From NCBI GenBank assembly GCA_000146045.2, contig BK006936.2, positions 192,001 through 256,000 on the forward strand: a DNA stretch of 64,000 nucleotides. Direction: 5' to 3'. The notes beneath the pieces are model-generated. The model worked only from the letters and a program-made list of their open reading frames with translations, was not told where the DNA came from and did no database searches. The stretch is from TPA_inf: Saccharomyces (taxonomy: Eukaryota). Made by a program: the position numbers and the translations under genes. Positions within the stretch are counted from its first letter, which is position 1. The number at the start of each line of letters is the position of its first letter. Below are positions 1 to 64,000 of this stretch, piece after piece.

Positions 1-188
1 TTTAACTTACACACATCTTTTGGTGTTCATTCAAGGGGCGGTAGTGCTTGTAGTCCGCACAGGCGGATACTTTTTAGTTTGGGAAGAGTTAACTGGAGAG
101 GGCAGTTTACTTTCACATACTCTTTTATCTTTCTGAAGTAAAATGTGATGTACCTACAAGCAATGCATAAGCTCTTGAGTTTTAGATC

Positions 189-301
189 TGTTTCACCCTG
201 GAACTCAAAATTCTTTTACTCGAAATTTTTACTTTTTTTTTTTTTGTTTCTGCATTCTCTCAGATTTTAGATGATGCGGTTTTTTACAGGGCATTGAAAC
301 A
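189..301. promoter_or_regulatory. Two pheromone-response-element heptamers (TGAAACA) upstream of FUS3: reverse-complement copy at 189..195 and forward copy at 295..301
   Basis: Exact TGAAACA matches read directly in the sequence, 150-260 bp upstream of the FUS3 ATG. The Ste12 PRE consensus is established knowledge. Confidence 0.55.
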
Positions 302-396
302 ATTGCAGAAAAGCAACATACTAATATATCATAACTTTTTACTCTTGCCTCTCAGAAACTATATATACGTTGTAATCATTTTCTTTCTTCTAATAG

Positions 397-1512
<1,116 letters not shown>

Positions 1513-2121
1513 CCATCATTATCATTAAAATATCAACCCGAAGAACAATGTATACATATACATATACGTACACATATACATATGTACATATGACATACGT
1601 ATTAGCCGCTGAGGACGCGGACGTATAAAAGGACAATACTTATATGGAGCTAAGGGGAGCAGTTACGCAACTCCGTGATCGCGCGCCACGGGCCGTCGGC
1701 GGCTGTTAATTGAAGAAAAAAAAAATGAAGAACCACAAGGGGTGATCCATATAGGTGACTAGCATCATCCCCTGCGACGCGCGGCCCGCCGGGCCAAAGG
1801 CGGGCAATGCGCGCTGCTGATTGGCCTCGAGGACAACGCCCTCAACCACATCCGCAACAGCCAATCCCATCGGAGCGTCAAACTACCAAAGTAGTGATTG
1901 TATGGATGACCACTGTATTGTGGACGGTAAGCGCTTGCTGGAGCAAATGTGTAATCAAGTTGCTGTGTATATATAGACGTTAGATGTGTTCTACCCCTTC
2001 TTTTGTCTTGTGCCCACCGGGCTTACATTAGCACACAAAGCAGCAAGAGACCGTCTTACTAGACAATAGCGGCAAAACAAACAACACATTTCTTTTTTTC
2101 TTTTTCACATATTGCACTAAA

Positions 2122-3702
2122 ATGACAATTTCTAATTTGTTAAAGCAGAGAGTTAGGTATGCTCCCTATCTGAAAAAAGTTAAGGAAGCTCACGAGCTTA
2201 TTCCATTGTTCAAGAATGGTCAGTACCTTGGGTGGTCCGGTTTTACAGGAGTGGGTACTCCCAAGGCAGTGCCGGAGGCACTGATAGATCACGTGGAGAA
2301 GAACAATTTACAAGGGAAGTTGAGATTCAACCTTTTTGTTGGAGCTTCTGCTGGTCCAGAGGAAAACCGTTGGGCTGAACACGACATGATCATTAAGAGA
2401 GCCCCTCATCAAGTAGGGAAACCCATTGCAAAGGCAATTAACCAGGGTAGAATTGAGTTCTTTGATAAACATCTGTCCATGTTCCCTCAGGATCTGACAT
2501 ACGGGTTCTACACCAGGGAAAGAAAAGACAACAAAATCCTTGATTATACTATAATCGAGGCAACGGCCATTAAAGAGGACGGGTCTATCGTCCCAGGTCC
2601 CTCTGTCGGTGGTTCTCCAGAATTCATTACAGTCAGTGATAAAGTGATTATTGAGGTTAACACGGCTACGCCTTCGTTCGAGGGTATTCACGATATAGAC
2701 ATGCCCGTGAACCCACCTTTCAGGAAACCATACCCATATCTGAAAGTGGACGACAAGTGTGGTGTTGACTCCATCCCGGTTGATCCTGAAAAGGTTGTTG
2801 CGATTGTGGAGTCCACCATGAGGGACCAGGTCCCACCAAATACGCCCTCTGACGACATGTCCAGGGCTATTGCAGGTCATTTGGTCGAGTTTTTCAGAAA
2901 CGAGGTAAAACATGGTAGGCTACCTGAAAACCTGCTGCCTTTACAAAGTGGTATAGGTAACATTGCTAACGCTGTCATTGAAGGGCTTGCTGGCGCCCAA
3001 TTCAAGCACTTGACTGTATGGACGGAAGTGCTGCAGGACTCGTTCTTGGATCTTTTCGAGAACGGATCTTTGGACTACGCCACTGCTACTTCCGTGAGAT
3101 TGACTGAAAAGGGTTTCGACAGAGCCTTTGCAAACTGGGAAAATTTCAAACACAGATTGTGTTTGAGATCTCAAGTTGTCTCGAACAATCCGGAAATGAT
3201 CCGTAGATTGGGTGTCATCGCCATGAATACCCCAGTAGAAGTTGACATTTACGCGCACGCCAATTCTACAAATGTGAATGGTTCCCGTATGTTGAACGGG
3301 TTGGGTGGATCTGCTGATTTCTTGAGAAATGCAAAGTTGTCCATCATGCATGCCCCCTCTGCAAGACCAACTAAAGTAGACCCTACCGGTATCTCTACCA
3401 TTGTTCCTATGGCCTCTCATGTAGATCAAACTGAGCATGACCTGGACATCTTGGTCACTGACCAAGGTTTGGCGGATCTAAGAGGTCTATCGCCTAAGGA
3501 AAGAGCCCGTGAAATCATCAACAAGTGTGCTCATCCCGATTATCAAGCTTTGTTGACCGATTACTTGGACAGAGCAGAGCATTACGCTAAAAAGCACAAT
3601 TGCTTGCATGAACCACACATGCTAAAGAATGCTTTCAAGTTCCACACCAACTTAGCTGAAAAGGGTACAATGAAGGTCGACAGCTGGGAACCAGTTGACT
3701 AG
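2122..3702 (+). CDS. ACH1: Acetyl-CoA hydrolase / CoA-transferase (526 aa)
   Basis: 526-aa ORF starting [30 protein letters not shown]. Acetyl-CoA hydrolase/transferase family. Sits next to FUS3, as on yeast chrII. Confidence 0.93.
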
Positions 3703-5493
3703 TGTTTGTGCGCAAACCGAGAGATGAGTATTTAACAAAAAAAAGAAAGGAAATGATATGATTATGATTTTATGTTTATAAAGCTTTTATCCAATGCGTT
3801 GTTTTTTCTTGCATATTTATACTTTTTGCGCTCATGGAGGGAGTTAATCAATACGCATGACGTCTAGTTAATTCACAGGTAGTACTGTATATTTATATGT
3901 TTACACAATAATTATGTATTAAGTAGTGATTAGTAAAAAAAACTAAGAGGTTGAAAGTCATCAACCCTTATATTAATTTCAACGAATTTCGCTGATGACG
4001 TCAGGGTAGTTCTCTTGCTTAGGTCAATGTAAAAATGCCAGGGTAATACAAAACCAAGCTCTGAACCGCCCAACTTATCTGTAATGATGCATGTATACCT
4101 TACAATGATTTTTTTTCTCCTATTATGGAATTAATATTGGAATCCATGTTTGTGAACAGCCTTCTCCGCAATTTAGCTTCAAGCTAATAAGTGGTTATTG
4201 TTTGCGCGCGCTTGAAGGCAAGGATCATCGCTTTTTTCTTCTCACCATTGAATTTAAGGGACGCCGATTAGCATAATACACTTATCAACAACAACCGGAT
4301 GTGTGTTATCTATCAGTGGTGGAAGGATTGGTAAGCAATTTGGTTTGATCCAGAGGACTAAGAAAAAAAAAACGGCTCATCAAAGAAATTAGTTCAATTG
4401 AGTGGTTTAATAGACAAAGTTTGGAAAGATAACAGAAGTAGAAAAAGTAAAAATCTACACATGACACTCAACACATGTGGACAGCAAGAGGGCAGATAGA
4501 TAAGTCGACACTGCAAATTGTTGTGTATGTAATAGCCCTGGGTGCAGGTTGGCCAAAACTGTTCAACAGCTCGCCCATTTGAAGGTTCAACAGGCCGCCA
4601 GAAATGTTCAACAGATTGTGCCGCTATGATACGTAACTTATATATAGCAGCGTGTATAATATTAGGACCATAATAAAATGAATGGCATGAAAATAACGAC
4701 AACAATCTCAACAGCAAACAAATTCACAATACAGTCATGGGCAGCATAAACTTCATATTTGCTTTACATCTTTTAGTTGTTTTATTTTTCATCATCGCCA
4801 TCCCTAGCTACGCCATGTATCCATTTTTACCATTTATCCTTACATCGCTCGTATTTGCTCGTTCTGATAACTCTAATAATCGTTATTGACAAGTTGGTTC
4901 AAGGTCAAAAATTTTGTTATTACAATCACTGAGCAATACGCTGTTTTTCCATAGTATGGAGGCATTTTTTTTTCTGTGAATGTACGTATATTTTACTGTA
5001 TACTTCATTAATATTTGGGAAATAGACATATTTTAAGATTATTTTTTAGATCCTGTTTACGTAAAAGACAATAATATAGGTGTGTAAATTATACCCTAAG
5101 TTCTTCTCAAGGATGTAAGACTTCCACAAGAGAACCGGCAATTTTATATGATAATACTATTTTTTCTTTGGCTTTACATGTAGTCGTTTATTATCCTATT
5201 GAATCAGCAATTATCACATCTCAGCTTTCATTACTTTTGATGACTGTTTCTCAACTCCATGTCATTCTTACACTGTGTATGATACTAATCGATAGATGAT
5301 CGTTGATTATTCCTTCAACAGATTCTGTCTAAAAAATGGTAAAACTGTTGCTACTAATCAATATCATATAATTGATCCTTATTCAACAATATCTACAACG
5401 AAAAAGGAGATTAAAAAAATGCATGCTAAGTAAATGAAGGTTTTCATCTGTCCCTGATGTTTTTCTTCTTCAAGCACGTTAACCAGTAATCAA

Positions 5494-5567
5494 GGTCTCT
5501 TGGCCCAGTTGGTTAAGGCACCGTGCTAATAACGCGGGGATCAGCGGTTCGATCCCGCTAGAGACCA
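5494..5567 (+). tRNA. tI(AAU): tRNA-Ile, anticodon AAU, 74 nt
   Basis: GGTCTCTTGGCCCAGTTGGTTAAGGCACCGTGCTAATAACGCGGGGATCAGCGGTTCGATCCCGCTAGAGACCA. The anticodon loop CTAATAA gives anticodon AAT. B-box GGTTCGATCC. A T-run terminator follows. Confidence 0.93.
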
Positions 5568-5628
5568 TTTTTTTGCAATTCAAATAACGTCGTTTATTTT
5601 TTATATAAAAATAAAAATCAAAAAGAAT

Positions 5629-5699
5629 TGCGCAAGCCCGGAATCGAACCGGGGGCCCAACGATGGCAACGTTGGATTTTACCACTAAACCACTTGCGC
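5629..5699 (-). tRNA. tG(GCC): tRNA-Gly, anticodon GCC, 71 nt
   Basis: Reverse complement reads GCGCAAGTGGTTTAGTGGTAAAATCCAACGTTGCCATCGTTGGGCCCCCGGTTCGATTCCGGGCTTGCGCA. Anticodon loop TTGCCAT gives GCC. Confidence 0.93.
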
Positions 5700-5713
5700 T
5701 TATTTCTTGGAAG

Positions 5714-6054
5714 TGTTGTATCTCAAAATGAGATACGTCAGTATGACAATACGTCATCCTGAACGTTCATAAAACACATATGAAACAACCTTATAACAAA
5801 ACGAACAACATGAGATAAAACCCGGCCTTCCCTAGCTGAACTACCCAAAAGTATAAATGCCTGAACAATTAGTTTAGATCCGAGATTCCGCGCTTCCACC
5901 ACTTAGTATGATTCATATTTTATATAATATATAAGATAAGTAACATTCCGTGAATTAATCTGATAAACCGTTTTGACAACTGGTTACTTCCCTAAGACTG
6001 TTCATATTAGGATTGTCAAGACACTCCGATATTACTCGAGCCCGTAATACAACA
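5714..6054. mobile_element. Solo sigma element (Ty3 LTR), 341 bp, with TGTTGTAT...ATACAACA inverted termini, about 15 bp upstream of the tRNA-Gly 5' end
   Basis: The sequence tgttgtatctcaaaatgagatacgtcagtatgacaatacgtcatcctgaacg...gagcccgtaatacaaca matches the Ty3 sigma LTR as I recall it. Its position immediately 5' of a Pol III gene is the known Ty3 integration signature. Confidence 0.85.
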
Positions 6055-6146
6055 CTTTTTTTGGTAAGTAGTTTATAATAACATGTGTTGAAAGATAACA
6101 AATGCCACAAAATATCAATGGCTACTTAAAAGGGTAATTGCAAACC

Positions 6147-6312
6147 ATTGGAATGAAATCCTAATATCATCTTCTTACACCGCACGTGATAATAAACTAG
6201 TAACACGAATACAACTAAACAGATGATATTATAGACTTTCATTCCAACACATCTGTTGACTAGTAAGATGGATATTAGTCAATAGATGATGTTTCTTATT
6301 CCAAACTATCAT
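6147..6312 (-). repeat. Two degenerate Ty1/Ty2-type delta LTR fragments, minus orientation. One is internally deleted and bounded by inverted TTGGAATGAAA / TTTCATTCCAACA ends
   Basis: The reverse complement reads tgttggaatgaaagtctataatatcatc...gttactagtttattatcacgtgcggtgtaagaagatga, which has delta-like architecture. A second start, ttggaataagaaacatcatctattgactaat, lies at 6253..6310 on the minus strand. Confidence 0.5.
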
Positions 6313-7063
6313 GGGTTTGTAAGAAAATTTATTTTGAGGGGAATTGATTACATTTCCTTTTTTTTTCAATGTACTTTGAAGTTTTTTCTTGTTTAACAAT
6401 AAGCTTGCCTAATCATTAAATTAGTGCATAAAAAAAAAGGTAAGCCGAGATTAAATAAGTAAACAAAGACATACTAAAAAAAATCATTCTGGTACATACA
6501 GCATTCTAGTTAATGTTAGATTAGCAGTGGAACATTCCATATTTAATCTTGTATCATTATTAAAATAAGGATAAGTCTGAGAAGTCCATTCAACCGGGAC
6601 TTAACCGCCACTTTAATTAAATCTATGCAGGATTACCCTTGTGTAGGCCACATAAAATTTACTGGAGATTTCTGTCCGGAAAGTTATTGAAAGCTTTTAA
6701 GTATACTTAAATGATTTCTCTTTTCCATTTCTACGTTGCCCTTTTATCAATCTTATTGTGGCATCGATCCTTGTACGTCTACTTATTCCATTATTTGATG
6801 AAAATTGAATCCCGTCTCTCCGGTCATATTATTTTCTTCACCTTTTACTGCCGTATACAAATATTCCCTCTCGACGTGTACCATCATTTTGATCCGTGAC
6901 ATAGTAGGAATAGATGGATTATGGTCGATTGAGCTTCCAATACTTTGCGTATTGAGCAAGCTATGCAAATTAAAATATCTATAAACTGATAGGAAATGTA
7001 TATACTGAAGAAAATGTTTATTACTTGTTACATTGTTTTGATTACCTGTGCACGCATTATACC

Positions 7064-9748
7064 TTATCCAAACCCCCGGATCCTTTTCTTCTTCTTTTTG
7101 GCTTTTTGAGAATTACGCGGTTGTGAATCGTTCACAAATGATATCTGCGAGGAAGGGGGCTGCATTAGAGTAAATGCTGGTGTCATTGAATCTGGCAGGA
7201 CACTTAAGTTTTGAGTGGATTGTGATAACGGAGTAGCTTTTTGTGATTGTGTCTTTAATATTCTTTTCCTCCTTGCCAGTCCGCTACTTTGTGATGATTT
7301 GATCGTTGGAATTTGAGATTGCGAATTTAAATTAAATGGAGGCCTGCCATTAAAGGGTGCTGAAAATTGACTATCAAAATTAAATTCATTAGATTCATCT
7401 TCTTCATTGATATCATCCATATCCCAAGAGGAGATAATATCCTGGTAAGGACCACTTAGTGATCGTGAAATTTCGTTTTGAATCGGTTCAAAAAGTGATG
7501 GTTTTTCAAGTCTCGCTAAACTCCAGATAATGTCTTTGACTATCTCCTTTGTCAGCAGTTCCGCTTGCGGGGATACCAAAACCCAACATTGCAATAATTT
7601 GTTGTAAAAGATATCCAAGCCCGGAACGTCTTCATGTAAAAACAAATGTAGCAATTTCTCAAAACCAATAAATGTCACATCCTGATCCTGATAGTACTGG
7701 AAAAACTGATCTAGTAATGAAGAAAATTCAGGTATACTCGCGAAGGAATCTGAATTCTCCAAAAGGTTTTTCAATTTTGAATGGCTCAAAGACCCACTAA
7801 GGATGCTTTCATCTTTCGTCTTCTGCCAAGATTCAAGCAATTCGTTTGTAGCTATAGATAAGCGATATCCCAAATCTTGGAGATATTTATCTTCGTCGTG
7901 ACTGTTTTCATGCTCAATTAAATTTTGGACTCGAGATATGCGCTCTCTTTCCTTCAACTTAATTTGAGAAACCAGTGCACCGATACTCTCCTTTTCACGT
8001 TCATCAGCGTTATTGAAAAGTGACGCCCATTCGGGATGGTCGACAATGATGGGGGTTTCTTGTTTGTTCGGTTCGGAGTTTTGAGTGTTTGATAAAGCAT
8101 AGTAATAAACCTCGGATGAGTTCCTTAGTTTGACTAAAAAATCTACAACTAACTCAAAATTTTCATCTGCATCCTCCTCTCTCCGAGATTCATCGTCTAT
8201 ATGATCCAGTGTTAAGATTGTCTCTATACCGGTGGGGGTCCCACCCGGAATTTCAAGAACTGTTGAGCATCCTAAGGATTGAAACAAGTTTGCTTTCCTA
8301 TGGGAAAATACATGCATATAGATGCGTTTATGCCGCATCGAATATACAAAGGCCACCAGAAGAATATGGTCAGGCTTTTTAACCTTTTGTACAGTGATTC
8401 TGAGCGTAGTATCATCTGGATCCAGATCGTGTTTCCAAGATATTCTTCTCACTGGATCATTTGATTCTGATGCCCCTACGATGATTATTTCCCTTGAAGT
8501 GAGTAAAATACCATTTTTATCATCTATCCGCTTATAATCACGTATGTTTGACCATGCTTTCGCTTGTACTACTTCCGTTTGCCAATTGTTCATAAAGTCG
8601 ATCTCAATCATTTTGGACCTATCAAAGACCAGTATTTTTTGGAAGTGTGAAAACCATTCTATTCTTTTCCATGACGATAATTCTTCTGGATCAAAAATCG
8701 TACCGTGGAGGTTATCTATTAACTGTAGTTTCCTTTTGTTATTATTATTGAAATTCTTTGGTATCCTCCCGATACTCCAGTTACCTTTTATATCAATGAT
8801 TGCGAATTGTTGTAAGTCCCAAGGATTGAATGCAAAATCTACCACCTGAAGGTCGTCTATTTCAACAAAATACAGTGGTTCTGAACTACTAACCATGACA
8901 TCACATGATCTTGAGTGGACACTTTCAATTCTAAAGATTTGGAAAGAATTTTCGGTGATTATGCCCACCAGGTTTGATCTCCGCCCGATGGACTCAGAGG
9001 CCCCCGGTATCTTAATACTCTTGATAGGTGAATGCAATTCGATACTCGTTACATTGTTATGTCGGTTTAAATGCAATGTATTTTGTCGTGTCAGAACTGC
9101 TATATTTAGGACTGAGCCTGTTTTACCCGAGGCATATGCTATGATTTCGGTTCCGTCTCTATAATTTCTTAAATCTGATGCTGTCTGAATATATTGAGAG
9201 TCCAGTCGATTAGCCACAGTAGGATCCCAAAAGAAGGCGTCTTGCATCGGCCTCGAAGAGTTAGTACTTTCTTGTAATGTATCATCTAAGTTGCGCAGCA
9301 AATCTGAAGGAATGTAATCTTGAAATGAAACTGGCGTATCGCAGTTCACACCAAACATAGAATCATTACCAACGTCAACTTTCTTAAAAAAATGGACATC
9401 TTTCGGTACCACGGGTATCACTGGATTGACCACTATAGATGTATCCCCCTGATTGTCCGTATCTTCATCAATATCGCTAGTTATGAGATCATCGTCGGCA
9501 TCTGATTCTTGCAAAACCTTGTCGTCGGAAATATATCTTATGGCAGTATCACAAAGCAGACTTTTGACCACTATATGAAGGTCTAGTGCATCCTCGGCCA
9601 ATGTATCATCTACTGGTCTTAGCCATTGTGGCTTTTCTTGCTTCTTCGTAGTGTAATTTTCTTGCGGACAGTAAAGACTGGCGCCTTGTACACCAACACC
9701 CAATTGCGAGCCTAACACATCTGAGCTTGGAATTTGTCCCTCACTCAT
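7064..9748 (-). CDS. RRN6: RNA polymerase I core factor subunit Rrn6 (894 aa)
   Basis: 894-aa ORF starting MSEGQIPSSDVLGSQLGVGVQGASLYCPQENYTTKKQEKPQWLRPVDDTLAE. Length and position (YBL014C) match Rrn6. Confidence 0.85.
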   Translation of the reverse strand: MSEGQIPSSDVLGSQLGVGVQGASLYCPQENYTTKKQEKPQWLRPVDDTLAEDALDLHIVVKSLLCDTAIRYISDDKVLQESDADDDLITSDIDEDTDNQGDTSIVVNPVIPVVPKDVHFFKKVDVGNDSMFGVNCDTPVSFQDYIPSDLLRNLDDTLQESTNSSRPMQDAFFWDPTVANRLDSQYIQTASDLRNYRDGTEIIAYASGKTGSVLNIAVLTRQNTLHLNRHNNVTSIELHSPIKSIKIPGASESIGRRSNLVGIITENSFQIFRIESVHSRSCDVMVSSSEPLYFVEIDDLQVVDFAFNPWDLQQFAIIDIKGNWSIGRIPKNFNNNNKRKLQLIDNLHGTIFDPEELSSWKRIEWFSHFQKILVFDRSKMIEIDFMNNWQTEVVQAKAWSNIRDYKRIDDKNGILLTSREIIIVGASESNDPVRRISWKHDLDPDDTTLRITVQKVKKPDHILLVAFVYSMRHKRIYMHVFSHRKANLFQSLGCSTVLEIPGGTPTGIETILTLDHIDDESRREEDADENFELVVDFLVKLRNSSEVYYYALSNTQNSEPNKQETPIIVDHPEWASLFNNADEREKESIGALVSQIKLKERERISRVQNLIEHENSHDEDKYLQDLGYRLSIATNELLESWQKTKDESILSGSLSHSKLKNLLENSDSFASIPEFSSLLDQFFQYYQDQDVTFIGFEKLLHLFLHEDVPGLDIFYNKLLQCWVLVSPQAELLTKEIVKDIIWSLARLEKPSLFEPIQNEISRSLSGPYQDIISSWDMDDINEEDESNEFNFDSQFSAPFNGRPPFNLNSQSQIPTIKSSQSSGLARRKRILKTQSQKATPLSQSTQNLSVLPDSMTPAFTLMQPPSSQISFVNDSQPRNSQKAKKKKKRIRGFG

Positions 9749-10055
9749 GCTCAGCCCATAGAACGCCTTCTCTCTTTACTTCAACTTGCCACATCAATAT
9801 CATTACCAAACTAATATGAAAGCTCATCTCGGTTTCTTAATCGAGAGAATAAAAATTATCGTATGCCCACAGGGTAACCCATATTTATATCAAATGGAAG
9901 AAGCGTCCATTAAGAAAAAAGCAAAAAAAGCTGTACCTGCTATTATGGAGAGGAGTAAGCGCTTTTCTCATTAACGTAAAAAGAGAGGTAAGAAAAAAAA
10001 GGAAGGGGACCTAGGCACCTCATAGTGAGAAGATTGAAAACGGCGTATCAAACAA

Positions 10056-11261
10056 ATGGTTAAAATGAGAAGAATAACACCTACACGCCTCCTATTCACA
10101 TGCAGATATATTTCAAACAATGCTTCTCCACCAGTGCAGCCCTTGAATGTGCTTTTCTTTGGTAGCGACACTTTCAGTAATTTCTCATTGCAAGCACTCA
10201 ATGAGTTGCGTCAAAATAATGGAAGCTGTGGTATAGTGGACAATATTCAAGTAGTAACTAGGTCGCCGAAGTGGTGCGGTAGACAGAAGTCTATTTTGAA
10301 ATACCCGCCGATCTTCGATATGGCAGAGAAGCTTCAATTGCCACGCCCAATTACATGCGACACCAAGCAGGAAATGTTGGCGCTAAGCAAACTGACACCC
10401 AGTCGCCAAGGAAATCCGGAGAACGACGGCTCCGGTGCTCCGTTCAACGCGATCATTGCGGTTTCTTTTGGGAAGCTCATTCCGGGTGACTTGATCCGCG
10501 CGGTGCCATTGGCGCTAAACGTCCATCCTTCGCTACTTCCCAGACATAAAGGCAGTGCACCTATCCAGCGAGCTCTGCTCGAGGGTGACACTTACACCGG
10601 TGTAACTATACAGACACTGCATCCGGATCGGTTTGACCATGGTGCAATTGTAGCGCAGACGGAGCCACTGGCGATCGCAACAATGCTGTCAAAAGGGAGA
10701 GTCAATGATTCGACGGCAGATTTTAATTCTGAGGGCCTGCCTCGGAGGACTGCCATACTGATGGACCAGTTGGGCGCCCTTGGCGCCCAACTTTTGGGCC
10801 AAACGCTTCGTGAGAGGTTATATCTACCACAGAACCGTGTGCAAGCGCCAACAGCTTACAAACCCAGTTACGCCCACCGTATAACAACAGAAGATAAACG
10901 CATTCATTGGGCGCGCGATTCTGCCGCCGAACTACTTAACAAACTCGAAACGCTCGGTCCTCTGCACGCGTTCAAAGAAGCGACAGCGGCAAGAAAGGAC
11001 GCTCAAAATTCAGTATTAAAACGAATATTGTTTCATGAGTGTAAAGTGATGAGAGACGCACGTCTAGATAATGGCAGTAAACCGGGCATGTTCAAATATG
11101 ATGATATTAAAGACTGTATTTTGGTCACCTGTCGCGGCAACTTACTACTATGTGTGAGCCGCCTCCAGTTCGAAGGTTTCGCCGTAGAACGTGCTGGCCA
11201 GTTCATGGCGCGCCTGCGGAAAAGATGCGGCGCCCTGAGTGAAAAGTTAGTTTTCCTGTAA
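10056..11261 (+). CDS. FMT1: Mitochondrial methionyl-tRNA formyltransferase (401 aa)
   Basis: Formyltransferase family signature, including HPSLLPRHKG. The N-terminus is basic and Ser/Thr-rich (MVKMRRITPTRLLFTCRYISNN), consistent with a mitochondrial presequence. The 401-aa length matches Fmt1. Confidence 0.88.
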   Translation: MVKMRRITPTRLLFTCRYISNNASPPVQPLNVLFFGSDTFSNFSLQALNELRQNNGSCGIVDNIQVVTRSPKWCGRQKSILKYPPIFDMAEKLQLPRPITCDTKQEMLALSKLTPSRQGNPENDGSGAPFNAIIAVSFGKLIPGDLIRAVPLALNVHPSLLPRHKGSAPIQRALLEGDTYTGVTIQTLHPDRFDHGAIVAQTEPLAIATMLSKGRVNDSTADFNSEGLPRRTAILMDQLGALGAQLLGQTLRERLYLPQNRVQAPTAYKPSYAHRITTEDKRIHWARDSAAELLNKLETLGPLHAFKEATAARKDAQNSVLKRILFHECKVMRDARLDNGSKPGMFKYDDIKDCILVTCRGNLLLCVSRLQFEGFAVERAGQFMARLRKRCGALSEKLVFL

Positions 11262-11537
11262 CCCGGCTCTACATTCCTCTTTTAGTATTCTTCTTCTCCC
11301 TTCTTTCAATCCCTCATCCATCGGTCTCTCAACAACTATGGCTGCCAAGCCCTACGCGCTATGAAGAAAAAGAAAAGTAGGCCCGCCTTCTTTCCCAGTT
11401 GCAGTTTATTTATGATTCGGAAAGATTGATGTTAGTAATGGCTTGTAGTTCATAACAGAGTGAATTAAGTGTAGGAAGCCCGGAATTAAATATATAGTAA
11501 AAAGAGCACAGGGGCGTTTACATCGGGGTAAAAAAAA

Positions 11538-13817
11538 ATGCCTGCACCAAAACTCACGGAGAAATTTGCCTCTTCCAAGAGCACACAGAAAACTACGAAT
11601 TACAGTTCCATCGAGGCCAAAAGCGTCAAGACGTCGGCTGATCAGGCATACATCTACCAAGAGCCTAGCGCTACCAAGAAGATACTTTACTCCATCGCCA
11701 CATGGCTGTTGTACAACATCTTCCACTGCTTCTTTAGAGAAATCAGAGGCCGGGGCAGTTTCAAGGTACCGCAACAGGGACCGGTGATCTTTGTTGCGGC
11801 TCCGCATGCTAACCAGTTCGTCGACCCTGTAATCCTTATGGGCGAGGTGAAGAAATCTGTCAACAGACGTGTGTCCTTCTTGATTGCGGAGAGCTCATTA
11901 AAGCAACCCCCCATAGGGTTTTTGGCTAGTTTCTTCATGGCCATAGGCGTGGTAAGGCCGCAGGATAATTTGAAACCGGCAGAAGGTACTATCCGCGTAG
12001 ATCCAACAGACTACAAGAGAGTTATCGGCCACGACACGCATTTCTTGACTGATTGTATGCCAAAGGGTCTCATCGGGTTACCCAAATCAATGGGATTTGG
12101 AGAAATCCAGTCCATAGAAAGTGACACGAGTTTGACCCTAAGAAAAGAGTTCAAAATGGCCAAACCAGAGATTAAAACTGCTTTACTCACCGGCACTACT
12201 TATAAATATGCCGCTAAAGTCGACCAATCTTGCGTTTACCATAGAGTTTTTGAGCATTTGGCCCATAACAACTGCATTGGGATCTTTCCTGAAGGTGGGT
12301 CCCACGACAGAACAAACTTGTTGCCCCTGAAAGCAGGTGTGGCGATTATGGCTCTTGGTTGCATGGATAAGCATCCTGACGTCAATGTTAAGATTGTTCC
12401 CTGCGGTATGAATTATTTCCATCCACATAAGTTCAGGTCGAGAGCGGTTGTTGAATTCGGTGACCCCATTGAAATACCGAAGGAACTAGTCGCCAAGTAC
12501 CACAACCCGGAAACGAACAGAGATGCAGTGAAAGAATTATTAGATACCATATCGAAGGGTTTACAATCCGTTACCGTTACATGTTCTGATTATGAAACTT
12601 TGATGGTGGTTCAAACGATAAGAAGACTATATATGACACAATTTAGCACCAAGTTACCGTTGCCCTTGATTGTGGAAATGAACAGAAGAATGGTCAAAGG
12701 TTACGAATTCTATAGAAACGATCCTAAAATAGCGGACTTGACCAAAGATATAATGGCATATAATGCCGCCTTGAGACACTATAATCTTCCTGATCACCTT
12801 GTGGAGGAGGCAAAGGTAAATTTCGCAAAAAACCTCGGACTTGTTTTTTTTAGATCCATCGGGCTCTGCATCCTCTTTTCGTTAGCCATGCCAGGTATCA
12901 TTATGTTCTCACCTGTCTTCATATTAGCCAAGAGAATTTCTCAAGAAAAGGCCCGTACCGCTTTGTCCAAGTCTACAGTTAAAATAAAGGCTAACGATGT
13001 CATTGCCACGTGGAAAATCTTGATTGGGATGGGATTTGCGCCCTTGCTTTACATCTTTTGGTCCGTTTTAATCACTTATTACCTCAGACATAAACCATGG
13101 AATAAAATATATGTTTTTTCCGGGTCTTACATCTCGTGTGTTATAGTCACGTATTCCGCCTTAATCGTGGGTGATATTGGTATGGATGGTTTCAAATCTT
13201 TGAGACCACTGGTTTTATCTCTTACATCTCCAAAGGGCTTGCAAAAGCTACAAAAGGATCGTAGAAATCTGGCAGAAAGAATAATCGAAGTTGTAAATAA
13301 CTTTGGAAGCGAATTATTCCCCGATTTCGATAGTGCCGCCCTACGTGAAGAATTCGACGTCATCGATGAAGAGGAAGAAGATCGAAAAACCTCAGAATTG
13401 AATCGCAGGAAAATGCTAAGAAAACAGAAAATAAAAAGACAAGAAAAAGATTCGTCATCACCTATCATCAGCCAACGTGACAACCACGATGCCTATGAAC
13501 ACCATAACCAAGATTCCGATGGCGTCTCATTGGTCAATAGTGACAATTCCCTCTCTAACATTCCATTATTCTCTTCTACTTTTCATCGTAAGTCAGAGTC
13601 TTCCTTAGCTTCGACATCCGTTGCACCTTCTTCTTCCTCCGAATTTGAGGTAGAAAACGAAATCTTGGAGGAAAAAAATGGATTAGCAAGTAAAATCGCA
13701 CAGGCCGTCTTAAACAAGAGAATTGGTGAAAATACTGCCAGGGAAGAGGAAGAGGAAGAAGAAGAGGAAGAAGAAGAAGAGGAAGAAGAAGAAGAAGGGA
13801 AAGAAGGAGATGCGTAG
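11538..13817 (+). CDS. SCT1: Glycerol-3-phosphate/DHAP sn-1 acyltransferase (759 aa) with a C-terminal poly-Glu tail
   Basis: Acyltransferase H(X)4D motif (APHANQFVDP). Predicted transmembrane segments. The C-terminus has EEEEEEEEEEEEEEEEEGKEGDA. 759 aa, as for Sct1/Gat2. Confidence 0.9.
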   Translation: MPAPKLTEKFASSKSTQKTTNYSSIEAKSVKTSADQAYIYQEPSATKKILYSIATWLLYNIFHCFFREIRGRGSFKVPQQGPVIFVAAPHANQFVDPVILMGEVKKSVNRRVSFLIAESSLKQPPIGFLASFFMAIGVVRPQDNLKPAEGTIRVDPTDYKRVIGHDTHFLTDCMPKGLIGLPKSMGFGEIQSIESDTSLTLRKEFKMAKPEIKTALLTGTTYKYAAKVDQSCVYHRVFEHLAHNNCIGIFPEGGSHDRTNLLPLKAGVAIMALGCMDKHPDVNVKIVPCGMNYFHPHKFRSRAVVEFGDPIEIPKELVAKYHNPETNRDAVKELLDTISKGLQSVTVTCSDYETLMVVQTIRRLYMTQFSTKLPLPLIVEMNRRMVKGYEFYRNDPKIADLTKDIMAYNAALRHYNLPDHLVEEAKVNFAKNLGLVFFRSIGLCILFSLAMPGIIMFSPVFILAKRISQEKARTALSKSTVKIKANDVIATWKILIGMGFAPLLYIFWSVLITYYLRHKPWNKIYVFSGSYISCVIVTYSALIVGDIGMDGFKSLRPLVLSLTSPKGLQKLQKDRRNLAERIIEVVNNFGSELFPDFDSAALREEFDVIDEEEEDRKTSELNRRKMLRKQKIKRQEKDSSSPIISQRDNHDAYEHHNQDSDGVSLVNSDNSLSNIPLFSSTFHRKSESSLASTSVAPSSSSEFEVENEILEEKNGLASKIAQAVLNKRIGENTAREEEEEEEEEEEEEEEEEEGKEGDA
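13741..13800 (+). repeat. GAA/GAG trinucleotide microsatellite encoding the poly-Glu tract of SCT1
   Basis: gaggaagaggaagaagaagaggaagaagaagaagaggaagaagaagaagaaggg, read directly in the sequence. Confidence 0.9.
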
Positions 13818-14106
13818 ATGCCATTTACTGACGGTGAAGATACTAGAAACTAAATCTTTCGCCGTTCTATTTATGTAATAAACCCATTATTGCTCATTGG
13901 GAGTTGTAAATATTAATGCTCAATGTTTATGTATATCCCTCGCACAGGGGCTTTTTATTTCTTGAGGGGGGGACTAATTGTATAATTGTATGTTTTATAA
14001 AAAAGTATATTGCTCTTTTACGACTTTTGGTCTGGTCCCCTATGCTACTAATAACATTTTATTCTCTTCAAACTTCAACGTTCAACCTGCTTTGCCGAGA
14101 CGGCGA

Positions 14107-14949
14107 TTAGTATCCTACCCAACTGAACCTTTTCTTTTTGTTTCGCTTTTTGTTATACAATGCAATTTCGTCTCGCTGTAGTCTTTGGGTATGTCCTGTC
14201 AAATTCGTCACTACATTTTCAAAAGTTGTCTTATCCTTTAGGAGGTCTCGCTGTTGTTTCTTCAATGATCTTGATTTACTAACCAAAAAGTCAATGGATT
14301 GACACAATGTATCGTGGTATTGGCGTAAAGATTCTTCATCCATACTAGTAAAATCTGCCATAAGCAATTGCGGTATATGCTGCTCTTGCTCACGCTCCTC
14401 TTCCTTTTGAAGAGATTTTAAAGTCATTGGTGGTGTATAGTCAATTTTGAAATTATCCCTCAGGAAGAGACCAGTAGCCGTTTGCTCATTTTTCTCCACT
14501 GCATCGCATATCCTTTTGAACAACTCATCATTCAACGGTTCTTCCTCCCTCTTCGTACCAACACCCTCAGAGCCATTATTATCCGATAATCTCAAAATGT
14601 GGAGCAAGTTTCTGCGTATATGAGATTTATTCCATATGAATGGCTGTAACACAGGATCTAATTGTACGAGTTGTTCATAAATGACATGGGGTCGTTCATC
14701 TTCAATAAGTTTGCTCAGCTTGAAACAGTCATTCTTTATGGTTTCTTCTTCCAGGTCAAATTCTCCCTTTGGTAGTATCTTATTCAAGCAGTTATCTACT
14801 ACAGATTCGGAAGACGTCGTTAAAGTAGAATTCTGGTTATAGAGGTCATTTTCAACTGAGGCATCTGAAAAATTCCCAAAATCATCACTAGAATCACTTT
14901 CTGCATCTAATGCATTTGTGACAGGTTCTATCTGATCTCTATCGCTCAT
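14107..14949 (-). CDS. Uncharacterised acidic protein (280 aa), YBL010C
   Basis: 280-aa ORF between SCT1 and ALK2 with good codon continuity. N-terminus is acidic and Ser-rich. Its position corresponds to YBL010C. Confidence 0.7.
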   Translation of the reverse strand: MSDRDQIEPVTNALDAESDSSDDFGNFSDASVENDLYNQNSTLTTSSESVVDNCLNKILPKGEFDLEEETIKNDCFKLSKLIEDERPHVIYEQLVQLDPVLQPFIWNKSHIRRNLLHILRLSDNNGSEGVGTKREEEPLNDELFKRICDAVEKNEQTATGLFLRDNFKIDYTPPMTLKSLQKEEEREQEQHIPQLLMADFTSMDEESLRQYHDTLCQSIDFLVSKSRSLKKQQRDLLKDKTTFENVVTNLTGHTQRLQRDEIALYNKKRNKKKRFSWVGY

Positions 14950-15193
14950 TTGCTTGCTTTGAAAGAGGTGCCTTTTTCTATCTTGCTACACCTTAAATTC
15001 TCGTTTGTGATACGCCTAACGTTTTTTTTTTTTTTCAGTTTTGATAGCAATTCGCGAAACTTTTTGTAACATCTTCTCTTCTCGAAAAGCGAAAATAGTA
15101 AACAATAACTTAAAGCGTATTGGTATTAATATATTTAGTTGTAGTAAAATCATTTCACCAAACACACATACATGCGCTATTTGTATTGAGAAA

Positions 15194-17224
15194 ATGAATT
15201 TTGATGCGGTAGCAGATCAACAGATGACTGACAGAAGGTATTTTGCTCTCGAAGTAGCAGAAAGCGATGATGCCGACAGCTCATTAAATTCTTCATCCAT
15301 GGGAAGCCCCGCAGTGGATGTAGGAAGAAAAGTTTACAAAATCACTTCGCACAAGGGTTCAGCAGAAGATGAGAGTCAATCCTTTTTTACTTCTTCAGAT
15401 TCTCCAACATCCAAAACAAGGCCTGTAGGTAAAACCATCGAAAACGATGATTACTATGGTAAAAGATCTTCTACAGGTTCATCGCTCAAACAACTCTTCA
15501 ATAAAATTAATATTAATGATACCGCTCACTCTTCAAACAAAGAAAATGTATCTCAGTCGGTGCTATCGGAAAACAAGCTGCTCTCTCCATCTAAAAGGTT
15601 GTCGAAGCAAGGTCTTACAAAGGTGACTAACTCCAAGTTTCGTACACCCTTGAGACCTATTTCAAACCAATCGACTTTATCAAGGGATGAGCCTGTTAAA
15701 GATTTTAGATCACTTAAGTTTCGGAGCGGTAGTGATTTCAAATGCTGGGGTGACGAGAAGACAAGTTCTCATGTTCATTCATCCAGTGTGAACTCAGTTA
15801 ATTCCTTTACTTCTACCACCTCTTCTTCAAAGTGGAAGTTCTGGAAAAATGATAACCTATTGTCGAGGTCGCTATCTTCCAGATCTGTGAATGACCAAGA
15901 TCCGAACTTTGTTCAGCCAAAACCAACCAATTCGTTACAAAAGAAGTCTTCAATTTCAAGTTTTCACAATTCTATTTTTGGTGGTGGCAAACACACAGAG
16001 AAGAAGAGGAATTCTGGATTTATTATGCCCGATCATCAGAGCACGAAGGAGCTAAACCACAAACATTCATCATCGAACCTTTCCTTTAGAAGTTTGAAGC
16101 ATAAAACATCACATTCTTCACTAAATAAGCTCAAAGTAAGGCGTAAAGGAAATACACAAGAACTGAATCATCCGATCAAAAAAACTTGCCAAATATCATT
16201 GCCTGTTCCAGACCAAGTCTCAAAGGACAAGATTCAACTGAAATTGAAAAATTCAACATCATTGGCATCCTTATCTTCAGAAGTCACTCCCATAAACACT
16301 TTGGACTACAATGATTCAATTTTGCAACAAATATTACAACTTTGTGATGTTAAGTATATATTACATGATCTACGTGAAGCTCAGTCATTAGGCTTGTTTA
16401 CGTTGAATACTAGATCGGTTCAGCTGTCTCATAACTTTTGGCAAACTTATCATAGCGATATGCAAACTTCACTCATTTGCAAGAAAGTATGTCTAGGGGC
16501 TCTAAGTGATTTGACTACTTCAAACTTGATATCCTTACATGAATTGAAATCATTACGGTTAATACAAGGAACTAGCGGTGTCGCCAATTTACTGCAAGCT
16601 TATGTTGTGCCCTCAAATCAATGTGAAAATGACCAAAACTTGATACTGTACTTATTTTTCAAATACCAGGGAACTCCTCTATCAAGGTGCTCTAACATTG
16701 ATTACTCTCAAGCATTGTCTATTTTCTGGCAGTGCAGCAGTATTTTATATGTTGCTGAATCCAAATTTCAGCTCGAACACAGGAATCTAACTTTGGACCA
16801 TATTTTGATAGACTCTAAAGGGAATGTTACTTTAATTGATATGAAGTGCTGTCGTTTCTTGAATATAGACAACAATAAGGCTTCCTATACAAGATTAGAC
16901 CATCATTATTTCTTCCAAGGCCGGGGGACTCTTCAATTCGAGATATATGAACTGATGAGAAGCATGCTGCCTCAGCCAATATCCTGGGCTACATTTGAAC
17001 CAAGAACAAACCTATTATGGTTATATCACCTAAGTAGCAGCCTGCTAAAAATGGCCAAAAAAGCCGTAGTCAGCGGCGCTTTGAACCGGGAAGAAAATAT
17101 CTTAATCGAGTTGACGCACTTACTCGATCCTGCTCGAAAACATTCCAAAACAATTTTCAAAAAGGAACTTGTTATAAGAACTTGCGGTGATTTGTTATCT
17201 TTGAAGGGAGAAATAATGCAGTAA
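15194..17224 (+). CDS. ALK2: Haspin-family protein kinase Alk2 (676 aa)
   Basis: The first ATG at 15194 gives 676 aa, starting MNFDAVADQQMTDRRYFALEV. The N-terminal half is Ser-rich and low-complexity. The C-terminal part is an atypical haspin-like kinase domain. The track ORF start at 15041 is an upstream extension. Confidence 0.8.
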   Translation: MNFDAVADQQMTDRRYFALEVAESDDADSSLNSSSMGSPAVDVGRKVYKITSHKGSAEDESQSFFTSSDSPTSKTRPVGKTIENDDYYGKRSSTGSSLKQLFNKININDTAHSSNKENVSQSVLSENKLLSPSKRLSKQGLTKVTNSKFRTPLRPISNQSTLSRDEPVKDFRSLKFRSGSDFKCWGDEKTSSHVHSSSVNSVNSFTSTTSSSKWKFWKNDNLLSRSLSSRSVNDQDPNFVQPKPTNSLQKKSSISSFHNSIFGGGKHTEKKRNSGFIMPDHQSTKELNHKHSSSNLSFRSLKHKTSHSSLNKLKVRRKGNTQELNHPIKKTCQISLPVPDQVSKDKIQLKLKNSTSLASLSSEVTPINTLDYNDSILQQILQLCDVKYILHDLREAQSLGLFTLNTRSVQLSHNFWQTYHSDMQTSLICKKVCLGALSDLTTSNLISLHELKSLRLIQGTSGVANLLQAYVVPSNQCENDQNLILYLFFKYQGTPLSRCSNIDYSQALSIFWQCSSILYVAESKFQLEHRNLTLDHILIDSKGNVTLIDMKCCRFLNIDNNKASYTRLDHHYFFQGRGTLQFEIYELMRSMLPQPISWATFEPRTNLLWLYHLSSSLLKMAKKAVVSGALNREENILIELTHLLDPARKHSKTIFKKELVIRTCGDLLSLKGEIMQ

Positions 17225-17408
17225 AGACATCGTAGTAATAAGGTGCAAGCTTTTGTATCCTTCTTAATGATTTGTAAGCAAAAAAAAATTACGTACATCA
17301 ATTTGTAATGGAAAGGAAATAAATAGTATAATATGAACACTCTTTCTGAGAACAGTTATCTTTAGCTTGCCCCACAAACTGAAAGCACATTTTTAAAATG
17401 TTTTACAG

Positions 17409-20175
<2,767 letters not shown>

Positions 20176-20631
20176 TAAGCTTATACCCCTTCCTTTGGAC
20201 AAGTTTTTTCCCTCATAATTACGTCTATATTTTATAAATATCATTGTAGTATTCGCATTGTTTAAGTGGTTACCATTTGAAACGACTCATACAGACAAGC
20301 GGTTACAGATGAAGCTTTCTGAAGGCACAGATCAGAAGTATTTTAATGTCGGTTGTCTATTAGTGGAACCAAAGTGACTACACACCTCCTCTGTCTGGAA
20401 GAAATAAATTCTTAGGGTCGACTCCACCATTTCAACTTTAGTATAATATGACAATAAAACATTATTGGGACTGAGAACGATTATATTAAAATTAGTAAAA
20501 TACATACATAACTACTTATAAAAAAAAAAAGAGAAATTTGCCATTTTCACGAGTATAAGCACAGATTGTACGAAACTATTTCATATAGCTTGTTTTAGTT
20601 ATTATCCTATAAAATCTTAAAATACATTAAT

Positions 20632-23600
20632 CTAGAATCCAAACGGATTTGATGCAGTAGCATTGAATATGTTGGCTTGCCTTGATTGTTGAGGTCCATT
20701 ACCAAACCCAAATCCAGTAGGTTGGTTCTGTAATGCTTGTTGTTGTGGTTGTTGCATAGCACCCCCAGTGTTAAAAGTGTTCATCATCTGTGGTTGTTGC
20801 ATAATTCCATCGGTGTTGAATGTGTTCATCATCTGTGGTTGTTGCATAGCACCACCAGTATTGAAAGTAGTCATCATTTGGAGCTCTTGCATAACACCAC
20901 CAGTATTGAAGGTATTCATCGTTTGTGGTTGCTGTTGTTGAAGAACGCCCCCTGTACTTAAAGTATTCATGGCTCCACCAGTGAACTGGTTCTGGTTTAA
21001 TGGCGCAATACCTCCGGTTTTTTGTAAAGTCAAACCGAATTGGGATTGCGGCCGGAACCCGCCAGTGTTTTGAGCTTGAGAGCTGAACGAAGTCTGGGGA
21101 ATCATGGCGCCTCCAGTATTAAATGTATTCAAAGCACCACCAGTTCTCTGCAAAGGCATCATTGCTCCCCCTGTAACTTGTGGTAAAGCATTGAAGGACG
21201 TTTGAGGCATCATTGCTCCTCCAGTAATTTGTGGTACAGCATTGAAGGATGTTTGAGGCATCATGGCACTCCCTGTATTTTGAGGTTGGGTCATCATTGC
21301 ACCACCTGTTAATTGCTGTGAAACGCCAAATGATGTTTGTGGAATCATAGTGCCGCCTGTTCTTTGTACAGTTGGCATTGAGACACCAGTATTAGCTGAA
21401 ATTAATCCATTAGCAGTTTTTTGGACAGGTAATATTGAACCTGTTGGAAGTTGTTGTTGCCCCTGAACATTGAATGAAGTTTGCGGGAATTGCGCACCTC
21501 CTGTGGTGGCAATTGGTATTAGGCCACCTCCAGTTTTTTGCAGAGGTAAGACGGTAGCTGCTGCGCCGAACGTAGTTTGTGGCATCATTGCGCCGCCAGT
21601 GTTAGAGATAGGAATTAACCCATTTCCTGTCTTTTGAACAGGTAGGATACCACCAGTAACTTGCGATTGCATACCAAAAGTTGTTTGTGGTACAACGAAG
21701 CCGCCGGTTCTTTGCATAGGCAGCATATCGCCCCCAGTAATCATTGGCATCATCACAAAGCCAGTAGATAAGGGTAAGATATTGTTGCCACCGGTTTTGA
21801 ATGGATCCAATGGAGCGGGAGCAGATGAAACCGGAGCAGATGAAACCGGAGCAGCAGGAACAGTGGTGCCGCCAGTTTTCACGGGTTCCAAATCTTTTAG
21901 GTTTGGTTCAGGTGTCGAGGCAGCTGCCTTTTTAGGTTCTAAAGGTTGCAAGTCTAATAAATCCTGCATGGAACCAGTAAATTCTGATTTCTTAGAGAGT
22001 AAATTAGATTCAGACTTAGAAGCCGGTTTAACAGTCCAAGCATCATCTGTCTCAGCTGATGTGGAAGGAGCTGTTTGAGCAGGACTTGTTGTTTGTGGCA
22101 ACAATTGCTGAGGCAGTGAGGTTTCCGGACTTGTAGCAACGTTCAATGAACCATCAGGTTGTGAAAACATATTTCCAGTGGCATTTGTAGGAATTGATGC
22201 AATATTTTCTCTTCCAAATTTCTTGTCAAGATGTTTCATTACTCTAACAATATCACCTTCGCGCAGACCCAAGGTTCTTAACATTGAGTTATTGATGTCA
22301 GGCATCATGTCTTCAGTAAGCTGTTCTCTATCAAAATTTATTGTATATCTTTGACAATTGCTTACATCAACGCCGCAATTCAAGAAAAATTCGAACCAAT
22401 CATATTTGTTACTGGAGTTGTTGTTATTGCTGCTTTCGGCTGGTGGTACGGACGTCGTATTTGGAACGGAGGTAGTAGAGGTTGGTCTTGGTGGTTTTAT
22501 TGGAGGCAATTCCTTTTCTTGCAACCTTGATCTTTCTTCATCTAGGAGTTCTCTGGCTTTTTTCAATTCGTATAATTCACGCTCTTTCAATCTCCTATCG
22601 CGTTCTTTTTCCTCCTGCTCCTTCAATCTCCTTCTTCTTTCTCTTTCAGAGTCTCTTGAATCAGTGCCACGGGAACTAGACCCATCATTCGCCTTAAATT
22701 TCTCTAAGGAGAACCCAGTAATTTTTTCCACATACGCTAAATCTTCATTGGATAGTTTATCAGCGGCGACAGCAATCTTGACACCATTAGCCTTGTGCAA
22801 GTGGATTTTCCCCTTAGCACATCCAATGAATTCTGCATCCACTTTGAAAGTACCACTTCTATCAACCCATAGACGCGATTTTTTTGGATTGGGGAAATCT
22901 TTGGTCGCCGAAGAGTTTTTTTTGTGAGAGGACAATGAACTTTTTCTTGACCTTTTACCGGCAGCACTACCTACAACATCGTTTTGTAGTTCATCATCTT
23001 TCCAACTGGCATTGGCATTGGATTTAGATCTTGATCTAGATCTCGACCTAGATGGAGATTTGGTGAAGTTTTTCTTGATAGACTTGATGATACCGCTTGC
23101 TGTAGATTCAGTATGTTTTTTGTCACGAACAGGCTCAATAAACTGTGCAGGAACGAGACCGCTTTTCCCTGAATCAACCAGTTGGCACATCCACCAGTCC
23201 TTAGATTTTTTATCATCTAAAATGTAGACTTTATCGCCTGATTTTATGGTTAATTCGTCCTGTGATTCAGCCATGAAGTCATATTGAACAATACCTCTCT
23301 TTTTGGATTTGGAAGCCATTTCGACTTCTCTCAACCCAGGATCACGGGAAGCACCTTTATATTCACCAATAATGTTCATGATCTCTTCACATGTGGTGGT
23401 ATTACCAGTGTGTAATTCAAGGCTTCTATATGGATCAACAAATTCCAAGAACATGTGTTTCTTTTCGTTATCATAAGAGACCAATTTATCAATTGACCAC
23501 TCATGAGGAGTCCCCTTTTGGGGTATGAAGTTTATCTTGTTGTTACCGATTGATAGCTTGGCCTTCTTCTTTTTCCTTCCCTCGATTTCGGTAACGTTCC

Positions 23601-24366
23601 AAGAGTGATACTCTGTATTGTATTCGTGATTTCCAACGTTGTTGCTGTTGCTGTTGTAATAGTAATCATCCTCTTCATCGTCATTATCGTTATCGCTGTA
23701 TGATAGTCTTGTACGAGATCGAACAGCCGCAGCGGTGGCATCAGTAGTTTCGGTAGTAGCCGTTGGTCTTGCAGGCATGGCAGGAGGAGGGCCCTCTTCA
23801 TCCTCATCTGGAGCTTGGTCTTCTTTACTTTGCATCATACGAGCTCTATCATTGTGTTGAGGAGGTGGTAAAAAGTTGGTGGGTAGTACGGCAGCAGAAG
23901 CAGGAGCGGCTGCAGGAGTAGCTGCAGGAGCTTCAGCGGCAGCGGGAGCCTGTTCCTGCTTGGAAGTGGACCCATTCTCTGGTTCGACGTAATTGCCTGG
24001 AATGAAGCCGAATTCATTGGAAACGGTAGACTTAACCAACAGCCAATCAGCATCTTTATCATCGAATACATCAAAAACGTCATTTTCATGAAACGTCAAT
24101 TCTTCATCAGCATTTTGCACCTGTTCATAATCATAAATGGCTCTTACCTTCTTCAAAACAGGAGCTTCTTCAATGTAAGTGGAGGGCACTAGACCCACCG
24201 GTTCTTCGCTATCGGAACCAATGACTCTTTTCTTTACTGTCCACCAATCGTCAATGTCTGACTTCTGTAAGAGGTACAACAGATCGTCTTCTTGGATGGC
24301 CAGTTCTTCTGGTGTCTGCGGCTCATAGGCATAGACGGCCCTATAGATGCCCAGAAACACAGTCAT
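20632..24366 (-). CDS. SLA1: Actin-cytoskeleton/endocytosis adaptor Sla1 (1244 aa) with N-terminal SH3 domains and a C-terminal degenerate repeat array
   Basis: Starts [47 protein letters not shown] (SH3). Two further SH3-like segments follow. The C-terminal ~400 aa consists of [11 protein letters not shown] / LQKTGGG-type repeats. Confidence 0.93.
20650..21850 (-). repeat. Imperfect tandem coding repeats (~30-36 nt units) encoding the Sla1 C-terminal LxxQxTG-type repeats
   Basis: On the plus strand, units such as ggtgctatgcaacaaccacagatgatgaacac and ccaccagtattgaa recur many times. The antisense track ORF 20737..20961 is also repetitive. Confidence 0.8.
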
Positions 24367-24586
24367 ACTCTAGCTCTTTTGTATATAACACACTCTGTCG
24401 CCTTGGCTATGTTACACTATCCCTTCTTTTAGGATTGCAATAGATATACATAGTATATATGCGCTAAATATTCGTTCTGTTTTCGTCTGATGTATCTCGA
24501 TTTCGCATGAGTGGAAGGAAGCCCCTTTTAGGAATCGTATAGTCACTTTCTACGAAGCAACATTCTACCTCTATCAATTACATGGT

Positions 24587-25129
24587 TTAATCTACGCAGG
24601 CATGTTCTCTAAGTTGAGACCGCCTATGGGAACCTATAAATCGTGATTGACACCGTTTGCATATTATCACTTTTCTTTTCCTTTTAGCCTCGCTATTCCT
24701 GGGGCTCTCTATGTGTGATTGGAAGGGTAGAGACAATTGTCCTGCGCCGGCAAGAAAAACATCGTGTGTCTCTAGAGCAGCTTTGCATTCTAATGTGCGG
24801 TGGAAATGGTGCGAAAAGTCGACACTTGACAGGGCTTCCAACTGCTGGCGTGGCACATAACTGCCCAGCAGTGAATGGCCTACTTCATACTCCACCTGTG
24901 CCGCATCGGCGAGCGACACTTTACCGCCTAGGTAACCATGTACAGCTACTCTTTTGGGCTTGGATACCTTCGCTTTACTATTCTCACTGCCCTCTATGCC
25001 CTTGTCGGTAGCATGAGATTGTTGCGTAAGCTGTTGAAGCTCAGTCGCACTGAACACTACCTGGGATGACTTTTCCAGCGCTGAAAGCCCTGCGAGTACG
25101 TCATAGTATCCCATATTACTTCCACTCAT
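24587..25129 (-). CDS. LDB7: RSC chromatin-remodelling complex component Ldb7 (180 aa)
   Basis: 180-aa ORF starting MSGSNMGYYDVLAGLSALEKSSQVVFSATELQQL. Size and position (YBL006C) match Ldb7. Confidence 0.75.
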   Translation of the reverse strand: MSGSNMGYYDVLAGLSALEKSSQVVFSATELQQLTQQSHATDKGIEGSENSKAKVSKPKRVAVHGYLGGKVSLADAAQVEYEVGHSLLGSYVPRQQLEALSSVDFSHHFHRTLECKAALETHDVFLAGAGQLSLPFQSHIESPRNSEAKRKRKVIICKRCQSRFIGSHRRSQLREHACVD

Positions 25130-25245
25130 TCTCAGCTATTCCTTGTTAACACCGTGCTCTGCTGCTTTCAGGTAAAGCCATTATTTCCACGACAACTGCA
25201 TTTCACTTTTCATTTTCTTCCAGAACAACAGGCGCTGCCCTTGTT

Positions 25246-25286
25246 TCCGCGGAGCTGCCTCCTCTGCCGCTCGGACTTTCCGCGGA
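25246..25286. promoter_or_regulatory. Two perfect PDREs (TCCGCGGA) at 25246..25253 and 25279..25286 in the PDR3 promoter, the known autoregulatory sites
   Basis: Exact palindromic TCCGCGGA octamers read in the sequence ~200 bp upstream of the PDR3 ATG. The Pdr1/Pdr3 response element consensus is TCCGYGGA. Confidence 0.8.
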
Positions 25287-25469
25287 ATAATAAATGAACT
25301 ATCACAGTGAGTCTTAGAATGCAAATATGTAGATACTGTTATAGAATCTCATTAATGTATTTATGTATTTCCTGTGTTTGTGTCTTCAGGAGCCTTCCAA
25401 AGCAACCATAGGTCTTAGGCGACAACTGCATCAGCAGTTTTATTAATTTTTTCTTATTGCGTGACCGCA

Positions 25470-28400
25470 ATGAAAGTGAAGAAATCAACTAGATCAAAAG
25501 TTTCGACAGCATGTGTCAATTGCAGAAAAAGGAAAATCAAATGCACAGGTAAATATCCATGTACCAACTGCATTTCTTACGATTGTACGTGTGTATTCCT
25601 AAAAAAACATTTACCGCAGAAGGAGGATAGTTCCCAGTCTTTGCCTACTACAGCTGTTGCTCCACCCTCTTCCCACGCCAATGTAGAGGCTTCAGCAGAT
25701 GTACAGCATCTGGACACTGCGATTAAGCTAGATAATCAATATTACTTCAAACTGATGAACGACCTGATACAGACTCCAGTCTCTCCGAGTGCGACGCATG
25801 CTCCTGATACTTCCAATAATCCTACTAATGATAATAATATTCTCTTTAAAGATGATTCCAAATATCAAAATCAACTGGTTACGTATCAAAATATTCTGAC
25901 AAATTTGTACGCTCTGCCGCCTTGTGATGACACTCAGCTCTTGATTGATAAAACGAAGTCGCAGTTGAATAACCTGATTAACAGTTGGAATCCCGAAATA
26001 AACTACCCCAAGCTTTCCAGTTTCTCTCCTCGCCCACAAAGATCGATAGAAACGTATCTTTTAACCAACAAGTATAGAAATAAAATACACATGACGAGGT
26101 TCTCCTTTTGGACAGACCAAATGGTTAAATCACAAAGTCCAGATTCATTTCTAGCCACCACTCCACTAGTAGATGAAGTATTTGGTCTTTTCTCTCCAAT
26201 ACAGGCTTTTTCACTAAGAGGTATAGGATATTTAATTAAAAAAAATATCGAAAACACGGGTTCATCGATGTTAATAGATACAAAGGAAACTATTTATCTA
26301 ATATTAAGATTGTTTGATTTGTGTTATGAACATTTGATCCAAGGTTGCATCTCTATTTCTAATCCATTAGAGAACTATCTTCAAAAAATAAAGCAAACTC
26401 CTACTACGACGGCATCTGCTAGTTTGCCTACTTCCCCAGCACCTTTATCTAACGATTTAGTCATTTCTGTTATTCATCAACTACCTCAGCCATTTATACA
26501 ATCGATTACCGGGTTTACGACTACTCAATTGATAGAAAATTTACATGATTCATTTTCGATGTTTCGAATAGTTACTCAAATGTATGCTCAACATAGGAAG
26601 CGCTTTGCGGAATTTTTAAACCAAGCTTTCTCCTTGCCCCATCAAGAAAAGAGTGTTTTATTCTCGTCATTCTGCTCATCAGAATATCTTCTATCTACTC
26701 TTTGTTACGCATACTACAATGTTACCCTATATCACATGTTGGACATAAACACTTTAGATTACCTAGAGATTTTAGTGTCATTGCTAGAAATCCAAAATGA
26801 AATTGATGAGCGTTTTGGATTTGAAAAAATGCTAGAAGTTGCGGTTACATGCTCCACTAAGATGGGATTGTCTCGTTGGGAGTATTATGTTGGAATAGAC
26901 GAAAATACTGCCGAACGGAGAAGAAAAATATGGTGGAAAATATACAGTCTGGAAAAGCGTTTTTTAACTGATCTTGGTGATTTATCCTTAATAAATGAAC
27001 ATCAAATGAATTGTCTCTTGCCGAAGGATTTCAGGGACATGGGATTCATTAACCATAAAGAATTTTTAACGAAAATTGGTACGTCCTCTTTATCACCGTC
27101 ATCGCCCAAGCTAAAAAACTTGTCATTGTCCAGGCTTATTGAATATGGTGAGTTAGCGATAGCCCAAATTGTTGGAGATTTTTTTTCAGAGACTCTTTAT
27201 AATGAGAAATTCACGTCTTTAGAAGTATCCGTTAAACCCACAATTATCAGACAAAAGTTATTGGAGAAAGTTTTTGAGGACATTGAATCTTTTAGGTTAA
27301 AATTGGCCAAAATAAAGCTTCACACCTCAAGAGTTTTTCAAGTAGCTCACTGCAAATATCCAGAATATCCAAAAAACGATCTAATTGAAGCAGCTAAATT
27401 TGTAAGTTACCATAAAAATACATGGTTCTCCATCTTGGGTGCTGTTAACAATCTTATTGCTAGGCTATCTGAAGATCCAGAGGTGATAACTGAGCAAAGC
27501 ATGAAATATGCGAATGAAATGTTTCAAGAATGGAGGGAAATTAATCAATTCTTAATACAGGTTGATACTGATTTTATTGTTTGGGCATGTTTGGACTTTT
27601 ATGAACTGATATTTTTCGTGATGGCTTCAAAATTTTATGTGGAAGACCCGCACATCACTTTAGAGGATGTTATCAACACTTTGAAAGTTTTTAAGAGAAT
27701 AACTAACATTATTTCTTTTTTTAATAATAATTTGGACGAGAAGGATTATGATTGTCAAACTTTCAGGGAGTTTTCGAGAAGTTCGAGTTTGGTTGCCATA
27801 TCCATAAGAATCATATTTTTAAAATACTGCTATGCCGAACAAATTGATAGAGCCGAATTCATCGAACGTTTGAAAGAAGTTGAACCGGGTCTAAGTGACC
27901 TTTTGCGTGAGTTTTTTGATACCCGCTCTTTTATTTACAGGTACATGTTGAAATCCGTTGAAAAATCAGGCTTTCATTTAATAATTAGAAAAATGTTAGA
28001 AAGCGACTATAAATTTTTGTATAGAGACAAATTGGCCACTGGTAATATTCCAGACCAAGGAAATTCAAGCCAAATTTCTCAGTTGTATGACAGTACTGCT
28101 CCTTCATACAACAATGCTTCTGCCTCAGCAGCAAACTCACCGTTGAAGTTATCGTCTTTGTTGAACTCTGGAGAGGAATCGTACACTCAAGACGCATCAG
28201 AAAATGTTCCATGTAATCTGCGGCATCAAGATCGATCGTTACAACAGACAAAAAGACAACATTCTGCGCCTAGCCAAATAAGCGCTAATGAGAATAATAT
28301 ATACAACTTGGGTACTTTAGAGGAGTTTGTCAGCAGTGGTGACCTGACTGATTTATATCATACTCTGTGGAATGACAATACTTCATATCCCTTCTTATGA
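25470..28400 (+). CDS. PDR3: Zn2Cys6 pleiotropic drug resistance transcription factor Pdr3 (976 aa)
   Basis: Starts [39 protein letters not shown], a Zn(II)2Cys6 cluster. ATG at 25470. The track start at 25461 is a GTG, not ATG. Confidence 0.92.
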
Positions 28401-28889
28401 AAACGCAAAGAAAATAGGGAAGCAGAGCATAACCATAGTAAATGGGACACTTATAACTCAAGAATTTAATTGACCCCCTACTCATACTGAGGAATGTGGC
28501 GTCCTCGTCATTATATGTTCGTAAGCTAATTGGGCGAAACTTTAGTCTGTCCTTTCTGTTCGGTCTTCACATAAGATCAACGATTTCTTCATTAATTTTG
28601 GGCGCGCTGTTCAAAAAGGTCCTGGAATGCAGCTGTTCAGTAGATATTATATGTAATTATAGCCTCAACAATTTTTCTTGGATCGATTGGATGAGCTATT
28701 CACCCATAGAGGCTGGATTTTCCTTAGTTTGAGAATCTGCGACTCCTTCGCGTCTGACATCGGTCACTACGCTTTCTCTATTCTGCTGCCGTTGCGTTAC
28801 TTTGATAAATTCATTTCTTTTTTTTTGTAATACAGAAGAATTTCTGGTAAGTTTTTGGCCTGTGCGTGTTCATAAGGGAAAGACATTGC

Positions 28890-29036
28890 GCATATAGGAA
28901 AATGTTAGAAGTTCAACATCGATAAAATGATATTGTGTAGAAACACCGATTCCCTTTTGTAGATTTCTATATCTTTGGGTATGACTTCTAGTATTATCTG
29001 TATATCTAATATTATAGTCTCTAACAACAGTGGAAT
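28890..29036 (+). repeat. 3'-proximal ~150 bp of an older solo delta LTR, interrupted by the Ty1 insertion
   Basis: catataggaaaatgttagaagttcaacatcgataaaatgatattgtgtagaaacaccgattcccttttgtagatttctatatctttgggtatgacttctagtattatctgtatatctaatattatagtctctaacaacagtggaat parallels the 3' half of the downstream Ty1 LTR. It continues at 34953 after the element. Confidence 0.75.
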
Positions 29037-29329
29037 TGTTGGAATAAAAATCCACTATCGTCTATCAACTAATAGTTATATTATCAATATATTATCATAT
29101 ACGGTGTTAAGATGATGACATAAGTTATGAGAAGCTGTCATCGAAGTTAGAGGAAGCTGAAGTGCAAGGATTGATAATGTAATAGGATAATGAAACATAT
29201 AAAACGGAATGAGGAATAATCGTAATATTAGTATGTAGAAATATAGATTCCATTTTGAGGATTCCTATATCCTTGAGGAGAACTTCTAGTGTATATTCTG
29301 TATACCTAATATTATAGCCTTTATCAACA

Positions 29330-30652
29330 ATGGAATCCCAACAATTATCTCAACATTCCCCGATTTTTCATGGTAGCGCCTGTGCTTCGGTTACTTCTAA
29401 AGAAGTCCAAACAACTCAAGATCCGTTAGACATTTCAGCTTCCAAAACAGAAGAATGTGAGAAGGTTTCCACTCAGGCTAATTCTCAACAGCCAACAACA
29501 CCTCCCTCATCTGCTGTTCCAGAGAACCATCATCATGCCTCTCCTCAAGCTGCTCAAGTACCATTGCCACAAAATGGGCCGTACCCACAGCAGCGCATGA
29601 TGAATACCCAACAAGCCAATATTTCTGGCTGGCCAGTATACGGGCACCCATCCTTGATGCCGTATCCACCTTATCAAATGTCACCTATGTACGCTCCACC
29701 TGGGGCACAATCACAGTTTACACAATATCCACAATATGTTGGAACACATTTGAACACCCCGTCACCTGAGTCAGGTAATTCATTTCCTGATTCATCCTCA
29801 GCAAAGTCTAATATGACATCCACTAATCAACATGTCAGACCACCGCCAATCTTAACCTCACCTAATGACTTTCTAAATTGGGTTAAAATATACATCAAAT
29901 TTTTACAAAATTCGAATCTCGGTGATATTATTCCGACAGCAACAAGAAAAGCCGTACGTCAGATGACTGATGACGAACTCACCTTCTTATGTCACACCTT
30001 TCAACTATTTGCTCCATCTCAATTCTTACCCCCCTGGGTTAAAGACATCTTATCTGTTGATTATACAGATATCATGAAAATTCTTTCCAAAAGCATTAAC
30101 AAAATGCAGTCTGATACTCAAGAGGTAAATGACATTACGACCCTAGCAACTTTGCATTATAATGGAAGTACACCTGCAGATGCATTTGAAGCAGAAGTCA
30201 CAAACATTCTTGACAGACTAAACAACAATGGCATTCCTATCAATAACAAGGTAGCATGCCAATTCATTATGAGAGGTCTATCTGGCGAGTACAAATTTTT
30301 ACCGTACGCACGTCATCGATGTATACATATGACAGTTGCTGATCTGTTTTCAGACATACATTCTATGTATGAAGAACAACAGGAATCAAAACGTAATAAA
30401 TCTACTTATAGGAGAAGTCCGAGTGATGAGAAGAAAGACTCTCGCACCTATACGAATACAACCAAACCCAAATCCATAACTCGGAATTCCCAAAAACCAA
30501 ATAATTCGCAATCAAGAACAGCCAGGGCTCATAACGTATCCACATTTAATAACTCTCCCGGCCCTGATAACGATCTCATAAGAGGATCGACTACTGAACC
30601 GATTCAATTGAAGAATACACACGACCTTCACCTTAGGCCAGGAACTTACTGA
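29330..30652 (+). CDS. TYA: Ty1 TYA (Gag, capsid protein), 440 aa. The start codon lies inside the 5' LTR
   Basis: Starts [34 protein letters not shown]...LHLRPGTY. The Gag N-terminal and central regions differ at many positions from canonical Ty1-H3 Gag as I remember it (see findings). Confidence 0.9.
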
Positions 30653-33600
30653 ATCTACGGTAAATCACACTAATCATTCTGATGATGAACTCCCTGGACA
30701 CCTCCTTCTTGATTCAGGAGCATCACGAACCCTTATAAGATCTGCTCATCACATACACTCAGCATCATCTAATCCTGACATAAACGTAGTTGATGCTCAA
30801 AAAAGAAATATACCAATTAACGCTATTGGTGACCTACAATTTCACTTCCAGGACAACACCAAAACATCAATAAAGGTATTGCACACTCCTAACATAGCCT
30901 ATGACTTACTCAGTTTGAATGAATTGGCTGCAGTAGATATCACAGCATGCTTTACCAAAAACGTCTTAGAACGATCTGACGGCACTGTACTTGCACCTAT
31001 CGTAAAATATGGAGACTTTTACTGGGTATCTAAAAAGTACTTGCTTCCATCAAATATCTCCGTACCCACCATCAATAATGTCCATACAAGTGAAAGTACA
31101 CGCAAATATCCTTATCCTTTCATTCATCGAATGCTTGCACATGCCAATGCACAGACAATTCGATACTCACTTAAAAATAACACCATCACGTATTTTAACG
31201 AATCAGATGTCGACTGGTCTAGTGCTATTGACTATCAATGTCCTGATTGTTTAATCGGCAAAAGCACCAAACACAGACATATCAAAGGTTCACGACTAAA
31301 ATACCAAAATTCATACGAACCCTTTCAATACCTACATACTGACATATTTGGTCCAGTTCACAACCTACCAAAAAGTGCACCATCCTATTTCATCTCATTT
31401 ACTGATGAGACAACAAAATTCCGTTGGGTTTATCCATTACACGACCGTCGCGAGGACTCTATCCTCGATGTTTTTACTACGATACTAGCTTTTATTAAAA
31501 ACCAGTTTCAGGCCAGTGTCTTGGTTATACAAATGGACCGTGGTTCTGAGTATACTAACAGAACTCTCCATAAATTCCTTGAAAAAAATGGTATAACTCC
31601 ATGCTATACAACCACAGCGGATTCCCGAGCACATGGAGTCGCTGAACGGCTAAACCGTACCTTATTAGATGACTGCCGTACTCAACTGCAATGTAGTGGT
31701 TTACCGAACCATTTATGGTTCTCTGCAATCGAATTTTCTACTATTGTGAGAAATTCACTAGCTTCACCTAAAAGCAAAAAATCTGCAAGACAACATGCTG
31801 GCTTGGCAGGACTTGATATCAGTACTTTGTTACCTTTCGGTCAACCTGTTATCGTCAATGATCACAACCCTAACTCCAAAATACATCCTCGTGGCATCCC
31901 AGGCTACGCTCTACATCCGTCTCGAAACTCTTATGGATATATCATCTATCTTCCATCCTTAAAGAAGACAGTAGATACAACTAACTATGTTATTCTTCAG
32001 GGCAAGGAATCCAGATTAGATCAATTCAATTACGACGCACTCACTTTCGATGAAGACTTAAACCGTTTAACTGCTTCATATCAATCGTTCATTGCGTCAA
32101 ATGAGATCCAACAATCCAATGATCTTAACATAGAATCAGACCATGACTTTCAATCTGATATTGAACTATATCCTGAGCAACCGAGAAATGTCCTTTCAAA
32201 AGCTGTGAGTCCAACCGATTCCACACCCCCGTCAACTCATACTGAAGATTCGAAACGTGTTTCTAAAACCAATATTCGCGCACCCAGAGAAGTTGACCCC
32301 AACATATCTGAATCTAATATTCTTCCATCTAAGAAGAGATCTAGCACCCCCCAAATTTCCGATATCGAGAGTACCGATTCGGGTGGTATGCATAGATTAG
32401 ATGTTCCTTTACTTGCTCCCATGTCCCAATCTAACACACATGAGTCGTCGTACGCCAGTAAATCTAAAGATTTCAGACACTCAGACTCGTACAGTGACAA
32501 TGAGACTAATCATACAAACGTACCAATATCCAGTACGGGTGGTACCAATAATAAAACTGTTCCGCAGACAAGCGAACAGGAGACTGAGAAAAGGATTATA
32601 CACCGTTCACCTTCGATCGATACTTCCTCATCAGAAAGTAATTCACTACACCACGTCGTTCCTATCAAAACGTCAGATACCTGTCCTAAGGAGAATACAG
32701 AGGAATCTATAATTGCTGATCTTCCACTTCCCGATCTGCCTCCAGAACCTCCTACCGAATTATCAGACTCCTTTAAGGAACTTCCACCGATCAATTCTCG
32801 TCAAACTAATTCCAGTTTGGGTGGTATTGGTGACTCTAATGCCTATACTACTATCAACAGTAAGAAAAGATCATTAGAAGATAATGAAACTGAAATTAAG
32901 GTATCACGAGACACATGGAATACTAAGAATATGCGTAGTTTAGAACCTCCGAGATCGAAGAAACGAATTCACCTGATTGCAGCTGTAAAAGCAGTAAAAT
33001 CAATCAAACCAATACGAACAACCTTACGATACGATGAGGCAATCACCTATAATAAAGATATTAAAGAAAAAGAAAAATATATCGAGGCATACCACAAAGA
33101 AGTCAATCAACTGTTGAAGATGAAAACTTGGGACACTGACAAATATTATGACAGAAAAGAAATAGACCCTAAAAGAGTAATAAATTCAATGTTTATCTTC
33201 AACAGGAAACGTGACGGTACTCATAAAGCTAGATTTGTTGCAAGAGGTGATATTCAGCATCCTGACACTTACGACTCAGGCATGCAATCCAATACCGTAC
33301 ATCACTATGCATTAATGACATCCCTGTCACTTGCATTAGACAATAACTACCATATTACACAATTAGACATATCTTCGGCATATTTGTATGCAGACATCAA
33401 AGAAGAATTATACATAAGACCTCCACCACATTTAGGAATGAATGATAAGTTGATACGTTTGAAGAAATCACTTTATGGATTGAAACAAAGTGGAGCGAAC
33501 TGGTACGAAACTATCAAATCATACCTGATAAAACAATGTGGTATGGAAGAAGTTCGTGGATGGTCATGCGTATTTAAAAACAGTCAAGTGACAATTTGTT

Positions 33601-34598
33601 TATTCGTAGATGATATGGTATTGTTTAGCAAAAATCTAAATTCAAACAAAAGAATTATAGACAAGCTTAAGATGCAATACGACACCAAGATTATAAATCT
33701 AGGCGAAAGTGATGAGGAAATTCAATATGACATTCTTGGCTTGGAAATCAAATACCAAAGAGGTAAATACATGAAATTGGGTATGGAAAACTCATTAACT
33801 GAAAAAATACCCAAACTAAACGTACCTTTGAACCCAAAAGGAAGGAAACTTAGCGCTCCAGGTCAACCAGGTCTATATATAGACCAGCAAGAACTAGAGC
33901 TAGAAGAAGATGATTACAAAATGAAGGTACATGAAATGCAAAAGCTGATAGGTCTAGCATCATATGTTGGATATAAATTTAGATTTGACCTATTATACTA
34001 CATCAACACACTTGCACAACATATACTATTTCCGTCCAAGCAAGTGTTAGATATGACATATGAATTGATACAGTTCATATGGAATACGAGAGATAAGCAA
34101 TTAATATGGCACAAAAGCAAACCTGTTAAGCCAACAAATAAATTAGTTGTTATAAGCGATGCCTCGTATGGTAACCAACCGTATTATAAATCACAAATTG
34201 GCAACATATATTTACTTAATGGAAAAGTAATTGGAGGAAAGTCCACCAAGGCTTCATTAACATGTACTTCAACCACGGAAGCAGAAATACACGCAATAAG
34301 TGAATCTGTCCCATTATTAAATAATCTAAGTTACCTGATACAAGAACTCGACAAGAAACCAATTACCAAAGGATTACTAACCGACAGTAAATCTACAATC
34401 AGTATAATTATATCCAATAATGAAGAGAAATTTAGAAACAGATTTTTTGGTACTAAAGCAATGAGACTGAGAGATGAAGTATCAGGAAATCATCTGCACG
34501 TATGCTATATCGAAACCAAAAAGAATATTGCAGACGTAATGACCAAACCTCTTCCGATAAAAACATTCAAACTATTAACAAACAAATGGATTCATTAG
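30636..34598 (+). CDS. TYB: Ty1 TYB (Pol: protease, integrase, reverse transcriptase/RNase H), expressed as a Gag-Pol fusion by +1 ribosomal frameshift at CTT-AGG-C (30632..30638)
   Basis: The heptamer CTTAGGC lies 12 nt before the TYA stop. The +1 frame is open from there. Motifs present: protease DSGAS, integrase HTDIFGP...DRGSEYT...ERLNRT, RT FVDDM. C-terminus ...[12 protein letters not shown]. The first Met in this frame is at 30879. Confidence 0.9.
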
Positions 34599-34952
34599 AT
34601 CTATTACATTATGGGTGGTATGTTGGAATAAAAATCCACTATCGTCTATCAACTAATAGTTATATTATCAATATATTATCATATACGGTGTTAAGATGAT
34701 GACATAAGTTATGAGAAGCTGTCATCGAAGTTAGAGGAAGCTGAAGTGCAAGGATTGATAATGTAATAGGATAATGAAACATATAAAACGGAATGAGGAA
34801 TAATCGTAATATTAGTATGTAGAAATATAGATTCCATTTTGAGGATTCCTATATCCTTGAGGAGAACTTCTAGTATATTCTGTATACCTAATATTATAGC
34901 CTTTATCAACAATGGAATCCCAACAATTATCTCAACATTCCCCCATTTCTCA

Positions 34953-34990
34953 GGAATCCCAACAGTTATGACAAAATTTATCAGAATTCC
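34953..34990 (+). repeat. Distal end of the older delta LTR split by the Ty1 insertion
   Basis: ggaatcccaacagttatgacaaaatttatc resembles delta 3' ends (ggaatcccaacaattacatcaaaatcc). Together with 28890..29036 it reconstructs one pre-existing LTR. Confidence 0.55.
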
Positions 34991-35073
34991 CAGTTTCATA
35001 CATGTTTGATATTTATAGATAATTCATAATGACGGTTTATTTATTCTGGTAAGTTATGATATCATGTAAAACG

Positions 35074-35155
35074 AGGCAACTTGGCCGAGTGGTTAAGGCG
35101 AAAGATTAGAAATCTTTTGGGCTTTGCCCGCGCAGGTTCGAGTCCTGCAGTTGTC
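35074..35155 (+). tRNA. tS(AGA): tRNA-Ser, anticodon AGA, 82 nt with a long variable arm
   Basis: GGCAACTTGGCCGAGTGGTTAAGGCGAAAGATTAGAAATCTTTTGGGCTTTGCCCGCGCAGGTTCGAGTCCTGCAGTTGTCG. Anticodon loop TTAGAAA. B-box GGTTCGAGTCC. A T-run follows. Confidence 0.93.
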
Positions 35156-35635
35156 GTTATTTTTTGGACAGTAATAAGAGTACGTAAAGTCAATGGAATA
35201 CGTGGTAAAAGCATCACGTTTATGTTTTATTAAAAGATTGGCATAGAACTTGGCCTTCTTCGTAACGACTTATCACCCGTTAAAAGTATGCTATATGAGT
35301 TATATCGGCTGCAGTGTATTTCTTCCTGGCTCATTTAAAGCTAATGAAATGTACCTCTCGCTTCATTTTCTAAGGTAGTGTTTTGAAGGCGTATGTATGT
35401 AATGTCACCCGGACTTTTGTAAAGAAAAAATTTTGAGTTTATGTCTTTCCGAAAATTTTTACCGATGAGCATTGAAAAGTTGCATTATTAAATTTGGTAG
35501 CGTAAAAACCACCGATTAAACAGGTAGTGTAGGTTGTAAATTAAAGATCATATTCTTTCCTGTTTACATCCAGTTTTACGTTGTTGGCCGTATTGGTATA
35601 TTTCTAGTATCAGTTACACATATTTCATTGAAAGT

Positions 35636-38600
35636 ATGGCTAAACAAAGACAAACTACTAAATCGTCTAAGCGATATAGATATTCTTCCTTCAAGGCTAG
35701 GATTGACGATTTGAAGATTGAACCGGCTAGAAATTTGGAAAAAAGGGTACATGATTATGTCGAGTCGTCGCATTTTCTCGCTTCCTTTGATCAGTGGAAA
35801 GAAATTAATTTAAGTGCCAAATTTACGGAGTTTGCAGCGGAAATTGAGCATGATGTTCAAACATTACCCCAAATACTATATCATGATAAAAAGATTTTTA
35901 ATTCTTTGGTTTCATTCATTAACTTTCACGATGAGTTTTCTTTGCAACCGCTTCTGGACCTCTTGGCTCAATTTTGTCATGATTTAGGTCCAGATTTTCT
36001 TAAATTTTATGAAGAAGCTATCAAAACTTTAATAAATCTGTTAGACGCTGCTATAGAATTTGAGTCATCTAATGTTTTTGAGTGGGGTTTCAACTGTTTG
36101 GCTTATATTTTCAAGTATCTCTCGAAATTTTTGGTTAAAAAACTGGTACTCACATGTGATCTTTTAATTCCACTATTGTCTCATTCTAAGGAATATCTTT
36201 CAAGATTTTCAGCAGAAGCATTATCTTTTTTAGTAAGAAAGTGTCCTGTTTCTAACTTGCGCGAGTTTGTTAGATCAGTTTTTGAAAAGTTAGAGGGAGA
36301 TGATGAGCAAACTAACCTCTACGAAGGGCTTCTGATATTATTCACAGAATCCATGACGTCAACGCAAGAAACTCTGCATTCGAAAGCTAAAGCTATCATG
36401 AGCGTTCTTTTGCATGAAGCTTTGACCAAATCATCCCCGGAAAGATCTGTTTCATTGCTCTCAGATATTTGGATGAACATTAGTAAGTACGCCTCAATCG
36501 AAAGTTTACTTCCAGTCTATGAAGTTATGTATCAGGATTTTAACGATTCTCTCGATGCCACCAATATCGATAGAATATTAAAAGTATTGACAACAATTGT
36601 CTTCTCGGAAAGTGGTAGAAAAATTCCTGATTGGAATAAAATTACTATCCTAATTGAAAGAATAATGAGTCAAAGTGAAAATTGTGCTTCGCTTTCACAG
36701 GATAAAGTGGCTTTCCTATTTGCTTTATTTATTCGTAACAGTGACGTGAAAACTTTAACATTATTCCACCAAAAACTTTTTAACTACGCTTTAACAAATA
36801 TATCTGACTGTTTCCTTGAATTCTTTCAATTTGCTTTAAGGCTAAGCTATGAAAGAGTATTTTCATTCAATGGATTAAAATTCCTACAGTTATTTTTAAA
36901 GAAAAATTGGCAATCACAAGGAAAAAAAATTGCACTTTTTTTTCTAGAAGTAGATGATAAGCCTGAACTGCAGAAAGTACGGGAAGTAAATTTCCCAGAA
37001 GAATTTATTTTATCTATCAGAGATTTTTTTGTCACAGCAGAAATTAATGATTCGAATGACCTTTTCGAAATATATTGGCGAGCTATAATTTTTAAATATT
37101 CGAAATTACAGAATACAGAAATTATTATCCCATTGCTTGAACGTATCTTTTCAACTTTTGCATCACCAGATAATTTTACGAAAGATATGGTCGGTACACT
37201 CTTAAAAATATATCGTAAAGAAGACGACGCTTCAGGGAATAATCTATTAAAGACTATTCTGGATAATTACGAAAACTATAAAGAAAGTTTAAACTTTTTA
37301 AGAGGATGGAACAAGTTAGTGAGTAATCTTCATCCTTCAGAAAGCTTAAAAGGACTAATGTCACACTATCCAAGTCTACTCCTTAGCTTGACAGATAATT
37401 TTATGTTGCCTGATGGGAAGATTCGTTATGAAACTTTAGAATTAATGAAGACATTAATGATTTTGCAGGGTATGCAAGTACCTGACCTCCTTTCTTCATG
37501 TATGGTTATCGAGGAAATACCTCTTACACTACAAAATGCCAGAGATTTAACCATTAGAATCAAGAATGTTGGTGCCGAATTCGGAAAAACCAAAACAGAC
37601 AAGCTAGTATCCTCTTTCTTTCTCAAATACTTATTTGGCCTTCTTACCGTTAGATTCTCTCCAGTTTGGACTGGTGTTTTTGACACTCTTCCTAATGTTT
37701 ACACAAAAGATGAAGCCCTCGTTTGGAAACTTGTGCTATCATTCATTAAACTTCCTGATGAAAATCAAAATTTGGATTACTACCAGCCTCTTCTTGAAGA
37801 TGGTGCAAACAAAGTTCTGTGGGATTCGAGTGTAGTGAGGTTAAGGGACACTATTGATACGTTCTCACATATTTGGTCAAAGTATTCTACTCAAAATACG
37901 AGCATTATATCTACTACTATTGAAAGAAGGGGGAACACCACCTACCCAATTTTAATTAGAAATCAGGCTCTAAAAGTTATGCTATCGATTCCTCAAGTTG
38001 CTGAAAATCACTTCGTCGACATCGCACCTTTTGTTTATAATGACTTCAAGACTTACAAAGATGAAGAGGATATGGAAAATGAACGTGTTATTACTGGTTC
38101 ATGGACAGAAGTTGATAGAAACGTGTTTTTAAAGACTTTAAGCAAGTTCAAAAATATAAAGAATGTTTATAGTGCAACAGAATTGCACGATCATCTGATG
38201 GTACTGTTGGGTAGCCGTAATACAGACGTTCAGAAGCTTGCGTTGGACGCACTTCTTGCATACAAAAATCCAACGTTGAATAAATATAGAGATAATTTGA
38301 AAAATCTACTAGATGACACCTTATTCAAGGACGAGATTACGACTTTTTTAACCGAAAATGGGTCGCAGTCTATCAAGGCTGAGGACGAAAAGGTAGTCAT
38401 GCCTTATGTCCTTAGAATTTTCTTCGGTCGAGCACAAGTCCCCCCAACTAGTGGACAGAAAAGAAGCCGCAAAATAGCTGTCATTTCAGTTTTGCCAAAT
38501 TTTAAGAAGCCATATATTAATGATTTTTTGAGTTTGGCTAGTGAAAGGCTGGATTATAATTATTTTTTTGGGAACAGCCATCAAATAAATAGCTCAAAGG

Positions 38601-41600
38601 CTACCTTGAAAACTATCAGACGGATGACTGGTTTCGTTAACATTGTAAATTCTACTCTGTCTGTATTAAGAACAAATTTTCCTTTGCATACTAATTCAGT
38701 GCTGCAGCCGTTGATCTATTCAATTGCTATGGCATACTATGTCTTAGATACTGAGAGCACAGAGGAGGTACATTTAAGAAAGATGGCAAGTAATTTAAGG
38801 CAACAAGGTCTAAAATGTTTAAGTAGTGTCTTTGAATTTGTTGGAAATACATTTGATTGGTCTACTTCTATGGAAGATATTTACGCCGTTGTAGTTAAGC
38901 CTCGTATTTCACATTTTTCGGATGAAAACTTACAACAACCCTCCTCTTTACTAAGACTTTTCCTTTATTGGGCACACAATCCATCTCTGTACCAGTTTTT
39001 GTATTACGATGAATTTGCAACTGCCACTGCATTGATGGACACCATATCAAACCAACACGTTAAGGAAGCTGTTATTGGCCCAATAATTGAAGCGGCGGAC
39101 TCAATTATTAGAAATCCAGTAAATGATGATCACTACGTAGATTTGGTGACTCTCATCTGCACATCATGTCTGAAAATACTTCCTTCGCTATATGTCAAAC
39201 TTTCTGACTCAAACTCGATTTCCACATTTTTGAATTTGCTAGTTAGTATCACTGAGATGGGATTTATTCAAGATGATCATGTTAGAAGTCGTTTAATTAG
39301 TTCATTAATATCAATATTAAAAGGAAAGCTAAAAAAACTGCAGGAAAATGATACCCAAAAAATTTTGAAAATATTAAAGCTGATAGTTTTCAACTACAAT
39401 TGTTCTTGGAGTGATATTGAAGAACTATACACTACCATATCTTCTTTGTTCAAAACATTTGACGAGCGAAACCTCAGGGTTTCCTTGACAGAGCTCTTCA
39501 TAGAACTCGGTAGAAAAGTTCCTGAATTAGAAAGTATTTCGAAATTGGTTGCGGACTTGAATTCATACTCCTCATCACGTATGCATGAATATGATTTTCC
39601 TAGAATTTTATCAACTTTCAAGGGGTTAATTGAAGATGGTTATAAGTCCTACAGTGAGTTAGAGTGGTTACCTCTGTTGTTCACCTTTTTACATTTTATC
39701 AATAATAAGGAAGAACTTGCGTTAAGAACAAACGCATCCCACGCTATAATGAAGTTTATTGACTTCATTAACGAAAAGCCTAATCTTAATGAAGCTTCAA
39801 AATCGATTTCTATGCTGAAGGATATACTTTTACCCAATATAAGGATTGGCCTCAGAGACTCCCTAGAAGAGGTACAAAGTGAGTATGTATCAGTGCTATC
39901 ATATATGGTAAAAAACACGAAATATTTCACCGACTTCGAAGATATGGCCATTTTACTGTACAATGGTGATGAAGAAGCAGATTTTTTTACAAACGTTAAT
40001 CATATTCAGCTTCATCGTCGTCAGAGAGCCATTAAAAGACTAGGTGAACATGCTCATCAACTCAAAGATAACAGTATATCCCATTATTTAATTCCAATGA
40101 TCGAACATTATGTCTTTTCGGATGATGAAAGATACAGAAATATTGGAAATGAGACCCAAATAGCCATCGGAGGGTTGGCGCAGCACATGAGTTGGAATCA
40201 ATACAAAGCTCTTCTTAGAAGGTACATTTCTATGTTGAAAACCAAGCCTAACCAAATGAAGCAAGCCGTACAATTAATTGTTCAACTTTCTGTTCCACTT
40301 AGAGAAACTCTTCGTATCGTAAGAGATGGGGCTGAGTCGAAACTTACTTTGAGCAAATTTCCTTCCAACTTAGATGAACCCAGTAATTTTATTAAGCAAG
40401 AATTGTATCCGACTCTTTCGAAAATTCTTGGCACTAGAGATGACGAAACTATAATTGAAAGAATGCCTATTGCGGAGGCATTAGTTAATATTGTTTTAGG
40501 GCTCACAAATGATGATATTACTAATTTCCTCCCTAGTATTCTAACAAATATTTGCCAAGTTTTGAGAAGTAAATCCGAAGAATTAAGAGATGCAGTAAGA
40601 GTAACCTTGGGTAAAATCAGTATTATCTTGGGCGCTGAGTATCTTGTCTTTGTGATAAAGGAATTAATGGCTACATTAAAACGTGGTTCTCAAATTCATG
40701 TGTTAAGTTACACTGTCCACTACATATTAAAGAGTATGCACGGAGTCTTAAAACACTCCGATTTGGATACCTCGTCCAGTATGATTGTTAAGATTATAAT
40801 GGAAAATATCTTTGGGTTCGCTGGTGAAGAAAAAGACTCTGAGAATTATCATACAAAAGTGAAAGAAATTAAGAGTAATAAAAGCTATGATGCTGGTGAA
40901 ATTCTCGCCTCAAACATCAGCCTGACAGAATTTGGAACATTACTCTCTCCTGTGAAGGCTTTGTTGATGGTCAGAATTAATCTAAGAAATCAAAACAAAC
41001 TGAGTGAATTATTGAGACGATATTTGTTGGGTTTAAATCATAATAGTGACTCTGAGTCAGAAAGTATCCTCAAGTTCTGCCATCAGCTTTTCCAGGAATC
41101 AGAAATGAGTAATTCCCCTCAAATACCAAAGAAAAAAGTGAAAGACCAAGTAGATGAAAAAGAAGACTTTTTCTTGGTAAATTTGGAGTCGAAATCTTAT
41201 ACCATCAACTCAAACAGTTTGCTTTTGAACAGCACTTTACAAAAATTTGCTTTAGACTTACTTAGGAACGTAATAACGAGACACCGCTCCTTTTTAACTG
41301 TCTCGCACCTAGAGGGTTTTATTCCATTTTTGAGAGATTCGTTACTTTCGGAAAATGAAGGTGTGGTAATTAGTACTTTACGTATCCTGATTACATTAAT
41401 TAGGCTAGATTTTTCCGATGAATCTAGTGAAATCTTCAAAAACTGTGCGAGGAAGGTACTAAATATTATCAAGGTTTCTCCTTCAACTTCAAGCGAATTA
41501 TGCCAAATGGGTTTAAAGTTTCTTTCTGCCTTTATACGTCACACAGATTCAACATTAAAGGATACTGCTTTGAGTTATGTTCTAGGGAGGGTCTTACCAG

Positions 41601-43117
41601 ATTTAAATGAACCAAGCAGACAAGGCCTTGCTTTTAATTTCCTAAAAGCACTTGTTTCAAAACATATCATGCTTCCAGAACTCTATGACATTGCGGATAC
41701 TACTAGGGAAATCATGGTCACAAACCACTCAAAAGAAATTAGGGATGTATCCAGGAGCGTTTACTACCAATTTTTAATGGAATATGACCAAAGTAAGGGT
41801 CGTTTAGAAAAGCAGTTCAAATTTATGGTCGACAATTTACAGTATCCTACCGAGTCCGGCCGTCAGTCCGTAATGGAATTGATCAATTTGATTATTACAA
41901 AGGCTAATCCTGCTTTACTATCCAAATTATCATCTTCCTTCTTTCTGGCGCTAGTTAATGTTTCTTTTAATGATGATGCGCCAAGATGCCGTGAGATGGC
42001 TTCAGTATTGATTTCCACCATGCTTCCAAAGCTTGAAAATAAGGACCTTGAAATTGTTGAAAAATATATAGCCGCTTGGCTAAAACAGGTTGATAATGCA
42101 TCCTTTTTAAATCTTGGGTTGAGAACTTATAAGGTCTACTTGAAAAGTATTGGGTTTGAACATACTATTGAGCTAGACGAGCTTGCCATCAAGCGTATAA
42201 GGTACATTTTGAGCGATACGTCGGTAGGATCAGAACATCAGTGGGATTTGGTATACTCAGCTTTAAATACGTTCTCATCTTATATGGAAGCAACAGAGAG
42301 CGTTTATAAACATGGTTTCAAAGACATATGGGATGGTATTATCACATGTCTCTTGTATCCGCACTCATGGGTCCGTCAATCGGCGGCAAATCTTGTTCAT
42401 CAACTCATAGCCAATAAGGATAAGCTGGAGATATCATTAACCAATCTGGAAATTCAAACCATTGCAACAAGAATTCTTCACCAATTAGGTGCGCCTTCTA
42501 TTCCGGAGAATCTTGCGAACGTCTCAATAAAAACATTAGTTAATATCAGTATCCTATGGAAGGAGCAACGCACGCCGTTCATAATGGATGTATCAAAACA
42601 AACTGGAGAGGATCTAAAATATACTACCGCCATTGATTATATGGTAACTCGAATTGGTGGTATTATCAGGTCGGATGAACATCGTATGGATTCTTTTATG
42701 TCGAAGAAGGCGTGTATTCAGTTATTGGCCTTATTAGTTCAAGTTCTGGACGAAGACGAAGTAATTGCAGAAGGGGAAAAGATATTATTGCCGCTATATG
42801 GTTATTTAGAAACATATTACTCAAGAGCAGTTGATGAAGAACAGGAAGAACTACGCACTCTTTCAAACGAATGTTTAAAAATACTGGAAGACAAATTGCA
42901 AGTATCCGATTTTACAAAAATATACACTGCTGTCAAACAGACCGTATTAGAAAGAAGAAAGGAAAGGAGATCTAAAAGGGCAATTCTGGCTGTTAACGCT
43001 CCACAAATTTCTGCTGATAAAAAGTTGAGAAAGCATGCGAGATCGAGGGAAAAGAGAAAGCATGAAAAGGATGAAAATGGGTATTATCAAAGACGTAACA
43101 AAAGAAAGAGAGCCTAG
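35636..43117 (+). CDS. UTP20: SSU processome / 90S pre-ribosome component Utp20 (2493 aa), a HEAT/ARM-like helical repeat protein
   Basis: 2493-aa ORF starting MAKQRQTTKSSKRYRYSSFKARIDDLKIEPARNLEKRVHDYVESSHF, with a basic KR-rich C-terminus. Size and position (YBL004W) match Utp20. Confidence 0.9.
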   Translation: MAKQRQTTKSSKRYRYSSFKARIDDLKIEPARNLEKRVHDYVESSHFLASFDQWKEINLSAKFTEFAAEIEHDVQTLPQILYHDKKIFNSLVSFINFHDEFSLQPLLDLLAQFCHDLGPDFLKFYEEAIKTLINLLDAAIEFESSNVFEWGFNCLAYIFKYLSKFLVKKLVLTCDLLIPLLSHSKEYLSRFSAEALSFLVRKCPVSNLREFVRSVFEKLEGDDEQTNLYEGLLILFTESMTSTQETLHSKAKAIMSVLLHEALTKSSPERSVSLLSDIWMNISKYASIESLLPVYEVMYQDFNDSLDATNIDRILKVLTTIVFSESGRKIPDWNKITILIERIMSQSENCASLSQDKVAFLFALFIRNSDVKTLTLFHQKLFNYALTNISDCFLEFFQFALRLSYERVFSFNGLKFLQLFLKKNWQSQGKKIALFFLEVDDKPELQKVREVNFPEEFILSIRDFFVTAEINDSNDLFEIYWRAIIFKYSKLQNTEIIIPLLERIFSTFASPDNFTKDMVGTLLKIYRKEDDASGNNLLKTILDNYENYKESLNFLRGWNKLVSNLHPSESLKGLMSHYPSLLLSLTDNFMLPDGKIRYETLELMKTLMILQGMQVPDLLSSCMVIEEIPLTLQNARDLTIRIKNVGAEFGKTKTDKLVSSFFLKYLFGLLTVRFSPVWTGVFDTLPNVYTKDEALVWKLVLSFIKLPDENQNLDYYQPLLEDGANKVLWDSSVVRLRDTIDTFSHIWSKYSTQNTSIISTTIERRGNTTYPILIRNQALKVMLSIPQVAENHFVDIAPFVYNDFKTYKDEEDMENERVITGSWTEVDRNVFLKTLSKFKNIKNVYSATELHDHLMVLLGSRNTDVQKLALDALLAYKNPTLNKYRDNLKNLLDDTLFKDEITTFLTENGSQSIKAEDEKVVMPYVLRIFFGRAQVPPTSGQKRSRKIAVISVLPNFKKPYINDFLSLASERLDYNYFFGNSHQINSSKATLKTIRRMTGFVNIVNSTLSVLRTNFPLHTNSVLQPLIYSIAMAYYVLDTESTEEVHLRKMASNLRQQGLKCLSSVFEFVGNTFDWSTSMEDIYAVVVKPRISHFSDENLQQPSSLLRLFLYWAHNPSLYQFLYYDEFATATALMDTISNQHVKEAVIGPIIEAADSIIRNPVNDDHYVDLVTLICTSCLKILPSLYVKLSDSNSISTFLNLLVSITEMGFIQDDHVRSRLISSLISILKGKLKKLQENDTQKILKILKLIVFNYNCSWSDIEELYTTISSLFKTFDERNLRVSLTELFIELGRKVPELESISKLVADLNSYSSSRMHEYDFPRILSTFKGLIEDGYKSYSELEWLPLLFTFLHFINNKEELALRTNASHAIMKFIDFINEKPNLNEASKSISMLKDILLPNIRIGLRDSLEEVQSEYVSVLSYMVKNTKYFTDFEDMAILLYNGDEEADFFTNVNHIQLHRRQRAIKRLGEHAHQLKDNSISHYLIPMIEHYVFSDDERYRNIGNETQIAIGGLAQHMSWNQYKALLRRYISMLKTKPNQMKQAVQLIVQLSVPLRETLRIVRDGAESKLTLSKFPSNLDEPSNFIKQELYPTLSKILGTRDDETIIERMPIAEALVNIVLGLTNDDITNFLPSILTNICQVLRSKSEELRDAVRVTLGKISIILGAEYLVFVIKELMATLKRGSQIHVLSYTVHYILKSMHGVLKHSDLDTSSSMIVKIIMENIFGFAGEEKDSENYHTKVKEIKSNKSYDAGEILASNISLTEFGTLLSPVKALLMVRINLRNQNKLSELLRRYLLGLNHNSDSESESILKFCHQLFQESEMSNSPQIPKKKVKDQVDEKEDFFLVNLESKSYTINSNSLLLNSTLQKFALDLLRNVITRHRSFLTVSHLEGFIPFLRDSLLSENEGVVISTLRILITLIRLDFSDESSEIFKNCARKVLNIIKVSPSTSSELCQMGLKFLSAFIRHTDSTLKDTALSYVLGRVLPDLNEPSRQGLAFNFLKALVSKHIMLPELYDIADTTREIMVTNHSKEIRDVSRSVYYQFLMEYDQSKGRLEKQFKFMVDNLQYPTESGRQSVMELINLIITKANPALLSKLSSSFFLALVNVSFNDDAPRCREMASVLISTMLPKLENKDLEIVEKYIAAWLKQVDNASFLNLGLRTYKVYLKSIGFEHTIELDELAIKRIRYILSDTSVGSEHQWDLVYSALNTFSSYMEATESVYKHGFKDIWDGIITCLLYPHSWVRQSAANLVHQLIANKDKLEISLTNLEIQTIATRILHQLGAPSIPENLANVSIKTLVNISILWKEQRTPFIMDVSKQTGEDLKYTTAIDYMVTRIGGIIRSDEHRMDSFMSKKACIQLLALLVQVLDEDEVIAEGEKILLPLYGYLETYYSRAVDEEQEELRTLSNECLKILEDKLQVSDFTKIYTAVKQTVLERRKERRSKRAILAVNAPQISADKKLRKHARSREKRKHEKDENGYYQRRNKRKRA

Positions 43118-43393
43118 CTGTAATATATCTTTATAACATGTATACTAATGAATAAAAAATCCAAGTTATAACGTCAAAGCTGTAGTACGTTAGCATTTCC
43201 GTAAGTAAAACCGTAAACTTGATACGTTTTTTATTTTCTTTATTAATAGTAATACTATACACTGTCTTTAATAAAACGACGCTATTTATAAAACTGTTAG
43301 ATAAAAGACATACCAGTCTTCCTCATATGACCTACTTTAAAACCCCAAATGACAAGAATGTTTGATTTGCTTTGTTTCTTTTCAACTCAGTTC

Positions 43394-43792
43394 TTACAGT
43401 TCTTGAGAAGCTTTGGCAGTCTTGGCAGACTTCTTTGGCAACAAGTTTTGGTGAATGTTTGGCAAAACACCACCTTGGGCGATGGTAACATTACCCAATA
43501 GCTTGTTCAATTCATCATCATTTCTGATGGCCAATTGTAAATGTCTTGGAATAATTCTGGTTTTTTTGTTATCTCTAGCAGCATTACCAGCCAATTCTAA
43601 AATTTCAGCAGCCAAATATTCTAAGACAGCAGTTAGATAGACTGGAGCACCAGAACCAATTCTCTGGGCGTAGTTACCTCTTCTTAGCAATCTGTGCACT
43701 CTACCAACTGGGAATGTTAAACCAGCTTTAGCAGATCTAGATTGAGAAGCTTTAGCAGCTGAACCAGCTTTACCACCTTTACCACCGGACAT
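43394..43792 (-). CDS. HTA2: Histone H2A (132 aa)
   Basis: [132 protein letters not shown] is yeast H2A. Its pairing with HTB2 beside the centromere identifies copy 2. Confidence 0.97.
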
Positions 43793-44491
43793 TATATATT
43801 AAATTTGCTCTTGTTCTGTACTTTCCTAATTCTTATGTAAAAAGACAAGAATTTATGATACTATTTAATAACAAAAAACTACCTAAGAAAAGCATCATGC
43901 AGTCGAAATTGAAATCGAAAAGTAAAACTTTAACGGAACATGTTTGAAATTCTAAGAAAGCATACATCTTCATCCCTTATATATAGAGTTATGTTTGATA
44001 TTAGTAGTCATGTTGTAATCTCTGGCCTAAGTATACGTAACGAAAATGGTAGCACGTCGCGTTTATGGCCCCCAGGTTAATGTGTTCTCTGAAATTCGCA
44101 TCACTTTGAGAAATAATGGGAACACCTTACGCGTGAGCTGTGCCCACCGCTTCGCCTAATAAAGCGGTGTTCTCAAAATTTCTCCCCGTTTTCAGGATCA
44201 CGAGCGCCATCTAGTTCTGGTAAAATCGCGCTTACAAGAACAAAGAAAAGAAACATCGCGTAATGCAACAGTGAGACACTTGCCGTCATATATAAGGTTT
44301 TGGATCAGTAACCGTTATTTGAGCATAACACAGGTTTTTAAATATATTATTATATATCATGGTATATGTGTAAAATTTTTTTGCTGACTGGTTTTGTTTA
44401 TTTATTTAGCTTTTTAAAAATTTTACTTTCTTCTTGTTAATTTTTTCTGATTGCTCTATACTCAAACCAACAACAACTTACTCTACAACTA
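43793..44491. promoter_or_regulatory. Divergent HTA2-HTB2 histone promoter with TATA elements and several GAAC-terminated histone-UAS-like motifs
   Basis: The 700-bp intergenic region sits between divergently transcribed H2A and H2B. It contains tatataagg near 44290 and tatatataag (reverse complement) near 43980. Partial matches to the histone UAS GCGAAAAANTNNGAAC include gcgaatttcagagaac (RC of 44084..44099) and gagaaattttgagaac (RC near 44168..44183). Confidence 0.6.
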
Positions 44492-44887
44492 ATGTCCTCT
44501 GCCGCCGAAAAGAAACCAGCTTCCAAAGCTCCAGCTGAAAAGAAGCCAGCTGCCAAGAAAACATCAACCTCCGTCGATGGTAAGAAGAGATCTAAGGTTA
44601 GAAAGGAGACCTATTCCTCTTATATTTACAAAGTTTTGAAGCAAACTCACCCAGACACTGGTATTTCCCAGAAGTCTATGTCTATTTTGAACTCTTTCGT
44701 TAACGATATCTTTGAAAGAATTGCTACTGAAGCTTCTAAATTGGCCGCTTATAACAAGAAATCCACTATTTCTGCTAGAGAAATCCAAACAGCCGTTAGA
44801 TTGATCTTACCTGGTGAATTGGCTAAACATGCCGTCTCCGAAGGTACTAGGGCTGTTACCAAATACTCCTCCTCTACTCAAGCCTAA
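44492..44887 (+). CDS. HTB2: Histone H2B (131 aa)
   Basis: [131 protein letters not shown]. Confidence 0.97.
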
Positions 44888-45152
44888 GTCACTCACTAGG
44901 TATTGTGATTTAGTCATGTTTTCTTTTTATTAGTGGCATTTTTTATATATTGTAACATTAGGGTTCTGTTACTTGTCCAGATATGATTGGAAGGGTCTAG
45001 TCTATCAGCCTCCGAAGGGAGTTGTATAAATGTATATATATAACTTTATAAACAAAAAAAATTGGGAAAGATATTTTGCAAACAGTTATTATTAAATTGT
45101 TTCTTAAACTCTCCTTAAAGATATACCCTATTTAGGTTCACTACACGAGCAT

Positions 45153-45467
45153 TCATTGAGAAATTTTTTTTAAAACAACATCGATCTTATCTTGAGCAGT
45201 TTGGTGCTTATCAGTTCTAGTCCCAACACGAATATCAGTGTGTACTCTAACATATCCTTTCTCATGACCGTATTCATGGATTTCGCCAATCAAACCCATC
45301 ACATCATCCCAAGGCCCTTCAATTGTTGTTCCTGCACTGTGTAAAGTGCTCTTTAATGGGCTTTCTCTGATTTTTTTTTCAATGAGTGCAACAAAATCAG
45401 AAATACTAGCAGAGTCGGTGCCAATAGGGACCATACACACGTCCGCTAAACAAAAGATCTTGGGCAT
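45153..45467 (-). CDS. ECM15: Small conserved protein Ecm15 (104 aa), YBL001C
   Basis: 104-aa ORF starting [41 protein letters not shown]. It is the last gene before the centromere on the left arm. Confidence 0.8.
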
Positions 45468-46208
45468 TTTCTAAACTTGTAGTTTATGTGCTTTATAGTT
45501 AATGATCACGACGGCAATGACAAAAACTGAATATCTTGATCTCTCCTTTTGACGATGTCAGTGAATCCCGGTTAATGATATTCTGTTTTTCACGGGGTGG
45601 AAAAGAGGGGAGCTTGAATCATACTAAAAAAGGAATGTCAAAGAGCTATATAATTCGAATAAAAAGTAAAAGAAACGAAAGGTTTTATTAAAGGGTTTGG
45701 AGCTGTTTTCGGACTGAAAGCCAGTAACAAGCTTGTGTAGGAGTTTGTCTGAAAACCATCTTCATTTCAAATAAGAGAGCGAGTAATTTTTAAATAATTT
45801 CTTTTCTGAACTACTTAAATCGCTATGTACCTTGCGAAAATTATTCTTTAATAGTTTAACTAAAAGTAAAAAGTTAGAAATCATAAATAAAAAATCAAAG
45901 AGACAAATCTCGTTGCAAAAGCTTGAAAAATAGTGCTTTACCAACAGGTTGGCAAACCAGAATGCTAACAAAACTTAAAATCCCATTTCCCAAGAGGATC
46001 AATCAATCATATTTACCTTGATAGTATAGGATACAAGTGTCTGTGCAGGCCTCCGATAACATGTAAAGTAATAAAAGTAGGAGTACTTGCTTTCAGCAGA
46101 AAATGAAAAAAAGAACGTTCAAACAGACTGAAAATATAGCTATTCAACTGGCACCTACTAATATCAATAATAATAAATTAATCTTGAGCAAATTGATCCT
46201 ACATAAAT

Positions 46209-46324
46209 CATGTGACTTATTTATTTAATTATTATTAAGTAAAAAAGATTTTCTATTTAAATTTATTAATTAATTTTTTTTCTTAAATAATTATTTTATG
46301 TTTTTGTTTTCCGAAAAAGAAAAA
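46209..46324. other. CEN2: Point centromere CEN2. CDEI is at 46209..46216 (catgtgac, RC GTCACATG = RTCACRTG). CDEII is 46217..46298 (82 bp, >90% A+T). CDEIII is ~46299..46324 (tgtttttgttttccgaaaaagaaaaa with the invariant CCGAAA core)
   Basis: The tripartite structure, with canonical spacing and the CDEIII TGTTT(A/T)TGNTTTCCGAAA motif, is read directly from the sequence. It lies between YBL001C and YBR001C, as expected for chrII. Confidence 0.93.
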
Positions 46325-46940
46325 TATTTCAACAAGAAGTATCAATATATTTCTTGCAAAAAATTGTTCACCGAGAATTGACAAAAAAACCTTACGTCGG
46401 TGACGACGATATACAGATCCTATATTCTTCATGTATGTAATAGATTCCCATACCTTCTTCGCATTTAAGACACTAATAGAAATGAAAGCTTTCTATTAGT
46501 CATTCTTCCTATGCACTAGACCACGCAAAGGTGAACCGGCTTGGTACGAGAATTCTATCACACGGTAATGATAGTGTTCCCGATGTCAAGCAGTCTTATA
46601 CAGTACTACCCAAGAGCTTAAGAATAAGCAAGAAGATCTGGCAAGCTACAAGGTACTCATAACGATCTTCAAAGCGTAAGTTATGATCTTATGAAAATCA
46701 GACTTTTTTGTCTCAACAAACTCCTAGTTTGAAGATGTTACTGAAATGCCCTTCAAACACTTTTACTTGAAAATCATCGATTACTATTCTAACCTTCACA
46801 AATGAGCCTTTACACAACTTGATTAATAATAATATTTGACCTTACTCTAAATCGTCTCAAATATTACTGAGGCACAATCTCATGGTTATTGATAGAAAGA
46901 AGAATATAACATATATCTTATTTACATATGTTCGTCAATA

Positions 46941-49283
46941 TTATAGGTAATACAATTTTTTCTCAGAGGGTTTCAAACTATTGAAAAATGGCAATGGTGG
47001 ACTACAAGCAGCGAGAGCCCTTCTTGCATGATTATTCATATATTTCAATCCGAGCAAATAACTTGTGTTCACCCAACCAAAGCCTTCTGTAGCGACGCCC
47101 TTAAAATCAGCACCTTGATTACCATATTCCGCATCAACGCGATGCGGATCAGTCCCTCTTGTCACATCATATTTTTCTACCACCATTCCGTTATAATCAA
47201 CAAATGATTTTGTAATCATGTACAGCCACCTATAAGCCAATCTTGTAGCTACTTGTTGATAACCATATGCAGATAAACCTTTCCAGGCTAATATTTGGTG
47301 CGGCGCCCAACCAAAAGGATAATCCCATTGCCTGATCGGTCTATCAATAGAAATAGGACCTCTTGATTTTTCTGTGCATGCAACTAGTCCGCCGAGCATT
47401 TCTAACTGAGGAAGAGCTTTTTCTACTGTGATTTTTGCTTGCTCTTCAGTTGCAAGACCAGCCCACAAACTCCAAAAAGTCGTTGCAGACTCATAAGACG
47501 TTCTGCATTTCAGTTTCGTGTTATAATAGAAGAAAAACCCTGAATCTTCGTCCCACATATACTTATTAATCCTTGTTTTCCTCAGTTCAGCTAGCTCCTC
47601 CCAGTGTTCAGAATCGGTTACCGTTCCATCATTCTCATCTTTATATTCATTACCAAAATACTCCTTAATGACGAAAGCAATATCTTTCTCATATTTATAG
47701 AGCAAGGAGTTTAGATCAATTGTCGCTAAATATGCACATACACCTTCAAACCTATAAGTCGTGTCATGTCCTGACTCTCTCACGGCACGATCATGTAAAA
47801 AAAATGCATCCAGTTTGGGTTCTTTAATCATGCCTTCGTTATAAAGGTACCTAAGCTTTTCCAGAGTAACATTGTACTTTTCAGCATACGGTAATAATAT
47901 AGTATCAAAATGATCTGGTTCAGTTTCCGGAGGGATACCAATACCATCAGAATGATAACAAGACAGCCCTGTCAGAGAATCTAACCTAGGGCTCGACATC
48001 CACACCTCTTTATATTCTTTAATAGCAGCTCTGAACGCGCGTTTTAACAACTGAATAGCGTTTGGATTATTCTTACCTCCTATCTTTTCAAATACGAGCA
48101 GAGCCATATCGGTTAGGAATGGTGGCTGAGATCTGCAAAGATAATAACTCCTATTAGCATTCAAAATTTTACTATAGTGATCAATTTCGAATATAAAATG
48201 CTCCACCATACCTCTTGCAACATCAACCTTATTACTTTCTATGAGTCCCAGTGCCATTAAATATGAATCCCAGCCATACAATTCATTGAATCTACCGCCA
48301 GGTACCGCATAAGGATAACCAACTAGGGACCTTTCACCAGTAGATGGATTAACGTGTTCTTCCATAGCCAGGGCTAACAAACCCGGTGTATCATTTAATG
48401 ATTTAACATACTCTGCTGTAATATCTTTTGGTAAGTACTCCACTTCAAGTTTTAAGGACGGGTTCATTTGAGATGCCTGAATGTAAAATTCGTACTGCTC
48501 TGGGCAGTTATATGGAACATAAATTCTTGGATTTTTAGCGCCTGGCGTATCTATTTTTGAGTCTCTAGCAATTTCTGCAATATTATAAAGATCAACTCTT
48601 CTCGTTAAACTCGTCCAAAATTGAGTCGTTATCAATCTTGATAATCTATCAACAGGGTTTTCATTTATACGCGCCTCATCCAAAAATATTTGGTGTCGTC
48701 CGAAACTTTTTGCAATGGTTAGTTCCTGCAACAAGTTAGAAAGCATATATGTTCCCCTAACATTTACATGTTTGAAACCGTTGGAATTGGCCGTCCCGAC
48801 TTTAATAACTTTGGGCCCAGTGTCTTCTATGGTAATTTGGTGATTCTTGTCTGTGTCCTCACTAGCGAGCAGCTCATCTAAAGCGAGATCCACATTATCA
48901 ATATAAAATCTACGGTTACCTTGGCTGCTGAGGAAGCTGTCGTCTTCAGAACCCCTCCTTTTCAGGGTATAATCCTTCATTCCGTTTTTGAAGTCAGAAA
49001 CTTTATTGAAAACACTCATAGTTCTGGTTCTATTTAGTCTATGAATTTTTGACTGTTTTCTTGGATCTGTTATTGGTCCATAATAGACCTCTGCGTTGGA
49101 AAACGGGTCAAAATACTCATGCATAGAGGACAACCGCCGGTGATGTCTTCTACCACCTTGTTGCCCCTCTTCTTTCAACGGCCGCTGCTCTGAACCACTT
49201 GAAAGTGGCTTTATGTTATCTTCACCATCATTACCTTCGGATGGAGGATTTATTTCCGTTACTTTTGGTAAAAAATCTACCAT
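46941..49283 (-). CDS. NTH2: Neutral trehalase paralogue Nth2 (780 aa)
   Basis: 780-aa ORF starting MVDFLPKVTEINPPSEGNDGEDNIKP. Glycoside hydrolase family 37 trehalase domain (PGGRFNELYGWDSY). The N-terminus has the regulatory RRHHRRLSS / RRGSEDD PKA-type sites. Confidence 0.9.
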   Translation of the reverse strand: MVDFLPKVTEINPPSEGNDGEDNIKPLSSGSEQRPLKEEGQQGGRRHHRRLSSMHEYFDPFSNAEVYYGPITDPRKQSKIHRLNRTRTMSVFNKVSDFKNGMKDYTLKRRGSEDDSFLSSQGNRRFYIDNVDLALDELLASEDTDKNHQITIEDTGPKVIKVGTANSNGFKHVNVRGTYMLSNLLQELTIAKSFGRHQIFLDEARINENPVDRLSRLITTQFWTSLTRRVDLYNIAEIARDSKIDTPGAKNPRIYVPYNCPEQYEFYIQASQMNPSLKLEVEYLPKDITAEYVKSLNDTPGLLALAMEEHVNPSTGERSLVGYPYAVPGGRFNELYGWDSYLMALGLIESNKVDVARGMVEHFIFEIDHYSKILNANRSYYLCRSQPPFLTDMALLVFEKIGGKNNPNAIQLLKRAFRAAIKEYKEVWMSSPRLDSLTGLSCYHSDGIGIPPETEPDHFDTILLPYAEKYNVTLEKLRYLYNEGMIKEPKLDAFFLHDRAVRESGHDTTYRFEGVCAYLATIDLNSLLYKYEKDIAFVIKEYFGNEYKDENDGTVTDSEHWEELAELRKTRINKYMWDEDSGFFFYYNTKLKCRTSYESATTFWSLWAGLATEEQAKITVEKALPQLEMLGGLVACTEKSRGPISIDRPIRQWDYPFGWAPHQILAWKGLSAYGYQQVATRLAYRWLYMITKSFVDYNGMVVEKYDVTRGTDPHRVDAEYGNQGADFKGVATEGFGWVNTSYLLGLKYMNNHARRALAACSPPLPFFNSLKPSEKKLYYL

Positions 49284-49707
49284 TATTTGAGTATATGCAG
49301 GTCTCCTTATATACCAAATGTCTGATCCGAACCTGCGTCAAATATATTTGCAAAGGAAAAATATAAATAAATAAATAAAATTGAGAAATAAAGAATATTA
49401 GTTTTAATGGAAAACAGTTCCTACAAGCGCTATAACATATGAAATATACATTAGTCGAATATTAACTTTGGGAGGTAATTACAATTCCTATCCGCTTTAT
49501 ATAATTTAGTGGAACTGGCACGCCGCTCGGAAAAATTGGACTTCAAATTACCCCGCGCGGAGATTTGCATTATAAACTCTATAAAGATGCGTGAATTTCT
49601 ACTCATTTATTACTAATTATTTGAATGTTCTTTTGCGAACTCATTTATCTTGCTCATTACTCTATAAATATCTATGCCATGTGGTAGGAAAAAAATGCAG
49701 ACCTTTC

Positions 49708-50568
49708 TTAATTCAACTTTTTTTCTTTCAAATCGATGGGGTCCCCATTGGTTTCCTCGTCATAATCACCTTCCTCTAATCTGTACTCTTTGTTTAAAAA
49801 GGATTTGTGAAACGAAAATTTTAATAAAATCCATGCCATCCGTATAGGTCCAAACTCTGGCCATAAACAATCCAGCAATTCGATGCGTACGCCCTTACTC
49901 GATGCCTGCCATATCAAAAAGTCACTTAATCTGGAAACGCCACTTGTCCTAATCAATAAATCTAAAGGGGGTACCCCCGCCGTGTAGAGATGCGATTCTA
50001 ACGTGCTTTCGTCTATAGCGGCGCCCTTCTTATGTTGAACAATTGTTTCTTTCATGGCATGCAAGATTTCTTCCCTGCCTGTATATGGAAAGCAGATATT
50101 TAACGTGGCCCTTTTGTTGTTCTTTGTAGTTTCCACAGCAACCCGAACATCTTCTAATAGAGACTTATCCAACAAAGAGAGATCGCCGATAATTTTAATG
50201 CGTACCCCATACTTACAGGCCAGCTCTCCACGTTCTGTGATTTGTCGTATCCTTTCGCGCGCTAAAGTCATCAGTGATTCAACTTCCCGTGAGCTCCTCT
50301 TGAAATTTTCAATTGAAAAGGCAAACACGGTAGCCGTATCGACTCCTGCTTCATAACACAGTTCTAAGATTCTACTCATACTAACAAATCCTGCCTCGTG
50401 GCCCTCCTTTACGTCCATCTCTTTCTTTCTAGCGAATCTCCTGTTCCCATCCATGATGAACCCAACATGTCTAGGTACACAGTTAGATGCACGCAATGTG
50501 CGCGAAAAGATGTTTTTTGTCCACTTTAACACAAATGAATGACCAGGTATACCACTATCCGTTTCCAT
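49708..50568 (-). CDS. RER2: cis-Prenyltransferase (dehydrodolichyl diphosphate synthase) Rer2 (286 aa)
   Basis: Starts [48 protein letters not shown], the UPP-synthase family signature. 286 aa. Confidence 0.9.
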
Positions 50569-50808
50569 ACCGTCTTTTACCTGTGTTTACCCTATTTTTA
50601 CTGCTTAAGTTCTATTGAAACCTGTCATTATTACGAAAATTTTTTTTTTTTTCATTCTAAGCATTTTGTTGGCATCTTCGGAAAAAGCCCGAGCGAGGGT
50701 AACAGGGTTAGGGGATTAGAAGATTAAAGTAAGACACATTATAATCTATAGAGATTTTCTACAACACAAGAAGTGTGCCATTCAGTCCGAATTGAGTACA
50801 GTGGGACG

Positions 50809-52230
50809 ATGTTTCAAAGGTCTGGCGCTGCTCATCACATCAAATTGATTTCATCTCGAAGATGCCGCTTTAAATCCTCCTTTGCAGTTGCTTTAAACGC
50901 TGCCAGTAAGTTGGTAACTCCCAAGATTCTTTGGAATAATCCCATATCATTAGTCTCGAAGGAGATGAACACATTGGCCAAAAATATAGTTGCCCTCATC
51001 GGGTCTGGCCATCCGGTGCTAAACAAGGTTACTAGTTACTATTTTGAAACAGAAGGCAAAAAAGTACGTCCCTTGTTAGTGTTGTTGTTGTCAAGAGCAC
51101 TTTCTGAAATTCCCATGACAGAAAGAAATCACTTGAAAATTGACAAGTCGGATGTTCCTGAGGACCCAATTTACTCTAAACCTAGTCAAAATCAACTATT
51201 TCAACGTCCTGCAAGTAGCATATCCCCACTACATATTCTTCACGGTATTAAACCACTAAATCCCTTGACAAAAGGTCCTGAGCCTTTGCCAGAAGAAACT
51301 TTTGACAAACAAAGAGGGATTTTACCCAAACAGAGAAGATTAGCAGAGATTGTAGAGATGATACACACTGCGTCTTTACTTCATGATGACGTTATTGATC
51401 ATTCTGATACAAGAAGAGGAAGGCCAAGCGGAAATGCTGCCTTTACCAACAAGATGGCCGTTTTGGCGGGTGATTTTCTCTTAGGGAGAGCAACAGTGTC
51501 AATTTCAAGATTACACAACCCCGAAGTCGTAGAACTAATGTCTAATAGTATTGCGAATCTTGTCGAAGGTGAGTTCATGCAACTGAAAAATACTTCCATT
51601 GACGCGGATATCGATACCATCGAAAATGGCCATAAGCTACTTCCGGTTCCTTCTAAAAAGCTTGAAGTTAAAGAGCACGACTTTCGTGTTCCAAGCCGCC
51701 AACAGGGGCTGCAATTATCTCATGATCAGATTATAGAAACTGCATTTGAATACTACATACACAAGACCTATCTGAAGACTGCTGCTTTGATATCAAAATC
51801 TTGCAGATGTGCTGCTATATTATCTGGGGCATCACCTGCCGTTATCGACGAATGCTATGATTTCGGTAGAAATCTAGGTATATGTTTCCAACTCGTAGAT
51901 GATATGCTTGATTTTACTGTGTCTGGAAAAGATTTAGGGAAGCCATCCGGCGCGGATCTAAAATTAGGTATTGCTACTGCTCCAGTCTTGTTTGCATGGA
52001 AAGAAGACCCATCTTTAGGTCCACTAATTTCACGCAATTTTTCAGAGAGGGGTGATGTTGAAAAAACTATTGATTCTGTGAGACTCCATAATGGTATAGC
52101 GAAGACGAAAATACTAGCGGAGGAATATAGGGACAAGGCATTACAAAATCTACGGGATTCTCTTCCTGAATCTGATGCTCGTTCTGCCCTAGAGTTTTTA
52201 ACTAATAGTATACTAACAAGAAGAAAGTAA
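50809..52230 (+). CDS. COQ1: Mitochondrial hexaprenyl diphosphate synthase Coq1 (473 aa)
   Basis: ATG at 50809; the track start at 50773 is GTG. Two DDxxD polyprenyl synthase motifs (LLHDDVIDHSD and FQLVDDMLDF). N-terminal mitochondrial presequence MFQRSGAAHHIKLISSRRCRFKSS. Confidence 0.9.
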   Translation: MFQRSGAAHHIKLISSRRCRFKSSFAVALNAASKLVTPKILWNNPISLVSKEMNTLAKNIVALIGSGHPVLNKVTSYYFETEGKKVRPLLVLLLSRALSEIPMTERNHLKIDKSDVPEDPIYSKPSQNQLFQRPASSISPLHILHGIKPLNPLTKGPEPLPEETFDKQRGILPKQRRLAEIVEMIHTASLLHDDVIDHSDTRRGRPSGNAAFTNKMAVLAGDFLLGRATVSISRLHNPEVVELMSNSIANLVEGEFMQLKNTSIDADIDTIENGHKLLPVPSKKLEVKEHDFRVPSRQQGLQLSHDQIIETAFEYYIHKTYLKTAALISKSCRCAAILSGASPAVIDECYDFGRNLGICFQLVDDMLDFTVSGKDLGKPSGADLKLGIATAPVLFAWKEDPSLGPLISRNFSERGDVEKTIDSVRLHNGIAKTKILAEEYRDKALQNLRDSLPESDARSALEFLTNSILTRRK

Positions 52231-52365
52231 ACCTTGAAATTTCAAATAAAGGGTGAAGAATAAAGAGAAAATGAAGAAGGTCATAGTGTCGCATTATTCT
52301 ATATTCTATATGTAAATAGTTTTTATATGTTTTTAGTAAAAGAAGAAATATACAAGCATTAAGGA

Positions 52366-53667
52366 TCAGGCTGGTGGTAAAAAAGCTGCAAATAGGATAG
52401 TCTGTAAAGGTATCCAGAATGCCAACCAGTATATGTAAAACTTGACTATCTTATCGTCACCTTTCGGATTTTCCATTTTTTTTGGATCAGAAGTTTTAAC
52501 CAATCTATCAGCCAAATACCAAAGGTGCAAGGGTAAAAAGGAGGCTATACGATTCAGAATTTGGACATGGGCAAAAAAGCATACTATGACGACCAGTGCT
52601 CTGGTGATCCATACGAGAGCCTTCAAGTTATAGGAGGGATAAATTTTGCTGAAATATATGGAGGAATAGATTAAAATAATAATATTTGGGACAGCAAACA
52701 AAAAGTTTGGGATGTTGTTTGGGGTCCAGTATTTCAATAACCCAACTCCCCAATAATGACTCTGAATGTAGGAATATAAAGAAGTTTTCGTGATAAAAAT
52801 GCTTGAAAACAATTGAGATTTACACCATTCACCCCTTTGAGGACAAAATGTCTTATATGGTAGGTAATATTGTTGATATAGTAGAGCAGAAAACATTAAT
52901 GATCCTGATAATAGTGGGAAACATATTGCTTTTACAAACTTCCTGTTCTTTGTTAGTTCAATAAGGTCAAAAATAAAGTAAATCCCTAACAAAACACAGT
53001 TTGAACGATTCAAGGATGCTAAGGTAAAGCAAGCCATGCTGATAAAGGAGTAAGGAAACCAATATCTCCACGAAATATCGAATTGACCCAATACGGGCAC
53101 GGAAATGGAGCATTCACGACTCCAAATACCAACAAATGCAAAAAAAAAAGATAATGGTTCAGAATATATGCTTGTTAAAAATCCAGCGGCACTCGTTAAG
53201 AAAAACAACAGAGATGTTTTTTTAGCGATAGTTCTAGCAAACTGTGATTGCCTTATATTTTGGCTGAAAATTTTTTTTGTTAGAAAATATAAAACAATAC
53301 CTGACAAGTAAAATAAAACATTTTCTATTGCAACTCCAACCCTTAAGGCATGGTAGATGCTATCGTTATTACTTTTAATAAACAGCCTAACGAAAAAAGT
53401 CCACAACTGAGAAAACGCGTATTCATGCTCAAATTGAGGTTTTCCGTTTTTGGAAGTTATGTTCTTGATAAAAAAAACACTGTCCCATGATAGTAGCTTA
53501 TTCCAAAAATACTTGTTCCAATAACTGTTGATTTCAGAGGGAGAAGAACATAATTCGTTTAATAAAAGTGATGTTGATGTATCAAACTGCCTAATTGGAG
53601 TCAAAAAAACCAGTAAATACTGTATTGAACGGAATAATACAAAATAAAGTGTCAACCCCACAATCAT
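52366..53667 (-). CDS. GPI18: GPI mannosyltransferase II (PIG-V homologue) Gpi18 (433 aa), polytopic membrane protein
   Basis: 433-aa highly hydrophobic multi-TM ORF starting MIVGLTLYFVLFRSIQYLLVFLTPIRQFDTS. Position YBR004C. Confidence 0.8.
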   Translation of the reverse strand: MIVGLTLYFVLFRSIQYLLVFLTPIRQFDTSTSLLLNELCSSPSEINSYWNKYFWNKLLSWDSVFFIKNITSKNGKPQFEHEYAFSQLWTFFVRLFIKSNNDSIYHALRVGVAIENVLFYLSGIVLYFLTKKIFSQNIRQSQFARTIAKKTSLLFFLTSAAGFLTSIYSEPLSFFFAFVGIWSRECSISVPVLGQFDISWRYWFPYSFISMACFTLASLNRSNCVLLGIYFIFDLIELTKNRKFVKAICFPLLSGSLMFSALLYQQYYLPYKTFCPQRGEWCKSQLFSSIFITKTSLYSYIQSHYWGVGLLKYWTPNNIPNFLFAVPNIIILIYSSIYFSKIYPSYNLKALVWITRALVVIVCFFAHVQILNRIASFLPLHLWYLADRLVKTSDPKKMENPKGDDKIVKFYIYWLAFWIPLQTILFAAFLPPA

Positions 53668-53905
53668 ATTTTAATTTAGTCTTATTCCGCCTCCTCTCTC
53701 GAAGCCTCTCTTTTATGTCTTTTTTCGATGATGAGGCTTACTTTTTTTTTCAACTAAGCCTTGAAAAAAAAAGTTTGATTTAAAAGGGATTTTCTATTTT
53801 AAGTATTTAAATGACCGACAGGAAGCTCATGCAGAAAAGGCACCTGTAATAGCTTATTGATCATTCCAATAAATAGGAAAGTATAACTCGAATTAAGAAT
53901 AAGGA

Positions 53906-54547
53906 ATGGGACTTATTTCATACGAAAATGAGGCGATAAACGAGGTGAAAAAGGCAGATAACCATCACGTTAGCAAATTTGTGACTAGTTACTATGGGCC
54001 ATCATCGTCGTCATGGCAGTCAGGAATATGGATTTTGTTTGTGCTGTTTGTTGCCGCAGTAATCCTTATAATACTGTTCACTTTTGTAGCGAACAGAAGG
54101 AGACGAAGGATGGGGCGTGCTCCCATTAGAGGTACGGCATGGTTGACACCGCCTTCATACAGACAGTCTCAGCAACAATATACTGGGACCGTTCAGCAAC
54201 GGACAGATGATTATGTTCCTGAGTATACAGAAACAGCGAACGAACATGATCTTGGATACTATGACCAGCGGGGCGAGTTTCACCCCAACGATAAGGCTGC
54301 ATACGTGGCCCCCCCGCCATTGGTACAAGAATGTTCATCAGAATCTGTTAATTCTTTAGAAAGACCTCCCGCTGCTGTAGTTCACCAAGCTAACTCTTTA
54401 GATACGGATTACGGTTTAACAAGGCCTAGCAATGGGCGCGTTCCAGCTGTAAGTGATACGGTGGAGCAATTGGAAAGGCTTCCGGGCGGGACTACAACGC
54501 AGGAAATTAACCCACCGGAGAGGGCAAAGGTAAATGCAAGGTCATGA
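53906..54547 (+). CDS. RCR1: Single-pass membrane protein Rcr1 (213 aa) with PPxY-type motif
   Basis: Starts MGLISYENEAINEVKK...WILFVLFVAAVILIILFTFVANRRRRRM, with one TM helix followed by an R-stretch. A PPSY motif lies at LTPPSYRQ, and PPPL follows. Position YBR005W. Confidence 0.8.
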   Translation: MGLISYENEAINEVKKADNHHVSKFVTSYYGPSSSSWQSGIWILFVLFVAAVILIILFTFVANRRRRRMGRAPIRGTAWLTPPSYRQSQQQYTGTVQQRTDDYVPEYTETANEHDLGYYDQRGEFHPNDKAAYVAPPPLVQECSSESVNSLERPPAAVVHQANSLDTDYGLTRPSNGRVPAVSDTVEQLERLPGGTTTQEINPPERAKVNARS

Positions 54548-55009
54548 ACTGAATCTTTTTTTCCGGCTGTCCTCTTACAGTTGAGTTACAATATTTTGCC
54601 AGAAATATTTACATTTTTTTACCCAATCTCTATAATAATTATTTTAATTCCTAATCCGCTTCAGGCCCGCGGTCGTTGAAGTGCTATAGTTTATATTCAG
54701 TACATTGTCTTTAATCTCTCAGTATTATTTTATCAATAGTAAATACTTCAAGTCCATCGCACGGCGTGGTGGTGATAAAGGGAAAATGCGCGCGGGATTA
54801 GCAAAGGCGGCCAATGGATTAAGGGTGACAAGATAGCACCACATCACATCACATCACCATCAGTAATGGAGAGGAAATAGGGTATAAATACTCGTCAGAG
54901 ATCAATAGATATTATTTCGCAACGTCCTTTATTGTTCTGTTCTTATTTGATCAATTAAGCTAGAAAACCAGCTACATTAAAAGCAAATTTTACAAACTAC
55001 TATTTCAAC

Positions 55010-56503
55010 ATGACTTTGAGTAAGTATTCTAAACCAACTCTAAACGACCCTAATTTATTCAGAGAATCTGGTTATATTGACGGAAAATGGGTTAAGGGCA
55101 CTGACGAAGTTTTTGAGGTGGTAGACCCTGCTTCCGGCGAAATCATAGCAAGAGTTCCCGAACAACCAGTCTCCGTGGTTGAGGAAGCGATTGATGTTGC
55201 CTATGAAACTTTCAAGACGTACAAGAATACAACACCAAGAGAGAGGGCAAAGTGGCTCAGAAACATGTATAACTTAATGCTTGAAAATTTGGATGATCTG
55301 GCAACCATCATTACTTTAGAAAATGGTAAAGCTCTAGGGGAAGCTAAAGGAGAAATCAAATACGCGGCTTCGTATTTTGAGTGGTACGCCGAGGAAGCAC
55401 CCCGTTTATATGGTGCTACTATTCAACCCTTGAACCCTCACAACAGAGTATTCACAATTAGGCAACCTGTTGGTGTATGCGGTATAATTTGTCCATGGAA
55501 TTTTCCGAGCGCCATGATCACGAGAAAGGCCGCCGCTGCTTTAGCTGTGGGCTGCACAGTAGTCATCAAGCCAGACTCTCAAACGCCGCTATCTGCTTTA
55601 GCAATGGCATATTTGGCTGAAAAGGCAGGCTTTCCCAAGGGTTCGTTTAATGTTATTCTTTCACATGCCAACACACCAAAGCTTGGTAAAACATTATGTG
55701 AATCACCAAAAGTCAAGAAAGTTACTTTTACTGGTTCTACAAACGTCGGTAAAATCTTGATGAAACAATCTTCTTCTACTTTGAAGAAACTGTCTTTTGA
55801 GCTGGGTGGTAACGCCCCTTTCATAGTCTTTGAGGATGCCGATTTGGATCAAGCCTTGGAACAAGCCATGGCTTGTAAATTTAGGGGTTTGGGTCAAACA
55901 TGTGTGTGCGCAAATAGACTTTACGTTCACTCATCCATAATTGATAAATTTGCGAAATTACTCGCGGAGAGGGTCAAAAAATTCGTAATTGGCCATGGTT
56001 TGGACCCAAAAACTACACATGGTTGTGTCATTAACTCCAGCGCTATTGAAAAAGTTGAAAGACATAAACAGGATGCCATTGATAAGGGAGCAAAAGTTGT
56101 GCTTGAAGGTGGACGTTTAACTGAGTTAGGTCCTAACTTTTATGCTCCAGTAATTTTGTCACACGTTCCCTCAACAGCTATTGTTTCCAAGGAGGAGACT
56201 TTTGGTCCATTATGTCCAATCTTTTCTTTTGATACTATGGAAGAAGTTGTCGGATATGCTAATGATACTGAGTTTGGTTTAGCAGCATATGTCTTTTCTA
56301 AAAATGTCAACACTTTATACACTGTGTCTGAAGCTTTGGAAACTGGTATGGTTTCATGTAATACAGGTGTTTTTTCGGATTGTTCTATACCATTTGGTGG
56401 TGTTAAAGAGTCAGGATTTGGAAGAGAAGGTTCGCTATATGGTATTGAAGATTACACTGTTTTGAAGACCATCACAATTGGGAATTTGCCAAACAGCATT
56501 TAA
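55010..56503 (+). CDS. UGA2: Succinate-semialdehyde dehydrogenase [NAD(P)+] Uga2 (497 aa)
   Basis: Aldehyde dehydrogenase family, with FELGGNAP (Glu active site) and GQTCVCANR (catalytic Cys) motifs. 497 aa. Confidence 0.92.
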   Translation: MTLSKYSKPTLNDPNLFRESGYIDGKWVKGTDEVFEVVDPASGEIIARVPEQPVSVVEEAIDVAYETFKTYKNTTPRERAKWLRNMYNLMLENLDDLATIITLENGKALGEAKGEIKYAASYFEWYAEEAPRLYGATIQPLNPHNRVFTIRQPVGVCGIICPWNFPSAMITRKAAAALAVGCTVVIKPDSQTPLSALAMAYLAEKAGFPKGSFNVILSHANTPKLGKTLCESPKVKKVTFTGSTNVGKILMKQSSSTLKKLSFELGGNAPFIVFEDADLDQALEQAMACKFRGLGQTCVCANRLYVHSSIIDKFAKLLAERVKKFVIGHGLDPKTTHGCVINSSAIEKVERHKQDAIDKGAKVVLEGGRLTELGPNFYAPVILSHVPSTAIVSKEETFGPLCPIFSFDTMEEVVGYANDTEFGLAAYVFSKNVNTLYTVSEALETGMVSCNTGVFSDCSIPFGGVKESGFGREGSLYGIEDYTVLKTITIGNLPNSI

Positions 56504-56699
56504 AGCAATAGTAATCGTGGACGATACTTAGAATTGAATATGATTCTTTGTAATGATTGTATATATCTATTGCATGTATAAATACTCTACTCCTCGTATA
56601 TAGAAAGTTAAGTAAATTTTTTGAAAGAAAAGAGTTCATATATTTACGGAGTTTTGAAGTTTTTCACAAGCGGAATAAGTGATACCATTCATAAAATAT

Positions 56700-56721
56700 C
56701 ATATCTATCTATCTATCTATT
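56700..56721. repeat. (TCTA)5 tetranucleotide microsatellite in the UGA2/DSF2 3' intergenic region
   Basis: atatctatctatctatctat, read directly. Confidence 0.85.
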
Positions 56722-56805
56722 TTTGTGAGATATATGGTACGAAAATAAATGCCTTTCCTTTTAAGCCTTTCTGTAAGCTTTTATGTATACAACGTTTCTT
56801 TATCT

Positions 56806-59016
56806 TTATTTCGGACCTTGTTTCATGTACTTTTCCTTATAAATCCAATCTGAACCTAATAGATTTGCACCTTTTTTATCGGCTATCCTAAACCATGCAG
56901 CAGCTCTGGCGAGATCCCTTTTCTTTACGTTTGAAGTTTTGGACCAAATTGTCCCGCTTAAGCACATTGAGTCTACATGGCCTAATAGAGCAGCTTTTTC
57001 CAAAAATTTCAAACCTTTTCGCTCGTCGGGATGATCCATCCCAAGACCCTTTAAATATGCCATACCACATTCGTACAAGGCAGGTGCTGTTGGTTCAGGC
57101 GCTATATCAGGGATATCGTCCATTGAAGCAAAATTTAACGGATTTATATCTAAATCAAGAACCTCAGCAGCAAAGGATTTGATATCAGTGGCAGCCATTA
57201 AATATCCTAATGATAATTTCAAGTTCTTGTCCACTCCGCAGCCATGTCGCAGGGCTAGTCCATATAACAGAAACGCAGTTTTGTTTCCGCACGCGCAGGC
57301 TTTTTTCAGTCGTTGTGCAGATTCTTCAAGTTTGCCTTGATGACGCATAGTAATTGCCTGTCCGATGTGTGAAGATTCATCATTATCATAAGGTTCTGGG
57401 TGAAATTTAAGCTTCCCGCACTTGCTTGTTGCGTTCGATCCTTCTTTTTTATGACTGAAGGAATCCATGCATTGCGTCGAATTATTGGGCAACATACCAT
57501 CTAAAGAAAGTGTTCTTCTTCTAACTTTCGGGTGGTAGGGCTTATTTGATTGTTCTGTTAGTGCACTTAGTTCACCTATTTTTGAATCTTTTTCCGTTGT
57601 ATGGAAATCCGAGAAAGTTCTCAAATGAGTCCTATTTGGACGTGCTTTACTGTTCTTTTTTTTATCCGTGGATGACTGAGGTGTTGATGCTGTTTTAAAA
57701 TGGAAAACTGGGTTTGGAGGAAAAATATACCTAGCTAAATGTGGACTGGAATTATTAATGGTACTTGAAGTAGATGGAAGTTGAATATTCTCCCCAGAGA
57801 AGTCCAATGAATTGGTGGCAGACCGGATAGGGCTTGATCCTTCAGACTCAAGGTCTTTCTTATTTTTTGCTCTTGTCCTAGGAGATTTAAAAAGTTTTTT
57901 TAGCGAATTTAGTGACGTTTTTTTTTTATGAGCTTTATATGGTGGCGTTGGAGGTAATGAAATATCATTTGTCATGGTATTTGTTTTCGTTATCGTCGAG
58001 GTAGAGGAATTAGACCGTTTAGGAGATGGTTTGATGGGTGTTGTATCACTCTTAGTTAACTTGAGTTTGGAGAATGAGGATGATTCACTTTCAAAAGAAG
58101 ACTGAGTTTTCGGCTTTGATAGTTGTCCAACTTCAGAAAAGGAGGTGTTGGTGCTTGTTGAACTTCCGTTCCGATAAAGACAATTACTCTTTTGCGTGGT
58201 TGTGAACTCATTGGGGCAACTCTGCTTCTCGGATATTCTGTCAGTTTTTGTAGATGTATTAATATTATTACTAGTAGTTCTGTTATTCTTACTATTAGCA
58301 TTATTGTCAACGCTAGTATTATTGTCTGATATCAGCGTAGGATAAAGATGGTGCAGTCTAGTATTTTCAATCCTATATTTCTCGAAGTTGAAAGGATTAG
58401 GGCTATTTGTGCTTCTATTGCCATTTTCAAGGTTTGGGTACTTATAATCTTTCTCATTTCTATTCATTTGGGGTTTCATGCCACTAAAAGTCTCAGAGTC
58501 ATAATCTTCTTCGACGATATAAGAGTATCTCGACTTCACGGGCAAATGCCTTTCCACTTTACCGGAAGAGTATTTGCCTCTCAAAGTGGAATCCTTTTCT
58601 TTTAAATTGTCTATGATAAGAGAACGATCTCTAGCTTGTATATATGTTGGAGAGGGATTAGTTCTATACCTTAATGAAGGGAATTCCGACGCAGGCATAC
58701 ATAATGTTGGACCACTTGTTTGTGACAGTTGCGAATTTCTCGACGCGTTTTCTTCTTCTAATAAAGCTTCTTGCAGAATCAGTTCATCTTCCAAGCTGAG
58801 GTCTAATTTGTCAAGAAGTCTTTCCGTGGTTTGAATAGATTCGAATGAAATGCTACTTTTATTTGAATGAGCATAGCTAAATTGTGAATCCATTGATGAC
58901 TCGAAGCTATTATTGGGTGGTGGGCTTTGTGAAACCTCTGAAGAGTTAGCTTTTCTTTCTTGATCGTCGCTTCCTATTCGATCAGCCCAAGAAGTGTTTT
59001 TTAAATTTTGATTCAT
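56806..59016 (-). CDS. DSF2: Ser/Asn-rich protein with C-terminal Sel1-like repeats, Dsf2 (736 aa)
   Basis: 736-aa ORF starting MNQNLKNTSWADRIGSDDQERKANSSEVSQSPPPNNSF. Long low-complexity S/T/N-rich body. C-terminal repeats (GHVDSMCLSG...AAWFRIADKKG). Position YBR007C. Confidence 0.75.
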   Translation of the reverse strand: MNQNLKNTSWADRIGSDDQERKANSSEVSQSPPPNNSFESSMDSQFSYAHSNKSSISFESIQTTERLLDKLDLSLEDELILQEALLEEENASRNSQLSQTSGPTLCMPASEFPSLRYRTNPSPTYIQARDRSLIIDNLKEKDSTLRGKYSSGKVERHLPVKSRYSYIVEEDYDSETFSGMKPQMNRNEKDYKYPNLENGNRSTNSPNPFNFEKYRIENTRLHHLYPTLISDNNTSVDNNANSKNNRTTSNNINTSTKTDRISEKQSCPNEFTTTQKSNCLYRNGSSTSTNTSFSEVGQLSKPKTQSSFESESSSFSKLKLTKSDTTPIKPSPKRSNSSTSTITKTNTMTNDISLPPTPPYKAHKKKTSLNSLKKLFKSPRTRAKNKKDLESEGSSPIRSATNSLDFSGENIQLPSTSSTINNSSPHLARYIFPPNPVFHFKTASTPQSSTDKKKNSKARPNRTHLRTFSDFHTTEKDSKIGELSALTEQSNKPYHPKVRRRTLSLDGMLPNNSTQCMDSFSHKKEGSNATSKCGKLKFHPEPYDNDESSHIGQAITMRHQGKLEESAQRLKKACACGNKTAFLLYGLALRHGCGVDKNLKLSLGYLMAATDIKSFAAEVLDLDINPLNFASMDDIPDIAPEPTAPALYECGMAYLKGLGMDHPDERKGLKFLEKAALLGHVDSMCLSGTIWSKTSNVKKRDLARAAAWFRIADKKGANLLGSDWIYKEKYMKQGPK

Positions 59017-59593
59017 TACTTTTCGTGTGACGTAAAAGTCCGTTTGTTTTTCTAGATTTTCTGTTTTTTCTCGAGGCTCCTACAAGTTCCACCTATATTT
59101 AGCATTGAGGAACAGAATGTGCTATCGCAAAGAGCAATGGCAACAGAAAAAAAGAGTTGCTAAAGAAGAACTATTTTTGAATGTCCGTGGTAATACAATG
59201 GAAGACTACTAGAACACGATGGCAGATAAGGTGATTTGATAATCAAATTCAACGACGGTTGCACCGTTGTTCTTTCTGCCGCTCTTCGTCCGGAGCCTTC
59301 TGTGATAATTGTTTTAACGCGCAGAAACACACGCAGGCTGCGTAAAGGAATGGTGGGGCTCGAAGAAGTGACAGTGGGTGTCCACGGAATGTTCTGAGCG
59401 CAGGGATCCGGTGTTGCCATCGCACACGATATGAGACGCGTTCATTTTTTCCAGCAGTCACCTAAAAGTTCAAGAAACGCTATGTTGTAATGCAGCTGTA
59501 TTGTACACTGGCTGGTATTGCCGTTCTGATCTATGACTTACTTGTTAGAGGTAATAGCTGTCTTAGATCGGCTTGCTTCTTCTGACTTCCTTC

Positions 59594-59609
59594 TTTTTTT
59601 TTTTTTTTT
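59594..59609. promoter_or_regulatory. Poly(dT)16 tract in the DSF2 upstream region, a nucleosome-excluding promoter element
   Basis: cttc + T16 + cgaag, read directly, ~580 bp upstream of the DSF2 ATG. Confidence 0.5.
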
Positions 59610-60562
59610 CGAAGTGAGGCATGCTGCAGTTTTGTGCAGCTTCTCTTGCATCACTTCCTGTATTATTTACGTTGTTTACATTATCAGGTATTTTGTATTA
59701 TTTTTTGCGCAACAGCAAGCAAACGCAATAGCGATAAATGCCATAATATAATCAAAATTTAGCAAGGATACATAGCAGCAAACCCGAACCTTTAGGCCTC
59801 TCATAGATGAAGAAAATTTGTACAATTCTTTTGGTTCTTTGGCTCTTCAAATATGAATTTATTAAGAGGAAATCCTGAAGCATCAGAACATCGCAAACTT
59901 TTTATTCGCAAGAGGATTTATCCTCTGATTAGTTATATATGAATATGTGTTCCTTCTGCATGATTTTGATATCAATAGTATGCATTTTTTTTCGATTCGT
60001 CGTAGAAACATAGCTACTCTCATGACCAAATGACTCTTTTTGGCTTTGACAGTGGAACAGCCAAGTTTTTATGTAGAAATATATTATCTGTTAACTGGAA
60101 ATGATGTCTTAGGCCCATAAAATGTGCTAGAACGTATGGCTAATCCTTTTGCTCTGTATTCAATTGAGTATTTTGCTTAATTTCTATTTGATAATTGAAC
60201 TTCTTACGTGTATAAATGGTTGCATATTTCTTTAGTAAGTACTATTTTCAAATATGAGTGAAGGATATTGTGGCTCAAGTAATTCCTCTTTCTTTTTTCA
60301 TCCGTATGGTAAGCAAAGGGTCACAAAGTAACCGATAGTGTGTAGACCTTAGATCTTCCTTCAAAGATTTCAAGTCTGCGATAAATAAACATGAGAATAC
60401 TTGCAACAACAACTTTTATAAACAATGAAGTTCATTATGAACAGTATTTATTTCACTGCTAAACTTTACGTAAACTTATGTGGAACATCTTTGTCGACAG
60501 ATGGACGATAAGTAAAATTGTGTTATTATAATTCAAATTTTCATGGTAAGAACATCGGCTTT

Positions 60563-62209
60563 CTACTCCTCTGTGTACGAAGATCTTGTACGTAATGATG
60601 GCCCATACTTATAAAGTATAAACGGGATAATAGCTAGACCTAAAGTTAGGAACCCCACTAAGGACGAACCCCATGCCACAGGATAGTTCTTAGTAGCTAA
60701 ATTGTCATACATTGCTCTACCAAACAACGGAAAAGCACAGGCAAACGAAGCCCGACAAAAACCATTGCCTGCAAAAACGGATGCAACATACTTTGGGTAG
60801 CATGTAGCCAAATATGCAAAAGTTGCTTGGAAAATGTTAAAGACAGCTAAAACAAAAAAAACTTCCGAGATAACTGGCAAAATCCAATGCACTCGAGCAG
60901 TCCAACCAAATAAGAACAAAGACAGAGGCAGGCACCAGCAGACACACATTGCCACGATTAAAAAAGCTTCCGGGGTGAATGTGCCGTTTCTAAAACGTGG
61001 TACAATAATCCTCATGTTTAAAATACCGAATAAGCCATAAGCAAGTACGCACCCTACGCAAAACCCCATATAGGCCAAGCCAACTTCAACTAAGCTGAAG
61101 TGGTATATACCTACAAATACAATAGGGAATGCTTCAAAGAATAAGTAGAAACAACCATAAGCAACAGCGATATAGAGATCAAAAGCCAAAATTGCAGGCT
61201 CTTTGATAATCATTTTGAGAGGCCTATACAAAGTATTGATCAAAAAAGTTCTTGCATCAACTTCTCTATCGAGTTTATCCTGTTCAGTATAGTACCTGTC
61301 ATCACCAGTTTCTTTTCTCAATTTCAAAGCACGGCGGTACAAAATATTATGGTGTTGTGTTTCAGGGAAGAAAAATGCCAACAAGATAAAAGTGGCAGCA
61401 CTTAACCACATTAATAACCAAAATATGAATCGCCAATTTTTAGCATCGACCATAGCAGCGCCTAGTAAGGGAGCCAAGACTGGCGCAGCAACAGCACCGG
61501 CTGACCACATACCTAAAACGAGAGGAACCATTTCTGGTGAAATGATATCAGCCACTGTACCGCCACCAGTGGCCAACGATGGGCTGCACAGTATGCCACT
61601 GATGAAACGCATGACGATTAAACCGCCGATGTTATGCACAGTAGCACAACCAACTTGAAAGATCATGAAAAAAAATAAAGTCACCATGTACAGATTTAGA
61701 CGGCCATAGCGTGCAGTTTCTGATAGCGGTGAAAAAATGATGGGACCTAGACCATAACCAAGAACATATAAAGAAAGATTTAATGTTGCCACTACATGAC
61801 CAACGTGGAACTCTTCTTGAATATATTCCTGGCCAGGTGTGTAAATGGAGGATCCCATGTACGTGACGCAAGTAAGTAACATTATTTGGAATACTACCAA
61901 TGATTTTTTCAGTAGGGGCCAGTTTTGTGGGTTCTCAGGATCACTGGGGCCGTTCCAATCCACCCTGAAAGGATCATTTTTTTCGATCTGTGAACCACTA
62001 GAGTCTGAATCGGTAGAGGATTCAGAGCACGATCTATTAGGACCGCATTCTATATCATAGTCGGGTTTACATTCTTTTTTATCGGTATTCTCGGGTTTTC
62101 TTGTTTCATCTTCACGGGCACTCTGTAAAGTTTCTAAGTTGGACACTATACCCAAATATTCTAAAAGGTCAACAACGATAGTGTGTCTGTACGTTGAAGT
62201 GTATACCAT
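60563..62209 (-). CDS. FLR1: Major facilitator superfamily multidrug (fluconazole/benomyl) H+ antiporter Flr1 (548 aa)
   Basis: 548-aa 12-TM MFS protein starting MVYTSTYRHTIVVDLLEYLGIVSNLETLQSAREDETRKPENTDKKECKPDYDIECGPNRSCS. Position YBR008C. Confidence 0.9.
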   Translation of the reverse strand: MVYTSTYRHTIVVDLLEYLGIVSNLETLQSAREDETRKPENTDKKECKPDYDIECGPNRSCSESSTDSDSSGSQIEKNDPFRVDWNGPSDPENPQNWPLLKKSLVVFQIMLLTCVTYMGSSIYTPGQEYIQEEFHVGHVVATLNLSLYVLGYGLGPIIFSPLSETARYGRLNLYMVTLFFFMIFQVGCATVHNIGGLIVMRFISGILCSPSLATGGGTVADIISPEMVPLVLGMWSAGAVAAPVLAPLLGAAMVDAKNWRFIFWLLMWLSAATFILLAFFFPETQHHNILYRRALKLRKETGDDRYYTEQDKLDREVDARTFLINTLYRPLKMIIKEPAILAFDLYIAVAYGCFYLFFEAFPIVFVGIYHFSLVEVGLAYMGFCVGCVLAYGLFGILNMRIIVPRFRNGTFTPEAFLIVAMCVCWCLPLSLFLFGWTARVHWILPVISEVFFVLAVFNIFQATFAYLATCYPKYVASVFAGNGFCRASFACAFPLFGRAMYDNLATKNYPVAWGSSLVGFLTLGLAIIPFILYKYGPSLRTRSSYTEE

Positions 62210-62350
62210 AGTGGAGATTGTCGTTCAACGGATACTCTTTTATAATAGCTTCACCATAATGACAAAGACGGCATAAGGATGTAGATATTTTAGCCTCGTA
62301 AAGAGCTGTTTAAATGCAATTCTCGTCTTCTTTCCTGTTCCCCTTTTACC

Positions 62351-62376
62351 TGACTAATTATCCCGCCCATTAGTCA
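62351..62376. promoter_or_regulatory. Pair of Yap1 response elements in the FLR1 promoter: TGACTAA at 62351..62357 and TTAGTCA at 62370..62376
   Basis: Both heptamers read directly ~150 bp upstream of the FLR1 ATG, in inverted orientation 12 bp apart. FLR1 is a known Yap1 target, and its YRE consensus is T(T/G)ACTAA. Confidence 0.75.
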
Positions 62377-63070
62377 GATGATTGATACCAATTTTACTCA
62401 AATGTGTACTATCATGTCCCTTTTCGCACTGTTATTGCTCCTTACCTAAGCAAATATCCTTTTTTTTTTCTTTGCATTTGTCTTCTTTCATTTTAAATCT
62501 TCATAATCTTCCGGAAAAACTAGTGATGCGAAATATTGTAGAGAAAAAGCGCAGGGCATTCCTATACTTAGTAATCACCATCATAACGTATTTTAAAATG
62601 AAGAAGCGAACCTCAAAGAATTTTCTATACAGAAGAGACCTTTCCGCGCATATACGCGGTAGCGTGTGTCAGCATCAGAGGTTTAGCATAATATATTGCA
62701 GAAAATGTGCTAGTAATATTGTTCTCTCTGTTGTCAATGGGCTTACAATTGCCGGCCATCAGTATATGGAGTATCAATGTTCCTTTTGATCGCCAACAAA
62801 TACTACCTTTTATCCTGCTCTTCCTGCTCTCAGATATTAATGCCGAATTGTTTCATCTTGTCTGTGTAGAAGACCACACACGAAAATCCTGTGATTTTTC
62901 ATTTTACTTATCATTAATCGAATGTATATCTATTTAATCTGCTTTTCTTGTCTAATAAATATATATGTAAAGTACGCTTTTTGTTGAAATTTTTTAAACC
63001 TTTGTTTATTTTTTTTTCTTCATTCCGTAACTCTTCTACCTTCTTTATTTACTTTCTAAAATCCAAATAC

Positions 63071-63081
63071 AAAACATAAAA
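63071..63081 (-). other. Perfect ARS consensus sequence match (TTTTATGTTTT on the minus strand, WTTTAYRTTTW) 3' of the H4 gene. Candidate for the classical copy-I H4 ARS
   Basis: An 11/11 ACS match is read in the sequence (plus strand aaaacataaaa), sitting in an A+T-rich 3' flank of HHF1. An ARS immediately downstream of histone H4 copy I is established knowledge. Confidence 0.55.
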
Positions 63082-63372
63082 ATAAATAAACACAGAGTAA
63101 ATTCCCAAATTATTCCATCATTAAAAAATACGAGGCGCGTGTAAGTTACAGACAAGCGATCCCTATTCCATGCAAGTTCGGTAAGTAGCAGAAATAATCA
63201 AACTGTTTAAACCCAATTAAAATTAAATTAAATACCCTTTATATGTTTATAATTGTACATATTTCTCCTAAACCCGCTATAATACACTCATATTTGTAGA
63301 AGAAAAACCGGGCAGTTGAATACGAATCCCAAATATTTGCTTGTTGTTACCGTTTTCTTAGAATTAGCTAAA

Positions 63373-64000
<628 letters not shown>

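Follow-up and report, generated by a model that had tools for sequence, protein, structure and literature searches.

YBLWTy1-1, a full-length Ty1' retrotransposon in an older delta remnant upstream of a tRNA-Ser(AGA) gene of Saccharomyces cerevisiae

The stretch of DNA analyzed here, 64,000 nucleotides in length and referred to below as the window, contains an LTR retrotransposon of 5,916 bp at positions 29037-34952 of the + strand. The neighboring ORFs are exact matches for PDR3 and UTP20 of S288C, and a tRNA-Ser(AGA) gene lies downstream of the element (Table 1). The element is built like other members of the Ty1 family, a group of Ty1/copia LTR retrotransposons in the Pseudoviridae: it has a direct LTR of about 330 bp at either end, with TG...CA termini, and both LTRs begin with TGTTGG and end with TCA. 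The PBS of Ty1 is complementary to the 3' end of the initiator tRNA-Met, which primes minus-strand synthesis. The sequence of the PPT is found a second time inside the element, where Ty1 has its central polypurine tract. An occurrence of TGTTGGAATA at 26888 was considered as an LTR start and rejected as a chance match within the PDR3 ORF. The initial annotation of this locus had described an intact Ty1-family element, and the LTRs, PBS, PPT, open TYA and TYB frames and the CTTAGGC heptamer were all recovered where it had placed them or within a few bases.

Table 1 Coordinates of the features at the locus, numbered from the first nucleotide of the window.
Feature	Position	Strand	Remarks
Older delta-like LTR remnant, left part	28927-29036	+	LTR positions 189-298; nhmmer envelope back to ~28907
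GGAAT target-site duplication	29032-29036 (left), 34953-34957 (right)	+	From sequence; one copy where other strains lack the element
5' LTR (delta)	29037-29370	+	334 bp; TG...CA termini; holds the TYA start codon at 29330
TYA (gag) ORF	29330-30652	+	440 aa; Ty1' type; begins within the 5' LTR
PBS TGGTAGCGCC	29371-29380	+	Directly 3' of the 5' LTR; unique in the 64-kb window
+1 programmed frameshift heptamer CTT-AGG-C	30632-30638	+	In TYA frame, (30632-29330) mod 3 = 0
TYB (pol) frame	30636-34598	+	Order protease, integrase, reverse transcriptase, RNase H (copia-type)
Second TGGGTGGTA copy	32818-32826	+	Integrase-coding region, element nt 3782-3790
PPT TGGGTGGTA	34612-34620	+	Directly 5' of the 3' LTR
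3' LTR (delta)	34621-34952	+	332 bp
Older delta remnant, right part	34958-34978	+	LTR positions 299-319; weaker similarity may reach ~34999 (...CCCAGTTTCA)
tRNA-Ser(AGA) gene	35075-35156	+	ARAGORN; Rfam tRNA 58.8 bits

The TYA product matches the Pfam TYA family (PF01021) with an E value of 2e-223. In Ty1, the +1 frameshift takes place when tRNA-Leu slips on CUU-A during the pause at the rare AGG codon. Here, skipping A30635 carries TYA on into pol, whose frame is open, and gives a Gag-Pol protein of 1,755 aa that has no internal stop and ends at 34598. Its Pfam domains are Pol_BBD (residues 459-533), rve (663-763), SH3_retrovirus (829-890) and RVT_2 (1281-1488), and the catalytic motifs of protease (DSGAS), integrase (HTDIFGP) and RNase H (ISDASYG) are all present. 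The coding region carries the traits of the Ty1 family, namely a TYA capsid gene, a pol gene in the order PR-IN-RT-RH and an in-frame CUU-AGG-C +1 frameshift site. All the cis and trans parts that the element would use in another round are intact.

The Gag protein (440 aa) is identical to NP_009550.1 (Q12266) and the Gag-Pol protein to NP_009549.1 (Q12490), both assigned to Ty1-BL of S. cerevisiae S288C. The element presumably corresponds to positions 221037-226952 of chromosome II, and the window as a whole to 192001-256000. Two primers used for cloning YBLWTy1-1 (PMC10951436) have one match each in the window, at 28946 and 34988, on either side of the element. Going by the protein accessions together with the primers and SGD identifier given in the literature, from which we took the SGD feature name, the element is almost certainly YBLWTy1-1 (SGD S000006808; YBL005W-A / YBL005W-B), a full-length Ty1' on chromosome II of S288C that resides in an older delta remnant upstream of tRNA-Ser(AGA). 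No difference was detected between the two in Gag, Gag-Pol, flanking genes or primer matches, and we treat them as the same object. This feature is already known, having been both annotated and experimentally characterized in the reference genome, and our analysis adds nothing new to it. Its status as an annotated element of the reference genome had gone unrecognized in the initial annotation. The value of the check lies elsewhere: a reading made from sequence alone turned out to be accurate, and it could be sharpened with respect to the subfamily, the truncated target, the polymorphism among strains and an independent insertion close by.

The 5' and 3' LTRs are 98.8% identical by BLAST, with two substitutions and a single indel of 2 bp between them. 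The indel is a GT at 29289-29290 that is found only in the 5' LTR, and the substitutions lie near the U5 end, a G/C difference at LTR position 326 and a T/C difference at position 331. As a result of the latter, Gag residue 13 is Phe, whereas the version in the 3' LTR would encode Ser. Substantial divergence between the LTRs had been put forward at the outset as the sign of an old, inactive copy, and the two LTRs proved to be near-identical instead. The differences that do exist mean that either the insertion is not very recent or gene conversion has touched this copy. They could also be read as the age of an old, decaying and immobile copy that merely looks intact, a reading for which one could further point to the Phe at Gag residue 13, a position that is Ser in a related Gag as well as in the version from the 3' LTR. 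However, neither frame is interrupted and no catalytic motif is missing. Moreover, a his3-AI-marked clone of YBLWTy1-1 from S288C retrotransposes in assays in which retromobility was measured, and point mutations in its capsid (Gag) lower this retromobility 400- to 4,000-fold (PMC10951436). We therefore consider a decaying copy very unlikely. The element has also been reported to be transcriptionally active (PMC10951436), and the published retromobility of the cloned copy establishes by experiment the transposition competence that was initially described as potential.

The initial assignment to Ty1 holds at the level of the family but not for the canonical form, since YBLWTy1-1 is used in the literature as the reference element of the Ty1' subfamily (PMC10951436, PMC12530519). 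The Gag protein encoded in the window, identical to that of this reference, is of the Ty1' type. It is 97% identical to another Gag of S288C that falls in the same 90% cluster. Ty1' was reportedly defined in the original survey of Ty elements by Kim et al. in 1998. Within S. cerevisiae, Ty1' is the ancestral subfamily, whereas the gag of canonical Ty1 came from S. paradoxus (PMC7055915). A comparison of reconstructed ancestral Ty1' with canonical Ty1 gave identities of 79% for Gag and above 90% for Pol (PMC10951436).

Could the element nonetheless be a copy of canonical Ty1, similar to Ty1-H3 (M18706), and not belong to a separate subfamily at all? The two are alike in architecture, PBS, +1 heptamer, Pfam domains and their copia-type order, as well as in the 5-bp target duplication, the integrase bNLS/AC40-binding segment and the targeting of sites upstream of Pol III genes. 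In addition, the database name of the proteins is plain "Ty1-BL". Yet it is exactly YBLWTy1-1 that the literature takes as the Ty1' reference, and the 97% identity of its Gag to the Gag of the same cluster contrasts with the published figure of ~79% between Ty1' and canonical Ty1, which makes a canonical copy extremely unlikely. Another difference from canonical Ty1 is that Ty1', as described for YBLWTy1-1, does not control its own copy number through a self-encoded p22; restriction comes instead from the domesticated gene DRT2 (PMC10951436). YBLWTy1-1 has become the standard Ty1' clone in recent work on retrotransposon restriction, both by DRT2 and through copy-number control.

The end of the 3' LTR is 122 bp from the tRNA-Ser(AGA) gene, with the element on its upstream side, in agreement with the ~120 bp estimated initially. 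This distance falls within the ~1 kb upstream of Pol III genes in which the Ty1 family generally integrates, and the bNLS segment predicted to bind AC40 is intact. This segment comprises Gag-Pol residues 1178-1212, equivalent to residues 596-630 of integrase (IN1), and retains K617, M619, R620, S621 and L622. In the canonical Ty1 integrase these five residues, in the linker of the bipartite NLS, are required for binding to AC40 (PMC7459421), and the tethering of Ty1 integrase to Pol III has been studied structurally (PMC10050235). By analogy with these experiments, carried out on canonical Ty1, we infer that integrase tethered to AC40 via K617-NMRSL622 accounts for the position of the element relative to the tRNA gene.

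The sequences on either side of the element resemble a delta LTR. On the left side, 79% identity to the LTR was found over 111 bp (blastn, E = 4e-22). When the two flanks were joined and one GGAAT removed, they aligned without a gap to LTR positions 188-319, with 105 of 132 positions identical (E = 7e-30), and an nhmmer search of the rejoined site against the LTR profile matched positions 189-319 of 332 (E = 4e-27). The choice of register is clear from the 21 bases to the right of the junction: 17 of them match the LTR when one GGAAT is removed, compared with 2-8 of 21 in the other registers examined (shifts between -8 and +8, among them the one in which both GGAAT copies are kept). Thus, the flanks rejoin into a single delta-like LTR 3' end, as had been proposed. 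The older LTR does not stop sharply at 34990, where it was first thought to end; its extent is instead to about 34978-34999.

The extent of this older LTR is limited on its 5' side as well. LTR positions 1-188 had no match in the 500 bp upstream or in the rejoined PDR3-UTP20 intergenic region (nhmmer with filters off); the matches to the LTR profile that did appear, an inverted one at 28867-28915 (E = 0.32) and one of 16 nt at 28656-28671 (E = 4.8), were weak and not significant. Nor was the target a complete solo delta LTR, which would span ~330 bp from TG to CA and have a target duplication of its own. Judged by these alignments, the target is a 5'-truncated delta remnant, ~130-170 bp long and ~80% identical to the LTR of the element. 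The initial annotation had placed the insertion in a pre-existing solo delta. An older LTR as the target is borne out, both by the alignment of the flanks and by the empty sites described below, but it is a 3' fragment and not a whole solo LTR; since only the 3' ~40% of the older LTR is detectable, the term "solo LTR" overstates the target.

We looked for the same locus in other strains by searching public assemblies for the exact protein sequence of the upstream ORF (25470-28397) and taking 10-kb flanks, which returned ten loci. In 8 of the 10, this ORF and the downstream 2,493-aa ORF were 1,315 bp apart, whereas the window has 7,236 bp between them. These loci are shorter by 5,921 bp, exactly the length of the element plus a 5-bp duplication. 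Seven of these S. cerevisiae loci (L001, L002, L004-L008) carry the predicted empty site as an exact match of 55 nt with a single GGAAT. The eighth (L003) is also empty but has a variant in one flank, and there the alignments of the two flanks have exactly 5 bp in common. Since the empty sites have one GGAAT and the difference in size is that of the element plus 5 bp, the proposed GGAAT duplication is real, being present on both sides here and as a single copy where the element is absent (exactly so in seven loci, and in L003 by the 5-bp overlap).

The two remaining loci are occupied. L009 has the same insertion, with identical junctions and 99.5% identity over 7.25 kb. L010 has a Ty2-like insertion that lies in this remnant too, but 11 bp farther upstream, and is flanked by a CTAAC duplication. 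Both assemblies contain many single-base indels that break reading frames, probably long-read errors. The insertion is therefore polymorphic among strains, and the site has been struck at least twice independently. The presence/absence polymorphism that the initial annotation had suggested looking for was found in silico among these ten strain loci. Furthermore, since most of the sampled strains lack the insertion, it is younger than the diversification of the species, which also counts against the old, decaying copy considered above.

The empty sites also decide how the element came to lie within delta-like sequence. Regions rich in Ty elements upstream of tRNA genes are often rearranged, a 5-bp repeat would arise by chance about 1 time in 1000, and the flanks show only a recognizable part of an LTR; even so, an origin of the flanks by rearrangement or recombination among neighboring Ty elements or LTRs, with a coincidental GGAAT repeat, is to all intents ruled out by the seven assemblies with uninterrupted sequence containing one GGAAT and an eighth that is empty with a variant flank, by a size difference of exactly the element plus 5 bp, and by a flank-LTR alignment that crosses the junction without a gap only in the register with one GGAAT removed. 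The empty sites of the other strains are proof of an integrase-type insertion into older delta-like sequence, Ty1 not being known to excise precisely. Integrase placed reverse-transcribed cDNA in the existing 5'-truncated delta remnant between PDR3 and tRNA-Ser(AGA), and a staggered 5-bp cut at the target resulted in duplication of GGAAT. The location upstream of the tRNA gene is probably due to tethering of integrase to the Pol III subunit AC40 through its bipartite NLS segment. The inserted copy has kept the parts for a further round, including promoter-bearing LTRs, PBS, PPT, Gag, CTT-AGG-C, protease, integrase, RT and RNase H.

Two further readings of these data are more speculative. On a fine scale, the delta remnant next to tS(AGA) on chromosome II may be a recurrent target, given the independent Ty1' and Ty2-like insertions only 11 bp from each other in different strains, and the two U5 substitutions that set the LTRs apart, common to two strains, might record gene conversion of the 5' LTR after insertion, which would have altered Gag residue 13; taken together, we regard this as possible but doubtful. 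In L009, the G/C difference between the LTRs is clearly present and the GT indel is absent, whereas the T/C position is less certain due to a 1-nt deletion at the end of the 5' LTR. Both the recurrent target and the gene conversion fall within known Ty biology. The Ty2-like element in L010 is similar to the element in the window in that Ty2 has delta LTRs akin to those of Ty1 and is targeted in the same way, and in that it lies at almost the same site. It differs in its LTRs, which diverge from those of the element at many positions, and in the N-terminus of its Gag (MESQQLHQNPHS...). The L010 DNA, including flanks and element, is 84-90% identical to the window where the two can be aligned, with most of gag and part of pol left unaligned by megablast.

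The Ty2-like element found at the PDR3-UTP20 locus of another strain (L010) lies in the same old delta remnant that holds YBLWTy1-1, the Ty1' retrotransposon upstream of tRNA-Ser(AGA), 11 bp upstream of the S288C insertion site. It is a second, independent insertion at the same tRNA-upstream spot. Directly upstream of this remnant, the stretch 28867-28915 weakly matches LTR positions 243-291 (numbered along the 332-bp YBLWTy1-1 LTR) in inverted orientation; the match is not significant (nhmmer E = 0.32), and the stretch may be an inverted LTR scrap that is older still than the delta remnant.

The G/C difference in U5 between the 5' and 3' LTRs of YBLWTy1-1 is shared with a second strain carrying the insertion (L009:13568-13898), in which the T/C position is masked by a 1-nt deletion. 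Through the T/C difference, Gag residue 13 is Phe instead of Ser. Compared with L009, the GT indel at 29289-29290 is present only in the window sequence.

Features in the window and in the L010 locus.
Feature	Position	Strand	Details
Ty2-like element	L010:13557-19567 (GCA_030035855.1)		target duplication CTAAC
U5 differences of YBLWTy1-1 LTRs	29362 and 29367 (5') vs 34946 and 34949 (3')		G/C and T/C
Diverged delta-like remnant	5016-5294	minus	67% identity to LTR positions 46-332
Diverged delta-like remnant	6161-6249	minus	69% identity to LTR positions 1-88
LTR, ~340 bp	5714-6054		inverted termini TGTTGTAT...ATACAACA
Point-centromere layout (candidate)	46208-46322		CDEI-like ATCATGTGA followed by CDEIII match TGTTTTTGTTTTCCGAAAAAGAAA, with a very AT-rich stretch of ~83 bp between them

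Two further delta-like remnants flank the tRNA-Ile(AAT)/tRNA-Gly(GCC) pair. The start of the ~340-bp LTR in this region and the 5' end of tRNA-Gly(GCC) (5629-5699, minus strand) are 14 bp apart, and judging by the sigma sequence this LTR looks like a solo Ty3 sigma. The Pol III start site is the typical place for Ty3 sigma, and the LTR is placed likewise.

Elsewhere in the window, the CDEIII match (46299-46322) fits the consensus perfectly, with 0.07 matches expected by chance, and the stretch with the point-centromere layout is presumably CEN2.

Some protein-database entries that carry the names of bacteria (Streptococcus uberis, Streptococcus oralis and Xanthomonas citri) are fragments of Gag and Pol from yeast Ty1. 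Their contigs are very short (369-3,362 bp), and these fragments most likely reflect yeast DNA contamination of those assemblies.

Follow-up and report, generated by a model that had tools for sequence, protein, structure and literature searches.

The point centromere CEN2 in a 64-kb stretch of Saccharomyces cerevisiae chromosome II

We analysed a 64,000-nucleotide stretch of yeast DNA in full (the window; positions are counted from its first letter) and asked whether the gap between two of its genes, near position 46,200, holds a native point centromere and, if so, which one. A sequence-only reading had proposed that a complete centromere, CEN2, with CDEI, CDEII and CDEIII lies at 46209-46324 and that the window is the centromere region of chromosome II.

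Identification of CEN2

An exact string search of the window showed that positions 46207-46324 are identical to the published Scer_CEN2 sequence at 118 of 118 letters (PMC3141009 Table S2). This sequence is listed as Chr2 238209..238326 with a length of 118 bp (Gordon, Byrne and Wolfe 2011, PMC3141009, Table S2). The match to the published CEN2 sequence thus bore out both the centromere and its three elements at the place proposed by the sequence-only reading. The proposed end of the element was exact, and its start needed correction, since the published annotation begins 2 bp earlier, at 46207. The element does not differ from S. cerevisiae CEN2 (S288C) of PMC3141009 over the 118 bp and has the same neighbours, ECM15 and NTH2; the Chr2 238209..238326 numbering is that of an older reference release. 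The three centromere elements and the two flanking genes are located as follows.

46207..46214, + strand: CDEI, ATCATGTG as published, exact match to Scer_CEN2
46215..46298, + strand: CDEII, 84 bp, 94.0% A+T, the window's most AT-rich 84-mer
46299..46324, + strand: CDEIII, TGTTTTTGTTTTCCGAAAAAGAAAAA, 26 bp, CBF3 binding site predicted from sequence
45153..45467, - strand: ECM15 (YBL001C), left synteny anchor, outside the centromere; 104-aa ORF exactly matching NP_009554.1, Ecm15p of S288C
46941..49283, - strand: NTH2 (YBR001C), right synteny anchor, outside the centromere; 780-aa ORF exactly matching NP_009555.1, alpha,alpha-trehalase of S288C

We are practically certain that the element at 46207-46324 is the S288C reference form of CEN2, the S. 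cerevisiae chromosome II point centromere. The identification is supported by the match to the published sequence, by uniqueness in the window (the 64 kb contain a single CDEI-CDEII-CDEIII candidate), by synteny and by an architecture that is kept in four sister species; nothing substantive was found against it. We infer the protein binding and segregation function of the element or take them from the literature. CEN2 is already known and is among the best-characterised cis-acting DNA elements of eukaryotes, so its presence here brings no new biology.

Architecture of the element

Across 46200-46330 the + strand reads ...ATAA-ATCATGTG-ACTTATTT...ATTTTA-TGTTTTTGTTTTCCGAAAAAGAAAAA-TATT..., with CDEII abutting CDEI and CDEIII exactly.

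The CDEIII sequence TGTTTTTGTTTTCCGAAAAAGAAAAA agrees with the CDEIII consensus of S. cerevisiae, TGTTTWTGNTTTCCGAAANNNAAAAA, without a mismatch (26/26). It was the only match on both strands of the 64 kb even when three mismatches were allowed, and 100 dinucleotide-preserving shuffles yielded no match at the same tolerance (<=3 mismatches); the CDEIII with an invariant core described from the sequence is therefore both perfect and unique in the window. The TGT half-site (46299-46301), the central conserved G (46306) and the essential CCG half-site (46311-46313) are all in place, giving the TGT/CCG pseudo-palindrome and the CCGAA that characterise a point-centromere CDEIII of about 26 bp. The roles of TGT, G and CCG in CDEIII are described in PMC6077249, according to which CCG is the sole centromere triplet whose substitution is not tolerated. 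Across the Saccharomycetaceae the CCGAA core does not vary, and S. cerevisiae centromeres additionally all have G at positions 2 and 8 (PMC3141009); the CDEIII of the window has the core and both G residues.

CDEII contains only five G or C bases, and 48% of its bases lie in A or T runs of at least three. The window holds 27 84-mers with at least 90% A+T, all starting within 46203-46229, with the maximum for the one beginning at 46215, where CDEII itself begins; outside the CDEII region the richest 84-mer of the 64 kb reaches 84.5% A+T. The length of 84 bp falls inside the range of 78-86 bp given for S. cerevisiae CDEII (PMC3983907), and a high A+T content is likewise typical of CDEII, at 76-98% across species and >90% in S. 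cerevisiae (PMC3141009). The sequence-only reading had drawn the boundaries of CDEII at 46217-46298, which gives 82 bp and 95.1% A+T. Its figure of more than 90% A+T holds under either set of boundaries (94.0-95.1%), and its length of 82 bp becomes 84 bp under the published ones.

At 46294-46304 (+), across the CDEII/CDEIII junction, the sequence fits the ARS consensus (TTTTATGTTTT) at 11/11 positions, as would be expected if the element were primarily a replication origin (ARS) and not a centromere. Seven such 11/11 matches occur in the window, as expected in AT-rich DNA, and the one at 46294-46304 may be a by-product of AT-richness. An ARS as the primary explanation draws on this single match and accounts for none of the architecture: it leaves the perfect CDEIII, the E-box at a fixed 84-bp distance and the cross-species architecture unexplained, and the sequence is that of the published CEN2. 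We therefore regard an origin as a highly improbable primary identity for the element and retain the centromere.

CDEI contains an E-box, CATGTG/CACATG, at 46209-46214; the E-box core CATGTG is the binding site of Cbf1. The octamer is thus an 8-bp E-box Cbf1 site that adjoins CDEII at the end opposite CDEIII, as in a point centromere. The octamer consensus RTCACRTG is satisfied on the minus strand only, where 46209-46216 reads GTCACATG (reverse complement), and the + strand ATCATGTG deviates from it at two central bases. The earlier placement of an 8-bp CDEI on the minus strand was accurate as to the letters; by convention, the element is instead read on the CDEIII strand, as ATCATGTG at 46207-46214. 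The ATCATGTG variant also appears among the annotated CDEI sites of C. glabrata, A. gossypii and V. polyspora centromeres (PMC3141009).

The octamer RTCACRTG occurs seven times in the window against 6.05 expected, which is not significant by itself; its weight therefore comes only from its position beside CDEII and CDEIII. A chance rate is also what would be seen if a Cbf1 promoter-type E-box of ECM15 or NTH2 happened to lie beside an AT-rich tract and a CCGAA sequence, with no centromere function, and yeast intergenic DNA is generally AT-rich (the window mean is 61.7% A+T). However, such a juxtaposition would have to produce the 26/26 CDEIII, which did not recur in 100 shuffles even at three mismatches, and to set the sole 84-bp stretch of at least 90% A+T in 64 kb exactly between CDEI and CDEIII. 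It would also have to give exact identity to the published CEN2 and an architecture kept at the syntenic site in four other species, despite a spacer whose sequence is now no more alike between species than random AT-rich DNA. The CDEIII and CDEII statistics, together with the published match, effectively refute this explanation, to which we assign an extremely small probability, and CEN2 remains the reading followed below.

Genomic context

To the left of CEN2, 739 bp separate it from the end of the ECM15 start codon at 45467; to the right, the stop of NTH2 lies 616 bp away, at 46941. The flanks had been described as gene-free for about 700 bp on each side; they are gene-free, with a right flank nearer 600 bp. 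Mechanical ORF calling in the ECM15-NTH2 gap gave only ORFs of 51 and 69 aa, and no genes were called in the gap in 14 full-length related loci (L001-L011 and L013-L015). An Rfam scan of the gap returned only SNORD22 (19 bits against a gathering score of 50) and GNAS-AS1_3 (16 against 42), which were treated as chance matches because their scores are far below the gathering scores. A repeat search of the gap gave low-complexity AT-rich matches only.

The gene order UTP20-HTA2-HTB2-ECM15-centromere-NTH2-RER2-COQ1 is that of many chromosome-sized S. cerevisiae contigs, and the longest contig carrying the NTH2 protein measures 813,184 bp. Farther out from the centromere lie a divergent H2A/H2B pair and a 2493-aa UTP20-type ORF, with the histone and UTP20 assignments made from Pfam domains of orthologous genes. 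On the other side, the 286-aa ORF at 49708-50568 and the 485-aa ORF from 50773 are taken by us to be RER2 and COQ1, respectively, on the basis of chromosome II gene order. The Scer_CEN2 match, the identity of the flanking proteins and the shared gene order together show that the 64 kb of the window are pericentromeric DNA of S. cerevisiae chromosome II, in S288C-type sequence; the chromosomal placement given by the sequence-only reading was correct, as the neighbours match S288C NP_009554.1 and NP_009555.1 and the CEN2 identity is complete. On current S288C coordinates CEN2 would lie at about 238.2 kb, and the first letter of the window near chrII:192,001.

S. cerevisiae also has centromere-like regions (CLRs), with AT-rich stretches of about 90 bp (PMC3547844), so the element might conceivably be a non-canonical kinetochore site of this kind, or else the centromere of another species or chromosome, in place of the native CEN2. 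Like CEN2, CLRs contain about 90 bp of AT-rich DNA and bind kinetochore proteins, in their case under Cse4 overproduction (PMC3547844). Unlike CEN2, they depend on that overproduction for binding and yielded no clear match to either the CDEI or the CDEIII consensus (PMC3547844), whereas both motifs are present here, at a native centromere. A foreign centromere is at odds with flanking proteins that are identical to those of S288C chromosome II, and the orthologous centromeres of four sister species are clearly different in sequence. The exact CEN2 match and the identities of the flanking genes refute both possibilities, and we consider them vanishingly improbable beside the native CEN2.

Within S. 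cerevisiae, CEN2 can be compared with other centromeres. CEN4 is its whole-genome-duplication partner, both being derived from ancestral centromere 3 (PMC3141009 Table 1). CEN3 and CEN4 have the CDEI-CDEII-CDEIII plan and the factors (Cbf1, Cse4 nucleosome and CBF3) in common with CEN2. Their CDEI, unlike that of CEN2, is (A/G)TCAC(A/G)TG on the CDEIII strand. CEN4 is also shorter (112 bp) and has ACCGAA where CEN2 has TCCGAA.

Variation within S. cerevisiae

Ten contigs with identical Ecm15p, most of them chromosome-sized, showed the same gene order. The 1473-bp ECM15-NTH2 gap is 96.6-100% identical to the gaps of these ten contigs, with 100% identity to one chromosome-sized contig (L005). 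Among the 11 S. cerevisiae sequences, variable sites numbered 1 of 8 in CDEI, 14 of 84 in CDEII and 1 of 26 in CDEIII; outside CEN2, 5-7% of sites were variable in the intergenic flanks and 0.3-1% in coding DNA. CDEII is thus the most polymorphic segment within the species. The single changes in CDEI and CDEIII sit at degenerate positions of the consensus (R and N, respectively), the one in CDEIII at 46307. The TCATGTG core of CDEI was unchanged in all 11 sequences, and only position 1 (A/G) varied. This pattern fits protein-binding ends around a spacer that is constrained in composition and length.

One contig (L010; GCA_903819155.2, LR813501.2, 2145-2261) carried a markedly divergent CEN2, with nine differences in 117 bp as compared with 96.6% identity across the gap as a whole. 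The CDEI variant at position 1 (A to G) and the CDEIII variant at position 9 (T to G) both come from this contig and from no other.

Comparison with sister species

Orthologous loci were obtained via the Ecm15 proteins for S. paradoxus (L011), S. mikatae (L013), S. kudriavzevii (L014) and S. uvarum (L015). In all four species the NTH2-ECM15 gap holds one CDEI-CDEII-CDEIII element, oriented to its neighbours as in S. cerevisiae, so that both the position and the architecture are conserved in relatives. The S. uvarum element is the published Sbay_CEN2. The elements are as follows.

S. cerevisiae (window): CDEI ATCATGTG; CDEII 84 bp, 94.0% A+T; CDEIII TGTTTTTGTTTTCCGAAAAAGAAAAA; total 118 bp
S. 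paradoxus: CDEI GTCACATG; CDEII 85 bp, 90.6% A+T; CDEIII TGGTTTTGGTTTCCGAATATAAAAAT; total 119 bp
S. mikatae: CDEI GTCACATG; CDEII 84 bp, 90.5% A+T; CDEIII TGTTTTTGAGCTCCGAACTAAAATTT; total 118 bp
S. kudriavzevii: CDEI GTCACATG; CDEII 84 bp, 86.9% A+T; CDEIII AGTGTTTAGTTTCCGAATAGATTATA; total 118 bp
S. uvarum: CDEI GTCACATG; CDEII 86 bp, 89.5% A+T; CDEIII TGTATTTTGTTTCCGAAAGTTAATTA; total 120 bp

CEN2 of the window therefore shares with its sister-species counterparts the syntenic gap, the orientation, an 8-bp CDEI, the CDEII format (84-86 bp at 87-91% A+T in the sister species), the TCCGAA core and a total length of 118-120 bp. It differs from them in CDEI, which is GTCACATG in all four and ATCATGTG in S. 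cerevisiae, in the CDEIII positions around the core, and in CDEII, which can be aligned no better than shuffled AT-rich DNA: the CDEII identity between S. cerevisiae and S. paradoxus was 0.62, against 0.57 ± 0.03 (maximum 0.64) for composition-matched shuffles. Between species, conservation of CDEII thus extends to length and A+T content, and not to sequence.

When the intergenic region of S. cerevisiae and S. paradoxus was aligned in full together with its coding flanks and scored in 60-bp bins, identity was 90-97% for the coding parts and dropped to 30-63% in bins near the centromere. Global alignment of fixed 300-bp flanks between species was uninformative owing to indels. Centromeres and their flanks are reported to evolve rapidly (PMC3155921), with which the divergence of the gap and the polymorphism of CDEII agree. 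Two constrained protein-binding sites and a fast-evolving spacer held only in length and composition are the known signature of yeast point centromeres (PMC3155921).

Indels of about 60 bp and about 125 bp separate S. cerevisiae from S. paradoxus (window 45468-46940 against L011), in bins 45933-45992 and 46713-46772. The NTH2-ECM15 gap measures about 2.0 kb in S. mikatae (L013 991-3001), about 2.4 kb in S. kudriavzevii (L014 611-3001) and about 1.9 kb in S. uvarum (L015 1127-3001), and is shorter in S. cerevisiae, at 1.47 kb.

Orientation of CDEI

Reverse-complementing the CDEI core of S. cerevisiae CEN2 (46208-46215), TCATGTGA, gives exactly the core TCACATGA seen at the orthologous centromeres of the sister species S. 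paradoxus, S. mikatae, S. kudriavzevii and S. uvarum. The two forms are separated by two adjacent transitions, with central CA changed to TG, and possible intermediates between them are TCATATGA or TCACGTGA. All 11 S. cerevisiae sequences compared carried the flipped form TCATGTGA. The flip is most likely neutral, because Cbf1 is homodimeric and other yeasts have this variant as CDEI. If a Cbf1 dimer on the asymmetric CACATG were functionally asymmetric towards the kinetochore, the flip could affect the fidelity of CEN2; that it alters fidelity or reflects compensatory selection is, in our estimation, a long shot.

Predicted function

ChIP-seq signal of Cse4, Mif2, Ndc10 and Ndc80 is centred on CEN2 (PMC3547844, Figures 2A and S13), and all S. 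cerevisiae centromeres are stated to be functionally characterised (PMC3141009). The checks named by the sequence-only reading are thus already in print, and their outcomes go against the results that would have refuted it. In point centromeres, Cbf1 binds the 8-bp CDEI, a single Cse4 nucleosome occupies the 78-86-bp CDEII, and CBF3 is bound at the 26-bp CDEIII (PMC3983907). The Zn2Cys6 domains of Cep3 read the TGT/CCG pseudo-palindrome, Ctf13-Skp1 contacts the central conserved G, and Ndc10, which also contacts DNA non-specifically, recruits Scm3 and through it Cse4 (PMC6077249).

The following mechanism combines established knowledge of point centromeres with this literature, and at the present locus it is predicted from sequence. 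CDEIII would be recognised by CBF3 (a Cep3 dimer, Ctf13-Skp1 and an Ndc10 dimer), with the zinc-cluster domains of Cep3 expected to read the TGT/CCG pseudo-palindrome and Ctf13 to contact the central G. The chaperone Scm3, recruited by Ndc10, would then deposit one nucleosome containing Cse4-H4 on the CDEII of about 84 bp. A Cbf1 homodimer bound to the CDEI E-box would set the left boundary and the phase of the Cse4 nucleosome and improve the fidelity of segregation. On this single nucleosome the inner kinetochore (Mif2, CCAN) and subsequently the outer kinetochore (Ndc80 and others) would assemble, leading to spindle attachment.

Other features of the window

CEN2 is useful here only as an anchor, which places the window and helps in interpreting its remaining content. 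The ORF at 50773-52230 (+, 485 aa) has GTG as its mechanical start and is over-extended by the bacterial start-codon rule; as this is a yeast nuclear gene, translation presumably begins at the next ATG downstream in the same frame. The 90%-identity cluster of Nth2p (780 aa) also contains many Sla1p sequences (about 1220-1250 aa) and has Sla1p as its representative, which looks like a database clustering artefact unrelated to the window. Three tRNA genes were found, of which the first two form a closely spaced convergent pair.

5494-5567, + strand: tRNA-Ile (AAT)
5629-5699, - strand: tRNA-Gly (GCC)
35075-35156, + strand: tRNA-Ser (AGA)
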